The position numbers were made by a program, and so were the translations under genes. A stretch of 64,000 nucleotides of DNA from an uncultured Acidobacteriota bacterium. GTDB lineage: Bacteria; Acidobacteriota; UBA6911. The stretch spans positions 864,001-928,000 of the forward strand of contig CAWEJX010000020.1 in the NCBI GenBank assembly GCA_963809485.1, read 5' to 3'. This document shows positions 1 through 64,000 of the stretch, one piece after another; position 1 is the stretch's first letter, and each line of letters starts with the position of its first letter. The notes under the pieces are model-generated. The model made no database searches. It had not been told where the DNA came from and was given only the letters and a program-made list of their open reading frames with translations.

Positions 1-207
1 CTCGCACAGGACAACGCTCAGGTGGGAATTCCGGGCCTACCGACGGTTCACGATGGCCGGATAGTTGTGTTCACTTGCAGGAAAATTGGCCTTTTGTGTT
101 TTGGCTGAAACTTTATGCGACAAAAATCCACTATTATGGTGGATTTGATTTCCGGCAATCCTTAAAATTCGCTGACCCAGCGAATAAGGAAGGGGGACAG
201 ATCACCC

Positions 208-1242
208 ATGAAGCACTCTGCTGAATTGTTTCTTTTTGCCCTGCTGGCACTGGCTGTAGCCTTTATCCCGAATGCGGCCGCAGACCTGAACGCCGCCGAA
301 ACACCGCAGGATAAGCCTGCCGCGCAGGGGGAGGCGCAGGAACCAGAACCTGAGTACTCCGAAGAGGAGTACAACGCCTATGACACCGCCAGCAAGGAAG
401 CGGACCTTGAAAAGCGCGGGGCAATGCTGCTTGAATTCATGGAAAAATACCCGAAATCAAAGCTCATGTCCTACATCGACTCAGCATACAAGGCCCTGCT
501 TTTCGAGTGCTCCAATAATAAAAAATATGAACAGCTTGAACCTCTCGCAGAGAAGTGGCTGAAGATTCATCCCAACGAGATCCAAACCCTGGCTTACATC
601 GCGGAGGCCTCGGAAAAGCTGGGACATGATCAAAAGTGCGTCGAGTGCCTGGAATCGATCTACAAACTGGAACCTACCCCGATCATGGCCAGGAACATCT
701 TTCAAACCTACCAGAAAATGAAGAATCAGGCCAAGGTCCAGGAGTGGGCTGAAAAGCTTTTCCAGATGTCCGAGTACGAAAGCGATTTCATGCTGCGCTA
801 TGAATTCGTTCTGAAATATACCGAAGCGAAAAATTACGCGAAGGCGGCCGAATACGCCAAACTCACTCTGAAATCGGCCGACTTCTTCAAGGAACCTGAT
901 GCTGAAACCAAAGAGCAGTTGCGCAAGGTGCGCCGCGCCTGCTACCACCTGATCGGCATGAATTCCTATGAGGCCGACAAATTTGCCGACGCCATCAAAT
1001 CCCTCCAGCAGGCCCTTAAAACGGAAAAATACGGAGAAGGCTACTACTACATCGGCATGAGCCTCTGGAAGCAAGAGAAGGTGGAAGAGGCCATGCTTTA
1101 TTTCGCGCGCGCCGAGCAGCAGGGAGGCGAGATCGCGGGACAGGCCAAAGATAAGCTGGAGCAACTATACAAAGCGCTTCACAACAACACAACGATCGGT
1201 ATCGACAAGATCTACAAGAAAGCCAAGGAAGAAGTTCTGTAG
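208..1242 (+). CDS. Exported tetratricopeptide-repeat (TPR) protein
   Basis: 344-aa ORF with an N-terminal signal peptide, then helical A/Y/L-rich TPR-like repeats (e.g. YYYIGMSLWKQEKVEEAMLYFARA); purine-rich RBS upstream. Confidence 0.75.
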   Translation: MKHSAELFLFALLALAVAFIPNAAADLNAAETPQDKPAAQGEAQEPEPEYSEEEYNAYDTASKEADLEKRGAMLLEFMEKYPKSKLMSYIDSAYKALLFECSNNKKYEQLEPLAEKWLKIHPNEIQTLAYIAEASEKLGHDQKCVECLESIYKLEPTPIMARNIFQTYQKMKNQAKVQEWAEKLFQMSEYESDFMLRYEFVLKYTEAKNYAKAAEYAKLTLKSADFFKEPDAETKEQLRKVRRACYHLIGMNSYEADKFADAIKSLQQALKTEKYGEGYYYIGMSLWKQEKVEEAMLYFARAEQQGGEIAGQAKDKLEQLYKALHNNTTIGIDKIYKKAKEEVL

Positions 1243-1265
1243 GTCCGGCGCCACACGCCATATTC

Positions 1266-1298
1266 TGCGGGGGGGACGGGCTTTCCCGCTCCCCCGCA
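1266..1298. terminator. GC-rich hairpin between the convergent TPR gene and atpC
   Basis: tgcggggg...cccccgca inverted repeat; no strong U-tract. Confidence 0.4.
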
Positions 1299-1466
1299 CG
1301 ATTCCCGACACATCTGAAGCTTGGACTCAAGTCCTCACAAAATCCCTGCCATTCCGGTTGCAGAGGTTCGCCGGGATTATTTTTTCGGATGAGCCCTGCA
1401 CCCAAAACCATGAACAGGACCGACGGATGCTTTAAAGACTGCCTCGGGCGGATCCGTTTTGCAGGA

Positions 1467-1889
1467 TCAGTGTTTGGCGTGTCTGTGCTTGACGGCGTTT
1501 AGGCGGGAAATTGCGCGCAGAAGAGCCAGTTCGGCCTTTGCGAAATCAATTCCGGGATCCTTGGACGCCAGGAGCTTCTCTGCCCTTGATTTGGCTTCCT
1601 CGGCCCTTTTGATATCGATATCCGAAGCCAGTTCAGCCGCCTGGGCAAGGATCACCACGCGATCCGGAAGGACCTCGACGAATCCCCAGGAACAGAACAG
1701 AAAATCCGTCCGGTCACCGATCACGTAGCTGATCTCGCCGATGCCCAATTGGGCCAGAAGCGGAGCATGGCCCGGGAGAATTCCGAGGTAGCCCGTTGTG
1801 GATGGAACGGTCACGGAATCCACATCGCCGCTGAACAGCTGTTTCTCAGGGGTGACAATTTCCAGATGTATCTTTTCCGGCAGTGCCAT
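1467..1889 (-). CDS. atpC: F1 ATP synthase subunit epsilon
   Basis: LEIVTPEK...GYLGILPGHAPL motif; start reassigned to the ATG at 1889 (MALPEKI). Confidence 0.95.
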   Translation of the reverse strand: MALPEKIHLEIVTPEKQLFSGDVDSVTVPSTTGYLGILPGHAPLLAQLGIGEISYVIGDRTDFLFCSWGFVEVLPDRVVILAQAAELASDIDIKRAEEAKSRAEKLLASKDPGIDFAKAELALLRAISRLNAVKHRHAKH

Positions 1890-1965
1890 ATCTGATTTCG
1901 AGATTTGAGATTCGAGATTTGAGACCAAAACCGCCGGCCCCGACTTGCGGATCTCGAATCCTTGG

Positions 1966-3408
<1,443 letters not shown>

Positions 3409-3460
3409 TTACGAATGACGAATGACGGCTACTTAGATAAAGGTTTTAATTCGTCATTCG

Positions 3461-4318
3461 TCATTTTGCAGAGGCGGCGCCGCTGACGACCTCGATCAGC
3501 TCCTTGGTAATTCCGGCCTGTCGCACTTTGTTCGCATAAAGAGTGAGCCCGTTTATCATTTCGGAGGCGTTGTTGGTTGCAGCCTCCATCGCGGCCATGC
3601 GCGCCCCATGCTCCGATGCAGCAGCCTCGAGCAGCGCCCGGAAAATCTGAGCTTCCACGTGCTTTGGGAGCAGGTCCGCGAAAATTTTGGCCGGAGGCTC
3701 GTCATAGAGGTATTCAAGCTTGTTGGCTTGATCCGGCTCATGCAGCCGCTGAATCGGCAATAACGGCTCCACGACGATCTTCTGCCGGACCACCGACTTG
3801 AATTCGTTATAGACAAGCCAGATCTGGTCCACCTCCCCTTTTACAAAATGATCGATGAGGTCCCTGGCGATTGCGGCGGCGTCCGCAAAGCTCACCTTGT
3901 GCAAAACGTTGGTGGCCTCACTGCGCACGGCGTAGGGCCGGCGCCTGAAGAAGTCCCTGGCTCTTTTCCCCAGAATGTTCAGCTCGACCTGCTTGCCCCG
4001 ATGCTCACCGAGGAATTCGAGCGCGTTCCGGACAATATTGGTGTTGTAAGCCCCGCACAGCCCTTTGTCGGCGGAAATCACCACAAGTTCGATTTTGTCG
4101 TCCCCGCGCACCGCCAGCAGGGGGTGGGCCTGTTCAGGGACCCGCGTCGCCAGGCTGTTGAGCACCGTGAGCATCTGACGCGCATAGGGGCGCGCCGCAA
4201 TGACGCGTTCCTGAGCCCTGCGCAGCCTTGCCGCTGAAACGAATTTCATGGCGCGGGTAATCTGCTGTATGTTTGTGGCGCTGCGGATCCGCCGCCTGAT
4301 ATCTCTGATGTTCGCCAT
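3461..4318 (-). CDS. atpG: F1 ATP synthase subunit gamma
   Basis: ITRAMKFVSA, DKGLCGAYN, RQAGITKEL motifs. Confidence 0.97.
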   Translation of the reverse strand: MANIRDIRRRIRSATNIQQITRAMKFVSAARLRRAQERVIAARPYARQMLTVLNSLATRVPEQAHPLLAVRGDDKIELVVISADKGLCGAYNTNIVRNALEFLGEHRGKQVELNILGKRARDFFRRRPYAVRSEATNVLHKVSFADAAAIARDLIDHFVKGEVDQIWLVYNEFKSVVRQKIVVEPLLPIQRLHEPDQANKLEYLYDEPPAKIFADLLPKHVEAQIFRALLEAAASEHGARMAAMEAATNNASEMINGLTLYANKVRQAGITKELIEVVSGAASAK

Positions 4319-4336
4319 TGGGTTGCCCGGTGACCT

Positions 4337-5866
<1,530 letters not shown>

Positions 5867-5919
5867 TTACCTCTCTCCACGAACTTAAGGGCGCTTTGGC
5901 CCGGGAGCGGCGCGTCCGG

Positions 5920-6462
5920 CTATTTTTCCGCAAGGCGCCGCCTTACTTCGGCGAGCTGCGTCCGGATGGAGCCGTCATATATCGTGCTGCCCATCCGGAC
6001 GATAACTCCTGCCATGAGGTCTGGATCCGTCTGAAACTCCATGGATACGCTTTTGCCCGTAATCCCTGCCAGTTTTTCGCCGAGGCGCGCGGCCTCCTGC
6101 CGGGACAGCGGCGCGGCCGTTGTTACCGTGGCCGAAAGCACGCCCTTGCGTTCATTCGCCTGCTTCAGGTAACTCTCAAAAATCGGCTGAAAATAGCGAA
6201 TCCGGTTGTGCCGCAGAAGAATGCGCAGGAAATTGGCAGTGACCCGGTTGACGGGATATTTCGCCATCAATTCGCCCAGCAGTCGTTCCTTGACTTCCCT
6301 CGGCACTGCGGGCGTGTGGAAAGCATCCAGCAGATCCGGAACTGCCTGGAAAATCTCGTTGTACGTTTTGAGGTCGCCGGTTACATCGGGCTCGAGGTTT
6401 TCCTCAAAAACCACATCCGTCAGCGAGCGCGCATAGCGTCCAAGGATCGCGGAAGGAATCAC
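5920..6462 (-). CDS. atpH: ATP synthase subunit delta
   Basis: RYARSL N-terminus, C-terminal DPDLMAGVIVRMGSTIYDGS; operon position. Confidence 0.93.
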   Translation of the reverse strand: MIPSAILGRYARSLTDVVFEENLEPDVTGDLKTYNEIFQAVPDLLDAFHTPAVPREVKERLLGELMAKYPVNRVTANFLRILLRHNRIRYFQPIFESYLKQANERKGVLSATVTTAAPLSRQEAARLGEKLAGITGKSVSMEFQTDPDLMAGVIVRMGSTIYDGSIRTQLAEVRRRLAEK

Positions 6463-7040
6463 TGTTTTTCTCCCAGCCCGGTGACAAAGCGCGCCAGCAG
6501 CCGCTTATGATCGGCGTCGGTAATTTCGCCGCGTATTTTTTCTTCGGCCAGCTTCACCGCAAGCTCCGCAGCATGAAGTTTCAGCTCCTGCCGGGCCGTC
6601 CGCGTCATTGCGTCGATCTCCTGCCGGGAACGTTCGAGGGCTTTTTCCGCATCCTGCCCCGCAGCTTCAACCAGCCGCTGATATTCTTCCCGGGCTTCCT
6701 TTTCCGAGGAATTCTTTATCTCCTGCAGTTCGTCATCCAGGTGGCTCATTCGGGATTCGATTTCGGTCAGTTTTTCTTCCGCAACCTTTCGAGCCTTCTG
6801 CGCCTCTTCGAGCTGCTCACGAATGGCCTGAGTTCTGCCGGAAAAGAAATTGGCCAGCGGTTTGCGCGTAGCCCAAACCAGCAGCCCGACCACCAGCGCC
6901 AGGTTGAACACCCGGCCGATATCAAGCCAGATTCCCCACTTATTGCTTTTTTCCGAAGCCAAAGCGTTCGCGGGAAGGGCTGCCGCCAGAGCCAGCCCCC
7001 AAAATATGAGATTATAAAGCCGGGCCTTGATATTCTTCAT
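6459..7040 (-). CDS. atpF: F0 ATP synthase subunit b
   Basis: N-terminal hydrophobic segments, KPL..FF..R, long charged coiled coil. Confidence 0.88.
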   Translation of the reverse strand: MKNIKARLYNLIFWGLALAAALPANALASEKSNKWGIWLDIGRVFNLALVVGLLVWATRKPLANFFSGRTQAIREQLEEAQKARKVAEEKLTEIESRMSHLDDELQEIKNSSEKEAREEYQRLVEAAGQDAEKALERSRQEIDAMTRTARQELKLHAAELAVKLAEEKIRGEITDADHKRLLARFVTGLGEKQ

Positions 7041-7112
7041 ATAATGTTCAAAAGCGCCTAAAACGCAGCTTATTACAGGAAAACAGCTTTTAGCCTGCGC
7101 GCGACTTCAGCC

Positions 7113-7556
7113 CTAGGGAGACTTCGCGTCCGCCGCCGATCGCCCGAGAACGTTCGAGGCGATGGTCCTGGCAATCTCCTCAGCGTCCAGGGCCAGCGTC
7201 TGCTTCGCAGTCTCGACCTCAGATCGTATCGCCTCTCGGGATTCTCCGATCGCCTGCTCTGCGGATTTGCGGGCCCGCGCCAGCAGTTCCGCCCTCTTCT
7301 TCATGGCTTCTGCCCGAACCTGGTCCTGCCGGCGGTATCCTTCCATCCGGGCATTCTTGATCGATGCCTGGTATTTATTGAACAGGTCCGATTGATAGTT
7401 CAGCTTCTCCTGCGCCGCAGCCATCGTTCCCGAGGTCCTTTTTTCTCTCTCCGCCAGCACTCGAGCAAGCGGCCTGAAAAGGATGCTGTTGAGAGCCAGA
7501 ATTAGTCCGAGAAATATGATGATTGCAGGAATTAATGAACTGTCCAGACTGATCAT
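7113..7556 (-). CDS. F0 ATP synthase subunit b'
   Basis: Single TM helix, LFRPL..VL.ERE, coiled coil; start taken at MISLDSS because the TTG at 7616 overlaps the predicted -10 box. Confidence 0.85.
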   Translation of the reverse strand: MISLDSSLIPAIIIFLGLILALNSILFRPLARVLAEREKRTSGTMAAAQEKLNYQSDLFNKYQASIKNARMEGYRRQDQVRAEAMKKRAELLARARKSAEQAIGESREAIRSEVETAKQTLALDAEEIARTIASNVLGRSAADAKSP

Positions 7557-7614
7557 GGGTATTGCCAAAGTGCCGAAAACAGACTGCGCATCGGCCCGTT
7601 TTTGAAAGATAATC

Positions 7615-7644
7615 AAGCTATCATAGGATTTCCCCGCCCGTCAA
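7615..7644 (-). promoter_or_regulatory. Putative sigma70 promoter of the atp operon
   Basis: Minus strand TTGACG-18 nt-TAGCTT with an extended TG motif. Confidence 0.45.
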
Positions 7645-7774
7645 GAATTTTCACCCCCCCTTAAAACCCGTATAGCTAGAAATCTCAATAAATTAGGCAC
7701 GATCAAGCAGATCCCGCAGGCCGAAGCGAATACGGAGATGTGATGGCAACGGCTAGCGATGATATATTGGTACC

Positions 7775-9160
7775 ATGTCTAAATCCCTTATTTGGATCGG
7801 CCTGGCCGGATTTGCCCAGGAACTGATATGGATAGCCATCCTGTCACTGGGCCCTCTGAGGGAACACACGGAATCATTTCTGGCTCTGATTCTGCCCGCA
7901 TTTATCCTTTGCATCTGGGCCTATTTCCGGCTGCCTGTCGGCACCCGGCAGGCTGCCTGGATGGTGCTGGGATTTGCTTTGATTTTCCGCGTTACCCTGG
8001 TGGGGGCCCCTCCCTACCAGAGTGAAGATGTCTACCGCTATATCTGGGATGCCCGGATAGGCGCCATGGGCATCAATCCCTATGCATTTCCTGCGGATGC
8101 GCCGGAACTTGAGAATGCCCGCGATAAGATTGTCTACCCGATGATCAATTCCAAACCATATGTAACGGCTTATCCCCCTTTATCGCAGGTGGTTTTCCGT
8201 GCCAACTATGCGCTTTTTGGCGTGAATGTTACGGCAATGAAGGCCATGTTCAGCCTGTTCGAGTTCCTGGCTGTCCTTGTCGCCTGGAGGCTGCTGGTCT
8301 CATGGGGACGCAGCATCCGACCTCTGATCCTCCTGGCATGGAATCCCTTCTTCATTTTCGAATTCTCGCATTCGGGTCATTCCGACAGCCTTATGATGCT
8401 CCTGCTGTTGCTGTCCATTTACCTGCTTGCCCGTTTTAAAAAAGCGTGGGCGATGGTGGGGTACGCGGGAGCGGTTCTGGCTAAGCTGCATCCGGCTTTA
8501 TGGTTTCCGCTGTTTCTCAGGCGCACCGGATGGAAACCGGCGCTCGCAGGCCTGGCTGCCGGTGCCGGTCTTGTGCTTGTGTACTTCAGTTTTGATTCTC
8601 TGCTCCGTTATTTGAATTCCCTCGGACTGTATTTCCGCCTGTTTGAGTTCAACGCGAGCATTCATTACCTGATACGCTTCATCGGCCAGCGGGCCTTCCA
8701 GGAATCCTGGGATAAAGCCATAGGCCCTTACCTCGGCGCCGTTCTTGTTCTGATATTCGTGCTCGTAGTCTGGAAATTCCCCATCCGCGATGCCCGCGGC
8801 GTATTGCATGCAGGATTCTGGATCATGACGGCGGATCTCTGCCTGGCTACGACAGTGCATCCCTGGTACCTCTCCTGGGCTGCGCTGGCCCTGCCTTTCT
8901 TCCCCTATGCTTTTATGGTGTATTGGACCGGCGCCGGTTTTCTGTCCTATCTCGCATACTCCTTTCATCCGGTTTATGAACCGGCATGGGTGCTGCTCAT
9001 TGAATATATCCCTGTATACGGATTGATGGGCTGGGAGATATGGCGCCGTCGCCCGTTGATGGAGGTCTGGCTTCCAGCAGGTGCCGCGAAGGAGGGGGAG
9101 AAAGGATCAAAGGATCAGAGGATCAAAGGATCAGAGGGGAAACAGCATGGCGGGCATTGA
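7775..9160 (+). CDS. Polytopic GT-C fold glycosyltransferase (GT87/DUF2029-like)
   Basis: Many TM helices with SEDVYRYIWD, YPPLSQ, AWNP, GHSD and VHPWY motifs. Confidence 0.7.
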   Translation: MSKSLIWIGLAGFAQELIWIAILSLGPLREHTESFLALILPAFILCIWAYFRLPVGTRQAAWMVLGFALIFRVTLVGAPPYQSEDVYRYIWDARIGAMGINPYAFPADAPELENARDKIVYPMINSKPYVTAYPPLSQVVFRANYALFGVNVTAMKAMFSLFEFLAVLVAWRLLVSWGRSIRPLILLAWNPFFIFEFSHSGHSDSLMMLLLLLSIYLLARFKKAWAMVGYAGAVLAKLHPALWFPLFLRRTGWKPALAGLAAGAGLVLVYFSFDSLLRYLNSLGLYFRLFEFNASIHYLIRFIGQRAFQESWDKAIGPYLGAVLVLIFVLVVWKFPIRDARGVLHAGFWIMTADLCLATTVHPWYLSWAALALPFFPYAFMVYWTGAGFLSYLAYSFHPVYEPAWVLLIEYIPVYGLMGWEIWRRRPLMEVWLPAGAAKEGEKGSKDQRIKGSEGKQHGGH

Positions 9161-9310
9161 TCCGATTATGGATTGCGCCGTTTGCTTCCAGACGCGGGTG
9201 CCGAGAAGGAGGAGGGATGAAGGATCAGAGGATCAGAGGGGAAGCGGCATGACGGGCATTGATCCGATAATGAGTGGCACCCTTTGCTCCTTGAATCCTC
9301 GGCCCCTCCA
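9069..9310. repeat. Imperfect ~115-bp tandem duplication carrying GGATCA(A/G)A repeats
   Basis: gcttccag..ggtgccg..aaggag..ggatcagagggga..gcatg.cgggcattgatccgat occurs twice. Confidence 0.75.
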
Positions 9311-9339
9311 ATTGCGGGCCGGCAAGCGAATCAGACGCA

Positions 9340-9891
9340 TTACTGACTGCGCCTAAAGATCAGGTTGAGGAATTCATTACGCGTTTCGGCAGAGCGCCGG
9401 AAGTTCCCGAGCATCGAGCTGGTGGTCGCTCGGGAATTCTGTTTTTCAACCCCACGCATCATCATGCACATGTGCTGAGCCTCGATGACGACGCCGACAC
9501 CGAGGGGTTTGATTTTTTCCATAATGGTTCTGGCGATCTGGGTAGTCAGGCGCTCCTGAACCTGCAGCCTGCGGCTGTACATTTCGATAAGCCGGGCGAT
9601 TTTGCTGATCCCGATTACCTTCTTATCGGGAAGATAACCGACATGGCATTTCCCGAAGAATGGCAGCATGTGGTGTTCGCACATGCTGAAAAAATCGATG
9701 TTCGACACAATCACCATTTCGTCGTACTGAACATCGAAGAGAGCGTTGTTCAGAAGCTCATCCGCATTTTGGTTGTAGCCGCTGGTCAGGAAGCGCAGAG
9801 CCTGTTCCACACGGTGCGGAGTGCCCTTGAGCCCCTGGCGTTCCGGGTCCTCCCCAATATCTTCAAGCACTTTACGTATCAGTTCTTTCAT
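9340..9891 (-). CDS. folE: GTP cyclohydrolase I
   Basis: [29 protein letters not shown]. Confidence 0.97.
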
Positions 9892-10624
9892 CCATCCCCC
9901 GTACAGCCCTGCATCGGGCTATGAAACCCTCAAACAATCTTTTGGAAAACATATCGAAACCAAAACTCTTCTCCGGGTGCCACTGAACTCCGAGAATCCA
10001 TTGGGCCGAGTCCCTGTGAATGACGGATTCAATAACGCCATCCGTCGCGCGCGCAATCACACTCAAGTCCTTTGCGGGACGCTCGATCGCCTGATGGTGC
10101 GTACTGTTCACACCAATTTCCCGGCTCGCGGCGATCCCTTCCAGGATCGACCCCGCGGAAATCCTGATTGCGTGGCAAGGATCGCCGTTGGTTTCCGGAG
10201 CATTGTGGCGGATCGGGCCGCCCACCGAAGTGGGTAGGTCCTGGATCAGAGTGCCTCCGAGAAACACATTCAAAGACTGGATGCCGAAGCAGATGGCCAG
10301 GACAGGGATTCTGCGCCTGAGCGCGGTTTCGAGAAGGAAAAAATCCATTTGATCACGAAGCGGCTGGGCGGGGCCGCAGGCTTCCAGACGGACAGCGCCA
10401 TACCGCGCAGGATCCAGATCGCTGTTGCTGCCGGTCAGAAGAATGCCATCCAGCCGCTCTGCAAGTGGGAGGACACTTCCGGTACTGGCAGCGAGCGGCA
10501 GGATCATGGGCACACCGCCTGCGGCCTCAATCGCATCCGGGTATTGCCGGCTTAAATACTCCCTGTCTCCGCCCGGATCCATCTGCGCCGGCATGCCGAT
10601 CCAGGGGATACGTGTCTCTGCCAT
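9872..10624 (-). CDS. Peptidase C26 / gamma-glutamyl-gamma-aminobutyrate hydrolase-family amidotransferase
   Basis: LAICFGIQ nucleophile elbow, [15 protein letters not shown]; start at MAETRIP. Confidence 0.9.
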
Positions 10625-10696
10625 TTCCCCGCCTGCAGGGTCAAAAGAGTCACATTCTACCATACAGCCCTTCCTCGGCCGAATTCCTCCCATGGT

Positions 10697-11644
10697 TTGA
10701 GCCGCATCCGGATTTATTCGACGCTCGGAATGCTGTACACTTGCCCAATGGAACGATTGAGGCCTTACTTCCGCCGGGTGGGCAGTTGCCTGGCCGCTGC
10801 CGGCCGCATGATGCTGAAGTATGAGGTTCCAAGGGATGCGGCCGGGATCTCCTATTTCAGTCTCGTCGCGCTGCTTCCATCCATACTCGTAATGATTACG
10901 GTTGTCGATGCTTTTCTGGGATGGATGAACCTTCACGACACGGTCCTCAAGAAAACAGTGGATCTCTTCCCCCTTTCCAGCCAGTTTCTAAGTTCAACGC
11001 TGAATGAAATAACGGCCCCATCCCAGGCAGTCGTCATCTCCTGTCTGGGAGTCGTGCTGTGGTCCGCTTCCTGGATTTTTACCTTCATGGAAAACGGCAT
11101 AAACCACGCATGGGGCGTGCCCAACCGGAGAGCGTTCTGGCATAGCCGGCTGCTCGGAATCGCCTTCATGATCCTGGTCGGCGGCAGCCTGCTGTCCTCC
11201 GCCGCCATAACCGCTTTCATCAGCACCGTTCGGGCCCGCACGGACGCCCGCATTCAGGCTTCCGTTGCAGCGCATGTTTTCATCGGCTGGTTCTGGTATT
11301 TCATCCTTCTCGGGGCTGGCCTCCTGATTGCCATTCTCGTCTTTGCCCTCATCTTCAAATTGACTCCGCACTTTAGAGTTCGCTGGAGCGAAGCATTTTC
11401 CGGCGCGGCGGCAACCACGATTTTGTGGGAGATCGGCAGCCTTATTTTTATAAAGCTTGTGCCCTTTTTCAACTACCAGCGAATTTACGGCAGGATGGGC
11501 GCCGTGATCGCCCTGCTGGTCTGGGTGTATACATCGAACCTCATCATGCTTTTCGGCGCGAACTTTTCCGCTCAGCTTCACCACATAACCGTTCAAAAAC
11601 CCTATCCGGACACGGTAGTGTTTCAGAGGAAGATGGCTCGATGA
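10697..11644 (+). CDS. YihY/virulence factor BrkB-family membrane protein
   Basis: AAGISYFSL, six TM helices, YG..GAVIALLVWVY...LFGA; true start may be a downstream Met. Confidence 0.88.
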   Translation: MSRIRIYSTLGMLYTCPMERLRPYFRRVGSCLAAAGRMMLKYEVPRDAAGISYFSLVALLPSILVMITVVDAFLGWMNLHDTVLKKTVDLFPLSSQFLSSTLNEITAPSQAVVISCLGVVLWSASWIFTFMENGINHAWGVPNRRAFWHSRLLGIAFMILVGGSLLSSAAITAFISTVRARTDARIQASVAAHVFIGWFWYFILLGAGLLIAILVFALIFKLTPHFRVRWSEAFSGAAATTILWEIGSLIFIKLVPFFNYQRIYGRMGAVIALLVWVYTSNLIMLFGANFSAQLHHITVQKPYPDTVVFQRKMAR

Positions 11645-11705
11645 CGGCACGATGTGTCTGCTGTTCCAGCATCGGGCCGTCAGTAAACGAGAACCTTGTG
11701 AAACC

Positions 11706-12749
11706 ATGAAACTTAGCGACTTTAATTTCGATTTGCCGGAACGCTTGATAGCCCAGCATCCCGCCTCTGAGCGCGACCAATCGAGGATGATGGTGGTTTG
11801 GCGCAAAACCGGTAAAAGAGAACACCACCGCTTCATGGGATTGCCCGAAATACTGGGGCCTGAGCATTTCCTCGTCATCAACAACACCCGGGTTTTCCCC
11901 GCCCGGCTTAGGGCTGCGCGCCCGGGAAGAACCGAGGATATCGAGGTCCTGCTTCTCAAAGAGCTGGATGCTGCTGAGGGCAAATGGCTCACTCTGACTA
12001 AACCGGCGCGGAAGACCCGTCCGGGCCAGGATCTTATAATCGGCAAGCTTAATGCCAGGATTCTGGAAACCGGGGAAGCCGGCAGCCGGATTATCCAGTT
12101 CAACACCAGAGAAAACCTCCGTGCGGCTTTTGAGGCGATGGGAGAGCCTCCGCTCCCTCCCTACATCCGAAGGCGCCGGGGAGCGGATCTGGCGGAAGAC
12201 AAAATGCGGTACCAGACGGTTTACGCCCGCAGTAGCGGCTCCGTTGCCGCTCCAACCGCGGGTTTGCACTTTACCGACAATGTCCTGCGACGACTGAAAG
12301 ATCGGGGGATCCCGATCTGCGAAATTCTTCTGCATGTAGGCTACGGCACATTCCAGCCCGTCCGGTGCGAGGATATTCGCGAGCATCGGATGGAGCCGGA
12401 GTATCACGAGATCGATGCAGAGACCGCAGCGCGCATACGTGCGTGCAAAGCCGAAGGACGGCGGCTGATCGCGGTCGGGACCACAACAACCCGTTGCCTG
12501 GAGTTCCTTGCGGCAAAGGAGGGCGCATTCGAGAACGCCTCTTCCGGTTACTGCAACCTGTTTATCTATCCCGGCTTCGAGTTCAGGATGCTGGACGGCC
12601 TGCTGACCAACTTTCACCTGCCCCAATCCACTCTCTTTATGCTTACCTGCGCTTTTGCCGGCCGTGAGATGATGCTCGACTGTTACCGGGAAGCCATTGC
12701 AAAGGGCTATAGGTTTTACAGCTATGGTGACTGCATGCTTCTTCTCTGA
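11706..12749 (+). CDS. queA: S-adenosylmethionine:tRNA ribosyltransferase-isomerase
   Basis: MKLSDFNFDLPERLIAQ, SVAAPTAGLHF, LLTNFHLP, YRFYSYGD. Confidence 0.97.
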   Translation: MKLSDFNFDLPERLIAQHPASERDQSRMMVVWRKTGKREHHRFMGLPEILGPEHFLVINNTRVFPARLRAARPGRTEDIEVLLLKELDAAEGKWLTLTKPARKTRPGQDLIIGKLNARILETGEAGSRIIQFNTRENLRAAFEAMGEPPLPPYIRRRRGADLAEDKMRYQTVYARSSGSVAAPTAGLHFTDNVLRRLKDRGIPICEILLHVGYGTFQPVRCEDIREHRMEPEYHEIDAETAARIRACKAEGRRLIAVGTTTTRCLEFLAAKEGAFENASSGYCNLFIYPGFEFRMLDGLLTNFHLPQSTLFMLTCAFAGREMMLDCYREAIAKGYRFYSYGDCMLLL

Positions 12750-13229
12750 CAGCAGGCTTCTCTGGTTTCAGGTTTTTGACCTTCGACCTGAAACAATAAA
12801 CCCAAGGTATAAGGCATACGGATGCATTTGCGCCGCACGGCTAGGTTTATCCCCCGGCATAGCCGGCCCGACAAAGAGGCCCGATCACAACCGATAAAGG
12901 ACAAATTCGGTTATACGCGCAAAAACATCTTTTGGCTTTTTGAACTGCAGGATGCCGAATAACGAATGATGAATTTCGACATTCGATATTCAGTATTTTT
13001 GCGGTCAGTGCCCCGGTAAAATGACACCCCTCAGTATTGTCGAATTGGTACGGCCTCAGCGGCAGAGCCGGTAGATGTCCCAATGGATTAGGATTAAGTA
13101 CTTTTTTTATATACATTTGGGCCATGTTCCGGTTGCTTTGGTTATACATTTGTGTTAAAGAGTAGCCCGTAGCCGATAAGACAGTGCAGAAGCGAAATAT
13201 CCCTAAATCCCTGACGTAATAATATCCAG

Positions 13230-13751
13230 ATGGGAAGTGAGGGTGCTGTGATGGAATGCACTGGGGTGAAAAATAGCCTTTCCCGCAAAATCGACGGTGA
13301 ATTAACGGCTGACGAATGCGCTCAAGTGGATGCGCATCTGGCTCAATGTGCTTCCTGCATGCGGGAATACAGGCTCCTGGCGCTTCCTCGCCGGATTGCA
13401 GAAGCTATCCCCGCCTTAACGCCATCTCCCTATTTCTATCAATCCATCAGGGCCCGCATTGAAGGTGAGTCGCAGAGTCTTGCTGTATGGCAGGTTTTTT
13501 ACGGATTGACCCGCCGAGTTATTCCCGTGATGGCGGGCATAACGCTCGCGCTTCTTTCAGTTTTTGCCTACCTGCAGATACGCGTGTCTGAAACGGATAT
13601 TTACACGGCTTATGCCAGCGCGATCGTGAGTGAGGATCGTTCCTCCAGGCTGCTGGTGGAAGGACGGACCAGCATTACCGACGAGGGCGTTCTTCGCGCG
13701 ATCGCTGAGAGCAGCGCCGATTATGAGCGGGATTTGCCTTTGAAGAAATAG
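13230..13751 (+). CDS. zf-HC2 (ZAS) transmembrane anti-sigma factor
   Basis: HLAQCASC (HxxxCxxC) followed by one TM helix. Confidence 0.8.
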   Translation: MGSEGAVMECTGVKNSLSRKIDGELTADECAQVDAHLAQCASCMREYRLLALPRRIAEAIPALTPSPYFYQSIRARIEGESQSLAVWQVFYGLTRRVIPVMAGITLALLSVFAYLQIRVSETDIYTAYASAIVSEDRSSRLLVEGRTSITDEGVLRAIAESSADYERDLPLKK

Positions 13752-13786
13752 GGAACGCCTGCAGCCGAAATTTGGAAGCGGATGAA

Positions 13787-14212
13787 ATGAGATCCAAGCT
13801 AGGGGTTATTTTATTGGGTATCCTGATATTCCTGCTCGGGGGAATTGCGGGTGCAGTGACCCATTATCTATACCGGGAGCATCTGAAGGCAGCCTTCTTC
13901 AAAGCCGCAAAACGCCCTCCGGACATCGTGGGAGGCCTGGCACGGGAACTGAGGCTTGACGCCCGGCAAACCGAATTATTGCGAGCCATTTTTGACGATA
14001 GCCGCAAGCGCTATATGGATCTTTCCCAGCAATTCTGGCCGCAATACGACACGATAAGAAAAGAAACCGACCAGCAGATCAAAGACATCCTGAACGAGGA
14101 TCAGAAAGCTCGGTACGAAGCCTTTCTGAAAAAGATTCAGCCTCCCCCGCCCATGCCGCCGGATAGAGGTAAGAAGCCCAATCCGCCGCAGGATTTCAAT
14201 CCCGCGAAATGA
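13787..14212 (+). CDS. Membrane-anchored Spy/CpxP-like periplasmic protein
   Basis: N-terminal TM, LRLDARQ and ILNEDQ (LTxxQ-like) motifs, Pro-rich tail. Confidence 0.6.
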   Translation: MRSKLGVILLGILIFLLGGIAGAVTHYLYREHLKAAFFKAAKRPPDIVGGLARELRLDARQTELLRAIFDDSRKRYMDLSQQFWPQYDTIRKETDQQIKDILNEDQKARYEAFLKKIQPPPPMPPDRGKKPNPPQDFNPAK

Positions 14213-14245
14213 ATCCGCAGTTCCCCCGTAAAGCCATGATGCAGG

Positions 14246-15031
14246 TCAGCGTACCGTGCGGGCAACGGTCAGTATCGAAACCCGCCGGGCACCCCCTTCC
14301 AGAAGCGCCCGGGCAGCGCTTGCAGCCGTTGCGCCCGTCGTCATCACATCATCGATAAGCAGGATGCGCTTGGTTGAGACACGCCGGGGTTTCACGCAGC
14401 GAAACGCTCCCCGAACATTTTCCAGGCGCTGGGAATCGCTGAGCCCGACCTGCGGAAGGGTTGACCGGACGCGTCGCAGGATATCGTTTTCAACCGGAAC
14501 GGCAACCTGCCGCGCAAGCAGGCGCGCCAAAAGCTCCGACTGGTTGTATCCGCGGTCGCGAGTGCGTTTGGCATGAAGCGGAATGGGCGCGACCAGGTCA
14601 AATTCCTCTCTTCCCCATGAGTCATAAAAGGCATCGGCCAGGAGGGGAGCAAGAAGACCGGCAAGGTTTCGCCTGCCGAGAAATTTCAGCCCCCGTATGA
14701 TCGCGCTCAGCTCCGCAGTATAGTAGCCGAAAGACCGCGCTCCTGCATACGGCGGCGCTTGCAGGATACAGTTGCCGCAAAGGTATTCGGAATCCTCCTG
14801 GAAATTATATAAAGGCAGTCCGCAGGATGGGCACCGGGGCGGCTTGATTTTGAGGGCAACGGCTTTGTTCCAGCAGCTTGTGCAAATCCCGCAATCGGCA
14901 TGACGGGCCAGCGGAACAGCGCATATAAAGCAGTTCTCGGGGTACAGCAGGTTCAGGAGGCTGTCCAGTATCCTGCGGATGCCCGAATCCGGCACGTCCC
15001 GTGCTGTGGGAAAATATGGTTTTGGAGCCAC
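14246..15031 (-). CDS. comF: ComF-family protein (double zinc ribbon plus PRTase)
   Basis: Several CxxC pairs, RGYNQS, LLIDDVMTTGAT. Confidence 0.9.
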   Translation of the reverse strand: MAPKPYFPTARDVPDSGIRRILDSLLNLLYPENCFICAVPLARHADCGICTSCWNKAVALKIKPPRCPSCGLPLYNFQEDSEYLCGNCILQAPPYAGARSFGYYTAELSAIIRGLKFLGRRNLAGLLAPLLADAFYDSWGREEFDLVAPIPLHAKRTRDRGYNQSELLARLLARQVAVPVENDILRRVRSTLPQVGLSDSQRLENVRGAFRCVKPRRVSTKRILLIDDVMTTGATAASAARALLEGGARRVSILTVARTVR

Positions 15032-15185
15032 TGGAAACCGTCAAGCCCCGGAAGGCTATTGAGTTCGGAAGAACATAGAGCCGCATAAATGCTCAGCGGC
15101 CCCGGGACATGGAAGCCGGCAGTCAGAAGCCGAAAAATCCCTTCAAAAATCCGACCCAAAACAGGCCGGCCCCCCATTCAGAGAG

Positions 15186-15542
15186 TTACTCCTTCAGCAG
15201 GCCTTTCTCAAGCAGATCCTGGCACTGAATGCAAAGCGCTGTCCAAGGAACGGCTTCAAGTCTTTTCAGCTGGATTTCGTTTTCGCAGTGGACGCAGGTT
15301 CCATAGGAACTATCATCGATGCGGTCAAGCGCCTCCTGTATGAGCTGCAGAATCTGCCGGTCGCCGGCGCTCTTGCCGAACAGGAACTCCTTCGTGTACG
15401 ACTCGACGGCCATGTCGCCCATATCCTGTATGTTCTGATCCTTTTCACGGCCGTAGCCCTCGGTTCTCTGAACCATGTCGGTCAAAGAGAGTCTTTTCTG
15501 CAACAGCTTCTCTTTGAAATTGCTCAGTTGTTTCGCATCCAT
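15186..15542 (-). CDS. DksA/TraR-family C4 zinc-finger protein
   Basis: DMGDMA coiled-coil tip, CVHC...RLEAVPW...CIQC. Confidence 0.9.
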   Translation of the reverse strand: MDAKQLSNFKEKLLQKRLSLTDMVQRTEGYGREKDQNIQDMGDMAVESYTKEFLFGKSAGDRQILQLIQEALDRIDDSSYGTCVHCENEIQLKRLEAVPWTALCIQCQDLLEKGLLKE

Positions 15543-15609
15543 GGTATCTATCCCTGCTCCATTCCAGCCGTTCCATCGGGCAGCGGTTCGTCTTCCGCCT
15601 CAGATTCAT

Positions 15610-16095
15610 TCAACTTTGGCGGACGCCCTTGTGATAGGGAATCCGCCGCATGATACACAAAGCGCGGTAAACCTGCTCGAGCAAAAGCGCCCGGCACATT
15701 TCATGAGTCCAGGTCATCTTCCCCAGGGATAGGACGGTGTTGGCCCGGCTGCAAATTGCGGGACTCAGGCCTTCCGGGCCCCCGATGACGAAAGTGACCG
15801 CACGTGCCCCGGCATTCTGCTCGGTTTCAAGCCAGCGGGCAAAACCAGGTGAAGTGTATTGCATGCCCGTTTCATCAAGCGCAACCAGCCGCCCGTGCTC
15901 CGGCAGATGCCTGGCGAGTTCCTCCCCTTCCAGGGAGACGAGATGAACCGCATCCAGAGACCGTCCTTTTGCCGGATCCCGCAGCTCCAAAACTTCGCAG
16001 GGCACCATGCGGCGAATTCTATCCAGATAGTCCGCCATCAGCTCTCTTATCGATGCGTTCTTCGTCTTCCCGATCCATAGAAATTTTAATTGCAT
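15610..16095 (-). CDS. rlmH: 23S rRNA (pseudouridine1915-N3)-methyltransferase
   Basis: FVIGGPEGL, SLGKMTWTHE..R.LLLEQVYRA...PYH. Confidence 0.95.
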   Translation of the reverse strand: MQLKFLWIGKTKNASIRELMADYLDRIRRMVPCEVLELRDPAKGRSLDAVHLVSLEGEELARHLPEHGRLVALDETGMQYTSPGFARWLETEQNAGARAVTFVIGGPEGLSPAICSRANTVLSLGKMTWTHEMCRALLLEQVYRALCIMRRIPYHKGVRQS

Positions 16096-16125
16096 AGAAC
16101 AAAGGAGCCTGTCGGAAACTGGAAC

Positions 16126-16515
16126 CTACCGGATCTTTTTGGCTTTCCTCTCGCCCGGCTTCGGCTTTTCCCGGAGCATCTCCTCTACATCCAGTTTTTT
16201 CCCATCTCTCCAAAGCCTCTCCAGATCGTAATAGATTCGGGCATTCTTCGAGAAAATGTGGACCACCAGATCGATGTAATCCATCAGAATCCATTCCGCA
16301 TTCTGATAGCCTTCCACATGGGACGGCCGGATGCCGCATGCCTTGAGCCGTTGCTCCACCTCATCGGCGATTGCCTGCATCTGGCGCGAAGAATCCCCTG
16401 TGCAGATTAGGAAGTGATCGGCAAAGGAGGCGATTGCTGAAATATCCAGTGCGACGAGGTCATGAGCCTTCTTATCATCCGCTGCTTTGAGGGCAATCTT
16501 CAGGGCATCAGTCAT
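16126..16515 (-). CDS. rsfS: Ribosome silencing factor
   Basis: DKKA.D, WILMDY.D.VVHIF, YYDLERLW. Confidence 0.95.
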   Translation of the reverse strand: MTDALKIALKAADDKKAHDLVALDISAIASFADHFLICTGDSSRQMQAIADEVEQRLKACGIRPSHVEGYQNAEWILMDYIDLVVHIFSKNARIYYDLERLWRDGKKLDVEEMLREKPKPGERKAKKIR

Positions 16516-17198
16516 CTTCCACCATACAAATGAAGTTTTTGGATATATTCGCTCACGGGACCGGGTACCTTCCTGTGAATGGGCTTCCCCGCGCTTACCA
16601 GGTCCCGTATGCCGGTTGCGGAGATATTCGGGGCGCCTACATCCACAATATAGATATGACTTTCGCCTTTAGCCTCTTCCGCCAGGCGGCGCCGTATCTC
16701 AGCCTCGTCCAAGCCGGTGAAATCGCGCACGCGGCCCGCGGCTTGCGCGGGGAGCACCTTGACAGGATTGGCAGCCGCCGTCCCGGGGCGGAGGGCGAAA
16801 ATGAAATTATAGGCGGTCAAAAGCTTCTCGCTTTCACGCCAGGACTTCACCTCGAGCAATGAGTCGCCGCCGGCTATGAAGAAAAGCACCCCGTGAGTCT
16901 GCTCGACCTGGCGCGCCAGCTTGCTCATCGTGTCGACGGAAAATGAACTGGCTTGCGGCTCCAGTTCCACGAGAGAAGGAACGAACGCAGGCTCCTCGGC
17001 CGTTGCCAGGCTGACCATCGCATACCGGTGCAGAAGCGGTATCAGCTCTTCCAAAGGCTTGTGCGGAGGTGTCGTGGCCACAACAAAGCGCACTTCGGAA
17101 AGGGAAAAAAGCTGTCGCACAGACCGGGCGATATGCAGGTGCCCGAAATGGACCGGATTGAATGTGCCGCCCAACACTCCCATCCTGACAATTGCCAA
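16512..17198 (-). CDS. nadD: Nicotinate-nucleotide adenylyltransferase
   Basis: GGTFNPVHFGH, PPHK, ISATGIR; TTG start with GGAGG 9 nt upstream. Confidence 0.93.
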   Translation of the reverse strand: MAIVRMGVLGGTFNPVHFGHLHIARSVRQLFSLSEVRFVVATTPPHKPLEELIPLLHRYAMVSLATAEEPAFVPSLVELEPQASSFSVDTMSKLARQVEQTHGVLFFIAGGDSLLEVKSWRESEKLLTAYNFIFALRPGTAAANPVKVLPAQAAGRVRDFTGLDEAEIRRRLAEEAKGESHIYIVDVGAPNISATGIRDLVSAGKPIHRKVPGPVSEYIQKLHLYGGR

Positions 17199-17373
17199 TG
17201 CGCGCGACCTCCCGGCCCATAGAGTATCAACAGCCTGCCTAAAATTGCACGAACTCAGTTTCTCTGCCACACTGGATTTCGCGGCTGCCTTTTCCCCTTT
17301 GATGAAATTCAGACATTCATAATATTTAATTCGGGGAGAAAAAGGGAACATCCTATGCAGGATTTTTTCCAGC

Positions 17374-18366
17374 TCAGTCGGCCAGCATCCTGTCCAGGGT
17401 TCTTACAAGCTCCTGGATTCCCTGTCCTGTGACGGCGGAAATGGACAGAAAAGGCAGCTTGCGCCGGGTGCACATGGCTTTGAGGCGCGACAGCCTGCGG
17501 GGATCGTCCACAACATCCATTTTTGACGCGACCACCAGCTGCTTCCGTTCCAGAAGGTCGCTGTTAAACAGGGCAAGTTCCCTGACGATAGTCCGGTAGT
17601 CCGAAACCGGATCCCGGGCCGGGTCTGAAGCATCGATCAGATGGACCAGCACCCGCGTCCGCTCCACATGCTTTAAAAACTGGTCTCCCAATCCGCGGCC
17701 CGCATGCGCACCTGCAACCAGACCCGGAATATCAGCAACCACAAAGCTCCGGTATTCGTCGACCCGCACAACCCCGAGGTGCGGCACAAGCGTTGTAAAG
17801 GCATAATCGGCGATTTTGGGCTTTGCCGAGCTGATGCGCGAGATGAGAGTCGACTTGCCGACGTTGGGGAACCCGACCAGGCCGACATCCGCGATGAGCT
17901 TGAGGCTCAGCGACAACTCCATCTCTTCACCGGCCTGTCCCGGCTCGACCCGCCTGGGCGCCTGGTTGACCGAAGTGGCAAAACGGGCGTTGCCTCTCCC
18001 TCCACGGCCTCCGGCCGCGATTTTCAGCCGTTCGCCAATCCTTGAAAAATCGTACATCATCACGTGTTCCGGTTCTCTGAAAACCTGGGTGCCCGGCGGG
18101 ATGAGAATCGTGAGATCCTGTCCATCCTTGCCGTGCCGATTGTCCCCTTCTCCATGGCGCCCGCGCTGTGCCTTAAAAATGCGCTTGTATTGAAAATGAA
18201 GGAGCGTATTCACCCGCGCGGAGCATTCCAGATAAACATCTCCTCCCCTCCCGCCATCGCCGCCGCTGGGCCCGCCCTTGGGCACAAACTTCTCCCGGCG
18301 GAAGGCAAGGCAGCCGTTGCCTCCGTTTCCTGCAATTACCTGTATTTTTGCCCGATCAATGAACAA
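17374..18366 (-). CDS. obgE: GTPase ObgE
   Basis: Gly-rich Obg fold, [14 protein letters not shown]. Confidence 0.97.
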
Positions 18367-18587
18367 TGGCGAAATCCTGCCGCTCCCGGTTCGGGGATCC
18401 GGCGCGCTACATGTGATGCTGCAATAATATTGCTGGTCCTGGAACCCAGAAGCAAGGAGTTAGAAGTCCGGTCCTAACCTCTGCGGTTCGACATTCGATA
18501 TTTGATATTCAGTATTTTACTCATTGTCAGAACCGGTGGATCTCCCAATGGCTTGGGGATTTCGCCGACCTCCGGCATGTTCCGGAT

Positions 18588-18615
18588 AAAAAAAAAGGAC
18601 CCCGAAATGGGGTCC
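18588..18615 (-). terminator. Rho-independent terminator after rpmA
   Basis: Minus strand GGACCCC-atttc-GGGGTCC followed by a T9 tract. Confidence 0.85.
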
Positions 18616-18643
18616 CGCCGGCACCGGCAATAATCCCGGCTCA

Positions 18644-18901
18644 TCAGGCTTGCGTCTCAATGTGCACGAATTTGCCCAGGCGGCCCCGGTCCTGAAATTT
18701 TACGATTCCGGACACTTTGGCAAACAGCGTGTCGTCGCTGCCGATACCGACATTCAGCCCGGGTTTATACCGGGTGCCTCTCTGCCGGACGATAATAGTT
18801 CCGCCATTCACAAGCTGACCGGCAAAACGTTTAATGCCCAGCCTTTGGGCCTGGCTGTCTCTTCCGTTCCTGGAGCTCCCCACTCCCTTTTTGTGTGCCA
18901 T
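18644..18901 (-). CDS. rpmA: 50S ribosomal protein L27
   Basis: [16 protein letters not shown]. Confidence 0.98.
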
Positions 18902-18910
18902 AGGTACCTC

Positions 18911-19228
18911 TTAGCCTGCTGAATTGATTTTTTCGATGAGGACTTGCGAATGCTGCTGGCGATGCCCGCGGGTGCGGCGATACTGCTTCTTTTTCTTGTT
19001 TTTGAAAACCAGGACCTTGTCGTCCTTGCCCTGGGACTGCAGGACGCCCAGCACCGACGCTCCCTCAACCAGGGGCCGGCCGATGATAGTCTTATCTTCC
19101 GTCTTTATCAGAAGCACGTCCTTGAACTCGACCGGAGCGCCCTGCTCAATGTCGAGCTTCTCCACACGGATCACTTCCCCTTCGGAAACGCGATACTGCT
19201 TTCCGCCGCTCATTATGACTGCATACAC
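18911..19228 (-). CDS. rplU: 50S ribosomal protein L21
   Basis: MYAVI.SGGKQYRV, GHRQ. Confidence 0.98.
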   Translation of the reverse strand: MYAVIMSGGKQYRVSEGEVIRVEKLDIEQGAPVEFKDVLLIKTEDKTIIGRPLVEGASVLGVLQSQGKDDKVLVFKNKKKKQYRRTRGHRQQHSQVLIEKINSAG

Positions 19229-19339
19229 GGTTTCACCTCCTGGGGCGAAATAGGTGATTTAACCAAGAAGCGGCCCAAAAGGCAATACCAAATCCAGCCT
19301 AAGCCGACGAAATTTGCACGTTCTGCCGGCAGAGCGCTA

Positions 19340-20767
19340 TTACGGGACTGCGGACGGAGAAGCCTCGGGCAGAGATACTTCAAAAATTGTTCCCGAATCC
19401 GCCTGGCTTGACACGCGGATCGTGCCGTTGTGCCCTTCAATAATCCATTTTACAAAAGCCAGGCCCAGCCCCAGGCCTTCAGCGCCAAGCCTTCGGGCTT
19501 TATCCGCACGATAAAACCGATCGAAGATGTGAGGAAGATCCTGGGGTGAAATCCCAATGCCGTTATCCTTGATTTGCAGCCGTATCGTAGAGGCTTCTCT
19601 TTCGGCCGAGACTTCAACTAAGCTTCCGTCTTTGGAATATTTTACGGCATTTTCGAGCAAATTATACAAGGCCCGGCCAATCCAGAGCCGATCCGCCATA
19701 ATCCACAACTGCGGCGCTTCATTCAGATCGATTCTGATCGCCCGGCCTGCGGCCAGAATGCGCATTCGGTCCACGACTTCCCTCAAAAGCGCCCCGATAT
19801 GGACAGGCTGACGCACGAGCACCTGTTTTCCGGTTTCGGCCTCGGAGATAAGCAACAGATCGTCCACGATGCGCGTCAGGCGGTCGATTTCCTCCAGGTT
19901 GCTCGACAATAAGGAGCTGATCTCCTCCGTATTTTCCGGCGATCTCAGGGCGACTTCGGTCTCTCCTCTGAGAATCGCAAGCGGCGTCCTGAGTTCATGG
20001 GCAACTTCGGCATTGAACTTCCGCACCTGCTGAAAAAACTCATCCAGGCGCCCGGCCGTATTGTTAAATGCCTGCACCAGGCGCTGTATCTCGATTTCCT
20101 TGTGTCTTGTGGCGATCCGGGTGTTCAGGGTCTCATGGGTAATTTTCTCGGCGGCCTGGGCAATTTCATCAAATGGCTTGAGAGTACGTCCCACCAGGTA
20201 CGAGCCGACCATAACGCATATAGCCAGAACAAACGGAAGCAGGAACACATCCGAGACCCGCAGATCGTGGAGGAAACCTCTCAGCCGTTCCATGGATCGG
20301 CCGACATGAAGAACCGCCGGCTCTGCAAAGATTCCCGGCGGCAGCAAAACACTCACAAAGCGGAACTCCGTAGCCTCGGCAATGGCCAATGTGGCCAGTC
20401 CCTCATTTTGCCTGAGGATGCCTGCCCATTCATCTTTGCGCGTCATCAGCGAGTAGATATACTTACTGTGCGAGTCCTCCCGCAGGATGCGTCCCTGCAA
20501 ATCGGTCACGACCGCGAAAGATTCCATCTCCTGCATTTTCAGGGCATCCCGCTCGCTCAAACCCTCTACCGGCCAGGAGAATCCTCCCTGGTCAATCCGC
20601 AGTCGAGAGGCAAAGAGCCTTGCGTCCCCGAGCAAGGTTTCGTCGAAACTCTTTTGCGAACGATAGCTGACAACCTGGTAGCGAATCAGGAAGATGCAGA
20701 AGGCGGATAGTGCAATTGCCGCCCCGTATAGCCAGATTAGTTTAAGGCGGAGGCTTTGGAAATTCAC
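19340..20767 (-). CDS. Sensor histidine kinase (CusS-like, HAMP domain)
   Basis: Two TM segments, AHELRTPL H-box, N/G1/F/G2 boxes. Confidence 0.92.
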   Translation of the reverse strand: MNFQSLRLKLIWLYGAAIALSAFCIFLIRYQVVSYRSQKSFDETLLGDARLFASRLRIDQGGFSWPVEGLSERDALKMQEMESFAVVTDLQGRILREDSHSKYIYSLMTRKDEWAGILRQNEGLATLAIAEATEFRFVSVLLPPGIFAEPAVLHVGRSMERLRGFLHDLRVSDVFLLPFVLAICVMVGSYLVGRTLKPFDEIAQAAEKITHETLNTRIATRHKEIEIQRLVQAFNNTAGRLDEFFQQVRKFNAEVAHELRTPLAILRGETEVALRSPENTEEISSLLSSNLEEIDRLTRIVDDLLLISEAETGKQVLVRQPVHIGALLREVVDRMRILAAGRAIRIDLNEAPQLWIMADRLWIGRALYNLLENAVKYSKDGSLVEVSAEREASTIRLQIKDNGIGISPQDLPHIFDRFYRADKARRLGAEGLGLGLAFVKWIIEGHNGTIRVSSQADSGTIFEVSLPEASPSAVP

Positions 20768-20772
20768 GTTGA

Positions 20773-21441
20773 TCAGCCGCGGAGCATATAACCGACGCCT
20801 CGGATCGTTTGGATTAGGTGAGGCTCGAACTCCCGGTCAATTTTATTGCGCAGGTAGTTAATATAAACATCCACCACATTGGTAAAGCTGTCGAAGCTTT
20901 CATCCCAGACGTTTTCTACAATCATATCGCGGGTAACAATCTGGTTTTTGTTTTTCAGGAGGTATTCAAGGAGCAGGAATTCCTTGTTCGAAAGTTCGAT
21001 GGCTTTGCCGGCCCGTGTTGCCCTGCGCTTGAGCGGATTGAGAACCAGGTCGGCGGCGCGCAACTCCAGCGCGGCTGAAGCATCCCCCCGCCTGAACTGA
21101 ACCTGTATGCGGGCCAGCAGCTCGGCGAACGAAAAAGGCTTGGTCAGGTAATCGTCGCAGCCGAGATTGAGCCCCTGAACCCGGTCCTCCACCGACGTTT
21201 TTGCCGTCAGGGCGATGATGGGGATCAAAGGCTTGCGCTCGCGGAACCGGGGAATCAGGTCCAGACCGCTCATTTTGGGAAGCATCAGGTCCAGCAGGAT
21301 CAAATCGAAGTTATCGCTGCGGACCTTTTCGGTAGCTTCTTCCCCGTCCGCGGCGATGTCCACCTCGTAGTCCGACTGCTCAAGCCCCTTTTTTAAAAAA
21401 CCGGCGACCTTGGGTTCATCTTCGATGATCAATATTTTCAT
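20773..21441 (-). CDS. OmpR-family response regulator (CusR-like)
   Basis: Receiver (LDLMLP, DDYLTKPF) plus winged helix (IQTIRGVGY). Confidence 0.95.
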   Translation of the reverse strand: MKILIIEDEPKVAGFLKKGLEQSDYEVDIAADGEEATEKVRSDNFDLILLDLMLPKMSGLDLIPRFRERKPLIPIIALTAKTSVEDRVQGLNLGCDDYLTKPFSFAELLARIQVQFRRGDASAALELRAADLVLNPLKRRATRAGKAIELSNKEFLLLEYLLKNKNQIVTRDMIVENVWDESFDSFTNVVDVYINYLRNKIDREFEPHLIQTIRGVGYMLRG

Positions 21442-21587
21442 GAATTTCCCCCAGTCTTATAAAAACACCTGATTCCATTTTACGACAAAATTCATTCATT
21501 ATTGGAAATTTTAAGATTCCATATGAGGGATTCCAGGCTCATGGGCTCGATGGCCGCAGGACGCCGTCGGAGGTTTTGGATCCATCA

Positions 21588-22697
21588 TCAAATATTAAAG
21601 CGGAACAAAATGACGTCGCCTTCCTGAACCCTGTACTCTTTGCCTTCCAGGCGCAGTACACCCTTGCTTTTTGCGGCCTGGAAGGATCCAAGCCGGATCA
21701 TATCCTCGAAAGTAACCACTTCAGCCTTGATGAAGCCCTTTTCGATATCCGTGTGGATCACTCCAGCCGCCTGCATGGCTGTGGTGTTGCGGGGAATAGT
21801 CCAGGCCCTTGCCTCAGGCTCACCTGCCGTGTAGAAAGAGAAGACCCCCAGGAGACTGTAGGATTTTTGAATGATGCGCTCCAGCGCGTTGCCCTCAATC
21901 CCGAGATCTTCCATGAAAATTTTCGCATCTTCAGGCGCAAGGGCGGCTATTTCCGACTCGATCTTGCCGCAGACGGCAGTGATCCCTACGTTGCGCATCG
22001 ATGCCTGTTTTTGCAGCCCGAATTCCTCGACAGCGCGCCCGATTTTGGCGGCATCCTGATCCCCGACGTTAAGAACAAGCAGAATCGGTTTTGCCGAAAG
22101 AAAGGTAAAACCTCTGACACGCTTTTCTTCTTCCGGAGCCAGTTCCAGATCCCGCAGCGGCTGTTCCGTTTCCAGCGCCTCCTTGAAACGCTTCAGAATC
22201 TCGTTTTCCATTTCAAGCTCGGACGACTTGATCTTTTTCAGGTCTTTGGCAAGGCGCTCCAGGCGCTTCTCCACGATCGCCAGGTCCGAAAAAATCATCT
22301 CGAGCTCGAATAGCCCGATATCGCGCAGCGGATCTACCGTCCCTTCGGCATGCGGAAGATTGGGATCTTCAAAGGCACGCACCACGTGAAGAAGAGTATC
22401 AACATTTTTCAGGCTATTAAGATAGGTGGACATTTCCTTGCCCTGGCCCTCCAATGCCGCCTTCCCTTCGCCCCGGGAAAGCCCGGGCAGATCCACATAC
22501 TCCACGGTGGCATAGGTGACCTTCTGGGGACGCACTATTTCAGCCAGGCGGTCCAGTCGGGAATCAGGGACATGGGCGGTTCCGATATGAGCTTCTCTAC
22601 CCCCCCCCCAGGACGAAGTATCGATACGTCCCTGCGTTAAAAGCTTGAAAATGGTAGTTTTCCCCACCTGAGGCAAGCCGACGATCCCGATTTTCAT
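21588..22697 (-). CDS. ychF: Redox-regulated ATPase YchF
   Basis: GIVGLPQVGKT, AAGVIHTD.EKGFIKAEV, LEGKEY.VQEGD. Confidence 0.95.
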   Translation of the reverse strand: MKIGIVGLPQVGKTTIFKLLTQGRIDTSSWGGGREAHIGTAHVPDSRLDRLAEIVRPQKVTYATVEYVDLPGLSRGEGKAALEGQGKEMSTYLNSLKNVDTLLHVVRAFEDPNLPHAEGTVDPLRDIGLFELEMIFSDLAIVEKRLERLAKDLKKIKSSELEMENEILKRFKEALETEQPLRDLELAPEEEKRVRGFTFLSAKPILLVLNVGDQDAAKIGRAVEEFGLQKQASMRNVGITAVCGKIESEIAALAPEDAKIFMEDLGIEGNALERIIQKSYSLLGVFSFYTAGEPEARAWTIPRNTTAMQAAGVIHTDIEKGFIKAEVVTFEDMIRLGSFQAAKSKGVLRLEGKEYRVQEGDVILFRFNI

Positions 22698-22734
22698 ATT
22701 TCATCCTCAATAAATCCCGTCATGTTATCACAAA

Positions 22735-22925
22735 AAAAATGCATGGGACGCATTTCTCGTGGCTGCATTACCGATGTGTCTCAGGCGGGAATTCGCCGTC
22801 CCGAACCAAGGTTTCAGGTTCCAGGCGGTTGCAGTTGTCAGACCCGTGGTCCGTAAGCTGTAACATGAGGCGAAATTCCGTCCAACCTCTTGGGAACCGG
22901 CTAAATGCAGCCCTTGCCGCCAATA
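22735..22925 (-). ncRNA. ssrS: Probable 6S RNA with terminator
   Basis: Closing stem GGCTGCATT/AATGCAGCC, inner stem CGGAATTTCGCC/GGCGAATTCCCG, GAACC..GGTTC hairpin, about 170 nt long, followed by a hairpin and T-tract. Confidence 0.6.
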
Positions 22926-23072
22926 TTTGCTATTTAATAATGGAGCATCACGGGATCCGGGGCAGCCCAGAATGCCGGGCTATGTATTTTCATTGTTATC
23001 CCTTTCTATTCCATACACATAGGCAACAACCACCTGGATAGTACAAATAATTGTAGAGAAAACACTATTTTC

Positions 23073-23130
23073 TTGACACACGCATAGCATCAGAATTATT
23101 GTCTTGTGGTCAGAGGTGGTCAGAGGTGGT
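23073..23130 (+). promoter_or_regulatory. dcw promoter with MraZ-type operator repeats
   Basis: TTGACA (23073), TATTGT (23097), then three GTGGT boxes with a 10-bp period at 23106, 23116 and 23126. Confidence 0.75.
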
Positions 23131-23207
23131 ACAAAAGGGCCATCCAGGCACGATTTCCACTAAAAGTTAATTCATTAGCACAATAGCTGACGCAATGCGA
23201 GTTTGAT

Positions 23208-23648
23208 ATGCTTTGGGGCAGATATTCGGCGAAGATTGACGACAAATCCCGCTTGCGGCTGCCCGCGAAATTCCGCCGTGATCTGCCGGAGACTGAAGAT
23301 AACACCTATTACGTAACCAGCGATGACGGCCAATGCGCCCAGATTTATCCCGTACCGGTTTGGCGGCGGGTGGCTCAGAAATTCCAGGAGCCTCCGCGGA
23401 TGGATCCGGCCAAATTGAAGCTGGAGCGATTCACGAGTTATTACGGCCTTCTCACCCCAATGGATCCTCAGGGCAGAATCCTGATACCGCAGTCGCTCCG
23501 CGAAGACGCCCAGATTTCCGGGGACGTTATTGTGCTCGGCAAGAGTGACCACCTCGAGGTATGGAACGTCGAAGTATTCAAAAAGGGCCTGAAGGAAAAT
23601 CCTCTCACCGAGGCGGAGCGTGAGAGATTAGCCTCGCAAGGGTTTTAG
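23208..23648 (+). CDS. mraZ: Division/cell wall cluster transcriptional repressor MraZ
   Basis: IDDKSRLRLP and MDPQGRILIP repeats; first gene of the cluster. Confidence 0.93.
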   Translation: MLWGRYSAKIDDKSRLRLPAKFRRDLPETEDNTYYVTSDDGQCAQIYPVPVWRRVAQKFQEPPRMDPAKLKLERFTSYYGLLTPMDPQGRILIPQSLREDAQISGDVIVLGKSDHLEVWNVEVFKKGLKENPLTEAERERLASQGF

Positions 23649-23689
23649 GAATACACGGGGATAAGGTGAGAGCTGCAGCCCGGAAACAC

Positions 23690-24643
23690 ATGACAGAGCC
23701 ATTGAGAAATCCCGACGCGGAACATACGCCCGTCATGCTCAGGGAAACGCTGGACCTGCTGCGGTGCCGGCCGGGCGGAATCTATGTGGACGCAACGGTC
23801 GGGATGGGAGGCCACGCGCTGAGCATTTTGGAGAGATGCCAGCCCGGAGGTTTGCTCGTGGGCATCGACCGCGACAAGGAATCACTGGAAAAAGCAGCCG
23901 CGCGATTGAAGCCCTTCTCCGGCAATTTCCGGCTGTTTCACGACAACTTCAAAAACCTGCCCCTGATTCTCAATAACCTGGCGGCCCGGCCGGTCGACGG
24001 GATCGTGGTGGATCTTGGAGTTTCATCCTATCAGCTCCTTTCGCCAGAACGCGGTTTCAGTTTCCAGTCGGACGTCATGCTGGACATGCGCATGGACAGG
24101 AGCCAGCAGTGGACCGCTGCAGACCTGGTCAACGGCATGTCCGAAAGCGAACTTGCGGACATCCTATTCCGGTACGGCGAGGAGCGCCTTTCCCGGCGAA
24201 TCGCCGCGGCGATCGTTCACGAGAGAGCCCGGGCGCCGATTACGCGCTGCACTCAGCTGGCGGACATTGTCAGCCGTGTTTTCAAGGTCCGGTTTCACCA
24301 GGGGATTCACCCGGCGACGCGGACTTTCCAGGCGTTGCGCATCGCCGTCAATCAGGAACTGGATGGATTGGAGGAGTTTTTTCCCGAAGCGTTCAGCTTC
24401 CTGAGACCCGGCGGAAGGATGGTCGTGATCGCCTTTCATTCCCTGGAGGACAGGATCGTAAAAAGAACCTTTCGCAGGCTGGCCGGCCAGTGCGTCTGCG
24501 ATGCTCCTCCTGAGCTTTGCACATGCCCCAGGCAGGCCCTGGCGAATCTTCTTACATCCCGTCCCATTACGCCCGGTTCGGAGGAATTGGCCGCCAATCC
24601 CCGGGCCCGCAGCGCCCGCCTGCGGTCTGTGGAACGGTTATAG
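23690..24643 (+). CDS. rsmH: 16S rRNA (cytosine1402-N4)-methyltransferase
   Basis: HTPVML.E, DATVGMGGH, DLGVSS, FHSLEDRIVK, NPRARSARLR. Confidence 0.97.
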   Translation: MTEPLRNPDAEHTPVMLRETLDLLRCRPGGIYVDATVGMGGHALSILERCQPGGLLVGIDRDKESLEKAAARLKPFSGNFRLFHDNFKNLPLILNNLAARPVDGIVVDLGVSSYQLLSPERGFSFQSDVMLDMRMDRSQQWTAADLVNGMSESELADILFRYGEERLSRRIAAAIVHERARAPITRCTQLADIVSRVFKVRFHQGIHPATRTFQALRIAVNQELDGLEEFFPEAFSFLRPGGRMVVIAFHSLEDRIVKRTFRRLAGQCVCDAPPELCTCPRQALANLLTSRPITPGSEELAANPRARSARLRSVERL

Positions 24644-24711
24644 GAGTTGTATGGATTGGGAGCTTCCCGGATCAGACAGGATATGCCCGAACTTATATAT
24701 GGGAGATTGAG

Positions 24712-25152
24712 ATGACAGATTGGGCCGACGGCATAGAAACGCGAAATTACGGAATCAAGCGCGAATTCGACGGGCGCATGTTTTCAGAGTTCCTGAGAAC
24801 CATCCTGTCCCTCGCTCTGGTAGCCGGCGCACTCGTGTTTTATTCCTGGGTTCGCAACCAGATCATCAGCACGGGATACCAAGGCCAGAATCTGTTTGCC
24901 GAAGAAGCATTGCTGTTGCGGGCTGAAAAAAGGCTGGTGCTCGAGGAAGAAATGCTTCGGAATCCCGAGCGCATCGACGTCATCGCGCGCAACGACCTGG
25001 GGATGACTCCGCTGCACCCCAGACAGTTGATCATGCCGCAGCACGCGGATGTCGACCGCAGTCTCACGAACGCCATGGCAATGGCGGATTCCGGGGCCGC
25101 AAATCTGAAAAAGACAGCCTCCGGCAAGCGGTTGGGAAACTGGTCCAACTGA
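24712..25152 (+). CDS. ftsL: Cell division protein FtsL
   Basis: Single TM, leucine coiled coil, L.NPERI..IA..DLGM; between rsmH and ftsI. Confidence 0.8.
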   Translation: MTDWADGIETRNYGIKREFDGRMFSEFLRTILSLALVAGALVFYSWVRNQIISTGYQGQNLFAEEALLLRAEKRLVLEEEMLRNPERIDVIARNDLGMTPLHPRQLIMPQHADVDRSLTNAMAMADSGAANLKKTASGKRLGNWSN

Positions 25153-25252
25153 TGGATCGTCTTTTATTTCATGGGAGAGATTGACGGTTTACGATTGACG
25201 ATTCGGGCAGTCAGGATCGGTCGTCAATCGCAAACCATTAATCGCAGATCTT

Positions 25253-27352
25253 ATGCCCAGCAGCGGGAAGGGACAAAAAGCCGCACGAATCGCCATGGTC
25301 CTTGTGGGGATGACTCTCTGGAGCCTCCTCATCGTGATCCGCCTGGTGCAGCTGCAGGTTTTCGAGCACCAGTCGTTCCTCCAGCTTGCGCTCCAGAGGC
25401 AGCAGGTCACGCGCTCCATCCTGGCGCCTCGCGGCATCATTTACGACAGCCACATGGATGAACTCGCCACGAGCGTGACCGTCAGCACCGTGGTCGCCGA
25501 ACCCCGCAGGATTGGGAACATCCCTGCGGCAGCCCGCAAACTTGCGGCGATCCTCGACCTCAATTCGCGGGAACTCACGAGCCGCATGAAGGACCCGGCC
25601 CGGCAGAGATTCATGGTGGTTAAACGCAGGATCGATCCCGATGCGGAAAAACGGATCGAGTCGATCGGAATCGACGGCATATATTTTGTCGACGAAAGCA
25701 TGCGCGTCTATCCGAACCGCGAACTCGCAAGTCAAACCCTCGGATTCGTGAACATGAACGGCGACGGCGGTGCCGGGATCGAGCTGCAATACGACAAGGA
25801 TCTCCAGGGCAAACAGGGGCTGTTTTCCTTTGATGTGGATGCGCATCGGAGATCTTTCCGGGCCAAGGTGGAAAAGCCTCCCGTGCAGGGCCGCTCCCTG
25901 GTATTGAGCATTGACAAATCCATTCAATACATCGCCGACCGCGAGCTGGCGAACGGAGTCCAAAAGTATCAGGCGCGGGCGGGCACCGTTATCATCATGG
26001 AATCGGATACAGGCAGAATCCTGGCCCTTTCCAATTACCCTCAGTTCAACTGCAACACTTACAACGAGTATGCCGCCGACTTCTGGCGCAACCGGGCCGT
26101 TTCAGACATATTCGAGCCCGGATCAACATTCAAAGTAGTGGTGGCCGCAGCCGCCCTCGAAGCGGGACTGACCCGGCCGGATGAATTGATTGACTGCCAG
26201 ATGGGTTCCATCACCATCGGAAGGCACGTTTTCCACGATCACAAAGGATACGGACTCCTGAGCTTCCGTCAGATTCTCGAGTTCTCGTCCAACGTGGGCG
26301 CAGCCAAACTCGGCCTGAGATTGGGACAGCAGCGCCTCTACGAGGCGCTACGCAGTTTCGGATTCGGCTCGAAATCCGGAGTGGACCTGCCCGGTGAAAT
26401 CGTCGGGCTCGTGCGCGACTGGCGCGACTGGTCCGGACTTTCGATCGGGGCCATCTCCTTTGGCCAGGAAGTAGGCGTCACTTCCATCCAGATCACGACC
26501 GCCATCAATGCCATCGCCAACGGCGGTTACCGCGTGCGGCCTTCCGTGGTCGACCGGATTATCGACGAAAACGGCGACCTGGTTTCCGTGCATGCTCCGG
26601 AACGGGTCCGGCTGATAAGTCCGAGGACGGCTCAGGCCGTTTGCGAAGCATTTGAAGGCGTCGTCCTGCGCGGCACGGGCCGGCGCGCCGCCCTGGAAGG
26701 CTATCGCGCTGCGGGAAAAACCGGAACCGCACAAAAAATTGTGAACGGCCGCTACTCCGACAGCAAGTATGTGGCTTCGTTCATAGGATTCGCACCGCTT
26801 CCCAATCCCCGGATTACGATCCTGGTCCAGATCGATGAGCCCAAAGGAGGCTACTACGGCGGGGAGGTCTGCGCCCCGTACTTTAAGGCGATCGCGCAGG
26901 AAAGCCTGCTGCAACTTCGGGTCCCGCCGGACAAAAGCCTTCCCTTGCCCAAATTTTCTCCGGAAATCGCTGTCGCCGGCACCGAAGACTATCTTCCCAA
27001 TGCCACACCGGTCCAGCCGCTGACGGCGCAGATCGAAAGCCGGGCGGTTGAGGCGCATCATGGAGCCATATCCCTGGAAGTCGGAGAGGATTGGGTTGTG
27101 CTGCCGGATTTCCGAGGGCTGGCAAAAAGAAAGGTTCTCGACCGGTGCCTCGATCTGGGCATCCGGCTGCAATCGAGCGGATCCGGTGTTGCCGTTTACC
27201 AGTCGCCCCTGCCGGGCACCAGGATGCCGCTGGGAGCTGCCTGCAGTGTAACCTTCGCCAGAGGAAAGCTCAGAGAGCTTCCGGCCGAGACCAGAGCGAA
27301 GCCCGTAACGCAACCGGGCAATAAGCTGTTGTCGGCAAGCGCCCGGCCATGA
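25253..27352 (+). CDS. ftsI: Class B penicillin-binding protein (PBP3) with PASTA-like C-terminus
   Basis: EPGSTFK, SSNVG, GKTGTAQK motifs. Confidence 0.93.
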   Translation: MPSSGKGQKAARIAMVLVGMTLWSLLIVIRLVQLQVFEHQSFLQLALQRQQVTRSILAPRGIIYDSHMDELATSVTVSTVVAEPRRIGNIPAAARKLAAILDLNSRELTSRMKDPARQRFMVVKRRIDPDAEKRIESIGIDGIYFVDESMRVYPNRELASQTLGFVNMNGDGGAGIELQYDKDLQGKQGLFSFDVDAHRRSFRAKVEKPPVQGRSLVLSIDKSIQYIADRELANGVQKYQARAGTVIIMESDTGRILALSNYPQFNCNTYNEYAADFWRNRAVSDIFEPGSTFKVVVAAAALEAGLTRPDELIDCQMGSITIGRHVFHDHKGYGLLSFRQILEFSSNVGAAKLGLRLGQQRLYEALRSFGFGSKSGVDLPGEIVGLVRDWRDWSGLSIGAISFGQEVGVTSIQITTAINAIANGGYRVRPSVVDRIIDENGDLVSVHAPERVRLISPRTAQAVCEAFEGVVLRGTGRRAALEGYRAAGKTGTAQKIVNGRYSDSKYVASFIGFAPLPNPRITILVQIDEPKGGYYGGEVCAPYFKAIAQESLLQLRVPPDKSLPLPKFSPEIAVAGTEDYLPNATPVQPLTAQIESRAVEAHHGAISLEVGEDWVVLPDFRGLAKRKVLDRCLDLGIRLQSSGSGVAVYQSPLPGTRMPLGAACSVTFARGKLRELPAETRAKPVTQPGNKLLSASARP

Positions 27353-27353
27353 G

Positions 27354-28886
27354 ATGAGGTTCCGTATGCTTTTGAAGGAAGCGCTCGATCAGATACCCGG
27401 AATCCATCTTGCGGGAAAACCCGACACGCAGATTTCCGGGATCTCTTACGACTCGCGGACGGTCCGGGAAGGCGACCTGTTTGTTGCCATCAAGGGCGAA
27501 AAGACTGACGGCGCGCGTTTCGTCCGACAGGCGGTAGACCGTGGAGCCGCGGCGATAGCATCGGAACAGAGAGTCGAATGCGAAGCGCACACGGCAAGCC
27601 TGATTGTTCCGGATGGGCGCAAATTCCTGGCGGAGTTTTCCAGGGCGTTTTTCGGAGATCCCTGCTCGAAGCTTCAGCTGGTTGCCATAACCGGGACCAA
27701 CGGAAAAACCACCACTTCGTGCATGATGCATTCGCTTTACAGTCAGGCGGGCATCCTCTCCTGCCTCGTGGGAACGCTTGGCATGAAGATCGGCGCCCGG
27801 TCCTATCACAGCGAGCATACGACGCCCGAGGCTCCGGACCTGATGAGGTTTTTGAGCCAGGCTGTTGCGGAAGGCTGCACGCACGGAGCCCTGGAAGTCT
27901 CCTCGCATTCGCTGGCTCTCAAGAGGATTTTCGGCGCCAGGTTTCAGGTCGGGATCTTTATGAATCTCACGCGGGATCATCTCGATTTTCACAAGGATAT
28001 GGAATCCTACTATCAGGCCAAGAAGCAGCTTTTCATGCCTGAGAACGGCAACCGTGTCGAATTTGCCGTCATCAATACGGATGATGCCTACGGGCGGCGC
28101 CTTCGGGAGGAGATTGCCTGCCCCGCCCTGAGCATCGGCTTCAGCCGGCCTGCCGAAATATATGTGCTCGAATCCAGAAACCGCGCCGACGGCACGGACC
28201 TGGCGCTGGCGACCCCGGGCGGAGAAATACGCTTCCAGACGCGCCTTATAGGGCGGCCCAACATTTACAACATCATGGCAGCCACGGGCGCCGCCCTGTG
28301 CCAGGGGCTTGGTTTGGACCGGATACGCCACGGCATCGAGTCGCTGAAGGGTGTCCCTGGAAGGGTGGAACTCGTCGACGCCGGGCAGGATTTCACCGTG
28401 ATCGTCGATTACGCGCACTCGCCCGATGCGCTGGAGAACCTGCTGAAGACAGTCTCCCAGCTGCCGCATAAAAAACTCGTCACCCTATTCGGCTGCGGCG
28501 GCGACCGGGACAGGACCAAACGCCCGATCATGGGCGAAATAGCAGCCAGACTGAGCGATCTTGTGCTGGCGACGTCCGACAATCCGAGGTCGGAAAATCC
28601 GCTCGATATTTTGAAGGAGATAGAGCCTGGCCTGCGCAAAGGGCCGGCGCCCTATAAAATCATCCCGGACCGCCGCCAGGCGATCAAGTCGGCGGTTTTC
28701 ATGGCTTGCCCGGGAGATGTCGTAGTGATCGCGGGCAAAGGGCACGAGGACTACCAGATTGTGGGCGACCGTGTTTTACCGTTTGACGACAGGAAACTGG
28801 CAGGGGAGCTGATCCGTGAACGCTTGAAAGCGGGGAGTCCCGCAAGCCAGGGGAGTCAGGTACGTCCTGCAAAGCCGGAGGCTTGA
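27354..28886 (+). CDS. murE: UDP-MurNAc-tripeptide synthetase (meso-DAP type)
   Basis: GTNGKTTT, DYAHSPD, DNPR; the last ~10 codons and stop come from an inserted repeat. Confidence 0.96.
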   Translation: MRFRMLLKEALDQIPGIHLAGKPDTQISGISYDSRTVREGDLFVAIKGEKTDGARFVRQAVDRGAAAIASEQRVECEAHTASLIVPDGRKFLAEFSRAFFGDPCSKLQLVAITGTNGKTTTSCMMHSLYSQAGILSCLVGTLGMKIGARSYHSEHTTPEAPDLMRFLSQAVAEGCTHGALEVSSHSLALKRIFGARFQVGIFMNLTRDHLDFHKDMESYYQAKKQLFMPENGNRVEFAVINTDDAYGRRLREEIACPALSIGFSRPAEIYVLESRNRADGTDLALATPGGEIRFQTRLIGRPNIYNIMAATGAALCQGLGLDRIRHGIESLKGVPGRVELVDAGQDFTVIVDYAHSPDALENLLKTVSQLPHKKLVTLFGCGGDRDRTKRPIMGEIAARLSDLVLATSDNPRSENPLDILKEIEPGLRKGPAPYKIIPDRRQAIKSAVFMACPGDVVVIAGKGHEDYQIVGDRVLPFDDRKLAGELIRERLKAGSPASQGSQVRPAKPEA

Positions 28887-29250
28887 AAGATTTGAACCGC
28901 TCAAAGCGGTTGGAGGAGTTACGCCGGTCTTGAACGCTGACTTACGCGGGCAAAAGCCGATGAGGCGCTTCCGATCCCTGCAGGGGCCAGCGCTCCGCGC
29001 TGGACAGTTTTCTGCGGCGGCACTGTGGCAAGCGCCGTGCGGCAAGGAGATAAAGGGTATGAGAAACCGGGCGTTTGCAACAGTGCCGCCGCAGAAAACT
29101 CCATCGGAAGCGCCTCATCGGCTTTTGCTCGCCGACCCTCGCCGAACAAATCGGCGTTTGTCAGCGCTTTTATCAGCGTTTCTCAGCGTTTCAAAATACG
29201 GAGCTGTCAAACTCTTTGATTCCCCCGGCAGAGCCGGGGGTTTACCAATG
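28854..29250 (-). mobile_element. 397-bp non-autonomous IS200/IS605-like element, copy 1
   Basis: Near-identical to 49919-50315 and 52064-52460; subterminal hairpins; no transposase. Confidence 0.8.
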
Positions 29251-29310
29251 TAATATGACGCAAAGGGGCGGCCATAAACAGCCGCCATCGCGCTTGAATG
29301 GGTGCTTGAG

Positions 29311-30720
29311 ATGCTGCAACTGACTGCAAGGGACGTGGAATCCAGCACAAGGGGATCCTTGGCGCGCGGATCCGGGGGAACCCGCATCCCCGGAGTTTCC
29401 ATCGACACCCGCAGTCTGAAGGACGGGGATCTCTTCTTTGCCATCCGCGGCCCCAACCAGGATGGGCACCGCTTTATTCCGGATGCCCTTTCCAGGGGAG
29501 CTTCGGGAGTCGTCGCGGAACGCGGCTATCAGTATCCCGGTGAATTCCCCTCTGGCAGAATCCTTCTCACGGTGGAAAACACTCACGAAGCGCTCAAGGA
29601 TATCGCAATGTCGGTCCGGCGCCGGTGGCCTGGTGAACTGGTGGCGGTCACAGGAAGCATGGGCAAAACGACCACCAAGGAATTTGCCGCTCAGGTGCTG
29701 CAAAGCAGGTTCAGCGTTTACCGGACGCCGGGCAACTATAACAATCTGTTTGGGCTGCCGCTTGCCCTGCTCGGCCTGGACACGGGCCATGACATAGGGA
29801 TTTTCGAAATGGGGATGAGCACGCACGGGGAAATTGCCGAGATGTGCCGCATCGCCGCGCCATCCGTCGGAATTCTCATAAACATCGCACCCGTACATCT
29901 TGAATTTTTTGACTCGATCGAGGATATCGCGCAGTCCAAAGGTGAGCTCGTCGAGGCCCTGCCTCCGACAGGAACGCTGATTTTTAACGCCGACGACAGC
30001 CTGGTCCGCAGGATCGCCGCCCGGTTCGCGGGCGCCAAAATCTCATTTGGCCTGTCTGAAGGCGCCGATATCCGCGCGGAGCGCATCCAAATCACCGGCC
30101 TGGAGGAAACCCGTTTCCGGCTTTTATGCGCCGGCAGGGTCCTTGAGGCAATGATGCCATTCGCCGGCGCCCATTATGTGATGAACGCGCTTGCGGGCGT
30201 GGCGCTGGGCACTCGCTTCTCCGTCGAGCCCGAACGGATGATCGAAAGCCTCGCCACCCTGCAGCAGCCCGCAATGCGCGGCCAGATTGTGCGCTTCAAG
30301 GAGGGTTTCACCGTCATCGATGATTCCTACAATTCCAATCCCCGCGCACTGATGCAGATGATCGAAGTCTTGTCCGGCATGCCTTCCTTTGCGCGCCGGA
30401 TCCTGGTGGCGGGAGAAATGCTGGAGCTGGGGAAAGAATCGGCGGCCCTGCATTTCGAGTGCGGATCCTACGCGGCCAATAGGAAATTAGATATTGTGTT
30501 GGGCATCCGGGGAGACGCCCGTGAAATCGTCCGGGGAGCGGTGGAGTCCGGCTTGCCGGCCTCGCAGGCGCATTTTTTCCCGGATTCGGGTGCGGCGGCG
30601 GCTTTTGTTGCCGGCCAATTGCGCGAGCAGGACCTGGCGCTCATAAAGGGTTCACGGGGCGTGCATATGGAAAAGATCGTGCGCGGTTTGCGCGCGCGTT
30701 TTGAGGCTATCGGCGTCTGA
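29311..30720 (+). CDS. murF: UDP-MurNAc-pentapeptide synthetase
   Basis: TGSMGKTTTKE, GNYNN.FG.P, DDSYNSNP, KGSRG. Confidence 0.96.
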   Translation: MLQLTARDVESSTRGSLARGSGGTRIPGVSIDTRSLKDGDLFFAIRGPNQDGHRFIPDALSRGASGVVAERGYQYPGEFPSGRILLTVENTHEALKDIAMSVRRRWPGELVAVTGSMGKTTTKEFAAQVLQSRFSVYRTPGNYNNLFGLPLALLGLDTGHDIGIFEMGMSTHGEIAEMCRIAAPSVGILINIAPVHLEFFDSIEDIAQSKGELVEALPPTGTLIFNADDSLVRRIAARFAGAKISFGLSEGADIRAERIQITGLEETRFRLLCAGRVLEAMMPFAGAHYVMNALAGVALGTRFSVEPERMIESLATLQQPAMRGQIVRFKEGFTVIDDSYNSNPRALMQMIEVLSGMPSFARRILVAGEMLELGKESAALHFECGSYAANRKLDIVLGIRGDAREIVRGAVESGLPASQAHFFPDSGAAAAFVAGQLREQDLALIKGSRGVHMEKIVRGLRARFEAIGV

Positions 30721-30738
30721 GCTTCGGAGTTGTCTGGC

Positions 30739-32106
30739 ATGAGCTACAGCGGAAAGACAGTGTTGGTGGCTGGAGCGGGACGGAGCGGGATCGCGGCTTC
30801 CCGGTTTCTGCTCACAAACGGAGCCCGCGTCATCCTCACCGACACCCAAGGCATGGATGCGCTTCAGCCCTGCCTTGCTCCGCTGCTTGAAACGGCTCAG
30901 CGCGCGGGCAGACTGATCCTGGAATTGGGCGGACACCGTGAAGAGAGCTTCCGGGCCTGCGACTTGGTGGTCGTAAGCCCCGGAATTCCGCTGGCGCTTC
31001 CGTATTTTGAGATCAGCCGCAAAGCGGGGATTCCGGTCATCGCGGAGATTGAACTGGCCTGCCGCCATTTGAAAGGCAGAATTCTCGGCGTCACGGGATC
31101 CAACGGCAAGACAACCACGACCGCGCTGCTCGCGGCGCTCTTGACGGGCGCCGGGCTGAAGGGGCGCGCCGCGGGCAACATCGGCACCCCCCTGATAGGT
31201 TTCGCTTTCGACACCTCGCCGGAAGACATTTATGCGGTGGAGCTCTCCAGCTTTCAGCTCGAGGGCATCCATCAATTCCGGCCTTACGTGGGAGCGATTT
31301 TGAATCTGACTCCGGATCACCTGGACCGGTATTCGGATTTCAGGGATTACATCGCGGCCAAACGGCGCATTTTTATGAACCAGGAAAACACGGACTACGC
31401 GCTTCTGAACGCGGACGATGCGGAGACGGCGGCGATGGCCTCGGAGGTCCACGCCCAGCCGGTGCTGTTCAGCCGGCGGAAGCCTGTAGACCGGGGAGCG
31501 TTTGTGCGCAACGGCCGGGTCGTGTACCGGGATGGAAATGGAGAAAAGGATCTCTTTGTCGCAGACGTTTCGCCCCTGCGGGGCGGACACAACCTGGAAA
31601 ACATTCTGGCGGCCTGCGCGATGGCGATTCTGGCCGGCACGCCGCCGGAATCCCTTGAGGGCAGCGTTCGCGGCTTCAAAGGCGTCGAGCACCGGATTGA
31701 ATTTGTCTGTGAGCGCAATGGAGTTCAGTTTTTTAACGATTCGAAAGCCACCAACGTCGACGCCGCCGTCAAATCGCTTGAAGCATTCCCCGGCAACATA
31801 CTTCTGATAGCGGGAGGGCGGGACAAAGCCGGAGACTTCGCGGCTCTGAAAAATCTGGTCCGGGAACGGGTCAAGCACCTGGTTTTGATCGGTGAGGCGA
31901 CGGGCAAGATCCAAAAGGCCCTCGCCGGCGCGGCGGATGCAATCGAGGCCTCCTCCATGGAGGAGGCGGTCGACCTGTGCAGCCGTCTGGCCCGGCCCGG
32001 CGACGTGGTGCTGCTTGCCCCGGCCTGTGCGAGCTTCGACATGTTCCGGGATTATGAGCACCGGGGTCGGGCGTTCAAGGAAGCGGTGCGCAAACTGAAA
32101 GAGTGA
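30739..32106 (+). CDS. murD: UDP-MurNAc-L-Ala--D-glutamate ligase
   Basis: VVSPGIP, TGSNGKTTT, ELSSFQL, NDSKATN, PACASFD. Confidence 0.96.
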   Translation: MSYSGKTVLVAGAGRSGIAASRFLLTNGARVILTDTQGMDALQPCLAPLLETAQRAGRLILELGGHREESFRACDLVVVSPGIPLALPYFEISRKAGIPVIAEIELACRHLKGRILGVTGSNGKTTTTALLAALLTGAGLKGRAAGNIGTPLIGFAFDTSPEDIYAVELSSFQLEGIHQFRPYVGAILNLTPDHLDRYSDFRDYIAAKRRIFMNQENTDYALLNADDAETAAMASEVHAQPVLFSRRKPVDRGAFVRNGRVVYRDGNGEKDLFVADVSPLRGGHNLENILAACAMAILAGTPPESLEGSVRGFKGVEHRIEFVCERNGVQFFNDSKATNVDAAVKSLEAFPGNILLIAGGRDKAGDFAALKNLVRERVKHLVLIGEATGKIQKALAGAADAIEASSMEEAVDLCSRLARPGDVVLLAPACASFDMFRDYEHRGRAFKEAVRKLKE

Positions 32107-32297
32107 ATGCAGCGATGCGTGCATCTCATGAGTTTGTTTTGTATCAGAAGAAGGAAGCCGGAAAACGGAAGCACGACGCCGGGTGCAAGGACCGGAATCG
32201 CCGCTTCCGTCCGGCTTCCGACTTCTGTCCCGCCTGGCTGGCTGCATGCCGGTCAAACCGGGGGCAGGATTTCGGCGGTTTTTCAGGTTAATGGCAT

Positions 32298-33404
32298 ATG
32301 GCATACAAACCCAGCAGTGATAAAATTCTTTTTTTTGCGGCAGGCCTGCTGACGATTTTTGGCCTGGTCATGGTTTACAGCGCATCGTCGGTCATGGCTT
32401 CTTCCAAGTATGGCGCTTCGTCGTATTTCTTTGTACGCCAGCTGATGTATGCATGTTTGGGCTTCATTTTTTTGACCGTACTGATGCATGTCGACTATCA
32501 CACGTGGCAGAAACCCAAAGCCATCGGTTGGATGCTTGCCTTGTGCATAGTCAGCCTGGGCTTTGTTCTGACCCAGGGAGCCGTCAACGGCTCCCACCGG
32601 TGGCTGCGCCTGGGCAGTTTCATTTCCATCCAGCCCTCGGAAATCGCCAAACTGGTCGTGTTGATATTCCTCGCCGCTTTCCTCCAGAAATACGAAAATG
32701 AAATCAACCAGCCGGTCCGGAGATTGCTGCCCCTGGGAGCCGTCATCGGCCTGGTCGCCGGTCTGATAGCCGTCGAGCCCGATCTCGGTCAGGCTATTTG
32801 TATTTGCCTCATCACCGCGGTCCTGCTTTACGTCGCCGGCCTGTCCTGGAAATATTTCGCGGGTGCGGGCCTCCTCTCGATTCCAGCCTTTTATATTCTG
32901 GTGGTGCAGGAGCCCTACCGGCTGGAAAGGATCCGGGCGTTCCTGAATCCGTTTCATGATCCGCTGGGTTCGGGCTGGCAGATATCGCAATCTTTGATCG
33001 CTGTCGGGAGCGGAGGGATTTCGGGCCTGGGGCTTGGCGCCAGCAAGCAGAAGCTCTTTTTCCTTCCTGAGGCAAGCAGCGACTTCATTTTTGCCGTCAT
33101 CGGCGAAGAGCTCGGATTGATTGCCACTGTTCTGGTTGCCTTTACATTCCTGGTCTATTTTTTCCGGGGGATGCGCATCGTGCTGCGATCGCCCGATCGT
33201 TTCGGTTTCTACCTGGGGCTCGGCATCACGCTCATGGTGGTGCTGCAGGGATTCATCAACATCTCCATGGTGCTGGCTATGATGCCCACAAAGGGAATCG
33301 CGTTGCCCTTCATCAGCCAGGGAGGCAGTTCTCTCCTGCTGAATCTGCTGGCGACCGGTGTGCTTCTGAACCTGTCGCATCATAACAAACCGGCCGAGGC
33401 TTAG
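32298..33404 (+). CDS. ftsW: SEDS peptidoglycan polymerase FtsW
   Basis: GLVMVYSAS, IQPSEIAK, LPEASSDFIF, LPFISQGGSS. Confidence 0.95.
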   Translation: MAYKPSSDKILFFAAGLLTIFGLVMVYSASSVMASSKYGASSYFFVRQLMYACLGFIFLTVLMHVDYHTWQKPKAIGWMLALCIVSLGFVLTQGAVNGSHRWLRLGSFISIQPSEIAKLVVLIFLAAFLQKYENEINQPVRRLLPLGAVIGLVAGLIAVEPDLGQAICICLITAVLLYVAGLSWKYFAGAGLLSIPAFYILVVQEPYRLERIRAFLNPFHDPLGSGWQISQSLIAVGSGGISGLGLGASKQKLFFLPEASSDFIFAVIGEELGLIATVLVAFTFLVYFFRGMRIVLRSPDRFGFYLGLGITLMVVLQGFINISMVLAMMPTKGIALPFISQGGSSLLLNLLATGVLLNLSHHNKPAEA

Positions 33405-33407
33405 GAC

Positions 33408-34766
33408 ATGTTCCGCAAAATCCAGAAAGTCCATTTCGTCGGGATCGGGGGCATAGGAATGAGCGGCATCGCCGAGCTGCTGCTGAACCTCGGCTATCAG
33501 GTTACGGGATCCGACTTGAGGAAGAGCCCCGCAACCGATCGTCTGGCTTCCCTGGGAGGGAAGATACACATCGGGCACCGGGCCGAAAATGTCCAGGGCG
33601 CCAATGTGGTGGTCCTTTCGTCGGCGGTTCACCCGGACAACGCGGAAGTTGTCGAGGCCCGGAAGCTGCAGATCCCCGTAATCCCGCGGGCGGAGATGCT
33701 CGCCGAGCTCATGCGCCTGAAGTACGGCATCGCCGTCGCCGGAGCCCACGGCAAGACGACCACCACCTCAATGATCGCGACGGTTCTTGTGTACGGCGGG
33801 CTCGATCCGACGGCCGTGATCGGCGGCAGGCTGAACGCGTTCGGCAGCAACGCAAAACTCGGCAAGGGCGATTTCATTGTTGCCGAAGCCGACGAAAGCG
33901 ACGGCTCTTTCCTGAAGCTCAGCCCCGCGATCGCCGTGGTCACCAACATCGATCGGGAACATCTGGATCACTATGCGGATTTGAACGAGATCCAGACGGC
34001 GTTCGCGGCCTTCGTCAACAAAGTTCCTTTTTACGGAGCCGCCGTTCTGTGCCTCGATGATCCCAATGTCCAGGCGATCATTCCCAGGATCGAGCGGCGG
34101 ATTGTGACTTACGGCGCCAGCAGCCAGGCGGATCTCGTCGCGTCGCACATGGAATTCCAGAAATTCGGTTCCTCGTGCAGGATTCGATACAGGGGAAATC
34201 CGCTTGGTATCCTGAGGCTTCAGGTGCCGGGGGCGCACAGCATTCTGAATGCGCTTGCAGCCGTGGCAACGGGGCTGGAGATCGATATGCCGTTCGAAAA
34301 GATCGCCGAGGCATTGGCATCTTTTCAGAATGCCGATCGCCGGTTTCAGATAAAGGGGAAGAAAAACGACATCCTGGTGGTGGACGATTACGGCCACCAC
34401 CCGACAGAAATTGTCGCGACCCTGAGCGCCGCCCGCAGGGCGTGCGACCGGCGGATTGTTGCGGTGTTCCAGCCGCACCGATACACCCGGATACGGGCCC
34501 TGGAAGAGGAATTTGCCCGGGCATTCTACGATGCGGATGTTCTTATGGTTCTTCCCATTTATGCCGCGGGGGAAAAGGCCATCGAGGGCATCACCTCCGA
34601 GAGACTGGTCGACCGCATCAAGGAATTCGGGCATCGTGACGTGAGTTTTGCGCCGGATTTCGCTGCCCTGCGGCGGATGCTCGAGGAAAGGCTCAAGCAG
34701 GGCGATTTGCTGCTGACCCTGGGCGCCGGAGACGTCTGGAAAGCGGGCGAGGAATTTCTTAAATAG
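33408..34766 (+). CDS. murC: UDP-MurNAc--L-alanine ligase
   Basis: [35 protein letters not shown]. Confidence 0.97.
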
Positions 34767-34834
34767 CACACGGCTGTTGCCGGGTATCATGCATTTATGC
34801 GGGCAGGCAGGAACCGCCCGATCAGGATTGAGCA

Positions 34835-35755
34835 ATGGAGATCAGGACAAACAAACCGCGGGAAGCGCAGAGCGCAAGAATCGTTCCGCCCCCCGACAGG
34901 GTTCGTCATCCAAGGAGGAAATCCGTCCAGAAACTGGGCAAGCGCCCAATGGCAGGCCGGCGCCTCGTGTCCGCATTCAGGATTCTGGGAAAAATCAGTG
35001 TTCTCCTTTTGATCGCGGTTTTCATGCTCTCCGTTTTCCTATATGCTTACACTTCTGAGAAATTCAACCTTCGCAACATTGCGGTTTACGGCTGCAAGGA
35101 GCTCGATCCGAAACGCCTTGAGAGGATCATCCGGCGGGATTTCCCGGAAAATATTTTGCGCATCGATCTTCGCAAGTTGAAGTCTCGGCTGGAAAAGGAG
35201 GCCTGGGTCGATCGTGTGGAAATCCGCCGCGTGCTGCCTTCGGACCTTGTCATTTACGTTAAGGAGCGCACGCCGTCCGTGATTCTGGAAATGCAGGGTG
35301 AACTGATGATCGCGGACAAGGACGGCGTTCTGCTCGATTCGTATGAATCCCGGTACGGGAGGCTGGATGTGCCCGTATTCAAAGGAGTCCTGGGGAAAGA
35401 CACCCCGAATTACCGGAAAAATCAGGAGGAAAATACGGCGCGTATCGGCCAGGGACTGGCCCTGCTTTCGGACATCGAAGCCGGCTGTCCGGCCCATACG
35501 CACAGCATTTCCGAGGTCGACATATCGGACAGAAGCAATCTTAAGGTTCTGCTCGTGGACGACACGGCGGAGATTATGCTCGGCGAAAAGGATTACCGGA
35601 AGCGCTTTTGCACGCTCATGAACAACATGAGCCAGTACCAGGAGCTGAAAAGCCAGTACAGCGACATTCCTTCCGTGGATATGCGGTTTGATGGCCAGAT
35701 CGTGTACCGTCTGAGGCGGACGGATGAGGTGCGTTCCAGGAAAGCCAGTAATTAG
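34835..35755 (+). CDS. ftsQ: Cell division protein FtsQ/DivIB
   Basis: Basic N-tail, TM helix, POTRA domain, C-terminal VDMRF. Confidence 0.88.
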   Translation: MEIRTNKPREAQSARIVPPPDRVRHPRRKSVQKLGKRPMAGRRLVSAFRILGKISVLLLIAVFMLSVFLYAYTSEKFNLRNIAVYGCKELDPKRLERIIRRDFPENILRIDLRKLKSRLEKEAWVDRVEIRRVLPSDLVIYVKERTPSVILEMQGELMIADKDGVLLDSYESRYGRLDVPVFKGVLGKDTPNYRKNQEENTARIGQGLALLSDIEAGCPAHTHSISEVDISDRSNLKVLLVDDTAEIMLGEKDYRKRFCTLMNNMSQYQELKSQYSDIPSVDMRFDGQIVYRLRRTDEVRSRKASN

Positions 35756-35812
35756 CTTCTATTCATTGCAGCCAGGGGCAAAAGGCAGGGCTCCGGAGTT
35801 GCGGGACTCAGG

Positions 35813-37054
35813 ATGAACAGAAAGGTAAGTAAAAAGGATCGCATCATCTGCGGGCTCGACGTCGGGACCACGAAGATCTGCATGATGATCGTGCGCGTTC
35901 TACCCGACGGCACCCTGGAAGTCATCAGCACCGGCTACGCCAACTCGAGCGGCCTGAAAAAGGGAGTTGTGGTGGACCTGGACGAAGCTGCGGCATCCAT
36001 ACGAAAGGCTGCGGACGAAGCGGAAATGGACTGCAACCATTCAGTCGATTGGGTGATCGTCGGGGCATCCGGAGATCATTTTCAAAGCTTCAACTCCCAC
36101 GGCGCAATCACGATAGAGGGCAACCATCAGGAAGTGACTGCCGAGGAGATGGCACAGGTGATCCGGGCCGCGCAGTCCGTTCCCCTGCAGCCGGATTGCG
36201 AGGTCATTCACGTGCTGCCCCAGGAGTTTTTCCTGGACGATCACGGAGGCATCCAAAACCCCGTGGGCCTTTTCGGCTCGCGCCTGGACGTGAATGTTCA
36301 TGTTATAACTTGCCAGAGCGCTCTGAACCAAAACCTGATCAACGCGGTCAACCGGGCGCAGATGCGCGTGAAAAAAATCGTGCTCCAGCAGCTTGCCAGC
36401 GCGGAAGCGGTCCTCACCAGGGATGAGCGGGAGCTTGGCACCGCGGTGATCGATGTCGGGGGCGGGACGACGGATATCGCCATTTTTTTAAGGAATGCGG
36501 TGCAGTTCACGAAGGTCCTGCCGGTGGGAGGAACTCATTTCACCCGTGATCTGGCCATCGGGCTTCAGACTCCCATGGCCGAAGCGGAGCGCATCAAGAA
36601 GGAATCGGGAACGGTCCTGACCGAGAGGATTTCGGAAGGGGAAACGGTCGAGGTCGCGGGCATGGGGACGCGCGCCGCCCGTGCCGTTTCGCGGAAGGTC
36701 GTCTGCGAGATTCTGCGGGACCGGGCCGTCGAGCTTCTGGAATTCGTTCGGGATCAAATCTGGAGAGCGGGAGAAGGGGAGCGTCTCGTGACCGGAGTCG
36801 TCCTGACCGGCGGTGGAAGCATGCTGGACGGCATGCTGGAACTTACGGAGGAAACCCTGGGGATGCCCGCGCGTCAAGGTCTGCCTCTGGGAGTGCAGGG
36901 ATTGACCAACGGGCTCTCCCATCCGGTCTATGCCACGGCGATCGGGCTCGCCCTCTTCGGAGCGGAAGAAGCCGGGTTGCGCAAGAACAGGCCGGGCAAG
37001 GCGAACAGCACTCCCTGGTTGTTTAACAAAATTTTGTCATGGGCTGGCAATTAG
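35813..37054 (+). CDS. ftsA: Cell division protein FtsA
   Basis: GLDVGTTKI, IDVGGGTTD, LTGGGS, amphipathic C-terminal helix. Confidence 0.96.
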   Translation: MNRKVSKKDRIICGLDVGTTKICMMIVRVLPDGTLEVISTGYANSSGLKKGVVVDLDEAAASIRKAADEAEMDCNHSVDWVIVGASGDHFQSFNSHGAITIEGNHQEVTAEEMAQVIRAAQSVPLQPDCEVIHVLPQEFFLDDHGGIQNPVGLFGSRLDVNVHVITCQSALNQNLINAVNRAQMRVKKIVLQQLASAEAVLTRDERELGTAVIDVGGGTTDIAIFLRNAVQFTKVLPVGGTHFTRDLAIGLQTPMAEAERIKKESGTVLTERISEGETVEVAGMGTRAARAVSRKVVCEILRDRAVELLEFVRDQIWRAGEGERLVTGVVLTGGGSMLDGMLELTEETLGMPARQGLPLGVQGLTNGLSHPVYATAIGLALFGAEEAGLRKNRPGKANSTPWLFNKILSWAGN

Positions 37055-37066
37055 GAGGAAGCAAGG

Positions 37067-38221
37067 ATGCAAACAGAAAAGTTACGTTTTGAGGAAGAAA
37101 CCATGCAGTTCCGATTTGACGATGATCGCCAGCCCCCGGCGAAGATAAAGGTTGTGGGAATCGGCGGGGCGGGCGGGAATGCAGTGAACCGGATGATTCA
37201 GGCCAAAATAGGAGGAGTGGAGTTCATCGCCGCCAATACCGACGTCCAGGCGCTCAAGAGCTCGGTCGCTTCCATCAAGCTTCAGATCGGCGCCAAGCTT
37301 ACGAACGGCCTGGGTTGCGGCGCCATTCCTGAAAAAGGGAGGCAGGCGGCCTTAGAGGATACGGAACGCATCATTGAGCTTCTGGACGGGGCTGACATGG
37401 TCTTCATCACCGCAGGCATGGGCGGCGGCACGGGAACCGGAGCGGCCCCCATCATCGCCAGTCTGGCAGCGGAATTGGGAGCCCTAACCGTCGGCGTCGT
37501 TACCAAGCCCTTCAATTTTGAAGGCAAGAGGCGCCAGATGCACGCTGAAGAAGGCCTTCACGAATTGAAGGAAGTGGTCGACACCCTGATCACGATCCCC
37601 AATGAAAGACTGCTCTGTGCCATGGGACCCGAAGCCCTGCTCGAGGATTCCTTCCGTTATGCGGATGATGTGCTCTGTCAGGCGGTACAGGGCATCTCGG
37701 ATATCATTACCATGCCCGGAATCGTAAATGTGGACTTTGCCGACGTGCGCACCATTATGGCCGGGAAGGGCATGGCCCTTATGGGAACCGGGATGGCCGA
37801 GGGCGAGAACCGGGCGGTTGAAGCCGCTCAGAGGGCCATATCCAGCCCGCTGCTGGAAGAGACCTCTATCCGCGGCGCCCAGGGAGTGTTGATCAACATT
37901 ACCGCCACGCGCGACAGCCTGCGGCTGCACGAGGTCGATGCGGCGGCGAAAATCATCGAGGAAATCGCCGGAGCGGAGGACACGATTTTCGGCGCTGTAT
38001 ACGATGAGAAGATGGGGGACAGAATAAAAATTACGGTTATCGCCACAGGCTTTAACCAGAGCGGCAGCGAGCGGGTGAAGGGACCCGGCGATTTCTTCCG
38101 CAGCGCAAGCAACGTGGTTCCCCTGGCATCATCCGAATCGAGCAAGTCGATCGATTATCAGCGCGCGGCTATCAGGGAAAATCTGGACGAGCCTGCCTTC
38201 AGGCGCCGGCGCGCCGAGTAG
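37067..38221 (+). CDS. ftsZ: Cell division protein FtsZ
   Basis: [23 protein letters not shown]; alternative start at 37103. Confidence 0.98.
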
Positions 38222-38249
38222 GCTAATGGCAGATTGCCACCTCAAGGAT

Positions 38250-38350
38250 CAGCGTTCGTCGGTGTTTTTATCAGCCTATGTCAGCGTTACCTGATCCAGT
38301 GCTGTCAAGCTCTGTGAGTCCCCAAGCGAAGCTCGGGGATTACCGATGTA
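38250..38350 (-). repeat. Diverged end of the 397-bp element family
   Basis: gctgtcaagctctgtgagtcccc..ggggattaccgatgta resembles gctgtcaaactctttgagtccccc..gggggtttaccaatgta. Confidence 0.55.
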
Positions 38351-38375
38351 TTTGTTGGATTCATCAAGATCGGAT

Positions 38376-39095
38376 TCACTTCGTAGATTTTTTGTAACTC
38401 ACCGACATTCCGGCAGAACCCGGTATGTCCAATATCCTGGTTTCCAGCGAAGGTATGCTGTTGACAAATTCCCAAAAATCGCCCCCTCGCCCGTACCCAC
38501 GCCCGAATCCGCCTCGGCTGCGCCCTCGGTCGCCGGAATAGTAGCCGCCGGAAACGTTATGGGCGGCAAAACAGCCGCCCACCGTCAGCTTCGGCAGCAC
38601 GGATTCCAGATAGTTGGAGTACCAATCCTTGTCGGCATCGCAGAATACGAAGTCAAAGGGTCCGGGCAACTCAGGCACAAGCTGGTGGGCGTCGGCAAGC
38701 CGGGCATCGATGTACTTGGCCAATCCTGTCTCGCGGAAATTGACCAGGGCCTCCTCATAGGCATCCCGATCGATCTCAATGGTGATGAGCTTTCCGCCGG
38801 TTTTTGACAGCGCCCAGGCGATCCATATGGCGGAATGGCCGGTGGACGTGCCTATTTCCAGGGCACTCTTGTAGTTGTGTTGAAGCACGATGTCGTAAAG
38901 AGCCTGACCGTCAGCATCCGGAACATTCATGCCTCGCCAGGATTCCCGGCGGTTCTCCATGTATTTTCGTACGAGGGTGTCGATGGATGCGCTATCGGCA
39001 GTTTTTTTTTGCGCAATCCCTCGTCCCGACGAGAAGCCCGACATGCCAATAATGATGCAAAGAGATGCAGCCAACGCCAGTTTGCCCATAGTCAC
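38376..39095 (-). CDS. Class I SAM-dependent O-methyltransferase with a signal-peptide-like N-terminus
   Basis: LEIGTSTGHS, ITIEID, FDFVFCDADK. Confidence 0.85.
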   Translation of the reverse strand: MTMGKLALAASLCIIIGMSGFSSGRGIAQKKTADSASIDTLVRKYMENRRESWRGMNVPDADGQALYDIVLQHNYKSALEIGTSTGHSAIWIAWALSKTGGKLITIEIDRDAYEEALVNFRETGLAKYIDARLADAHQLVPELPGPFDFVFCDADKDWYSNYLESVLPKLTVGGCFAAHNVSGGYYSGDRGRSRGGFGRGYGRGGDFWEFVNSIPSLETRILDIPGSAGMSVSYKKSTK

Positions 39096-39252
39096 ACTCC
39101 ACTCACATTTGAGGATAGATACGCAGTCAGGGCACCGGAATTTTCATATTTTTGCTGACGTCGGTCTGAAATTGTGGAGGCCTGGAGGTTAAGGCAATGC
39201 CATCCAGGCCTCGGAGATTCAAAGGATACCAGGGGAAATTTTGTGCGCCGTT

Positions 39253-39789
39253 CTATTTCGCCCTTTTGGCAATGATTTCCTGCGGAGGTCCTCCTCCTCC
39301 TGGCCCACCCGGCCCACCTCCAGGCCCGGCCCCAGGTCCTGCGCCAGGTCCACCTCCAGGTCCACCTCCAGGCCCTGCCCCAGCCCCGGCTCCAGGTCCA
39401 CCAGGTCCACCCGGCCCACCGGGTCCGCCTGGCCCACCCTGGATCTCCCGCGTGAGTTTGATTTCGTCTCCGGAGACCTTCCCTTTCCACAAAGTTTTCA
39501 TTTCGTTGCCGCCAAAGCTGCGCACGACAACAAAAGTAATTTCATCACCATTGATTTTGCCGTCGCTTATAGCGGTCTCGCCCGTCGGATTCGACATGGT
39601 GCCGGACAGTTTCGTCCCATCCACCGTAAAATTGAATACGGTTTCGGTTGTTCCCTGCCTTCCCTGCATCTGGGCGACCCATTTCCCGGTTACATCGGCA
39701 GCTCCCGCGAATCCTGCTAGGAGGATCAGCAGGACTGCCGCAACCCACAGATTTACGTTTTTCACGATTCGGTTCCCCTTCCCGGCCAT
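39253..39789 (-). CDS. Exported small beta-rich protein with a GPGG/GPGA low-complexity insert
   Basis: Signal peptide ending AGA-ADVTGKW; ~50-aa Gly/Pro repeat; exact start uncertain. Confidence 0.7.
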   Translation of the reverse strand: MAGKGNRIVKNVNLWVAAVLLILLAGFAGAADVTGKWVAQMQGRQGTTETVFNFTVDGTKLSGTMSNPTGETAISDGKINGDEITFVVVRSFGGNEMKTLWKGKVSGDEIKLTREIQGGPGGPGGPGGPGGPGAGAGAGPGGGPGGGPGAGPGAGPGGGPGGPGGGGPPQEIIAKRAK

Positions 39790-39923
39790 GTATCAAGGAT
39801 TCAAAACGGCCTATGGCCTCCGACCGTTGGTAGATATTACGTTTGGATCCGCGGCATGTTGCACAATAATTCCCGGAAGCAAAGGATTCGCACGGCAGCG
39901 TGAAGGATGCTAATGTATAGGGC

Positions 39924-42152
39924 TTGCATTATCTATGGGACCGGTGGCGGAAATTGACACGGGATCAGACCAAACTAATACTCGGCGGGCTGCTTTTCGT
40001 AACGGGCATCCTGGCATGCTGCAGCCGTCTGGAAGCGGCAGAGCAACTGCGGAAGCCGAAAGTCTGCCTTGCCTTAAGCGGCGGCGGAGCCAGGGGATCC
40101 GCGCATATCGGTGTCCTGAAAGTCCTCGAGCGGGAAGGCATTCCAATCGATTGCATCGCGGGCACCAGTTTCGGAGCACTGGTGGGAGGACTCTATGCGA
40201 TCGGCTACTCCGTGGACGGGGTCGAGCAGATACTTGTCAGCCAGGACTGGGACACCATTTTCAGCAATGAACCGCAGCGGCGCCTGACGCCGCTGATCGA
40301 ACGTAGGGATGCACGCTATCAGGCGCAGTTAGCCTTCAACGGCTGGAATCCGGAATTGCCGAGCGGCCTCCTGGGAGGCCAGCGCCTGGCGGAAAAGCTG
40401 GATGCCCTTACAGCCCTACAGATGCTGCGCGCCCACTATGACTTCGACAGGCTTCCCATCCCTTTCCGGGCTGTGGCAACCAACCTGGTCGACGGCAAGG
40501 CCTTTGTATTCAGGGAGGGCTCCATGGCCGAGGCGCTGCGCGCTTCGATGGCGGTTCCAATGCTTTTCACCCCGATAGAAAAGGACGGCATGCTGCTTGT
40601 GGACGGCGGGCTGACAGCTAATCTGCCCACCGGCGTCGCACGCGCCATGGGCGCCGATATCGTGATCGCCGTGGATGCGACTTCGCCGTTGCTGCGCAAG
40701 GATGAAATCCGGACTTTCATCAACGTGATCGACCAGTCGCTCAGCCTCCGCATGGAACAGAACCAGGAGGAAAGCCGGAAGCTTGCGAGCATCGTGTTGA
40801 AGCCCGAGCTGGAGTCTTTTACATTCAACGATTTCAATAAAACCCGCGAAATCGTGGCGCGGGGAGAACAGGAAGCCGGTAGACGGCTGGAGGAGCTCAA
40901 ATCTCTGGTGGCCGGCATCCCCCCTCGCCAGCGCCCGGCGCTTCCGGAAAAAGGGAAATCCACAATCGACTCCATTGCATTCCGGGGATTGAAAAAGGTC
41001 CGGCAGAGTCAGATCGAATCCAGCCTGCATGTTCACGCAGGCGAGGCTGTGAATCCCGGCGCGATCAGCGCAGATGTCGGCCGCATCTATGCGACCCGCC
41101 TGTTCGACAGCGTCGAATACACCCTCGAACCGACCGGCGAAAATCGATACCGCCTGGTGTACAGTCTCAAAGAGGCGCCCCTCCGGACCCTGGGCGCGAG
41201 CCTCCGCTACGACAATGATTATGATTTTGTCGCGCTGGTCGAGTTTACGGAAAGCATGATTTTCGGGAGCCCTTCGAAGGCCACCATCTCAAGTCAGTTT
41301 GGCGGCCTGTCGAATCATTCGGCCGCTCTGCGTCTCGTCCCTTCCGGCGCCCCGTTCTTCTTTTTTGAGCCGCGCCTGGATCTTCGCCGGCTTGAGCGCC
41401 GCGATGTACGGGATGAGGTACTGGTCGACAAATTCACGGACAGACGCGAGGGGGGCCAGCTGCTGCTGGGCGGCTCTGTTCTCAAGCAACTGGAGATAAG
41501 CGGCGGCTACCGCGCGGAACGTGTCCGGATAGCCGCCGGTTCGGAGCCCAACCGCCTGGATGGATCGGATGTGCTGGCCGGACTCACGTTTCTGCTCAAC
41601 CGGGACACGCTCGATTTCCCTGATTTCCCCCGCAGCGGGATGGTATTGAAGTTTCAGGTCGACAAACGGAGCGAGCGGCTCGGAGGGGATTACGATTATT
41701 CCAAATGGCAGGTGGATTATCAGCGCAACTTCCCGATATCGAAATCCTCCACTCTTCAGATCAACGCCAGCGGCGGCTATTCGCACGGCGCTGTGCCTTT
41801 TTATGACCTTTTCTTCACGGGAGGATATTGTTTTTCCGAAGGAGCCTCACGGCGTTTCGTGGGATTGGAGCGGGATGAGGTTGCCGCGCGTCAGATGGCC
41901 GTCATAGGCGCCAGCTTCCGGCATCAGCTGTTTTCTTCGCCTCTCGGTCTCATCAGGCGCGGCTATCTGACGGGCGGCTATAACGGCGGGTATTTCAGCA
42001 GCCGTCAGACACGACCGTACGACTTCAACTATATAAACGGCGCAGGAATCGGCCTGGCGCTCGACACCATGCTCGGTCCCATCCGCATCGCGGGCGGCTG
42101 GGCAGAAAGCAGCCGCTTCAACGTCTACTTCTCCCTTGGCCCAGCCTTTTGA
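39924..42152 (+). CDS. Patatin-like phospholipase with POTRA and Omp85-type barrel (PlpD/type Vd architecture)
   Basis: LSGGGARG, GTSFG, DGG catalytic motifs, POTRA-like segment, beta-barrel ending in Phe; start uncertain. Confidence 0.85.
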   Translation: MHYLWDRWRKLTRDQTKLILGGLLFVTGILACCSRLEAAEQLRKPKVCLALSGGGARGSAHIGVLKVLEREGIPIDCIAGTSFGALVGGLYAIGYSVDGVEQILVSQDWDTIFSNEPQRRLTPLIERRDARYQAQLAFNGWNPELPSGLLGGQRLAEKLDALTALQMLRAHYDFDRLPIPFRAVATNLVDGKAFVFREGSMAEALRASMAVPMLFTPIEKDGMLLVDGGLTANLPTGVARAMGADIVIAVDATSPLLRKDEIRTFINVIDQSLSLRMEQNQEESRKLASIVLKPELESFTFNDFNKTREIVARGEQEAGRRLEELKSLVAGIPPRQRPALPEKGKSTIDSIAFRGLKKVRQSQIESSLHVHAGEAVNPGAISADVGRIYATRLFDSVEYTLEPTGENRYRLVYSLKEAPLRTLGASLRYDNDYDFVALVEFTESMIFGSPSKATISSQFGGLSNHSAALRLVPSGAPFFFFEPRLDLRRLERRDVRDEVLVDKFTDRREGGQLLLGGSVLKQLEISGGYRAERVRIAAGSEPNRLDGSDVLAGLTFLLNRDTLDFPDFPRSGMVLKFQVDKRSERLGGDYDYSKWQVDYQRNFPISKSSTLQINASGGYSHGAVPFYDLFFTGGYCFSEGASRRFVGLERDEVAARQMAVIGASFRHQLFSSPLGLIRRGYLTGGYNGGYFSSRQTRPYDFNYINGAGIGLALDTMLGPIRIAGGWAESSRFNVYFSLGPAF

Positions 42153-42167
42153 ATTGACGATTTACGA

Positions 42168-42572
42168 ATGACGATTGACGAATTAAAAAAATGGATCAGG
42201 GAAATTTGTGAGGCATTAGAATTCCATGGGATCCGGATGCAGCTCAGAAACACGAACCCAAGCATACGGATTGATATTATCAGCTGGTTCAGAACTTGCC
42301 TCGATCGAAGGCTGCGCATGATAATCGGACAGCAGTTGATGCGATGCGGCACATCAGTGGGGCCAACTTTCGCGCAGCCTGTCGAGCCAAATCTCGCGCG
42401 GATTTTATTGCGAAGCTGAAAATCGTCGAGGAGGAGTGCGACGAATCAATCTATTGGATGGAAATGCTGGCCGAAATGAAGTCGCGGCTGGCTTCCGTTC
42501 AGCGCACTCATGGAAAAGGCGAATCAAATTCTCTCGATTATCGTGGCCTCCATAAAAACAGCCCGCTCCTAA
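42168..42572 (+). pseudogene. Frameshifted four-helix-bundle (23S rRNA IVP-like) gene
   Basis: Segments IIGQQLMRCGTSVG / ANFRAACRAKSRADFIAKLKIVEEECDESIYW / LMEKANQILSIIVASIKTARS are joined only through frameshifts. Confidence 0.8.
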
Positions 42573-42596
42573 TTCGTCAATCGTAAATCGTAATCG

Positions 42597-43319
42597 TCAA
42601 TGGATAGTGGGTTTCTTCTTTTTAGCGTCCTCGACCTTGCGCCGGACATCCCCATAGTAGACTTCAAACTGCCGCTTCAGCTGCTCGTGACGGCGCTGGT
42701 CGTAAAAGAGCCGGTATTTGTCCACCCAGTCCTTCCCCTTGAGGTACAGGTATCCGACCACCATCCCGCCGAGATGAGCGATGCTGGCGATGCCGGACTC
42801 CGAACCGTCGATTGAGGATAGAAAGGCGGCCGCTCCCATGATCAGGACCAGCCACTTGACTTTGAGCGGAAGCAGGAAGTTCAGGTAGACAATGCGGTTC
42901 GGGTAGGTTATTCCATAGGCAAGAAGGAGGCCGTAAATGGCGCCGGAAGCCCCGATAATGACGGCCCAGCTGTGCATGGCAACAAGCCAGGAACAGACTC
43001 CCGCCCCGATGCCGGTTATAAAATAGTAGGTCAGAAATCGCCGCGTCCCCCAATAACGTTCCAGTTCATTGCCGAACATGAACAGAGTCAGCATATTGAA
43101 AAACAGGTGGAAGACGCCTCCGTGCAAAAACATGTACGTGACCAGCTGCCAGATCATCCGTTCCTGCGTAAGGCGTATGGGCACCAGGCCAAAATAGAGA
43201 TCGAGGAAGTTGCTGCCGAGCAGATGAGAAACGATCTGCAGCAAATACGCAGCAATATTTATGGCGATAAGAGTCTTGACTGTCCGGGTAACCGGTCCTC
43301 CAAAGATGTAGTTGCTCAT
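42597..43319 (-). CDS. Rhomboid-family intramembrane serine protease
   Basis: WQLVTYMFLH, HLFFNM, GASG, AHLGG. Confidence 0.93.
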   Translation of the reverse strand: MSNYIFGGPVTRTVKTLIAINIAAYLLQIVSHLLGSNFLDLYFGLVPIRLTQERMIWQLVTYMFLHGGVFHLFFNMLTLFMFGNELERYWGTRRFLTYYFITGIGAGVCSWLVAMHSWAVIIGASGAIYGLLLAYGITYPNRIVYLNFLLPLKVKWLVLIMGAAAFLSSIDGSESGIASIAHLGGMVVGYLYLKGKDWVDKYRLFYDQRRHEQLKRQFEVYYGDVRRKVEDAKKKKPTIH

Positions 43320-43459
43320 CAAGAGTAATGTAGGAGAATTGGCGGGCGAATTCAACCGCCGCCGGCCCTGTATTGCCGAATTTCCTGGAATCTTTCCATT
43401 CTGTCGCCGTCACTGGTAGAATTAGGCCTCCATTTGAAGATAAAGCGAGGGTATCTCTG

Positions 43460-44215
43460 ATGAGAGCGAGCGGCCGCAACCATGATGCAATGCGCGAGGT
43501 ATGCATCGATCTGGATTACACGAAACATGCGGATGGGTCTGTGCAGATGGCGGTTGGAGACACTAGGGTTCTGTGCACCTGCACGGTCGAAGACAAGGTC
43601 CCGTTCTTTCTGAACCATATGAACCAGGGATGGGTTACGGCGGAGTATGGCATGCTTCCGGGCGCCACAACCACGCGCTCGGCGCGTGAAGCCGCGCGCG
43701 GCAAGCAATCGGGCAGAACCATCGAGATCCAGCGGCTGATCGGCCGTTCTCTGCGCTCGGTTGTGAACCTCTCGCTTTTGGGTACACGAACGCTCCTGAT
43801 CGATTGCGATGTCATTCAGGCGGACGGCGGAACACGGACCGCAGCCATCACCGGCGGGTTTCTGGCACTGGCGATAGCATTGAATAAACTGATGGATCGA
43901 AAGCTGCTTCCTTTTTCCCCATTGCAGGATTATGTGGCAGCAACCAGCGTCGGCATCATCGACGGGACTGCGTGCCTCGATCTCGACTATAAGGAAGATT
44001 TCAGGGCCGAGGTCGATATGAACCTCGTCATGACCGGCAACGGCCGTTATGTGGAGATCCAGGGGACAGCCGAAAAAACCCCATTCTCCGCGGAACAGTT
44101 CGAACAGCTGCAATCCCTGGGCGCTCAGGGGATACGTCAGTTGATCCAGTTGCAGAAGTCCGCGCTGGGGCCCCGTATGGACTTGAAGCGCCTGTTTCCC
44201 ACTCCTAAAGGATAG
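43460..44215 (+). CDS. rph: Ribonuclease PH
   Basis: GWVTAEYGMLP, SGRTIEIQRLIGRSLR, DGGTRTAAITG. Confidence 0.97.
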   Translation: MRASGRNHDAMREVCIDLDYTKHADGSVQMAVGDTRVLCTCTVEDKVPFFLNHMNQGWVTAEYGMLPGATTTRSAREAARGKQSGRTIEIQRLIGRSLRSVVNLSLLGTRTLLIDCDVIQADGGTRTAAITGGFLALAIALNKLMDRKLLPFSPLQDYVAATSVGIIDGTACLDLDYKEDFRAEVDMNLVMTGNGRYVEIQGTAEKTPFSAEQFEQLQSLGAQGIRQLIQLQKSALGPRMDLKRLFPTPKG

Positions 44216-44228
44216 AGCGTTCGTATTC

Positions 44229-44852
44229 ATGCCAGCTGCGGGTCTCCAAACTATTGTTGTTGCCACACGGAATGCCGGGAAATTGCGCGAATTCCGGAGC
44301 CTGCTTGCCTCTCTGGGGAGCCGGATTCTGAGCCTGAACGACCTGTCGCTGGATGCTGAACTGGAGGAATCCGGGGACAGCTTCGCGGAAAACGCGCGGC
44401 TGAAGGCGGTCGGCTACTCCTGTTTGACGAAATATCCTGTGCTTGCGGACGATTCCGGCCTGGAGGTCGAAGCGCTTGGGGGGCGGCCGGGTATCCATTC
44501 GGCCCGATATGCAGGGCCGGGAGCATCCGATCCCGATCGCATCTCAAAGCTTTTGCGCGAGCTTGAAAATGCGGCCGGAGGACGCAGCGCGCGTTTTGTA
44601 TGCGCCCTGGCCCTGGCGCAGGATGGGGAACTTCTGCTCGAAACCGAAGGGGAGTGCCGAGGCACCATCGCGAAGGGTCCGCGCGGGACAAACGGCTTCG
44701 GTTACGACCCGGTCTTTCTGTTCCCGGAACTCGGCAAAACCTATGCAGAGTTAGACGAATCGGAAAAGAACCAATACAGCCACCGTGCCCGCGCCGTCGC
44801 TTCCCTTCTGGATCAATCGAAGGAGTTCCGAATCGTCAATCGTCAATCGTAA
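44229..44852 (+). CDS. rdgB: RdgB/HAM1 dITP/XTP pyrophosphatase
   Basis: ATRNAGKLRE, ADDSGL, GFGYDPVF, SHRARA. Confidence 0.95.
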   Translation: MPAAGLQTIVVATRNAGKLREFRSLLASLGSRILSLNDLSLDAELEESGDSFAENARLKAVGYSCLTKYPVLADDSGLEVEALGGRPGIHSARYAGPGASDPDRISKLLRELENAAGGRSARFVCALALAQDGELLLETEGECRGTIAKGPRGTNGFGYDPVFLFPELGKTYAELDESEKNQYSHRARAVASLLDQSKEFRIVNRQS

Positions 44853-44914
44853 ATCGCGGCGCTGGCAGGCAGCCTCAAATTGAGTTAAAATGTCTTTCCC
44901 TTGTACCCTAAAGT

Positions 44915-44991
44915 CGGGGCATAGCGCAGCCTGGTAGCGCGCCTGCCTTGGGCGCAGGAGGTCTCCAGTTCAAATCTGGATGCCCCGACCA
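44915..44991 (+). tRNA. tRNA-Pro(TGG)
   Basis: 77-nt cloverleaf, anticodon arm cctgc-ctTGGgc-gcagg, TTCAAAT T-loop, encoded CCA. Confidence 0.97.
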
Positions 44992-45005
44992 TTCAAGATC
45001 ACGCA

Positions 45006-47048
45006 TCAGGCGCCCAATTTGCCCTTGGACGCCATGTCATCCGCAATTTTTTTCAAGCCCAAGCCTTCCAGCGTCTTTCTGGTAGGCCACCCGGTTTTGA
45101 CGTCCCAGCCCTCCAGTTTGTAGAAATGGGTCTTGAACTGATCCACTCCGGCCCTGTCAAGGTACAGGTCATCCTGTTTCTGAAAATCCCATTTACCGTT
45201 TTCGTAAACGGGCTTTCCGCCGCTGAGCGACATGAAGGAGGCGCCGGGCATATACATAAACGGGGCAAAATCTTCATTGTCCCTGCGTCTTCCCTGCATC
45301 ACCCTTATCGCCCGCTCCACGTTCCAGATCCTTCTGCCGATTTCCATGGTGTCGGCGAAAGTGAGTTTGTTCCCGGTGACGGCGTGATAGTAGCGATACT
45401 CCAATTCGGGGCTGGGGCCGGCGATGCCGCTTGCGGACCTGCTGACGAACACGGGCAGCATCATTTCGCAGAATGACATGGATTCGTTATAGAAACCGGC
45501 AAAACGCCTGGCCCAGGCTACCATTTTGGCCTTGTGTTCGGAATAGATGCCGGTCTTCCAGGCGTCCTGTCCTTTCCAGGAATTGCTGAATATCAACGGG
45601 TCGCCGTCAAAGGGCACAACTTTTTGGGACAGCATATCGACAAGCTGCTCGGCCGTGTACGCAGCCGGCCCGCCCCCGGGACCGCCGCCCGGACCCAGCG
45701 AGAAAAATCCGTGCCACATCGGATCGCCGGACATCAGAAGGTAGCCGTAGGCCCAGTCCGCGCCGGGAAGCGTCCAATGCCAGCTGGCCCCCCAGGCCGG
45801 GAGCCGCAATGCGCCGGAGTTCAGATCCTCCTCGAGCCGTCCCCACTTTTTGGCCGCCTCCAGAATCCCTTCAGCAAGATCCGCACCTATCCCGATTTTC
45901 CGTGTGATGGCATCGCAGAAGGCTTCGCGAAAATTCAGCTGGCCCCATTGATCCATCGGCAGCGGATGGGATTCGATTTTCCTGCCCGGTCCCAGCACTC
46001 CGATTTCATAGAGGTATTTGATATACCAGCCCATCCCGGGCTCCATGGGCACCTTGCCCTTGAACAGCGCGGGCGCGCCGGGCACTTCCGCCTCGAAAGC
46101 GCCGCCGAACTTGGTGGCCCAGGTGCAAATCCCCCATTTGATGGCAATGTCGGCGCCTCTCATCTGGTCCGGCATATACCAATATTGATCCGCGCACATG
46201 GATTCGCCGCCGTAATAGGAGTCCCGCCTGCGGTCGCTGTTGACGCAAGGCATACACGCGGATGCGCCCGCCTGGACTCCCATGCTCCTGGGAAAAGCCT
46301 GTATATGCCAAATTCTTGTGTCCACCAGGCCTTTGGGGTCTGCAGCCTGAATGCTGCCAGTTCCGATCACGCTGATGGCCTTCAGGTTCTTGGAACCGAA
46401 AACGCCTCCGAACCCTCCCGTCCGGGCGTTGATGCCGCTACCATGAATCAAGGATGCAACCCGCGCCATCGACTCACCCACGGGGCCGATGCAGACAATC
46501 TGCGGCCTTGCGGTTGTGTAGTCATTGCCTATCGGGTGCCATTCATCGCCGAAACGGGTTCTCCCGGCCACCATCGAGAGAATCTGGCCCTGTGTTTCAT
46601 TAGTATTCAGGCCCCAGAGCGACTTGGCATCCTCGATCGTCGCCTTATCGTTGATGATGTTGATCCAGACCGGCCTGTCCGCCTTGCCATGCACCACGAC
46701 GCCATCCCAGCCGGCAAGCTTCATCATGGTGGCGAACCTGCCGCCAAAACTGGTCCGATGAAACAGGCTCGTCGGGAAGGTCTCCGGGGCTATGGCGCAA
46801 ACGCTGGTCCTTCCGGCTCCGGGAACGCCGGTTGCTGCCAAAGGCCCGCTCATCAGCGAAATCACGTTCCTCGGGTCAAACGCATCCTGCAAGTCCCAAT
46901 CGCCCGGCGCGACCGCCAGGTCCCAGAATATGGCGGCACTTATTCCGACTCCGCCGCCGAATTCCTCGTACCTGGCGGTATCGATCGTGCTGACCTCTTT
47001 CGTCGTCAGATTCACTTTCAGAATCTTTCCTGCATATCCGTTTGCCAT
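45006..47048 (-). CDS. Aldehyde:ferredoxin oxidoreductase (AOR/WOR)-family W/Mo-pterin enzyme
   Basis: GYAGKILKVNL, GGRF...MK.AGWDGVV, GGFGGVFGSKNLKAI, FYKLEGWD..TG.PT...LE.LGL. Confidence 0.9.
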   Translation of the reverse strand: MANGYAGKILKVNLTTKEVSTIDTARYEEFGGGVGISAAIFWDLAVAPGDWDLQDAFDPRNVISLMSGPLAATGVPGAGRTSVCAIAPETFPTSLFHRTSFGGRFATMMKLAGWDGVVVHGKADRPVWINIINDKATIEDAKSLWGLNTNETQGQILSMVAGRTRFGDEWHPIGNDYTTARPQIVCIGPVGESMARVASLIHGSGINARTGGFGGVFGSKNLKAISVIGTGSIQAADPKGLVDTRIWHIQAFPRSMGVQAGASACMPCVNSDRRRDSYYGGESMCADQYWYMPDQMRGADIAIKWGICTWATKFGGAFEAEVPGAPALFKGKVPMEPGMGWYIKYLYEIGVLGPGRKIESHPLPMDQWGQLNFREAFCDAITRKIGIGADLAEGILEAAKKWGRLEEDLNSGALRLPAWGASWHWTLPGADWAYGYLLMSGDPMWHGFFSLGPGGGPGGGPAAYTAEQLVDMLSQKVVPFDGDPLIFSNSWKGQDAWKTGIYSEHKAKMVAWARRFAGFYNESMSFCEMMLPVFVSRSASGIAGPSPELEYRYYHAVTGNKLTFADTMEIGRRIWNVERAIRVMQGRRRDNEDFAPFMYMPGASFMSLSGGKPVYENGKWDFQKQDDLYLDRAGVDQFKTHFYKLEGWDVKTGWPTRKTLEGLGLKKIADDMASKGKLGA

Positions 47049-47050
47049 GG

Positions 47051-47797
47051 CTATGCTCCTTCCTTCGATGCCGGTTTCGAGGCCTTTTTGGGCGCCGCTT
47101 TGGGCGGCGGAGCCAGATTGACGTCATACCCGGCGACATCCAATTGCGAAGGAGCTTCATGCACCAGCTTCAGCGCCTTGACCGGGCAGGTCTCCACGCA
47201 TGCCTGTTTGCCGTCGGGACCGCCCTTTTGGCTCCAATAAGGCGCGTCGGCGCACAGGTCGCATTTCGTGGATTTGCTTTTCGCTGAATTCCAGACTGTC
47301 CGGTGCGGCCGCTGCGGGCAGGAGTTGATGCACTGCTTGCAGCCGATGCATTTCGACTGGTCGATCAAACGAACATTACCGTTGGCCGCGTCCACGTGAC
47401 AGGCTCCCGTGGGGCAGTTCTGTACGCACAGCGGCGAGACGCACTGGCGGCACACCGACATGACAATGTCGTAGGGGTATTTGGTGAAAGATGGGGCATC
47501 CCGGATGATTTGTATTCTCGACAGCGAGGGATTGGCCATTCCCTCGTGGGTCATGGAGCAGGCAAACATGCAGCTCTGGCAGCCCAGGCAGAGCCGGCTG
47601 TCATAGACGATGTATCCGGTCGACGCCTCGTAGGTCGGTTTTGCCGCCGCGGGCCCGGTTTGCTCCGGCGTTGCTGCAATCGTTTCGGGAACACAGACAG
47701 TCAGCGCTCCGGCCGCGATCGCGGCTCCGCCGCCGGCCAGAAATTCCCTGCGCAGAACCTTTTTATTCCTGTCACCGGCTTTCCTAATTTCAGCCAT
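47051..47797 (-). CDS. Tat-signal 4x[4Fe-4S] ferredoxin subunit (DmsB/NrfC-like)
   Basis: LRREFL twin-arginine motif; CLGCQSC..C, CRQC..P.C..CP, CIGCKQC..CP, KCDLC...C..CP. Confidence 0.9.
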   Translation of the reverse strand: MAEIRKAGDRNKKVLRREFLAGGGAAIAAGALTVCVPETIAATPEQTGPAAAKPTYEASTGYIVYDSRLCLGCQSCMFACSMTHEGMANPSLSRIQIIRDAPSFTKYPYDIVMSVCRQCVSPLCVQNCPTGACHVDAANGNVRLIDQSKCIGCKQCINSCPQRPHRTVWNSAKSKSTKCDLCADAPYWSQKGGPDGKQACVETCPVKALKLVHEAPSQLDVAGYDVNLAPPPKAAPKKASKPASKEGA

Positions 47798-47884
47798 GGA
47801 CTATCTCCTCCTTTATTCGGCAGCATTCTCCTTGCCGTCGGGATCTTGAGCCCAATGATAAAAAAAGCTACTCCGTATGATGCT

Positions 47885-48045
47885 TAACAACCCCCGGCCA
47901 AGCCATAGGATTGACTGCAGCGCGCTCAAAGCGGCTGAACGAGCCCCACCAGCCCAAACGGATGACAAACACTGACCTCAAAAATAGTAGTCAGTGTTCA
48001 TCAGCGTTTTTTCAGCGTATGTCAGCGTTACCTGATACTGCAGCC
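47885..48045. repeat. Degenerate relative of the IS200-like element
   Basis: ccccggccaagcc, cgctcaaagcgg and tcagcgt..tcagcgttacctgat motifs shared with the 397-bp copies and the 38250 remnant. Confidence 0.45.
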
Positions 48046-48073
48046 GCAATACTCTTCTGGTCCCTCTATTTAC

Positions 48074-49216
48074 CTATGCCAGAAGCTCCTGTGCCCGGAT
48101 TAACCGATCCCGGACATGGACTCCATTCGGGCATTGGATTGCGCATTCGGAGCAATCGCCGCAGCGAATGTCGCGGACTTCCTTGGACAGGTCCCTGAAG
48201 CTCGCCAAAGCCTGGTGATAGTTGCCGCAGAAGTCGTGATAGGCGAGAAATCGCATCACATCGGTCACGGGCATGCCTTTCGGGCATTTCCCGCTGCACT
48301 CGTAGCACATGCGGCAGTACAGAGGCCGTATCTGCTCGTTCCGAACGTAAAGGAGCTTCTCATCCGCCGGCGTATAGGGTTCGGACATTGCCCGGAAGTT
48401 CATTTCGAGTTCCGGAATCTTCCGCATGTGAGGAACCGTTGTCCCGATGGCCGGATTTTTCAAAACCCATTTAATGCCGGCGAGAGGGCCTTCACCCGTC
48501 GTTTTGGGAGGATTATCGAGCACCTTCAGATTCAGGCCCGTCAACGCCACGACGACCTTCATCGCAATAACGCCGATACCGGCATCGTGGAGCTTTGCAA
48601 TCGCCTGGTCCCTGTAATACCCTCCGATGGCAAAACTGTAAGTGGTCTGTATGACGTCAAATTTCCCGGTCTTTATAATGAAATCGACCATCCTGTTCGG
48701 ATCGTGGCAGCTGAAACCGATGAAGCGCGCTTTCCCCGACTGTTTGCATTGCTCCAGAGCTTCAATGGCTTCATCCGGGACCGATGCCGGTGTATCCCGC
48801 GCGTGGAGGTGCCAGATATCGACATAGTCCGTGCCCAGCTCTTTCAGACTGGTGTCGAGGTCGCGCAAAATATCTGGCTTTTTTCGCGAGGGGGATTTGG
48901 TCGCAATAACGATTTTGTCTCTCTGCCTGCCCTTGATCACGCCAGAGAAGATTTTTTCGCTGTCGCCGTAGTCGCGGGCGGTATCGAAATAATTGACGCC
49001 CATGTCCAGGGCTCGCGCGACCACCTCTGTAATAGGTACAAAGCCTATGCCGTAGCCGACACCCGATACCTTTAAACCCGTTTTGCCCAAGGTCCTATAA
49101 ACAACCTTGGGAGGTTCCTGAAACATCGAATCCAGGCCTTTGGATGAAACAAGCCCAGCTGCCGGCAGGGTAAGACCTGCCTGAAGAAATTGCCTTCGTG
49201 ACCGATTGAGGCTCAC
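48074..49216 (-). CDS. Tat-signal aldo/keto reductase with C-terminal Fe-S domain
   Basis: SRRQFL signal; YRTLGKTG, GVNYFDTA..Y, IATK, SL..LGTDYVD; CRMCYECSGKCP and CGDCSEC..CP. Confidence 0.88.
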   Translation of the reverse strand: MSLNRSRRQFLQAGLTLPAAGLVSSKGLDSMFQEPPKVVYRTLGKTGLKVSGVGYGIGFVPITEVVARALDMGVNYFDTARDYGDSEKIFSGVIKGRQRDKIVIATKSPSRKKPDILRDLDTSLKELGTDYVDIWHLHARDTPASVPDEAIEALEQCKQSGKARFIGFSCHDPNRMVDFIIKTGKFDVIQTTYSFAIGGYYRDQAIAKLHDAGIGVIAMKVVVALTGLNLKVLDNPPKTTGEGPLAGIKWVLKNPAIGTTVPHMRKIPELEMNFRAMSEPYTPADEKLLYVRNEQIRPLYCRMCYECSGKCPKGMPVTDVMRFLAYHDFCGNYHQALASFRDLSKEVRDIRCGDCSECAIQCPNGVHVRDRLIRAQELLA

Positions 49217-49491
49217 AAAACCTCCTGTTTGATGGAATTATTTGTCTTTCGCAGATTGCGAAGCATCTTGAATTACTCATTCGCTGCATAACAAGGAACC
49301 CACGCAACCTCAGAGGGCTCCCCAGTGCTCTTTAATTGTAATTGAAAATGTAAGAATTTGTTATATTTTTCATGTGTCTCAGTTTCGTAAAATTTTGAAG
49401 CTGGAATTCATTGGCAGAAGCATCCCTGTAGACTGGGGAAACGCCGCTTTTAGAATTGCCGGCAAGAAGATCCGGCGTGCAAGGGCCGATA

Positions 49492-49635
49492 GATGAAAAA
49501 ACCGCGTATGTGCAGGGCAACCTTGCCATCCTGGAAAGAGACCGCTCGCGCGGCGCCCACAATTTCGATTATGCGCTGGAAATCATGGCCCTAGCGGCAG
49601 CAGACCTCAAGGAAATCAAGACCGCGATGAAATAG
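49492..49635 (+). pseudogene. Probable C-terminal remnant of a multiheme cytochrome c gene
   Basis: Translates as DEKTAYVQGNLAILERDRSRGAHNFDYALEIM..., a DxSxGxHNxxYA motif; no 5' part of the gene. Confidence 0.45.
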
Positions 49636-49918
49636 CTTTCCAATGGTTCGGGGTTCGAGCCTTGAGAGCCAACCAGGCAAGGGCTGTGTCCTTGATATCC
49701 CGCTGAACAACAGCTGGATATCGAAGCCAGAAGTCAGGAGCCGGTGTCCGCTTGAATTCTGGCTTTCGACTCCCGGCTTCTTGTTTCGAACCCTAATGAA
49801 ATTCTCGTAACATCAGAAATAACGGTTCAATGAACCTATGTGGCGATGGCGAGCATGATATCCATATTCGCTCGGAATGCATTGGTTCGGTAGCCGGAAG
49901 CGTTATCAATTTACGGCC

Positions 49919-50315
49919 AGTCAGGTACCTCCGGCAAAGCCGGAGGCTTGAAAGATTGGAACCGCTCAAAGCGGTTGGAGGAGTTATGCCGGTCTTGAAC
50001 GCTGACTTACGCGGGCAAAAGCCGATGAGGCGCTTCCGATCCCCGCAGGGGCCAGCGCTCCGCGCTGGAAAGTTTTCTGCGGCGGCACTGTGGCAAGCGC
50101 CATGCGGCAAGGAGATGAAGGGTGTGAGAAACCGGGCGTTTGCTACAGTGCCGCCGCAGCAAACTCCATCGGAAGCGCCTCATCGGCTTTTGCTCGCCGA
50201 CCCTCGCCGAACAAATCGGCGTTTGTCAGCGCTCTTATCAGCGTTTCTCAGCGTTTCAAAATACGGAGCTGTCAAACTCTTTGAGTCCCCCGGCAGAGCC
50301 GGGGGTTTACCAATG
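49919..50315 (-). mobile_element. 397-bp non-autonomous IS200/IS605-like element, copy 2
   Basis: cctccggcaaagccggagg and cccccggcagagccggggg end hairpins; near-identical to copies 1 and 3. Confidence 0.8.
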
Positions 50316-50372
50316 GAATCACGAATCAGGATCACGGAACAGACTCCCATTGCAGCAGCGGATCGGCGCAGA

Positions 50373-50810
50373 TTACGGTGTCTCGGATTTGTGGCAGGTC
50401 AGACAGCGTGTGTTTGCAGCAAAAGCCGTCGGCATGCCGTCGTTCCGATTTTGCCCGTTATGGCATTGGGCGCATCCATCGGCTTCGTGCGGGACTTCCA
50501 TCCCGATAGGGCCTCCCGAAACGCGCTCAAACGGCACAGGGTGGCAATGGTCGCAGGAAAATCCGACGGATCCGGCTGCCGCCTTGTCCGGCTTTACGGC
50601 AAGATGCCTTAGATGCGAGAATGCAACAGGATCCATGCGATTCAGCTTGATAACAACGTCAACAGCGGGTATTGGTTGAGCAACGGGATCGCTATTAAGG
50701 GCGAAACCGATTGCCGCCAGGCAGCCAAGGGCACAGAGGAGCGCAATAAGCTTTTTCGCCTTGCGCCCCCAAATGGCCTCAATGTCTTTTCTGTGAAGAG
50801 TCTTTTCCAT
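50373..50810 (-). CDS. Triheme cytochrome c (c7/c3-like)
   Basis: Hydrophobic N-terminal segment, FSHLRH, CDHCH, CAQCH, CLTCH. Confidence 0.85.
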   Translation of the reverse strand: MEKTLHRKDIEAIWGRKAKKLIALLCALGCLAAIGFALNSDPVAQPIPAVDVVIKLNRMDPVAFSHLRHLAVKPDKAAAGSVGFSCDHCHPVPFERVSGGPIGMEVPHEADGCAQCHNGQNRNDGMPTAFAANTRCLTCHKSETP

Positions 50811-50815
50811 ACAAG

Positions 50816-51721
50816 CTATTTCTCGGTGGGAGTCGCTCCATGGACTCTCTCGACATCCTTTTTTGCACCCATCAGCGCGTCGTATCGGGCTTGCCCGACC
50901 TCGAGGAATTTTCCCACCAAAACGGTGTGCGCATCCACAGGGAGCTTTTTGTAATCCACTTCCGTCAGGAACCGCCCGACCGTGCTTCGCACAACCTGCT
51001 GCCTGTCCCTCTCTCCCGCAAACGATACAACCGCCACCGGAGTCTCAAGCGGATAGTGCCGTTTCAGCTGCTCGAAGAGTCTCGCATAGTTGAGATTCAT
51101 GGTGTAGATCACCATGCTCGTCTGCGCGGCCATCAGCTTTTCGTTGACATCCTTGCGGCCCGGCCAGTCGTCCATGGTCACGATGACGGAGTTCGTGTCG
51201 TAGCCGAAAACCGGGCTCATCTTCACAGCCGCGCTGGACGCCTGAAAGGCTCCGATGCCCGGAATGATCTCCGAAGGGAAATCCTTCGGCAGCATCTCGA
51301 GATAAAAAGTGGTGCCGTAAATCATGGGGTCCCCGCCCTCCAGGGCCGCCACAATCTTGCCTGCCTCGACCGCCTTGCGTATTTTTTCCGCGGCCGCCTG
51401 CCGGTGGGCAGCGTTCTTTTCCACGATGGCGCGCATGTCCGGGTCGCTGACGTCCTTCGGATCCAGACCCAGGCCTACGCGGGCGCCGTGGGGACAATAG
51501 ATGACTTCCTTGCCGCCGATGAAGTCCTTCCAGTATTCCTTCTCCGAAGGCTCCTCCAGCAGGATAACGTCAGCCTTCCTGATGACCTCCACTCCCCGGA
51601 CCGTGATCAGGTCGGGCGCCGTGCCCATCCCGACGATGTAGAACTTCCCCGGCGCCGCCAGGGCTGTCTGCGCGAAAGCGACAACCGCCACAAAGCCGAT
51701 GTATCGAAAAAGCCGATGCAT
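50816..51721 (-). CDS. Tetrapyrrole methylase (CobM/CbiF-like) with N-terminal signal peptide
   Basis: FYIVGMG..PDLIT.RG...I..ADVI, L.GGDPMIYG, IIPGIGAFQA, YPLETPVAVV; leader ending TALA. Confidence 0.8.
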   Translation of the reverse strand: MHRLFRYIGFVAVVAFAQTALAAPGKFYIVGMGTAPDLITVRGVEVIRKADVILLEEPSEKEYWKDFIGGKEVIYCPHGARVGLGLDPKDVSDPDMRAIVEKNAAHRQAAAEKIRKAVEAGKIVAALEGGDPMIYGTTFYLEMLPKDFPSEIIPGIGAFQASSAAVKMSPVFGYDTNSVIVTMDDWPGRKDVNEKLMAAQTSMVIYTMNLNYARLFEQLKRHYPLETPVAVVSFAGERDRQQVVRSTVGRFLTEVDYKKLPVDAHTVLVGKFLEVGQARYDALMGAKKDVERVHGATPTEK

Positions 51722-52063
51722 TCCGTTTTCCCTTTCCCCTATGCGTACTGTAACGTCCGCATACCATATGCCTTTTATCAATTACATAACGCGCGGTTGC
51801 TTATACACGACTTGATAATTTTATACAAGACTTTTTCCTCTCCGCGGGTTCCGGGCGGGAATTGGCCGACGGAGGCTTCGGGTTCCGGAGTGTTTGAAAC
51901 TTGAGAGCCGTGCCCAATCGGCGGGGAGAGGGAGTATCCTCGGGCGAATCCGGAAGCGTTGCGGTTGCCGGCCCCTCAAAAAGACCTGATCGGAACCAAC
52001 AAAGGATAAACTGGCTTCATGCGCAATAAATATCTTTGCAGCTTTTTGAACCGCAGAATGTCG

Positions 52064-52460
52064 AGTCAGGCACCTCCGGCAAAGCCGGAGGCTTGAAAGA
52101 TTTGAACCGCTCAAAGCGGTTGGAGGAGTTATGCCGGTCTTGAACGCTGACTTACGCGGGCAAAAGCCGATGAGGCGCTTCCGATCCCCGCAGGGGCCAG
52201 CGCTCCGCGCTGGACAGTTTTCTGCGGCGGCACTGTGGCAAGCGCCGTGAGGCAAGGAGATGAAGGGTATGAGAAACCGGGCGTTTGCCACAGTGCCGCT
52301 GCAGAAAACTCCATCGGAAGCGCCTCATCGGCTTTTGCTCGCCGACCCTCGCCGAACAAATCGGCGTTTGTCAGCGCTTTTATCAGCGTTTCTCAGCGTT
52401 TCAAAATACGGAGCTGTCAAACTCTTTGAGTCCCCCGGCAGAGCCGGTGGTTTACCAATG
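52064..52460 (-). mobile_element. 397-bp non-autonomous IS200/IS605-like element, copy 3
   Basis: Near-identical to copies 1 and 2, same orientation. Confidence 0.8.
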
Positions 52461-52577
52461 TAATTAGGAATGATGAATTCCGAGGTCGGGCTTAACTTCT
52501 GCGGTGCAACATTCGACATTCAATATTTGTCAAACGGCTGACGCCTCACCGGCAGGGCCGGCGGATCTGCCCATGGA

Positions 52578-53690
52578 TCAGACCAGACGGTCCCCGGCGA
52601 TTCTTGTGTCGTAGCCGCCCAGTCCCTCGAGCTCCCTGCGGAAGGAAGTGCGCCCGAGAGTATCCAGAAGGATCTGCACGCCGGGATGGCTCAGGTTCTG
52701 TTTGCGGATCACCAGGTCGTAACGTTCGCTGGCCAGGGGGATGAAGTCGAGCCCGAAGACACACGCCGCCGTCTTCGTCGCCAGGCAGCAGTCCGCGCCG
52801 CCGGTCTTGACCTGCCAGGCGGCCGGCAGGTGCCCGACGGCTATCTCTTTGTAGCCCCGAACGGCTTTGGCCGGGATTCCGGCTTTCTGCAGGTACGTAT
52901 CCAGCACCAGGCGGCTGCCGGCGCCCGGCTCACGGTTGATGATGACGACATCCTTCCGAGCCAGGTCGGAGATGTCTCTTATGTTTTTCGGGTTGCCCCG
53001 GGCCACAACGATCCCTTCTTCCCATATCGCGTAGGAGATCACGGCGACCGACCCCTTGGGGAAATGCTTCCGCACCGCGGGGAGGTTGGACTCGCCGGTA
53101 GCCTCGTCTCTGAGGTGCGATCCAGCAATATGAATCATGGATTGCTTGAGCAGCTCCAGGGACTGGGAGCTGTTCCGGTAAGCCACCACCGCTTCAACCC
53201 CCTCTCTCTGCAAATGCCTCAACAGGACGGAAATACCCGGGTCGCAGCCGGCGATCAGAAGCCGCGTGCGGTATTGCTTTTCTTCCTGGAAAAGCTGGAC
53301 CCGGCCCTTGCCCGGGCGCTTGCCGGCCTCTATAAGCACAGCATCGGCCGGCGGCAGGCTCCAGGCGGCCGGCGCCGGGAGAACTGCGACCAGCTTATCC
53401 TCAACGTGGCACAGCTGGACAGGCAGGCCGGCCTGTGGTTCCTGTTCCGCGGGCAGCAGTTCGACAGACTCCGTGCGGGCCGGCGGTTCCGTGCTCTCGA
53501 TCTGGAACAGGTCCTCCACCTTGACATCAAGGACCCGGGCCAGGTTGAGGGCAAGCAACGTGTTCGGCACGTAGGTGCCGGTTTCCATGGCGTATATCGT
53601 CTGTCGGCTCACGCCGATTTTTTTGGCCAGCTCGATGGCGCTCAGGCCGCGTTTCTGTCTGTATTGCGCCAGATTGGTGTGGACGGTCAT
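52578..53690 (-). CDS. XRE-HTH plus PBP-domain (molybdate-binding type) transcriptional regulator
   Basis: ELAKKIGVSRQTIYAME HTH; IHIAGSHL, INREPGAGSR, ERYDLV, LGGYD PBP motifs; divergent from modABC. Confidence 0.85.
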   Translation of the reverse strand: MTVHTNLAQYRQKRGLSAIELAKKIGVSRQTIYAMETGTYVPNTLLALNLARVLDVKVEDLFQIESTEPPARTESVELLPAEQEPQAGLPVQLCHVEDKLVAVLPAPAAWSLPPADAVLIEAGKRPGKGRVQLFQEEKQYRTRLLIAGCDPGISVLLRHLQREGVEAVVAYRNSSQSLELLKQSMIHIAGSHLRDEATGESNLPAVRKHFPKGSVAVISYAIWEEGIVVARGNPKNIRDISDLARKDVVIINREPGAGSRLVLDTYLQKAGIPAKAVRGYKEIAVGHLPAAWQVKTGGADCCLATKTAACVFGLDFIPLASERYDLVIRKQNLSHPGVQILLDTLGRTSFRRELEGLGGYDTRIAGDRLV

Positions 53691-53854
53691 CTCCGCCTCT
53701 TTCGAATATCGCCTTCGTGAAGGACCGGCTGCCCGAATCGCAGGGACACTGTATCACGATGTCCGGATCCCGGGGTAGCCCCGTCCGCGGTTCGGGAAAC
53801 TCCCATTTCTCCGGCGCCGAAGGCCCTTTTCAGGATGCCGATTTTAGATTACAC

Positions 53855-53872
53855 TGTCATTTTACCATGACA
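53855..53872. promoter_or_regulatory. Candidate operator palindrome
   Basis: TGTCAT-N6-ATGACA between the divergent regulator and modA. Confidence 0.45.
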
Positions 53873-53939
53873 TGGTTGGTTTGGACCTTTGCCGTGCATG
53901 GAGTCGGATGAATCCTTTGGGCCCGTCGGGCAGGTTTGC

Positions 53940-54716
53940 ATGATGAAGCTTTTCAGCGCAGCGATGCTGGCACTCGCGATGGCTTTTGCTTTGACGCCAT
54001 CCTGCGCTTCCGCTCCGGCGGGCGACGAAATCCTGGTCTCGGCGGCGATCAGCCTGAAAAACGCTTTTGAAGAAATCGGTTCCGCTTTTGAGAAGGGGAC
54101 CGGAGTCCGGGTGAGGCTGAATCTCGGAGCGTCCGGCCTGCTGCAGAAGCAGATCGAAAGCGGCGCCCCGGTCGACGTTTTCGCCAGCGCCGGGGAAAAA
54201 CAGATGGATGAACTCCAGGCCCGAGGATTCATCTTCCCCGAGACCCGGCGCAATTTCGCCCGCAACGTTCTCGTGCTCGTGGTACCGGCGGGCTCCAGGC
54301 TCCCGATCCATTCGTTCGCCGATCTTGCCAATCCAAAGGTCGAACGCGTTGCGGTCGGCAACCCCAAAACGGTTCCTGCCGGCCAGTATGCCCGGGAGGC
54401 GCTGACGAACCTCAAAGTGTGGGACAAGCTTCAGTCCCGGCTTGTGCTGGCGGAAAATGTGCGTCAGGTCATGGATTACGTCGCGCGCGGAGAAGTGGAA
54501 GCGGGTTTTGTGTATGCGTCCGATGTGCCGGCAGCGCATGGAGAAGTTTCCACCGCGGCCACTGCGCCCGAAAGCGCACACGGACCGATCTTATATCCTG
54601 TAGCCGTCGTCAAAGGGACCGGGAATCGCGGAAATGCTCAACGCTTCATCGATTGGACGATGGGCAAATCGGGACAATCGATTTTGGCAAAACACGGTTT
54701 TTCAAATCCACGGTAA
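53940..54716 (+). CDS. modA: Molybdate ABC transporter substrate-binding protein
   Basis: Signal peptide, SAAISL, GASGLL..QIE.GAP.DVFASA, VPAGQYA, FVYASD. Confidence 0.93.
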   Translation: MMKLFSAAMLALAMAFALTPSCASAPAGDEILVSAAISLKNAFEEIGSAFEKGTGVRVRLNLGASGLLQKQIESGAPVDVFASAGEKQMDELQARGFIFPETRRNFARNVLVLVVPAGSRLPIHSFADLANPKVERVAVGNPKTVPAGQYAREALTNLKVWDKLQSRLVLAENVRQVMDYVARGEVEAGFVYASDVPAAHGEVSTAATAPESAHGPILYPVAVVKGTGNRGNAQRFIDWTMGKSGQSILAKHGFSNPR

Positions 54717-54719
54717 TTC

Positions 54720-55379
54720 ATGATCTGGCCTACTCTCCGGCTTTCGCTCCTGGTTGTCAGCATCGCCACGATTTTGATCGGCGTGGCCGGAACCGCGCTG
54801 GGATTTCTGCTTGCCAAACGACAATTCCGGGGCAAGGACCTCCTGGACGCAATCCTGACCCTGCCGATGGTCCTTCCGCCGACCGTGACCGGGTATTACC
54901 TCATCCTTTTACTGGGAAGGCGCGGTTTGCTGGGAAAGCCGTTGTATGACCTGACCGGGTGGACCGTGGCCTTCACCTGGATTGCAGCCGTCATAGCCTC
55001 GACCGTGATCGCGCTTCCCCTGATGATCAAGTCCGCCCGCGCGGCCATCGAGAGCGTCAACGAAGACTATGAAATCGCTTCCCGCATCATGGGCAAGAGC
55101 GAGCTCGAAACTTTTTTCCGAATAACGCTGCCCCTGGCCGGCCGGGGGATCCTGGCAGGAATTGTTTTAAGCTTCGCGCGCGCATTCGGAGAATTCGGGG
55201 CGACCCTCATGCTGGCAGGCAACATTCCCGGCAAGACGCAAACGATGCCACTGGCTATTTATGAAGCGGTGGTATCCGGCGAAGATGCGCGGGCTAAATG
55301 GCTGGCCCTAATATTGACGGGCATATCCGTCACCGTTGTTTATATAACCAACCGGCTCTCGCGGCCGAAGAAAGGGTGA
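54720..55379 (+). CDS. modB: Molybdate ABC transporter permease
   Basis: LPMVLPPTVTGYYL, FARAFGEFGAT, GNIPGKTQTMP. Confidence 0.95.
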   Translation: MIWPTLRLSLLVVSIATILIGVAGTALGFLLAKRQFRGKDLLDAILTLPMVLPPTVTGYYLILLLGRRGLLGKPLYDLTGWTVAFTWIAAVIASTVIALPLMIKSARAAIESVNEDYEIASRIMGKSELETFFRITLPLAGRGILAGIVLSFARAFGEFGATLMLAGNIPGKTQTMPLAIYEAVVSGEDARAKWLALILTGISVTVVYITNRLSRPKKG

Positions 55380-55382
55380 AAC

Positions 55383-56468
55383 ATGCTGGACGCCCGCATC
55401 AGGAAACAGCTTGGCTCCGGCAACGGGCACACCCTGGCCATTGATGTGACCTTTAGGGCGGGCAGCGGCGTCACGGTGCTCTTCGGATCCTCCGGAGCCG
55501 GCAAAACCAGCATCCTGCGTGCCATCGCCGGTATCCTCGCGCCGGACGAGGGCAGGATCACGCTCGACGAAACAGTGTTTTTCGATTCGTCTGCCGGCAT
55601 CAACCTGCCGATGCAGAAGCGCAAGGTGGGATACGTGTCTCAAAACCATGCGCTTTTCCCGCATTTAACCGCTGAGCAGAACGTCATGTACGGCATCCGG
55701 ACGCATTCGCGGCATTCGGCGCACGAGCGTGCGCGCGAGCTTCTTGATTTGCTGGGAATCCTGAAAACAGCGGAGAGCTATCCGCATGAATTATCCGGCG
55801 GCGAGCAGCAGCGTGTCGCCCTGGCCCGCGCCCTTGCCACGGATCCCGGGATAATGCTTCTGGATGAGCCCCTGTCGGCGGTCGATATCGCCACGCGCTC
55901 CCGGCTTGGGGAGGAGATCGCCGCAGTCCAGCAGCGAACCGGCATCCCTTTCCTTTATGTGACGCACAGCCACAATGAAGCCGTACACCTGGGCAACACG
56001 ATGATTGTCGTGGACGAAGGCAAGGTCGTGCAGGAAGGCCCCCCCCTGGAAATTTTTAACGCTCCCCGGACCGCCCCTGTAGCCAGGGTGGTCGGCGCGG
56101 AAAACGTCTTTGTGGGCAAAATCCTGGGCCACCAGCCCGAAGGCGGGATAACCGAAATCGACCTGAATTCCTGCCTGATCGAGGCTCCCTATAACGGATT
56201 GCCCATAGGAAATATGATCACGGTCGGGATCCGTTCGGAAGACATTATCGTCTCCCGGGAGCGTCTCACTCAAACCAGCGCCCGGAACGTGCTGCCGGGA
56301 GTGATCCGGAACATCCTTCACGATGTGGATAAAACGGAGCTGGTCGTGGGATGCGGCGTCGACTTCAAGGTCAGCGTGACACAGGCAGCAATCCAGGCGC
56401 TGAACCTTGAAATCGGATGCCCGGTCTACCTCCTGATCAAAGCCAGGGCCCTCCACCTGCTCGCGTGA
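55383..56468 (+). CDS. modC: Molybdate ABC transporter ATPase with TOBE domains
   Basis: GSSGAGKT, LSGGEQQR, LLDEP, SARNVL.G. Confidence 0.93.
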   Translation: MLDARIRKQLGSGNGHTLAIDVTFRAGSGVTVLFGSSGAGKTSILRAIAGILAPDEGRITLDETVFFDSSAGINLPMQKRKVGYVSQNHALFPHLTAEQNVMYGIRTHSRHSAHERARELLDLLGILKTAESYPHELSGGEQQRVALARALATDPGIMLLDEPLSAVDIATRSRLGEEIAAVQQRTGIPFLYVTHSHNEAVHLGNTMIVVDEGKVVQEGPPLEIFNAPRTAPVARVVGAENVFVGKILGHQPEGGITEIDLNSCLIEAPYNGLPIGNMITVGIRSEDIIVSRERLTQTSARNVLPGVIRNILHDVDKTELVVGCGVDFKVSVTQAAIQALNLEIGCPVYLLIKARALHLLA

Positions 56469-56499
56469 AGGTCGATTGCAGGCTTTCCCCGCAAAGCAA

Positions 56500-57039
56500 C
56501 TATTGCCCGGCATTCAATCGATTTGCCAGTTTGGTGCCATCCACCAGGTTTATGCTCGTAATCCCGTAGATCTGCCTGTCGTGAGAGCCGTCGCCCAGGA
56601 CAACCAGCCGGTAGGGCGCTTCCTTGCCTGAGAGAGGCCTGCCATCAACCTCCCAGACCAGCCAGGCCTGTTGATTGCTGCCCTGCGGCATCAGCTCGGC
56701 CAGAGAAAAGAAAACGCGGTATGAGTCGTGGGCCTGGATATAGACCAGGAATGTCAGGTCGTAATGCTTGGGGGTCTTCTCGACCTTGGGTTCGGCGGCT
56801 TTGATGAGCGAGATCAGCGGGACGCCTGTCGCCATCTGCTGCTGCCCGTCCTTGCCGGCCGAAAACCTGATAGTTTGAATTTCATTGGAGAATTGCTGCC
56901 TGACGTCCGGGACAGACCATTCACGAGGCTTGAGGACGTCGCCGCGCACCGTGACGGTCGTCGGCTCTTGGGCGAGTGCATACGATACTGTGAAGAGCAC
57001 TGCTACCGCGATTTTCGACACAACAGGGAAATAGCGCAT
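56500..57039 (-). CDS. Exported protein resembling the molybdopterin-dependent oxidoreductase (sulfite-oxidase-fold) domain
   Basis: Signal peptide, VTVRGDV..P, TGVPL..L, A.DSY...FS..EL, DG.PL...P.RLVV.GD; no obvious catalytic Cys. Confidence 0.6.
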   Translation of the reverse strand: MRYFPVVSKIAVAVLFTVSYALAQEPTTVTVRGDVLKPREWSVPDVRQQFSNEIQTIRFSAGKDGQQQMATGVPLISLIKAAEPKVEKTPKHYDLTFLVYIQAHDSYRVFFSLAELMPQGSNQQAWLVWEVDGRPLSGKEAPYRLVVLGDGSHDRQIYGITSINLVDGTKLANRLNAGQ

Positions 57040-57242
57040 GGACCGGCTCCTTTTCCAATAAGCAATACCATGCCACAAATCGGTTCGGCGATCCACACCC
57101 CAAGGGAAACCCTCGATAACCTCAGGTTTGCAGGTTGTGAGGCCTAACCTCAAAATATGTTATCGGGCTTTCCAAAGGGAGCCGTTGCCGGCTGTGGATA
57201 ATTTTGGGATTCATTCCGAAAAGAGACAGATATTGAGGAGGG

Positions 57243-57782
57243 CTAATACAGCTTGAACCAGATTCTGTAGTAGTTGTTGCCGAAACTCATGAGCGGCTTC
57301 GCGTCGTCCGCCGACACAACCAAAGCTATCCAGCCTTCCAGCGAGTCGCCGGGATAAAGCCGACCGCTAAGCTCAGGCTTTGGCTGAGAAACCGCCGGGC
57401 GGTCATACTGCCTGCCTTTTTCCGAAACTGCGGCAAACTGTTCGGCCCGAATGCCATAGCTCGGACCTCCGCCTCCCTTGTCGCCGTATTCAATGCGGAT
57501 CCGTACCGCAACAAATTCCATCCCTGCTTCAGGCGGTTTGTTGGACGGATTGGCTTTCACAAGCTCCCAGGCCTTTTCGCCCCGAAGAACCTCCAGAACC
57601 GTCATTCGCGCTTCGACGCTTTCAGTTCCGGTAACATACCCTTCCCCGATCGTGATCTTGCTTTTGACCGTAGCCCCAATTGCGGCAGCTTCATTCGCCG
57701 CAGGCGTCTGCGCCTGGAGCAAGCCTGCTCCCAAAATCAGCAGAATCAACGGAAAATATGCTTTTGTCATAAGAAGTTTCAT
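57243..57782 (-). CDS. Exported hypothetical protein (DUF4352-like beta sandwich)
   Basis: Signal peptide; N.PP..G.EFVAV, LYPG.S.EGWI pattern. Confidence 0.55.
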   Translation of the reverse strand: MKLLMTKAYFPLILLILGAGLLQAQTPAANEAAAIGATVKSKITIGEGYVTGTESVEARMTVLEVLRGEKAWELVKANPSNKPPEAGMEFVAVRIRIEYGDKGGGGPSYGIRAEQFAAVSEKGRQYDRPAVSQPKPELSGRLYPGDSLEGWIALVVSADDAKPLMSFGNNYYRIWFKLY

Positions 57783-57804
57783 AAGAGTCTCGTCTCTGAT
57801 TTTC

Positions 57805-57897
57805 AGGATCAAAGGATCAAAGGATCAGAGGGAAAAGCGCAATGATGACGCTGATGCTCCCCTTTGATCCTTGATTCCTTTGATCCTTGATCCCTTT
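57805..57897. repeat. Inverted GGATCAAA-repeat element
   Basis: (ggatcaaa)2 ggatcagaggg ... ccctttgatccttgattcctttgatccttgatccc; same family as 9100-9310. Confidence 0.7.
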
Positions 57898-57900
57898 TTC

Positions 57901-59703
57901 TCAGCGTCCCGACTGGGTCAAGGTCGCCCCGGTTACCTTCTTGACCGAGTGATTAGGATTTGGGGTTGCGCCTCCGAAAAGCCAGGTATATCCAGCCGTG
58001 CCGCCGGCAACAATGATGTCGATATGGCCCGGCGTCTGAACTACCGGGATCTTCCCCCCGGGCTTCAGGGCTTCCCTGAAGACAGGAACGGCTTCGGGAA
58101 TGAACTCGCCGGCATCCAGGCTTTCATTGATGGATTTTATGGCTCGCTGGTCTGCTCGTTCATAGGGCACTTTGGACTGCTCCCAGAGGAATTTCTGCAC
58201 GTCCTTCTTGCTCATGCCCTTTTCCTTCAGCCGCCGTGCGCACTCCGGGTGCATGACCACGGTCCAGACCGAAGTCCAGACGACCGTCGTCCCTCTCAGG
58301 TTGCTGATACGCTGGATTATGCTGTCCAGGATCCCGTCTTCAGTCCAGGGTGCGACGGCGCCGCCTCCTATAAGGCCCATCGTTCCGGCCGGCACTGTCG
58401 CCGTCATGACGACGCTGTCGCCGGGTTTGTATCCCTTTTCCACTGCATAGGATTCCCAAGGGCTTTCCGGATCCTCGGCAAAGGTCCAGAAAGTATAGGA
58501 GTTTATGCGCCCGGTTCCAGCCATGTCATTGACGTCCGGCCATGTCTGCCCCATGTTCATCGTAACCAGCTGTACGGCGCGCCCGATGGTGGCATTAGCC
58601 CGGAATCCGTATCCCAGAAGACCCATGCCGGAGTTCATGTTCAACTCCTTGCCAAGCGGTCCGCTGACAACGATGGCCGGGAACGAAGACGACGTGGACA
58701 TGCGCCACCAGGTGCCGTCATATTGGGGATCCGACAGGCCTTCGACAGCGGCGATTATGGCGGGCAGGTATTCCGGCCTGGCGCCTGCCATCACGGCGTT
58801 GATGGCAATCTTTTTGACCGTGGCGGTCCCCCTGCGCGGCGGCAGCGTACCGATGACTTCAGCGGGACTGCGGCTTGTGCCGGTCAGCATCCAGGCAACA
58901 GCCTGCGGGGTCGGCGGCACAACCGGAAGCCCGTCGCTCAACTGCTTCTCCATGAAAAACTGCGTGACAGCGTCCACGGCCATGTCCGAGCTGTTTGCCG
59001 TTACCTTGAACGAATCGGGAATGGCTTCCTTCTCTTTGATTTTCGGCTTGGCCTCTTCCTGGGTAGCCGGACGGGTCAGTGCTTCGACGACCTGGTCGAA
59101 ATATTTCTGCGCCAGATCGCCGGACATCTTGGCATCGATTCTGGACCTGTACCAGTCCCTTGCAGGCAGCACCACCATGCGCAGGCCGGGCAGGCCCACA
59201 TCCTCGGCCGCCATCTTCGCATCGTGCCGGAACTGATCGGTGGTGATAAGAACTCCCGGTTTCCCGAGTTTTTCCACTCTGAACGTGTCGTGGGAACCCC
59301 ACCACGTACAGGACCCTCAATCCGCTATCGTGTAAATGAACGCATCCGCGCTCTTCGCCACCTCCACGTACCATCCGTCCGCGGAATAGATCAGCCTGCC
59401 TCCTCCCTGACCACCTTGCGGCTTGGTGGTGCGCAGGACCTTTATGCCGGGAAATTTTTGCTTCAATAATTCTTCAAAGCGGTCCTGCAAAAATACGCCG
59501 CCTGTTTTCCAGTTGTCCATCAAAGCGACTGTCTTGCCATTCAGGTCCGGCAGTCGGGGGTTGATGCCCAATGTGGGCGGGGGAATGATTTCACCCAAAG
59601 GATTGAGCACTTCCACGGTAATCGCGGCCTTTTGGGGGCCGGCCCAGGAAATGCTTACAGCTAAAAGGAGTGCTGTCAGCAGAATCACTGTCCGTATTTT
59701 CAT
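57901..59703 (-). CDS. Exported UGSC-motif selenoprotein fused to a DGLPVVPPT-type domain (600 aa, Sec at TGA 59319-59317)
   Basis: ORFs 59317-59703 and 57901-59277 are in frame and joined by TIAD-TGA-GSCTWWGSHDTFR; SECIS-like hairpin follows. Confidence 0.85.
59284..59306 (-). promoter_or_regulatory. Candidate bacterial SECIS element
   Basis: CGUG-GUGGG-guu-CCCAC-ga-CACG beginning 10 nt after the UGA; G-first apical loop. Confidence 0.6.
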
Positions 59704-59934
59704 ACCTTTGCCAATTTCCTTTCATGAACCTCAAGAACGGATCCATCTTACTCCAGACAGGTCCGGGTATAAAAACAAAACAGCCGCGATATTCCATGAA
59801 CTCTTTCGGCGATCCCACAATCCTTGCCGGGGGATTCGCGAACCCCGGAATTTGGTAACGCCGATCAACGCGGACAAAAGCGCTGAGGAACTCCGACAAT
59901 CAATAAGATAAGGTCAGAGCCAAGGCTGATGGCG

Positions 59935-60579
59935 CTATTTCTTGCCTTCGGGACGGTCATCTTCGCTCATCTTCCTGAGTTCTTCCAGCGTGTCCAGTCT
60001 CGCACTGGGATTGATCTCCTTGCCGCACCGGAAGGCGTCCCCGAGATATTCCCCGATTGCGTAATAGGCAGGACCGCTGAATACAAAAGGCCGCACTTTG
60101 GATGGATCGGGCCTGCCGTCAACCAGGCATTCTTCCGAGACAAAGGATTCGACAATTTTCCCGACTATGAGTTCATGACTTCCGAGATTGAGGATCTGCA
60201 CCACCTCACAGGCGTGGTTGATGGGGCATTGCTCAATAAGCGGCGCGTTGGGCAGTTTGCCGAAAAATACCGTGAATTTGCAGTCGCCGGCCTTGTTTAT
60301 CCGTTTGCCGGAAGCCATGCCGCAGTAATCCGTTTCCCTGACCTGACCGACCGAAGGGACATTCACGGAAAAAACCATATGCTGCCGGACGCCCTTTAAA
60401 GAGTGCCGATGGTGCTGCAGGGCGATGGTGACCGACGGCGGAACGCTGGCGGCGACACCCGTCCACGCCACCGTGGTGAAATCGGGTTGGCCCTCCACAT
60501 TGACACCTATCATGATGGTCGGGTAAACACCCAGGATCGGCAGCGGACCTGCCTTGTGCTCCAGCCTTACTTTGCCCAT
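59935..60579 (-). CDS. Flavin reductase/flavoredoxin-family protein
   Basis: TVAWTG, FSVNVPS, DYCG..SG...K, APLIEQCP...C, GSH.L.VG.IV. Confidence 0.88.
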   Translation of the reverse strand: MGKVRLEHKAGPLPILGVYPTIMIGVNVEGQPDFTTVAWTGVAASVPPSVTIALQHHRHSLKGVRQHMVFSVNVPSVGQVRETDYCGMASGKRINKAGDCKFTVFFGKLPNAPLIEQCPINHACEVVQILNLGSHELIVGKIVESFVSEECLVDGRPDPSKVRPFVFSGPAYYAIGEYLGDAFRCGKEINPSARLDTLEELRKMSEDDRPEGKK

Positions 60580-60588
60580 TTCTCCTCC

Positions 60589-60930
60589 CTAAGATCGTCT
60601 CTTTTTATTTTCAGGAATCTTTGCTTTCAGAACATCCTCCGCCCAGTCCAGCGCGGCCATCATCCTCGGAAATCCTATTGGCGCTAAAGCCAAAATTATG
60701 GCATGGCGTATTTCCGCGGGCTCCACCCCTGCATCCAGGGCTTTGCGAACCTGCGACCGCACCGATCCTTCGGTGTGAGATCCTGTAGCCACGCCCAGTT
60801 TGACCAGGAGTTGTTCCCTCTCGCTCAGCGGCCCGAACTTCCGGCATTCGGCGGCAAGGTTTTCGTAGGCCTCTGTAATCTGCGGATTCCCTTCTGCAAA
60901 CTCGCGAAACCATTCCGGGACTTTTCTCAT
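60589..60930 (-). CDS. Carboxymuconolactone decarboxylase (CMD)-family protein
   Basis: GPL..RE..LVKLG.A, EGSV.S..RKAL.AG....EI.H, IGFP..MAA..W; lacks CxxC. Confidence 0.85.
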   Translation of the reverse strand: MRKVPEWFREFAEGNPQITEAYENLAAECRKFGPLSEREQLLVKLGVATGSHTEGSVRSQVRKALDAGVEPAEIRHAIILALAPIGFPRMMAALDWAEDVLKAKIPENKKRRS

Positions 60931-61007
60931 ATATCCTCCGATTGTAGAAAGGCGCATTATATTCTATATTTGGGCCGAGCTGCAGCCCGGAACTCAAAGG
61001 AGGTTGT

Positions 61008-61421
61008 GTGAACATTCTTTTATGGCTTGTTTTGAGCGGGATCCTCCCCCTGGCCTTCGCACAAAACGGGCAGAAATATCCGGTGGATTCTCAGTCCGGC
61101 CGGGCGATCGGCGCCAGGGAAATATCTCCGGAGGAACTGAAGCGCAGTATCGGCAAGGATAAGGTTTTGATTATCGATGTGCGAGAGCCGGACCTTTTTG
61201 CCAAGGAGACGCTCAAGGGCGCGATCAACATCCCGATCGATCAGCTCCAGTCCAGGCTGAAAAGCATCCCCAAAGGTACGACTCTTTACTTTACCTGAAA
61301 CACCGGGCGCCGGAGCTCGCAGGCTGCGAAGCTCGCTGAAGATGCCGGATTCAAAACAGCGGCATTCTGTCCTTTGAAAGAGTGGAAGGAAAAGGGATTC
61401 GGGACTGAAGCCGGAAAGTAG
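61008..61421 (+). CDS. Exported rhodanese-domain selenoprotein (137 aa, Sec at TGA 61296-61298)
   Basis: IIDVREP, GAINIP; reading through TGA gives YFT-U-NTGRRS, the CxxGxRS active-site loop, then 40 codons to TAG. Confidence 0.85.
61313..61334 (+). promoter_or_regulatory. Candidate bacterial SECIS element
   Basis: GAGC-UCGCA-ggc-UGCGA-a-GCUC hairpin beginning 14 nt after the UGA. Confidence 0.6.
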
Positions 61422-61524
61422 AATACATCCGGTTATGTCCGAATGTTTGATGGCTCAAAAATGCACCCATCCATCGCTTTTATGCCATTCAGGAGCTTTT
61501 TACACCATCGCCCGGTAATTCAGG

Positions 61525-62481
61525 CTATTTATTTCTGACCATATCTCCAATATTGAAATCCTGGCCGGACAAAACCCTGGCCATTGCGGAGTTGTCCTCA
61601 ACCTGGGTCACTTCAATCTCGCCGACAGGCGCCGTTACTTTGCGCAGCACATTGCCGGTGACCGGATCCTTGATTTCACGCGAGATCCTTTCAACCGACA
61701 GCTTCATTCCAACGGCAACTCCCACAGCCTTGCCGACATTGATGGTTATCTCGCCGCCGGATGCATCGGCTACCAGGCCATTGATAGACAGCGGAGTCGC
61801 CTCGATCCTTCCCGCCTGGCCGACCAGCTGGGCTACCAGATCGTTAACCGCGGATCGCGTGGCTTCTCCCAGTATGGTTTCCTGGAAGTTGCTGCTGCCC
61901 ATATCAATGCCGCCGGCGCCATATCCACCGCCACCGCCACCTCCTCCTCCGAGCAGCATTCCGGACCGCTTGGAAATTCCCTTGCCTGTCGCCGTGGCCA
62001 CGATTTCGCCGGTATTAACATCGACAATCCTGGCGTCGATCGCTACCGATGCCTTGCCTTCTTTGGTTCCCACTCTGCCTGCTCCCCATCCGCCCCATCG
62101 TCCGGCTATTCCCCCCAAATTCAAGGATTTATCCTCCGTGCCAAACTGGGTTACCGACCCAACTACCATGGCATTGATTCCTAGCACCTTGCCGAACTTT
62201 GCGGCGCTGGCCGGATTCGCGCGGTCTGAATTTGAAAAATTCTGCTCCGTCAGAATGGTGTCCAAATTCTTCCGCTCAATTACTGAATAGGTTCCGTCTT
62301 TCACAAGTTCTGTCACAATCATGTCGGCGATTCCTTTGCCGATATCCCAGTTGCCCGACCACCATCTCTGCACGGTGCCGAACTCAAAATCCATGAGCGC
62401 TACCCGCTTCCTGGATTGGCCAAACAGGCTCATGCTTCCAGAAATAAGCATGATCAGAAACCAGCCGAGTAATCGCTTCAT
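61525..62481 (-). CDS. CsgG/HfaB-family exported protein
   Basis: Signal peptide, VIERKNLD.IL.EQ, GSVTQF, IDARIVDVNTGEI, C-terminal IKDPVTG segment. Confidence 0.8.
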   Translation of the reverse strand: MKRLLGWFLIMLISGSMSLFGQSRKRVALMDFEFGTVQRWWSGNWDIGKGIADMIVTELVKDGTYSVIERKNLDTILTEQNFSNSDRANPASAAKFGKVLGINAMVVGSVTQFGTEDKSLNLGGIAGRWGGWGAGRVGTKEGKASVAIDARIVDVNTGEIVATATGKGISKRSGMLLGGGGGGGGGYGAGGIDMGSSNFQETILGEATRSAVNDLVAQLVGQAGRIEATPLSINGLVADASGGEITINVGKAVGVAVGMKLSVERISREIKDPVTGNVLRKVTAPVGEIEVTQVEDNSAMARVLSGQDFNIGDMVRNK

Positions 62482-62679
62482 ATTTCCTCCCTGAAAATCC
62501 TTTAACCGAAAACACTTCTTCAGTCAGGTTTTTCCACGAAATACTTCTCTAGAGGAAATGTATGATTTGAAACTGAAAAAGACAATCATATGAGCCCGAT
62601 CAAATGGCAGATTGAGGAGTTTTGGATCGCTACTCCCTGGAATCCAATCTTTGTGGATTACGCAGGAAAGTATATTCGC

Positions 62680-63402
62680 TTAATGGGATGGATTTGCCTG
62701 CAGCAGGAAACTCAGGTCTTCGCCTGCGGGAATTTCACGGGGTCCGCAGCCGTATTTGAACAAACGGAGGCTGCGGATACCTTTCATGAACATATTCGCG
62801 CCCTCCACGAAAAGCATGCAACCTTCGCGCAAGCCCAAAACAGTTGCATTCTGATTGACTGTAATGAATTCCCTGATCCTTTCTTCGCGTGTCTCCCCCC
62901 CATGCCCTTCAGGATTGGCATCCAGATAATGCGGATTGATCTGAAAAGGCACAAGGTTGAACGCGTGAAATCCCGACGGGTCGACAATGGGCATGTCGTT
63001 GGTAGTCATGATGGTCGAACATGCCACATTGGCCCCGGCGCTCCAGCCGACATACTTTGTTCCGCCCAGAACCTTCTTGCGAATGGGCCCGATCAGTCCG
63101 AAATCATGGATATGGCGGAGCAGGTTCCAGGTGTTGCCGCCTCCCACAACGATGGCTTCCGCTTCATTCACAGCTTCTGCGGGATCCTGAAATCTATGAA
63201 TCGAGAGGACATCATGCCCTATCTCGTTGAAGCGGGCTTTAACCATCGATTCATAGTCGTCCCATGCAATCGTTACCGCCGCATAGGGCAGGAACAAGGC
63301 GGTCACGGGCCTGCTTCCCAGGAAATCCCGGATGTCATATTTGGGATAATCCAGATAGGCTTCGCCGGCCATGGTAGAATTGCTGAGCAGCAACAATCGC
63401 AT
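62680..63402 (-). CDS. pepE: Dipeptidase E (peptidase S51)
   Basis: MRLLLLSNS, VGGGNT, GWSAG, TTNDMPI, QINPHY, GETRE.RI.EF. Confidence 0.93.
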   Translation of the reverse strand: MRLLLLSNSTMAGEAYLDYPKYDIRDFLGSRPVTALFLPYAAVTIAWDDYESMVKARFNEIGHDVLSIHRFQDPAEAVNEAEAIVVGGGNTWNLLRHIHDFGLIGPIRKKVLGGTKYVGWSAGANVACSTIMTTNDMPIVDPSGFHAFNLVPFQINPHYLDANPEGHGGETREERIREFITVNQNATVLGLREGCMLFVEGANMFMKGIRSLRLFKYGCGPREIPAGEDLSFLLQANPSH

Positions 63403-63555
63403 TATTGACATATTTTTTTATTCCGTCGCTGGATTATGAGGATATAAAACATACGCTCTATTATGCCCAAATTGGAAGCAGAAGGACATGTCGGCTTTGG
63501 CTTTTGTAAAATGAGGAACCTGATCCGATATATCGCCCTCTTTCCGGAGGCTGTC

Positions 63556-64000
63556 ATGAAAAAGCTTCGCATGCTGTTGGTATTGCCCGTTGTCGTGGTC
63601 TTGTTTGGCTGCAGCCGTTCGGACAGCCAGCGTCCGGCCTCACAGAAAATCCTTGAGGTTGTTCCCGATATCCAGGGAAGGCTGGCCAAGCTGCCGGAAA
63701 CCGTAATCGATTACGACCGGAATCTATTGAACGCGCAGGAGCAAAAGGTTGTTTCCGTGCTCATCGATGCATCGCGTTACATGGACCAGATCTTCTCGCT
63801 TCAGGTTTCCCGGGACAATCCCTCCCTGCGCCAAGAGCTGTCAGCCCTGGCGGAAAAATCGCCCGACCATCGCCTGGGGCTGCGCTATTTCGACCTGATG
63901 ATGGGGCGCTGGGACCGTTTGCTGGATGACGAACCCTTCATCTCGCCCTTCGGGTCCGGCGGGGCCAAACCGCCGGGGGCCGGCTTCTACCCTTCGGACA
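63556..64000 (+). CDS. Lipoprotein, probable peptidase M49/dipeptidyl-peptidase III-like (runs off the window end)
   Basis: GGAGG RBS; MKKLRMLLVLPVVVVLFGC lipobox; A...MD.IF..Q, G.WDRL..D.PF, KPPGAGFYP.D; not in the ORF track. Confidence 0.7.
   Translation, partial: MKKLRMLLVLPVVVVLFGCSRSDSQRPASQKILEVVPDIQGRLAKLPETVIDYDRNLLNAQEQKVVSVLIDASRYMDQIFSLQVSRDNPSLRQELSALAEKSPDHRLGLRYFDLMMGRWDRLLDDEPFISPFGSGGAKPPGAGFYPSD

Follow-up and report, generated by a model that had tools for sequence, protein, structure and literature searches.

The window, meaning the whole 64,000-nucleotide stretch of Acidobacteriota DNA that was analysed, carries two minus-strand open reading frames, 59703-59317 (128 amino acids) and 59277-57901 (458 amino acids), which occupy the same frame and are split by one TGA at 59317-59319, as the sequence-only reading of this DNA had proposed. 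Together they form a single 600-codon frame (57901-59703) that is interrupted only once and is itself closed by TGA (57901-57903). The read-through product has 600 amino acids, with ...AFIYTIAD-U-GSCTWWGSHDTFRVEKLGKPGV... around the interruption and IAD-U-GSCTWWGSHDTFR as the stretch spanning the selenocysteine (Sec). The features of the locus, each with the evidence on which it rests, are as follows.

57901-59703, minus strand: the complete selenoprotein gene of 600 codons, closed by TGA at 57901-57903 (orthologs aligned over residues 1-600 at 73-96% identity)
59641-59703, minus strand: signal-peptide-like N-terminus, codons 1-21, MKIRTVILLTALLLAVSISWA (our own hydrophobicity rule, h-region mean 3.06)
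59074-59610, minus strand: UGSC domain covering residues 32-210, the Sec codon among them (Pfam PF24696)
59317-59319, minus strand: Sec codon 129, in-frame TGA, motif D-U-G-S-C (TGA in 17 of 17 orthologous loci and in 41 other aligned loci of the genome)
59280-59310, minus strand: SECIS-like stem-loop with its GUU loop at 59295-59297 (position, ortholog invariance, covariation)
57904-59070, minus strand: C-terminal partner domain, residues 212-600, with the motifs DGLPVVPPT, AINAVMAGARPEY and RANATIGRA; no named family (profile searches)
58780-58782, minus strand: codon 308 (Ala), at the family's conserved-Cys position, AINAVMAG-C-xPEY (family alignment)
57243-57812, minus strand: downstream gene for a 189-residue exported DUF4352-like protein, a recurrent neighbour (Pfam PF11611)
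59935-60579, minus strand: Flavin_Reduct gene, upstream on the same strand (also upstream in ortholog loci L028 and L016)
60589-60957, minus strand: CMD/AhpD-like gene, upstream on the same strand (also upstream in L028 and L016)

The PF11611 match of the DUF4352-like protein is weak (E 9.3e-5; 23.1 bits, under the 25.9-bit cut-off), and homologs of it follow six other family loci in the genome and five orthologous loci. Across phyla the conserved neighbours of the family are weak and generic, TctC appearing at 14 of 85 loci and MmgE/PrpD and CoA-transferase III at 8 each. Genes for a rhodanese, an ABC ATPase of molybdate type and a small exported protein resembling Oxidored_molyb are also found in the window near the 600-residue gene. 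Scanning the locus for promoters and terminators gave nothing better than shuffles. Contigs on parts of the gene occur in three metatranscriptome libraries; one of them (X18 record 2) covers 59133-59307 with a single difference, and the others, 95-97% alike, therefore come from relatives. Since none of these contigs bridges the TGA and carry-over of DNA cannot be excluded, expression of the gene is neither shown nor refuted. No habitat claim is drawn from small-share DNA runs.

All 17 orthologous loci that cover the Sec site, from independent assemblies, have TGA there, and the protein sequence is conserved on both sides of it amid synonymous variation. In all 17 the 14 codons that separate the TGA from the GTG at 59277 are likewise conserved at the protein level. 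When the U/C-G-S-C motif was tested, the IAD-U-GSC site of the 600-residue protein aligned with AD-U-GSC of a canonical UGSC member, and it aligns with 58 TGA sites from other phyla. Cysteine stands at the Sec position in the homologs P0161, P0172, P0201 and P0220 (as CGxC) and at loci L085 and L105; it was not found among the 25 closest full-length homologs, and the closest full-length non-Sec forms have N, T or S at the position, not Cys. A description of the family as lacking Cys forms, true of those 25, was dropped because the more distant homologs have them. Database homologs of 430-490 amino acids begin just past the TGA, as expected of gene callers that stop there, and none ends at the site. 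The sequence-only reading would have been refuted by homologs ending at this position, by the lack of any Cys or Sec aligned to it, or by a genome without Sec machinery. It survives on each count: no homolog ends there, TGA is aligned in 42 paralogs and 17 orthologs and Cys in the four CGxC homologs, and the genome, an Acidobacteriota MAG, contains selA, selB, a tRNA-Sec (selC) with anticodon TCA, and selD, the last carrying a TGA of its own.

The hairpin predicted earlier, with a G-first loop about 20 nucleotides past the UGA, was found as described. Its upper stem pairs GUGGG with CCCAC over 5 bp and is followed by a bulge of 2 nt, a lower stem of 5 bp and two further pairs; the first G of its GUU loop is the 20th nucleotide after the UGA. 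The fold energy of the 76-nt stretch is not unusual (z = -0.36, or -1.65 in another computation), so that support for the hairpin comes from position, conservation and covariation and not from energy. In the 17 ortholog loci its sequence is invariant except for ACG to ACA in two, and the synonymous sites of GGT, TCC, CAC and GAC within it do not change, while flanking synonymous sites vary. A strict rule was applied that asks for a perfect stem of 5 bp or more, closed by a 3-6 nt loop that has G in its first two positions and begins 15-24 nt after the codon. It is satisfied by 28 of the 42 TGA-bearing paralogs, the other 14 failing, by 1 of the 10 paralogs without TGA and by 11.4% of 27597 control codon positions; when the stem must reach 6 bp or more, 22 of 42, 0 of 10 and 4.9% qualify. 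Across 44 UGSC genes from many phyla (43 sites that we selected out of 72 motif-site TGAs, plus this gene) four of the five core pairs show compensatory changes. In the same alignment 86.6% of cells of the 8-bp stem pair, compared with 75.8% in shuffles, a level reached by none of the 500 shuffles, and with only 20-47% when the partner strand is slid. An Rfam scan found no family at the SECIS site, its only results being sub-threshold miRNA-like matches on an intergenic hairpin. We conclude, by computation, that 59703-57901 encodes one 600-residue selenoprotein in which UGA-129 is read as Sec with the aid of the downstream SECIS hairpin; in the absence of experimental data, selenium incorporation itself is inferred.

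The match to the UGSC family runs across the TGA (PF24696, E 7.5e-25, 88.5 bits against a cut-off of 25), which bears out the assignment to a UGSC-motif selenoprotein family of unknown function. On the NCBIfam model NF041046 the protein scores 74.7 bits, under the curated 125-bit equivalog cut-off, compared with 155.7 for a standalone, neighbour-type UGSC protein (L051:2386-2934) and 133.1 for the fused Cys form P0172. Its UGSC domain is therefore a divergent relative and not an equivalog, and it shares 30% identity with the canonical standalone UGSC protein (E 8e-21). PDB sequence searches returned nothing credible for either the domain or the standalone protein. UGSC was reportedly proposed in 2008 to be a thioredoxin-fold oxidoreductase. 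UGSC proteins are among the commonest predicted selenoproteins of aquatic metagenomes and have been without a printed function since 2007; the portions of two papers available to us leave the function unassigned (PMC13188914, PMC9312934). Sec outnumbers Cys in the family by 255 to 21 in GOS data (PMC2398784, Table 2, from the part of the paper available), and by 58 TGA to 4 Cys at the motif site of the linked multi-phylum loci described next.

The C-terminal portion of about 390 residues belongs to no named family: a Pfam search gave no match to it at E<=10, an NCBIfam search found nothing else credible besides UGSC in the 600-residue protein, and PDB profile searches with the partner domain returned only chance matches (de novo TIM barrels, Dps). 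None of the paralogs matched PF07355 (GRDB), whose sole match in the genome is an unrelated locus (C20:1216512). The domain measures 350-390 amino acids, has many invariant polar residues and is widespread, with 4306 representative clusters at E<=1e-3. At 70 of 80 loci from diverse phyla a UGSC domain lies no more than 5 kb from a partner-domain gene, fused to it at 12, as a separate gene on the same strand at 57 and on the opposite strand at one; among Acidobacteriota loci outside the genus the link holds at five of six. The phylum scan for the family scored only four candidates per genome. The statement of the sequence-only reading that the DGLPVVPPT domain is often encoded by a separate neighbour is thus correct (five of the six out-of-genus Acidobacteriota loci, and 58 of the 80 loci, with 12 fused). 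The inference made there, that the fusion links the two domains, holds as far as their partnership is concerned; the fusion is not the first such link, as adjacency is widespread and a paper of 2008 already names a "UGSC/Unknown_1 fusion" (Zhang & Gladyshev, PLoS Genet, PMC2398784, Fig. S1A). In the available part of that paper the fusion joins UGSC to a conserved but functionally unassigned domain with a conserved Cys, found on its own as well, which fits the partner domain; the two are likely the same, although this is unverified. The UGSC/partner-domain fusion is common, not new, and the part of PMC2398784 available holds nothing on UGSC export, the adjacency of separate genes or paralog expansion.

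The partner domain is also found fused to a thioredoxin-like CPTC domain (L051, L049, L111, L113) or with a C-terminal CxDGTCEL tail. UGSC, the CPTC domain and the Cys-rich tail would then be interchangeable redox modules, and their association with the partner domain suggests that a conserved Cys is the site of thiol/selenol chemistry. Adjacent or fused at 70 of 80 loci, UGSC and the partner domain are almost obligatory companions, and the two proteins offer a defined system for expression and assay. Cytoplasmic split pairs are found in cultured hosts, among them Robertmurraya sp. (L062) and Natrialba asiatica (L085, a Cys form).

Residue 308, a conserved Cys in most of the family and in 50 of 55 standalone partner domains, is Ala in the clade of the 600-residue protein, so that Sec-129 with Cys-132 would be the sole redox centre there. 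Among 114 full-length sequences [U/C]xxC is combined with Ala-308 in 36 and with Cys-308 in five, and all six sequences that have [U/C] without the +3 Cys retain Cys-308. Neither the motif U/C nor Cys-308 is present in 57 of the 114; the domain pair can therefore persist with neither redox site, and the case for redox chemistry as its essential feature is the weaker for it. A strict mutual exclusion of UxxC and Cys-308 was considered and dropped, given the five sequences with both and the many TGA-cut forms with Cys-308. The clade comparison at residue 308 and the tree were confined to loci of at least 400 amino acids, leaving out C13:46037 and C4:67491.

The N-terminus of the protein (MKIRTVILLTALLLAVSISWAGPQ) starts with a basic n-region, continues with some 15 hydrophobic residues and has small residues at -3/-1 (S-W-A), a layout resembling that of a Sec-pathway signal peptide. 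Read by eye, a signal-peptide-like layout is present in each of the 15 orthologs whose N-terminus is complete, the property being kept while the sequence diverges. Our own crude rule for n- and h-regions is passed by 40 of the 52 family loci of the genome, this protein included; two further loci have RRxF Tat-type motifs, and some paralogs show lipobox-like or twin-arginine variants. By this rule and by eye, nearly all TGA-bearing family copies in the genome appear to carry export signals, from which export is inferred. Relatives outside the genus and NGMG-type paralogs have no hydrophobic N-terminal segment and are evidently cytoplasmic.

The genome holds 42 TGA-bearing family loci, this gene included, of which 36 look intact, together with 10 non-TGA paralogs. 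The expansion extends throughout the genus (24 of 24 genomes), and a closed genome has 30 TGA copies; counts of paralogs and kin are not independent. The 600-residue gene is one lineage of this old, diversified family. What is new is the number of TGA-bearing paralogs, their near-universal signal-peptide-like N-termini and the genus-wide expansion; neither expansion nor export of UGSC fusions was found among the listed matches in the openly readable literature, subscription journals and supplements being outside our scope. Three other families checked in the genome gave one TGA match among 35 matches, with selD in addition. The largest bacterial selenoproteomes reported in the available portions of PMC9312934 and PMC13188914 are those of Syntrophobacter fumaroxidans (39), the Olavius algarvensis delta-1 symbiont (at least 57) and a Methylomirabilota MAG (63), and the accessible part of PMC1976440 gives 1-12 selenoprotein genes per family in the Olavius data set. 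These totals are similar to what is seen here, where one family alone supplies 36-42; the family make-up of the Methylomirabilota MAG did not enter the comparison. Expansion to 30-40 exported Sec paralogs would alter ideas about the size and one-sidedness that a bacterial selenoproteome can attain, and would mean extracytoplasmic selenium chemistry in a wetland and soil bacterium, if export is rightly inferred. As standard annotation splits each gene, the biology of UGSC fusions is invisible in public records.

We favour, with a probability of roughly 0.6, a reading in which the Sec-containing 600-residue protein, with its signal-peptide-like N-terminus, UGSC domain and partner domain of about 390 residues, acts as an exported oxidoreductase using Sec-129/Cys-132; without experimental data, selenium incorporation, export and activity all remain inferences. 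Its likely role is that of a self-contained periplasmic selenol/thiol oxidoreductase, a role deduced without a structure and not demonstrated. UGSC and partner would form a two-component, here fused, oxidoreductase for small organic substrates, in which UGSC may be the dedicated redox or nucleophile module. Sec-129/Cys-132 would work at the substrate site of the partner domain, close to residue 308 if the unmodelled fold permits it, and after export the Se-S bond could be re-reduced from the cytoplasm, for example via the single DsbD found in the genome. Paralogs would differ in substrate, with neighbouring genes pointing, by inference, to the catabolism of heterocycles, aldehydes and organic acids; the operon neighbours of paralogs include xanthine-dehydrogenase-family Mo enzymes, aldehyde:ferredoxin oxidoreductase, and CoA-transferase III with hydratase.

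An unlikely but still viable alternative is that the protein is a real exported selenoprotein and no enzyme of organic substrates, U-x-x-C (with Cys-308 in relatives) forming a site for binding or transfer of soft metals, metalloids or chalcogens, used in periplasmic handling of Se, S, As or Hg or in redox-gated binding. Relatives in which UxxC and Cys-308 together supply two to three Cys/Sec residues resemble the thiolate metalloid sites of ArsD/MerR type, but the clade of the 600-residue protein has no Cys-308. The rhodanese, molybdate-type ATPase and Oxidored_molyb-like genes close by could be taken in the same sense, yet no metal-resistance genes recur beside the module over 85 loci, and the ancestral module, without a signal peptide, lies among CoA-transferase, hydratase and PrpD-type genes. 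Dozens of exported paralogs recall expansions of solute-binding proteins, of which the TctC/Bug family is an example; the many invariant polar residues of the partner domain fit a catalytic pocket instead.

It is also rather improbable that the selenoprotein keeps its N-terminal segment uncleaved as an inner-membrane anchor, or stays in the cytoplasm, with no cleaved signal peptide. The call of a signal peptide does rest on a crude rule and inspection by eye, without a dedicated predictor, and the out-of-genus relatives and NGMG-type paralogs are evidently cytoplasmic; but the layout of basic n-region, hydrophobic stretch and small -3/-1 residues recurs, with different sequences and as read by eye, in all 15 complete orthologs, 40 of 52 paralogs pass the rule and some have lipobox-like or twin-arginine variants, the neighbouring DUF4352-like protein is exported as well, and an anchored form would still face outward. 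That the TGA is a true stop, dividing a 128-residue exported fragment from a 458-residue protein begun at GTG 59277, or marks a pseudogene or assembly error, agrees with the split form annotated in the public records examined (430-490 residues) and with the use of TGA as the gene's own end codon, but is barely tenable when PF24696 crosses the codon, the 14 codons up to the GTG are conserved as protein with TGA in 17 of 17 independent assemblies, the same-site TGA recurs in 42 paralogs, 30 times in the closed genome and at 58 loci of other phyla, and a covarying hairpin and Sec machinery are present.

Beyond the exported oxidoreductase itself we can offer a broader picture only tentatively, and doubt it more than we believe it. 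The genus may keep its whole Sec machinery almost only for 30-40 exported, substrate-diversified selenoenzymes per genome, which would be the largest expansion of a single selenoprotein family seen in a prokaryote and an extracytoplasmic selenoproteome; UGSC would be the Sec-bearing subunit of a widespread two-component reductase whose catalytic partner is the unnamed 350-390-residue AINAVMAGC domain, and in this lineage the fused module's Sec would have taken over from the partner's Cys as active-site nucleophile.

Among the nearest known systems are the standalone UGSC proteins (NF041046, PF24696; Zhang & Gladyshev 2007/2008), which have the same domain, the D-U-G-S-C motif and a SECIS element of the same position and shape. 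They are about 150-190 amino acids long and lack a signal peptide, whereas the protein described here has a divergent UGSC domain, is fused and bears an export-type N-terminus. Glycine and D-proline reductase (GrdA with GrdB; PrdB) are alike only in their possible manner of working. In these a larger component binds the substrate and is served by a small U/C redox pair, nearly always with Sec, which a dithiol system regenerates. The Grd and Prd systems work in the cytoplasm and depend on a pyruvoyl group; nothing like it was seen in the UGSC fusion, and no homology was found, PF07355 matching none of the paralogs. The DsbD-fed periplasmic thioredoxin-fused reductases of PilB/MsrAB type differ in that here UGSC with Sec takes the place of thioredoxin and is joined to an unrelated catalytic domain, with DsbD as electron source no more than an inference. 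They would share the plan of an exported catalytic domain with its own redox module and a transmembrane electron supply, and the likeness extends to the existence of a thioredoxin-like CPTC fusion of the very same partner domain (L051).

The window's gene is annotated on the minus strand as two open reading frames:

59703-59317, minus strand, ORF 1, 128 aa
59277-57901, minus strand, ORF 2, 458 aa

Both lie in one frame, and the sole interruption is the TGA at 59317-59319; the terminal stop is also TGA. Reading through gives a product of 600 aa, MKIRTVILLTALLLAVSISWAGPQ...AFIYTIAD-U-GSCTWWGSHDTFRVEKLGKPGV...GATLTQSGR, in which residues 32-210, a span that includes the TGA, match the Pfam UGSC family PF24696 (E 7.5e-25). 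The NCBIfam equivalog model NF041046 gives the protein 74.7 bits, under the 125-bit cut-off, and the last 389 residues, which include the DGLPVVPPT and RANATIGRA motifs of the partner domain, have no Pfam match even at E <= 10.

The genome, 6.04 Mb in 21 contigs with Acidobacteriota MAGs as nearest named relatives, encodes SelA, SelB, SelD and a tRNA-Sec with anticodon TCA. The selD gene at G000:C8:80982-81905 (locus L011) holds one in-frame TGA of its own, and SelD probably contains selenocysteine. Among 21 related loci collected from relatives' genomes and metagenome contigs, 17 cover the TGA site, and all 17 keep both the TGA and the surrounding peptide IADUGSCTWWGSH. The sequence-only reading had proposed one exported selenoprotein behind the two ORFs, to be given up if the genome lacked Sec machinery, if homologs ended at this site or if none had Cys or Sec aligned to the TGA. 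The machinery is present, no homolog stops there, and both Sec and Cys forms align to the TGA, so that its observation and interpretation hold, export being inferred from the N-terminus.

Directly 3' of the UGA lies a potential RNA stem-loop with a GUU loop that begins at the 20th nucleotide. Its fold energy is by itself unremarkable (z = -0.36). The hairpin sequence, CACGTGGTGGGGTTCCCACGAC, is unchanged across the 17 loci except for ACG>ACA in two, and the synonymous sites of its GGT, TCC, CAC and GAC codons are invariant in these orthologs, whereas those on both flanks are variable. A strict rule (a perfectly paired stem no shorter than 5 bp, 3-6 nt in the loop, a G at loop position 1 or 2, and a loop start 15-24 nt past the codon) was applied to the paralogs within the genome.

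Loci or positions satisfying the strict hairpin rule
TGA-bearing paralogs: stem >=5 bp, 28/42; stem >=6 bp, 22/42
Paralogs without TGA: stem >=5 bp, 1/10; stem >=6 bp, 0/10
Control codon positions, same genes: stem >=5 bp, 11.4% of 27597; stem >=6 bp, 4.9%

When 44 UGSC genes spread over many phyla were aligned (the window's gene and 43 of 72 motif sites, selected by us), RNAalifold returned a 5-bp core with compensatory changes in four pairs, one of them occurring as G-C 27 times and as C-G 15 times. For an 8-bp version of the stem 86.6% of cells are paired, against 75.8% in shuffles (0/500 reach 86.6%) and 20-47% with the 3' partner shifted. The machinery, the conserved TGA, the hairpin enrichment and the covariation together make it very unlikely that the TGA is a real stop or an error rather than a selenocysteine codon.

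The gene is one of many. A tblastn search of the genome with the read-through protein gave 62 matches, and of the 52 loci that cover the motif site 42 have TGA at precisely that site and 10 do not. The motif itself varies (UGSC, UGTC, UGGC, UDGC, UDSC, USTC, USVC, USLC, USSC, USQC, UHGC, UWGC, UPGC and three tandem UGAA copies). By our count 36 of the 42 TGA-bearing loci look intact from the length of both parts, the other six being truncated or carrying extra stops. Fragments of the family at G000:C13:45539-46043 and G000:C4:67248-67599 contain several in-frame TGAs or stops, one reading GG-U-U-GG, and are probably decayed copies. The copies are old and diverse: the window's gene is 47% identical to its nearest paralog, and the paralog tree has at least five switches between Sec and non-Sec states. 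In three other families searched, TGA matches number 1/24 (Molybdopterin), 0/4 (CMD) and 0/7 (AhpC-TSA), so that the UGSC-partner family dominates the selenoproteome; the single Molybdopterin-family match with a TGA, G000:C20:1207473-1208783, may be a formate-dehydrogenase-type selenoprotein.

All 24 same-genus relatives sampled have 9-33 matches per genome, mostly with one TGA among the at most 32 candidates scored, and other genomes of the same class have any match in only 2 of 16 cases. Co-assembly does not explain these numbers, since a single-contig genome of 6.9 Mb from the same genus has 36 matches, 30 of them with exactly one TGA. Elsewhere in the phylum, 29 of 301 genomes match at E <= 1e-20; among the four candidates scored per genome, matches outside the window's taxonomic family are to the partner domain only, and those in G100, a genome of another genus in that family, bear TGAs and include the UGSC domain.

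From 1.84 billion representatives, a search with the C-terminal domain alone retrieves 4306 proteins at E <= 1e-3, of which 762 reach E <= 1e-30. The domain is a large family without a name: source names in ten of its clusters are all 'hypothetical protein', with one cluster named 'UGSC family (seleno)protein', and profile searches found no related solved structure. The best 150 of the 4306 representatives comprise 55 proteins that stand alone (about 340-380 aa), 75 that start shortly past the expected TGA position, as expected where Sec forms are mis-called, 17 with a long N-terminus and three fragments. Ten long-N-terminus proteins were scanned, eight having a UGSC domain and two tandem partner domains. 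In five proteins of about 710-740 aa (P0130, P0139, P0148, P0186, P0238) the partner domain is matched in two stretches; P0139, the only one read, has the MAGC motif in both copies, and neither P0130 nor P0139, the two scanned, has a Pfam domain.

To test whether the partner is often a separate neighbouring gene, as the sequence-only reading stated, 80 partner-domain loci were fetched from species genomes with an alignment of standalone forms as query (Binatia, Methylomirabilota/Rokubacteria, Chloroflexota, Beta- and Deltaproteobacteria, Poribacteria, Nitrospinota, a haloarchaeon and a Bacillaceae isolate among them), and their flanks were searched with six UGSC domains. A UGSC domain lies within 5 kb in 70 of the 80, as 12 in-frame fusions, 39 separate upstream genes, 18 separate downstream and one on the opposite strand; the motif residue is TGA in 58, Cys in four and outside the match in eight. 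Among the ten loci without a UGSC match, two have a thioredoxin-like N-terminal fusion and one is cut by a contig end. In Acidobacteriota outside the genus a standalone UGSC selenoprotein gene adjoins the partner gene in 5/6 loci, one such gene scoring 155.7 bits with NF041046, and the partner takes one of two forms: a standalone protein ending in a CxDGTCEL tail, or a fusion with a thioredoxin-like CPTC domain. The conserved tail, shared by the standalone proteins at L046, L047 and L050 from other acidobacterial genera, is possibly a third type of built-in redox module beside UGSC and the thioredoxin-like fusion. The statement that the partner is often encoded by a separate neighbouring gene is thus borne out, and the pairing marks the two domains as a conserved module of which the window's gene is the fused form.

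Directly 3' of the window's gene is a gene for a DUF4352-like exported protein, homologs of which follow six other family loci in the genome and five orthologous loci; Flavin_Reduct and CMD genes precede the selenoprotein gene and are kept in two orthologous loci. In the intergenic stretch 57805-57887, between the selenoprotein and DUF4352-like genes, lies an inverted repeat of 28 nt (86% complementary) made up of tandem 8-nt units (AGGATCAA). Since a 15-mer from it occurs 14 times at about nine places in the genome, the repeat resembles a small, dispersed element of the REP-like kind; Rfam gave only miRNA-like matches to it, all sub-threshold. Just downstream of the selenoprotein/DUF4352 pair are a small exported protein (56500-57153; borderline Oxidored_molyb match, 24.2 bits, cut-off 24) and an adjacent ModC-like ABC ATPase that includes a TOBE domain (55383-56468). 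Paralog islands elsewhere contain Mo and FAD subunits of the xanthine dehydrogenase family, several of them immediately upstream of a paralog and on its strand, along with aldehyde:ferredoxin oxidoreductases, Tat-signal FAD oxidoreductases and CoA-transferases III. Across phyla the neighbours are generic catabolic genes (TctC, MmgE/PrpD, CoA-transferase III, enoyl-CoA hydratase, luciferase-like monooxygenases). This points to small organic substrates and goes no further.

The partner domain has a family-wide motif, AINAVMAG-C-xPEY. Of the 55 standalone forms 50 have its Cys, as do the thioredoxin-fused and tail-bearing forms; the corresponding residue 308 is Ala in the window's gene and its clade.

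UGSC-domain motif and residue 308 in 114 full-length sequences
[U/C]xxC: Ala-308, 36; Cys-308, 5
[U/C] without +3 Cys: Ala-308, 0; Cys-308, 6
Neither U nor C: Ala-308, 57; Cys-308, 10

The six sequences without a +3 Cys come from three lineages, one being the tandem UGAA trio. This is the pattern expected if residue 129, the Sec, and residue 308 meet in the fold and can pair redox-wise, though a correlation among related sequences is not proof. The trio (G000:C4:341622-348040) combines Sec and Cys-308 with no +3 Cys in all three copies, and the same pairing recurs in P0200/P0293 and P0230, which are database proteins of the Cys type. The scaffold also has uses independent of redox chemistry, as the large class lacking both residues shows. 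The closest full-length non-Sec homologs, P0056-P0117, form a tight subfamily with A-D-N-G-M-G-G-W-I-Q-C replacing the UGSC motif in 22/25, no signal peptide and a conserved Cys eight residues further downstream.

The N-terminus of the window's protein begins with a basic n-region, followed by a hydrophobic core and then by S-W-A ahead of Gly-22, and by our reading 15/15 orthologs with a complete N-terminus share this layout in unrelated sequences. A crude rule of our own finds a signal-like N-terminus in 40 of the 52 loci (34 of the 40 Sec loci that could be assessed, 6 of 10 non-Sec), and some paralog loci have lipobox-like sequences. Twin-arginine motifs (SRRAFL..., SRRAFF...) mark another two Sec loci; in these TGA-bearing paralogs, G000:C4:293827-295591 and G000:C12:202393-204229, RRAFL and RRAFF signals replace the Sec-type, from which export in a folded state would follow. 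The hydrophobic segment is absent from standalone modules of other phyla and from NGMG-type paralogs, so export, as inferred from N-termini, is a derived trait of the expansion. By inference, the window's protein would be a self-contained periplasmic selenol/thiol oxidoreductase, possibly supplied with reducing power through the single DsbD of the genome.

Taken singly, the window's gene belongs to a known selenoprotein family of unexplained function, in which it is divergent, fused and, from its N-terminal layout, exported. A 'UGSC/Unknown_1 fusion' was already noted in 2008, with 'Unknown_1' also found alone and bearing a conserved Cys (PMC2398784). In the portions of the literature available, the highest selenoprotein gene counts per genome are 39, at least 57 and 63 (PMC9312934, PMC13188914), and the Olavius data set has 1-12 selenoprotein genes per family (PMC1976440). 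Three findings extend past the literature found: a UGSC-partner module that is nearly universal, redox modules that substitute for one another together with the Cys-308 pattern and, above all, the genus-wide rise to 30-40 Sec paralogs inferred to be exported.
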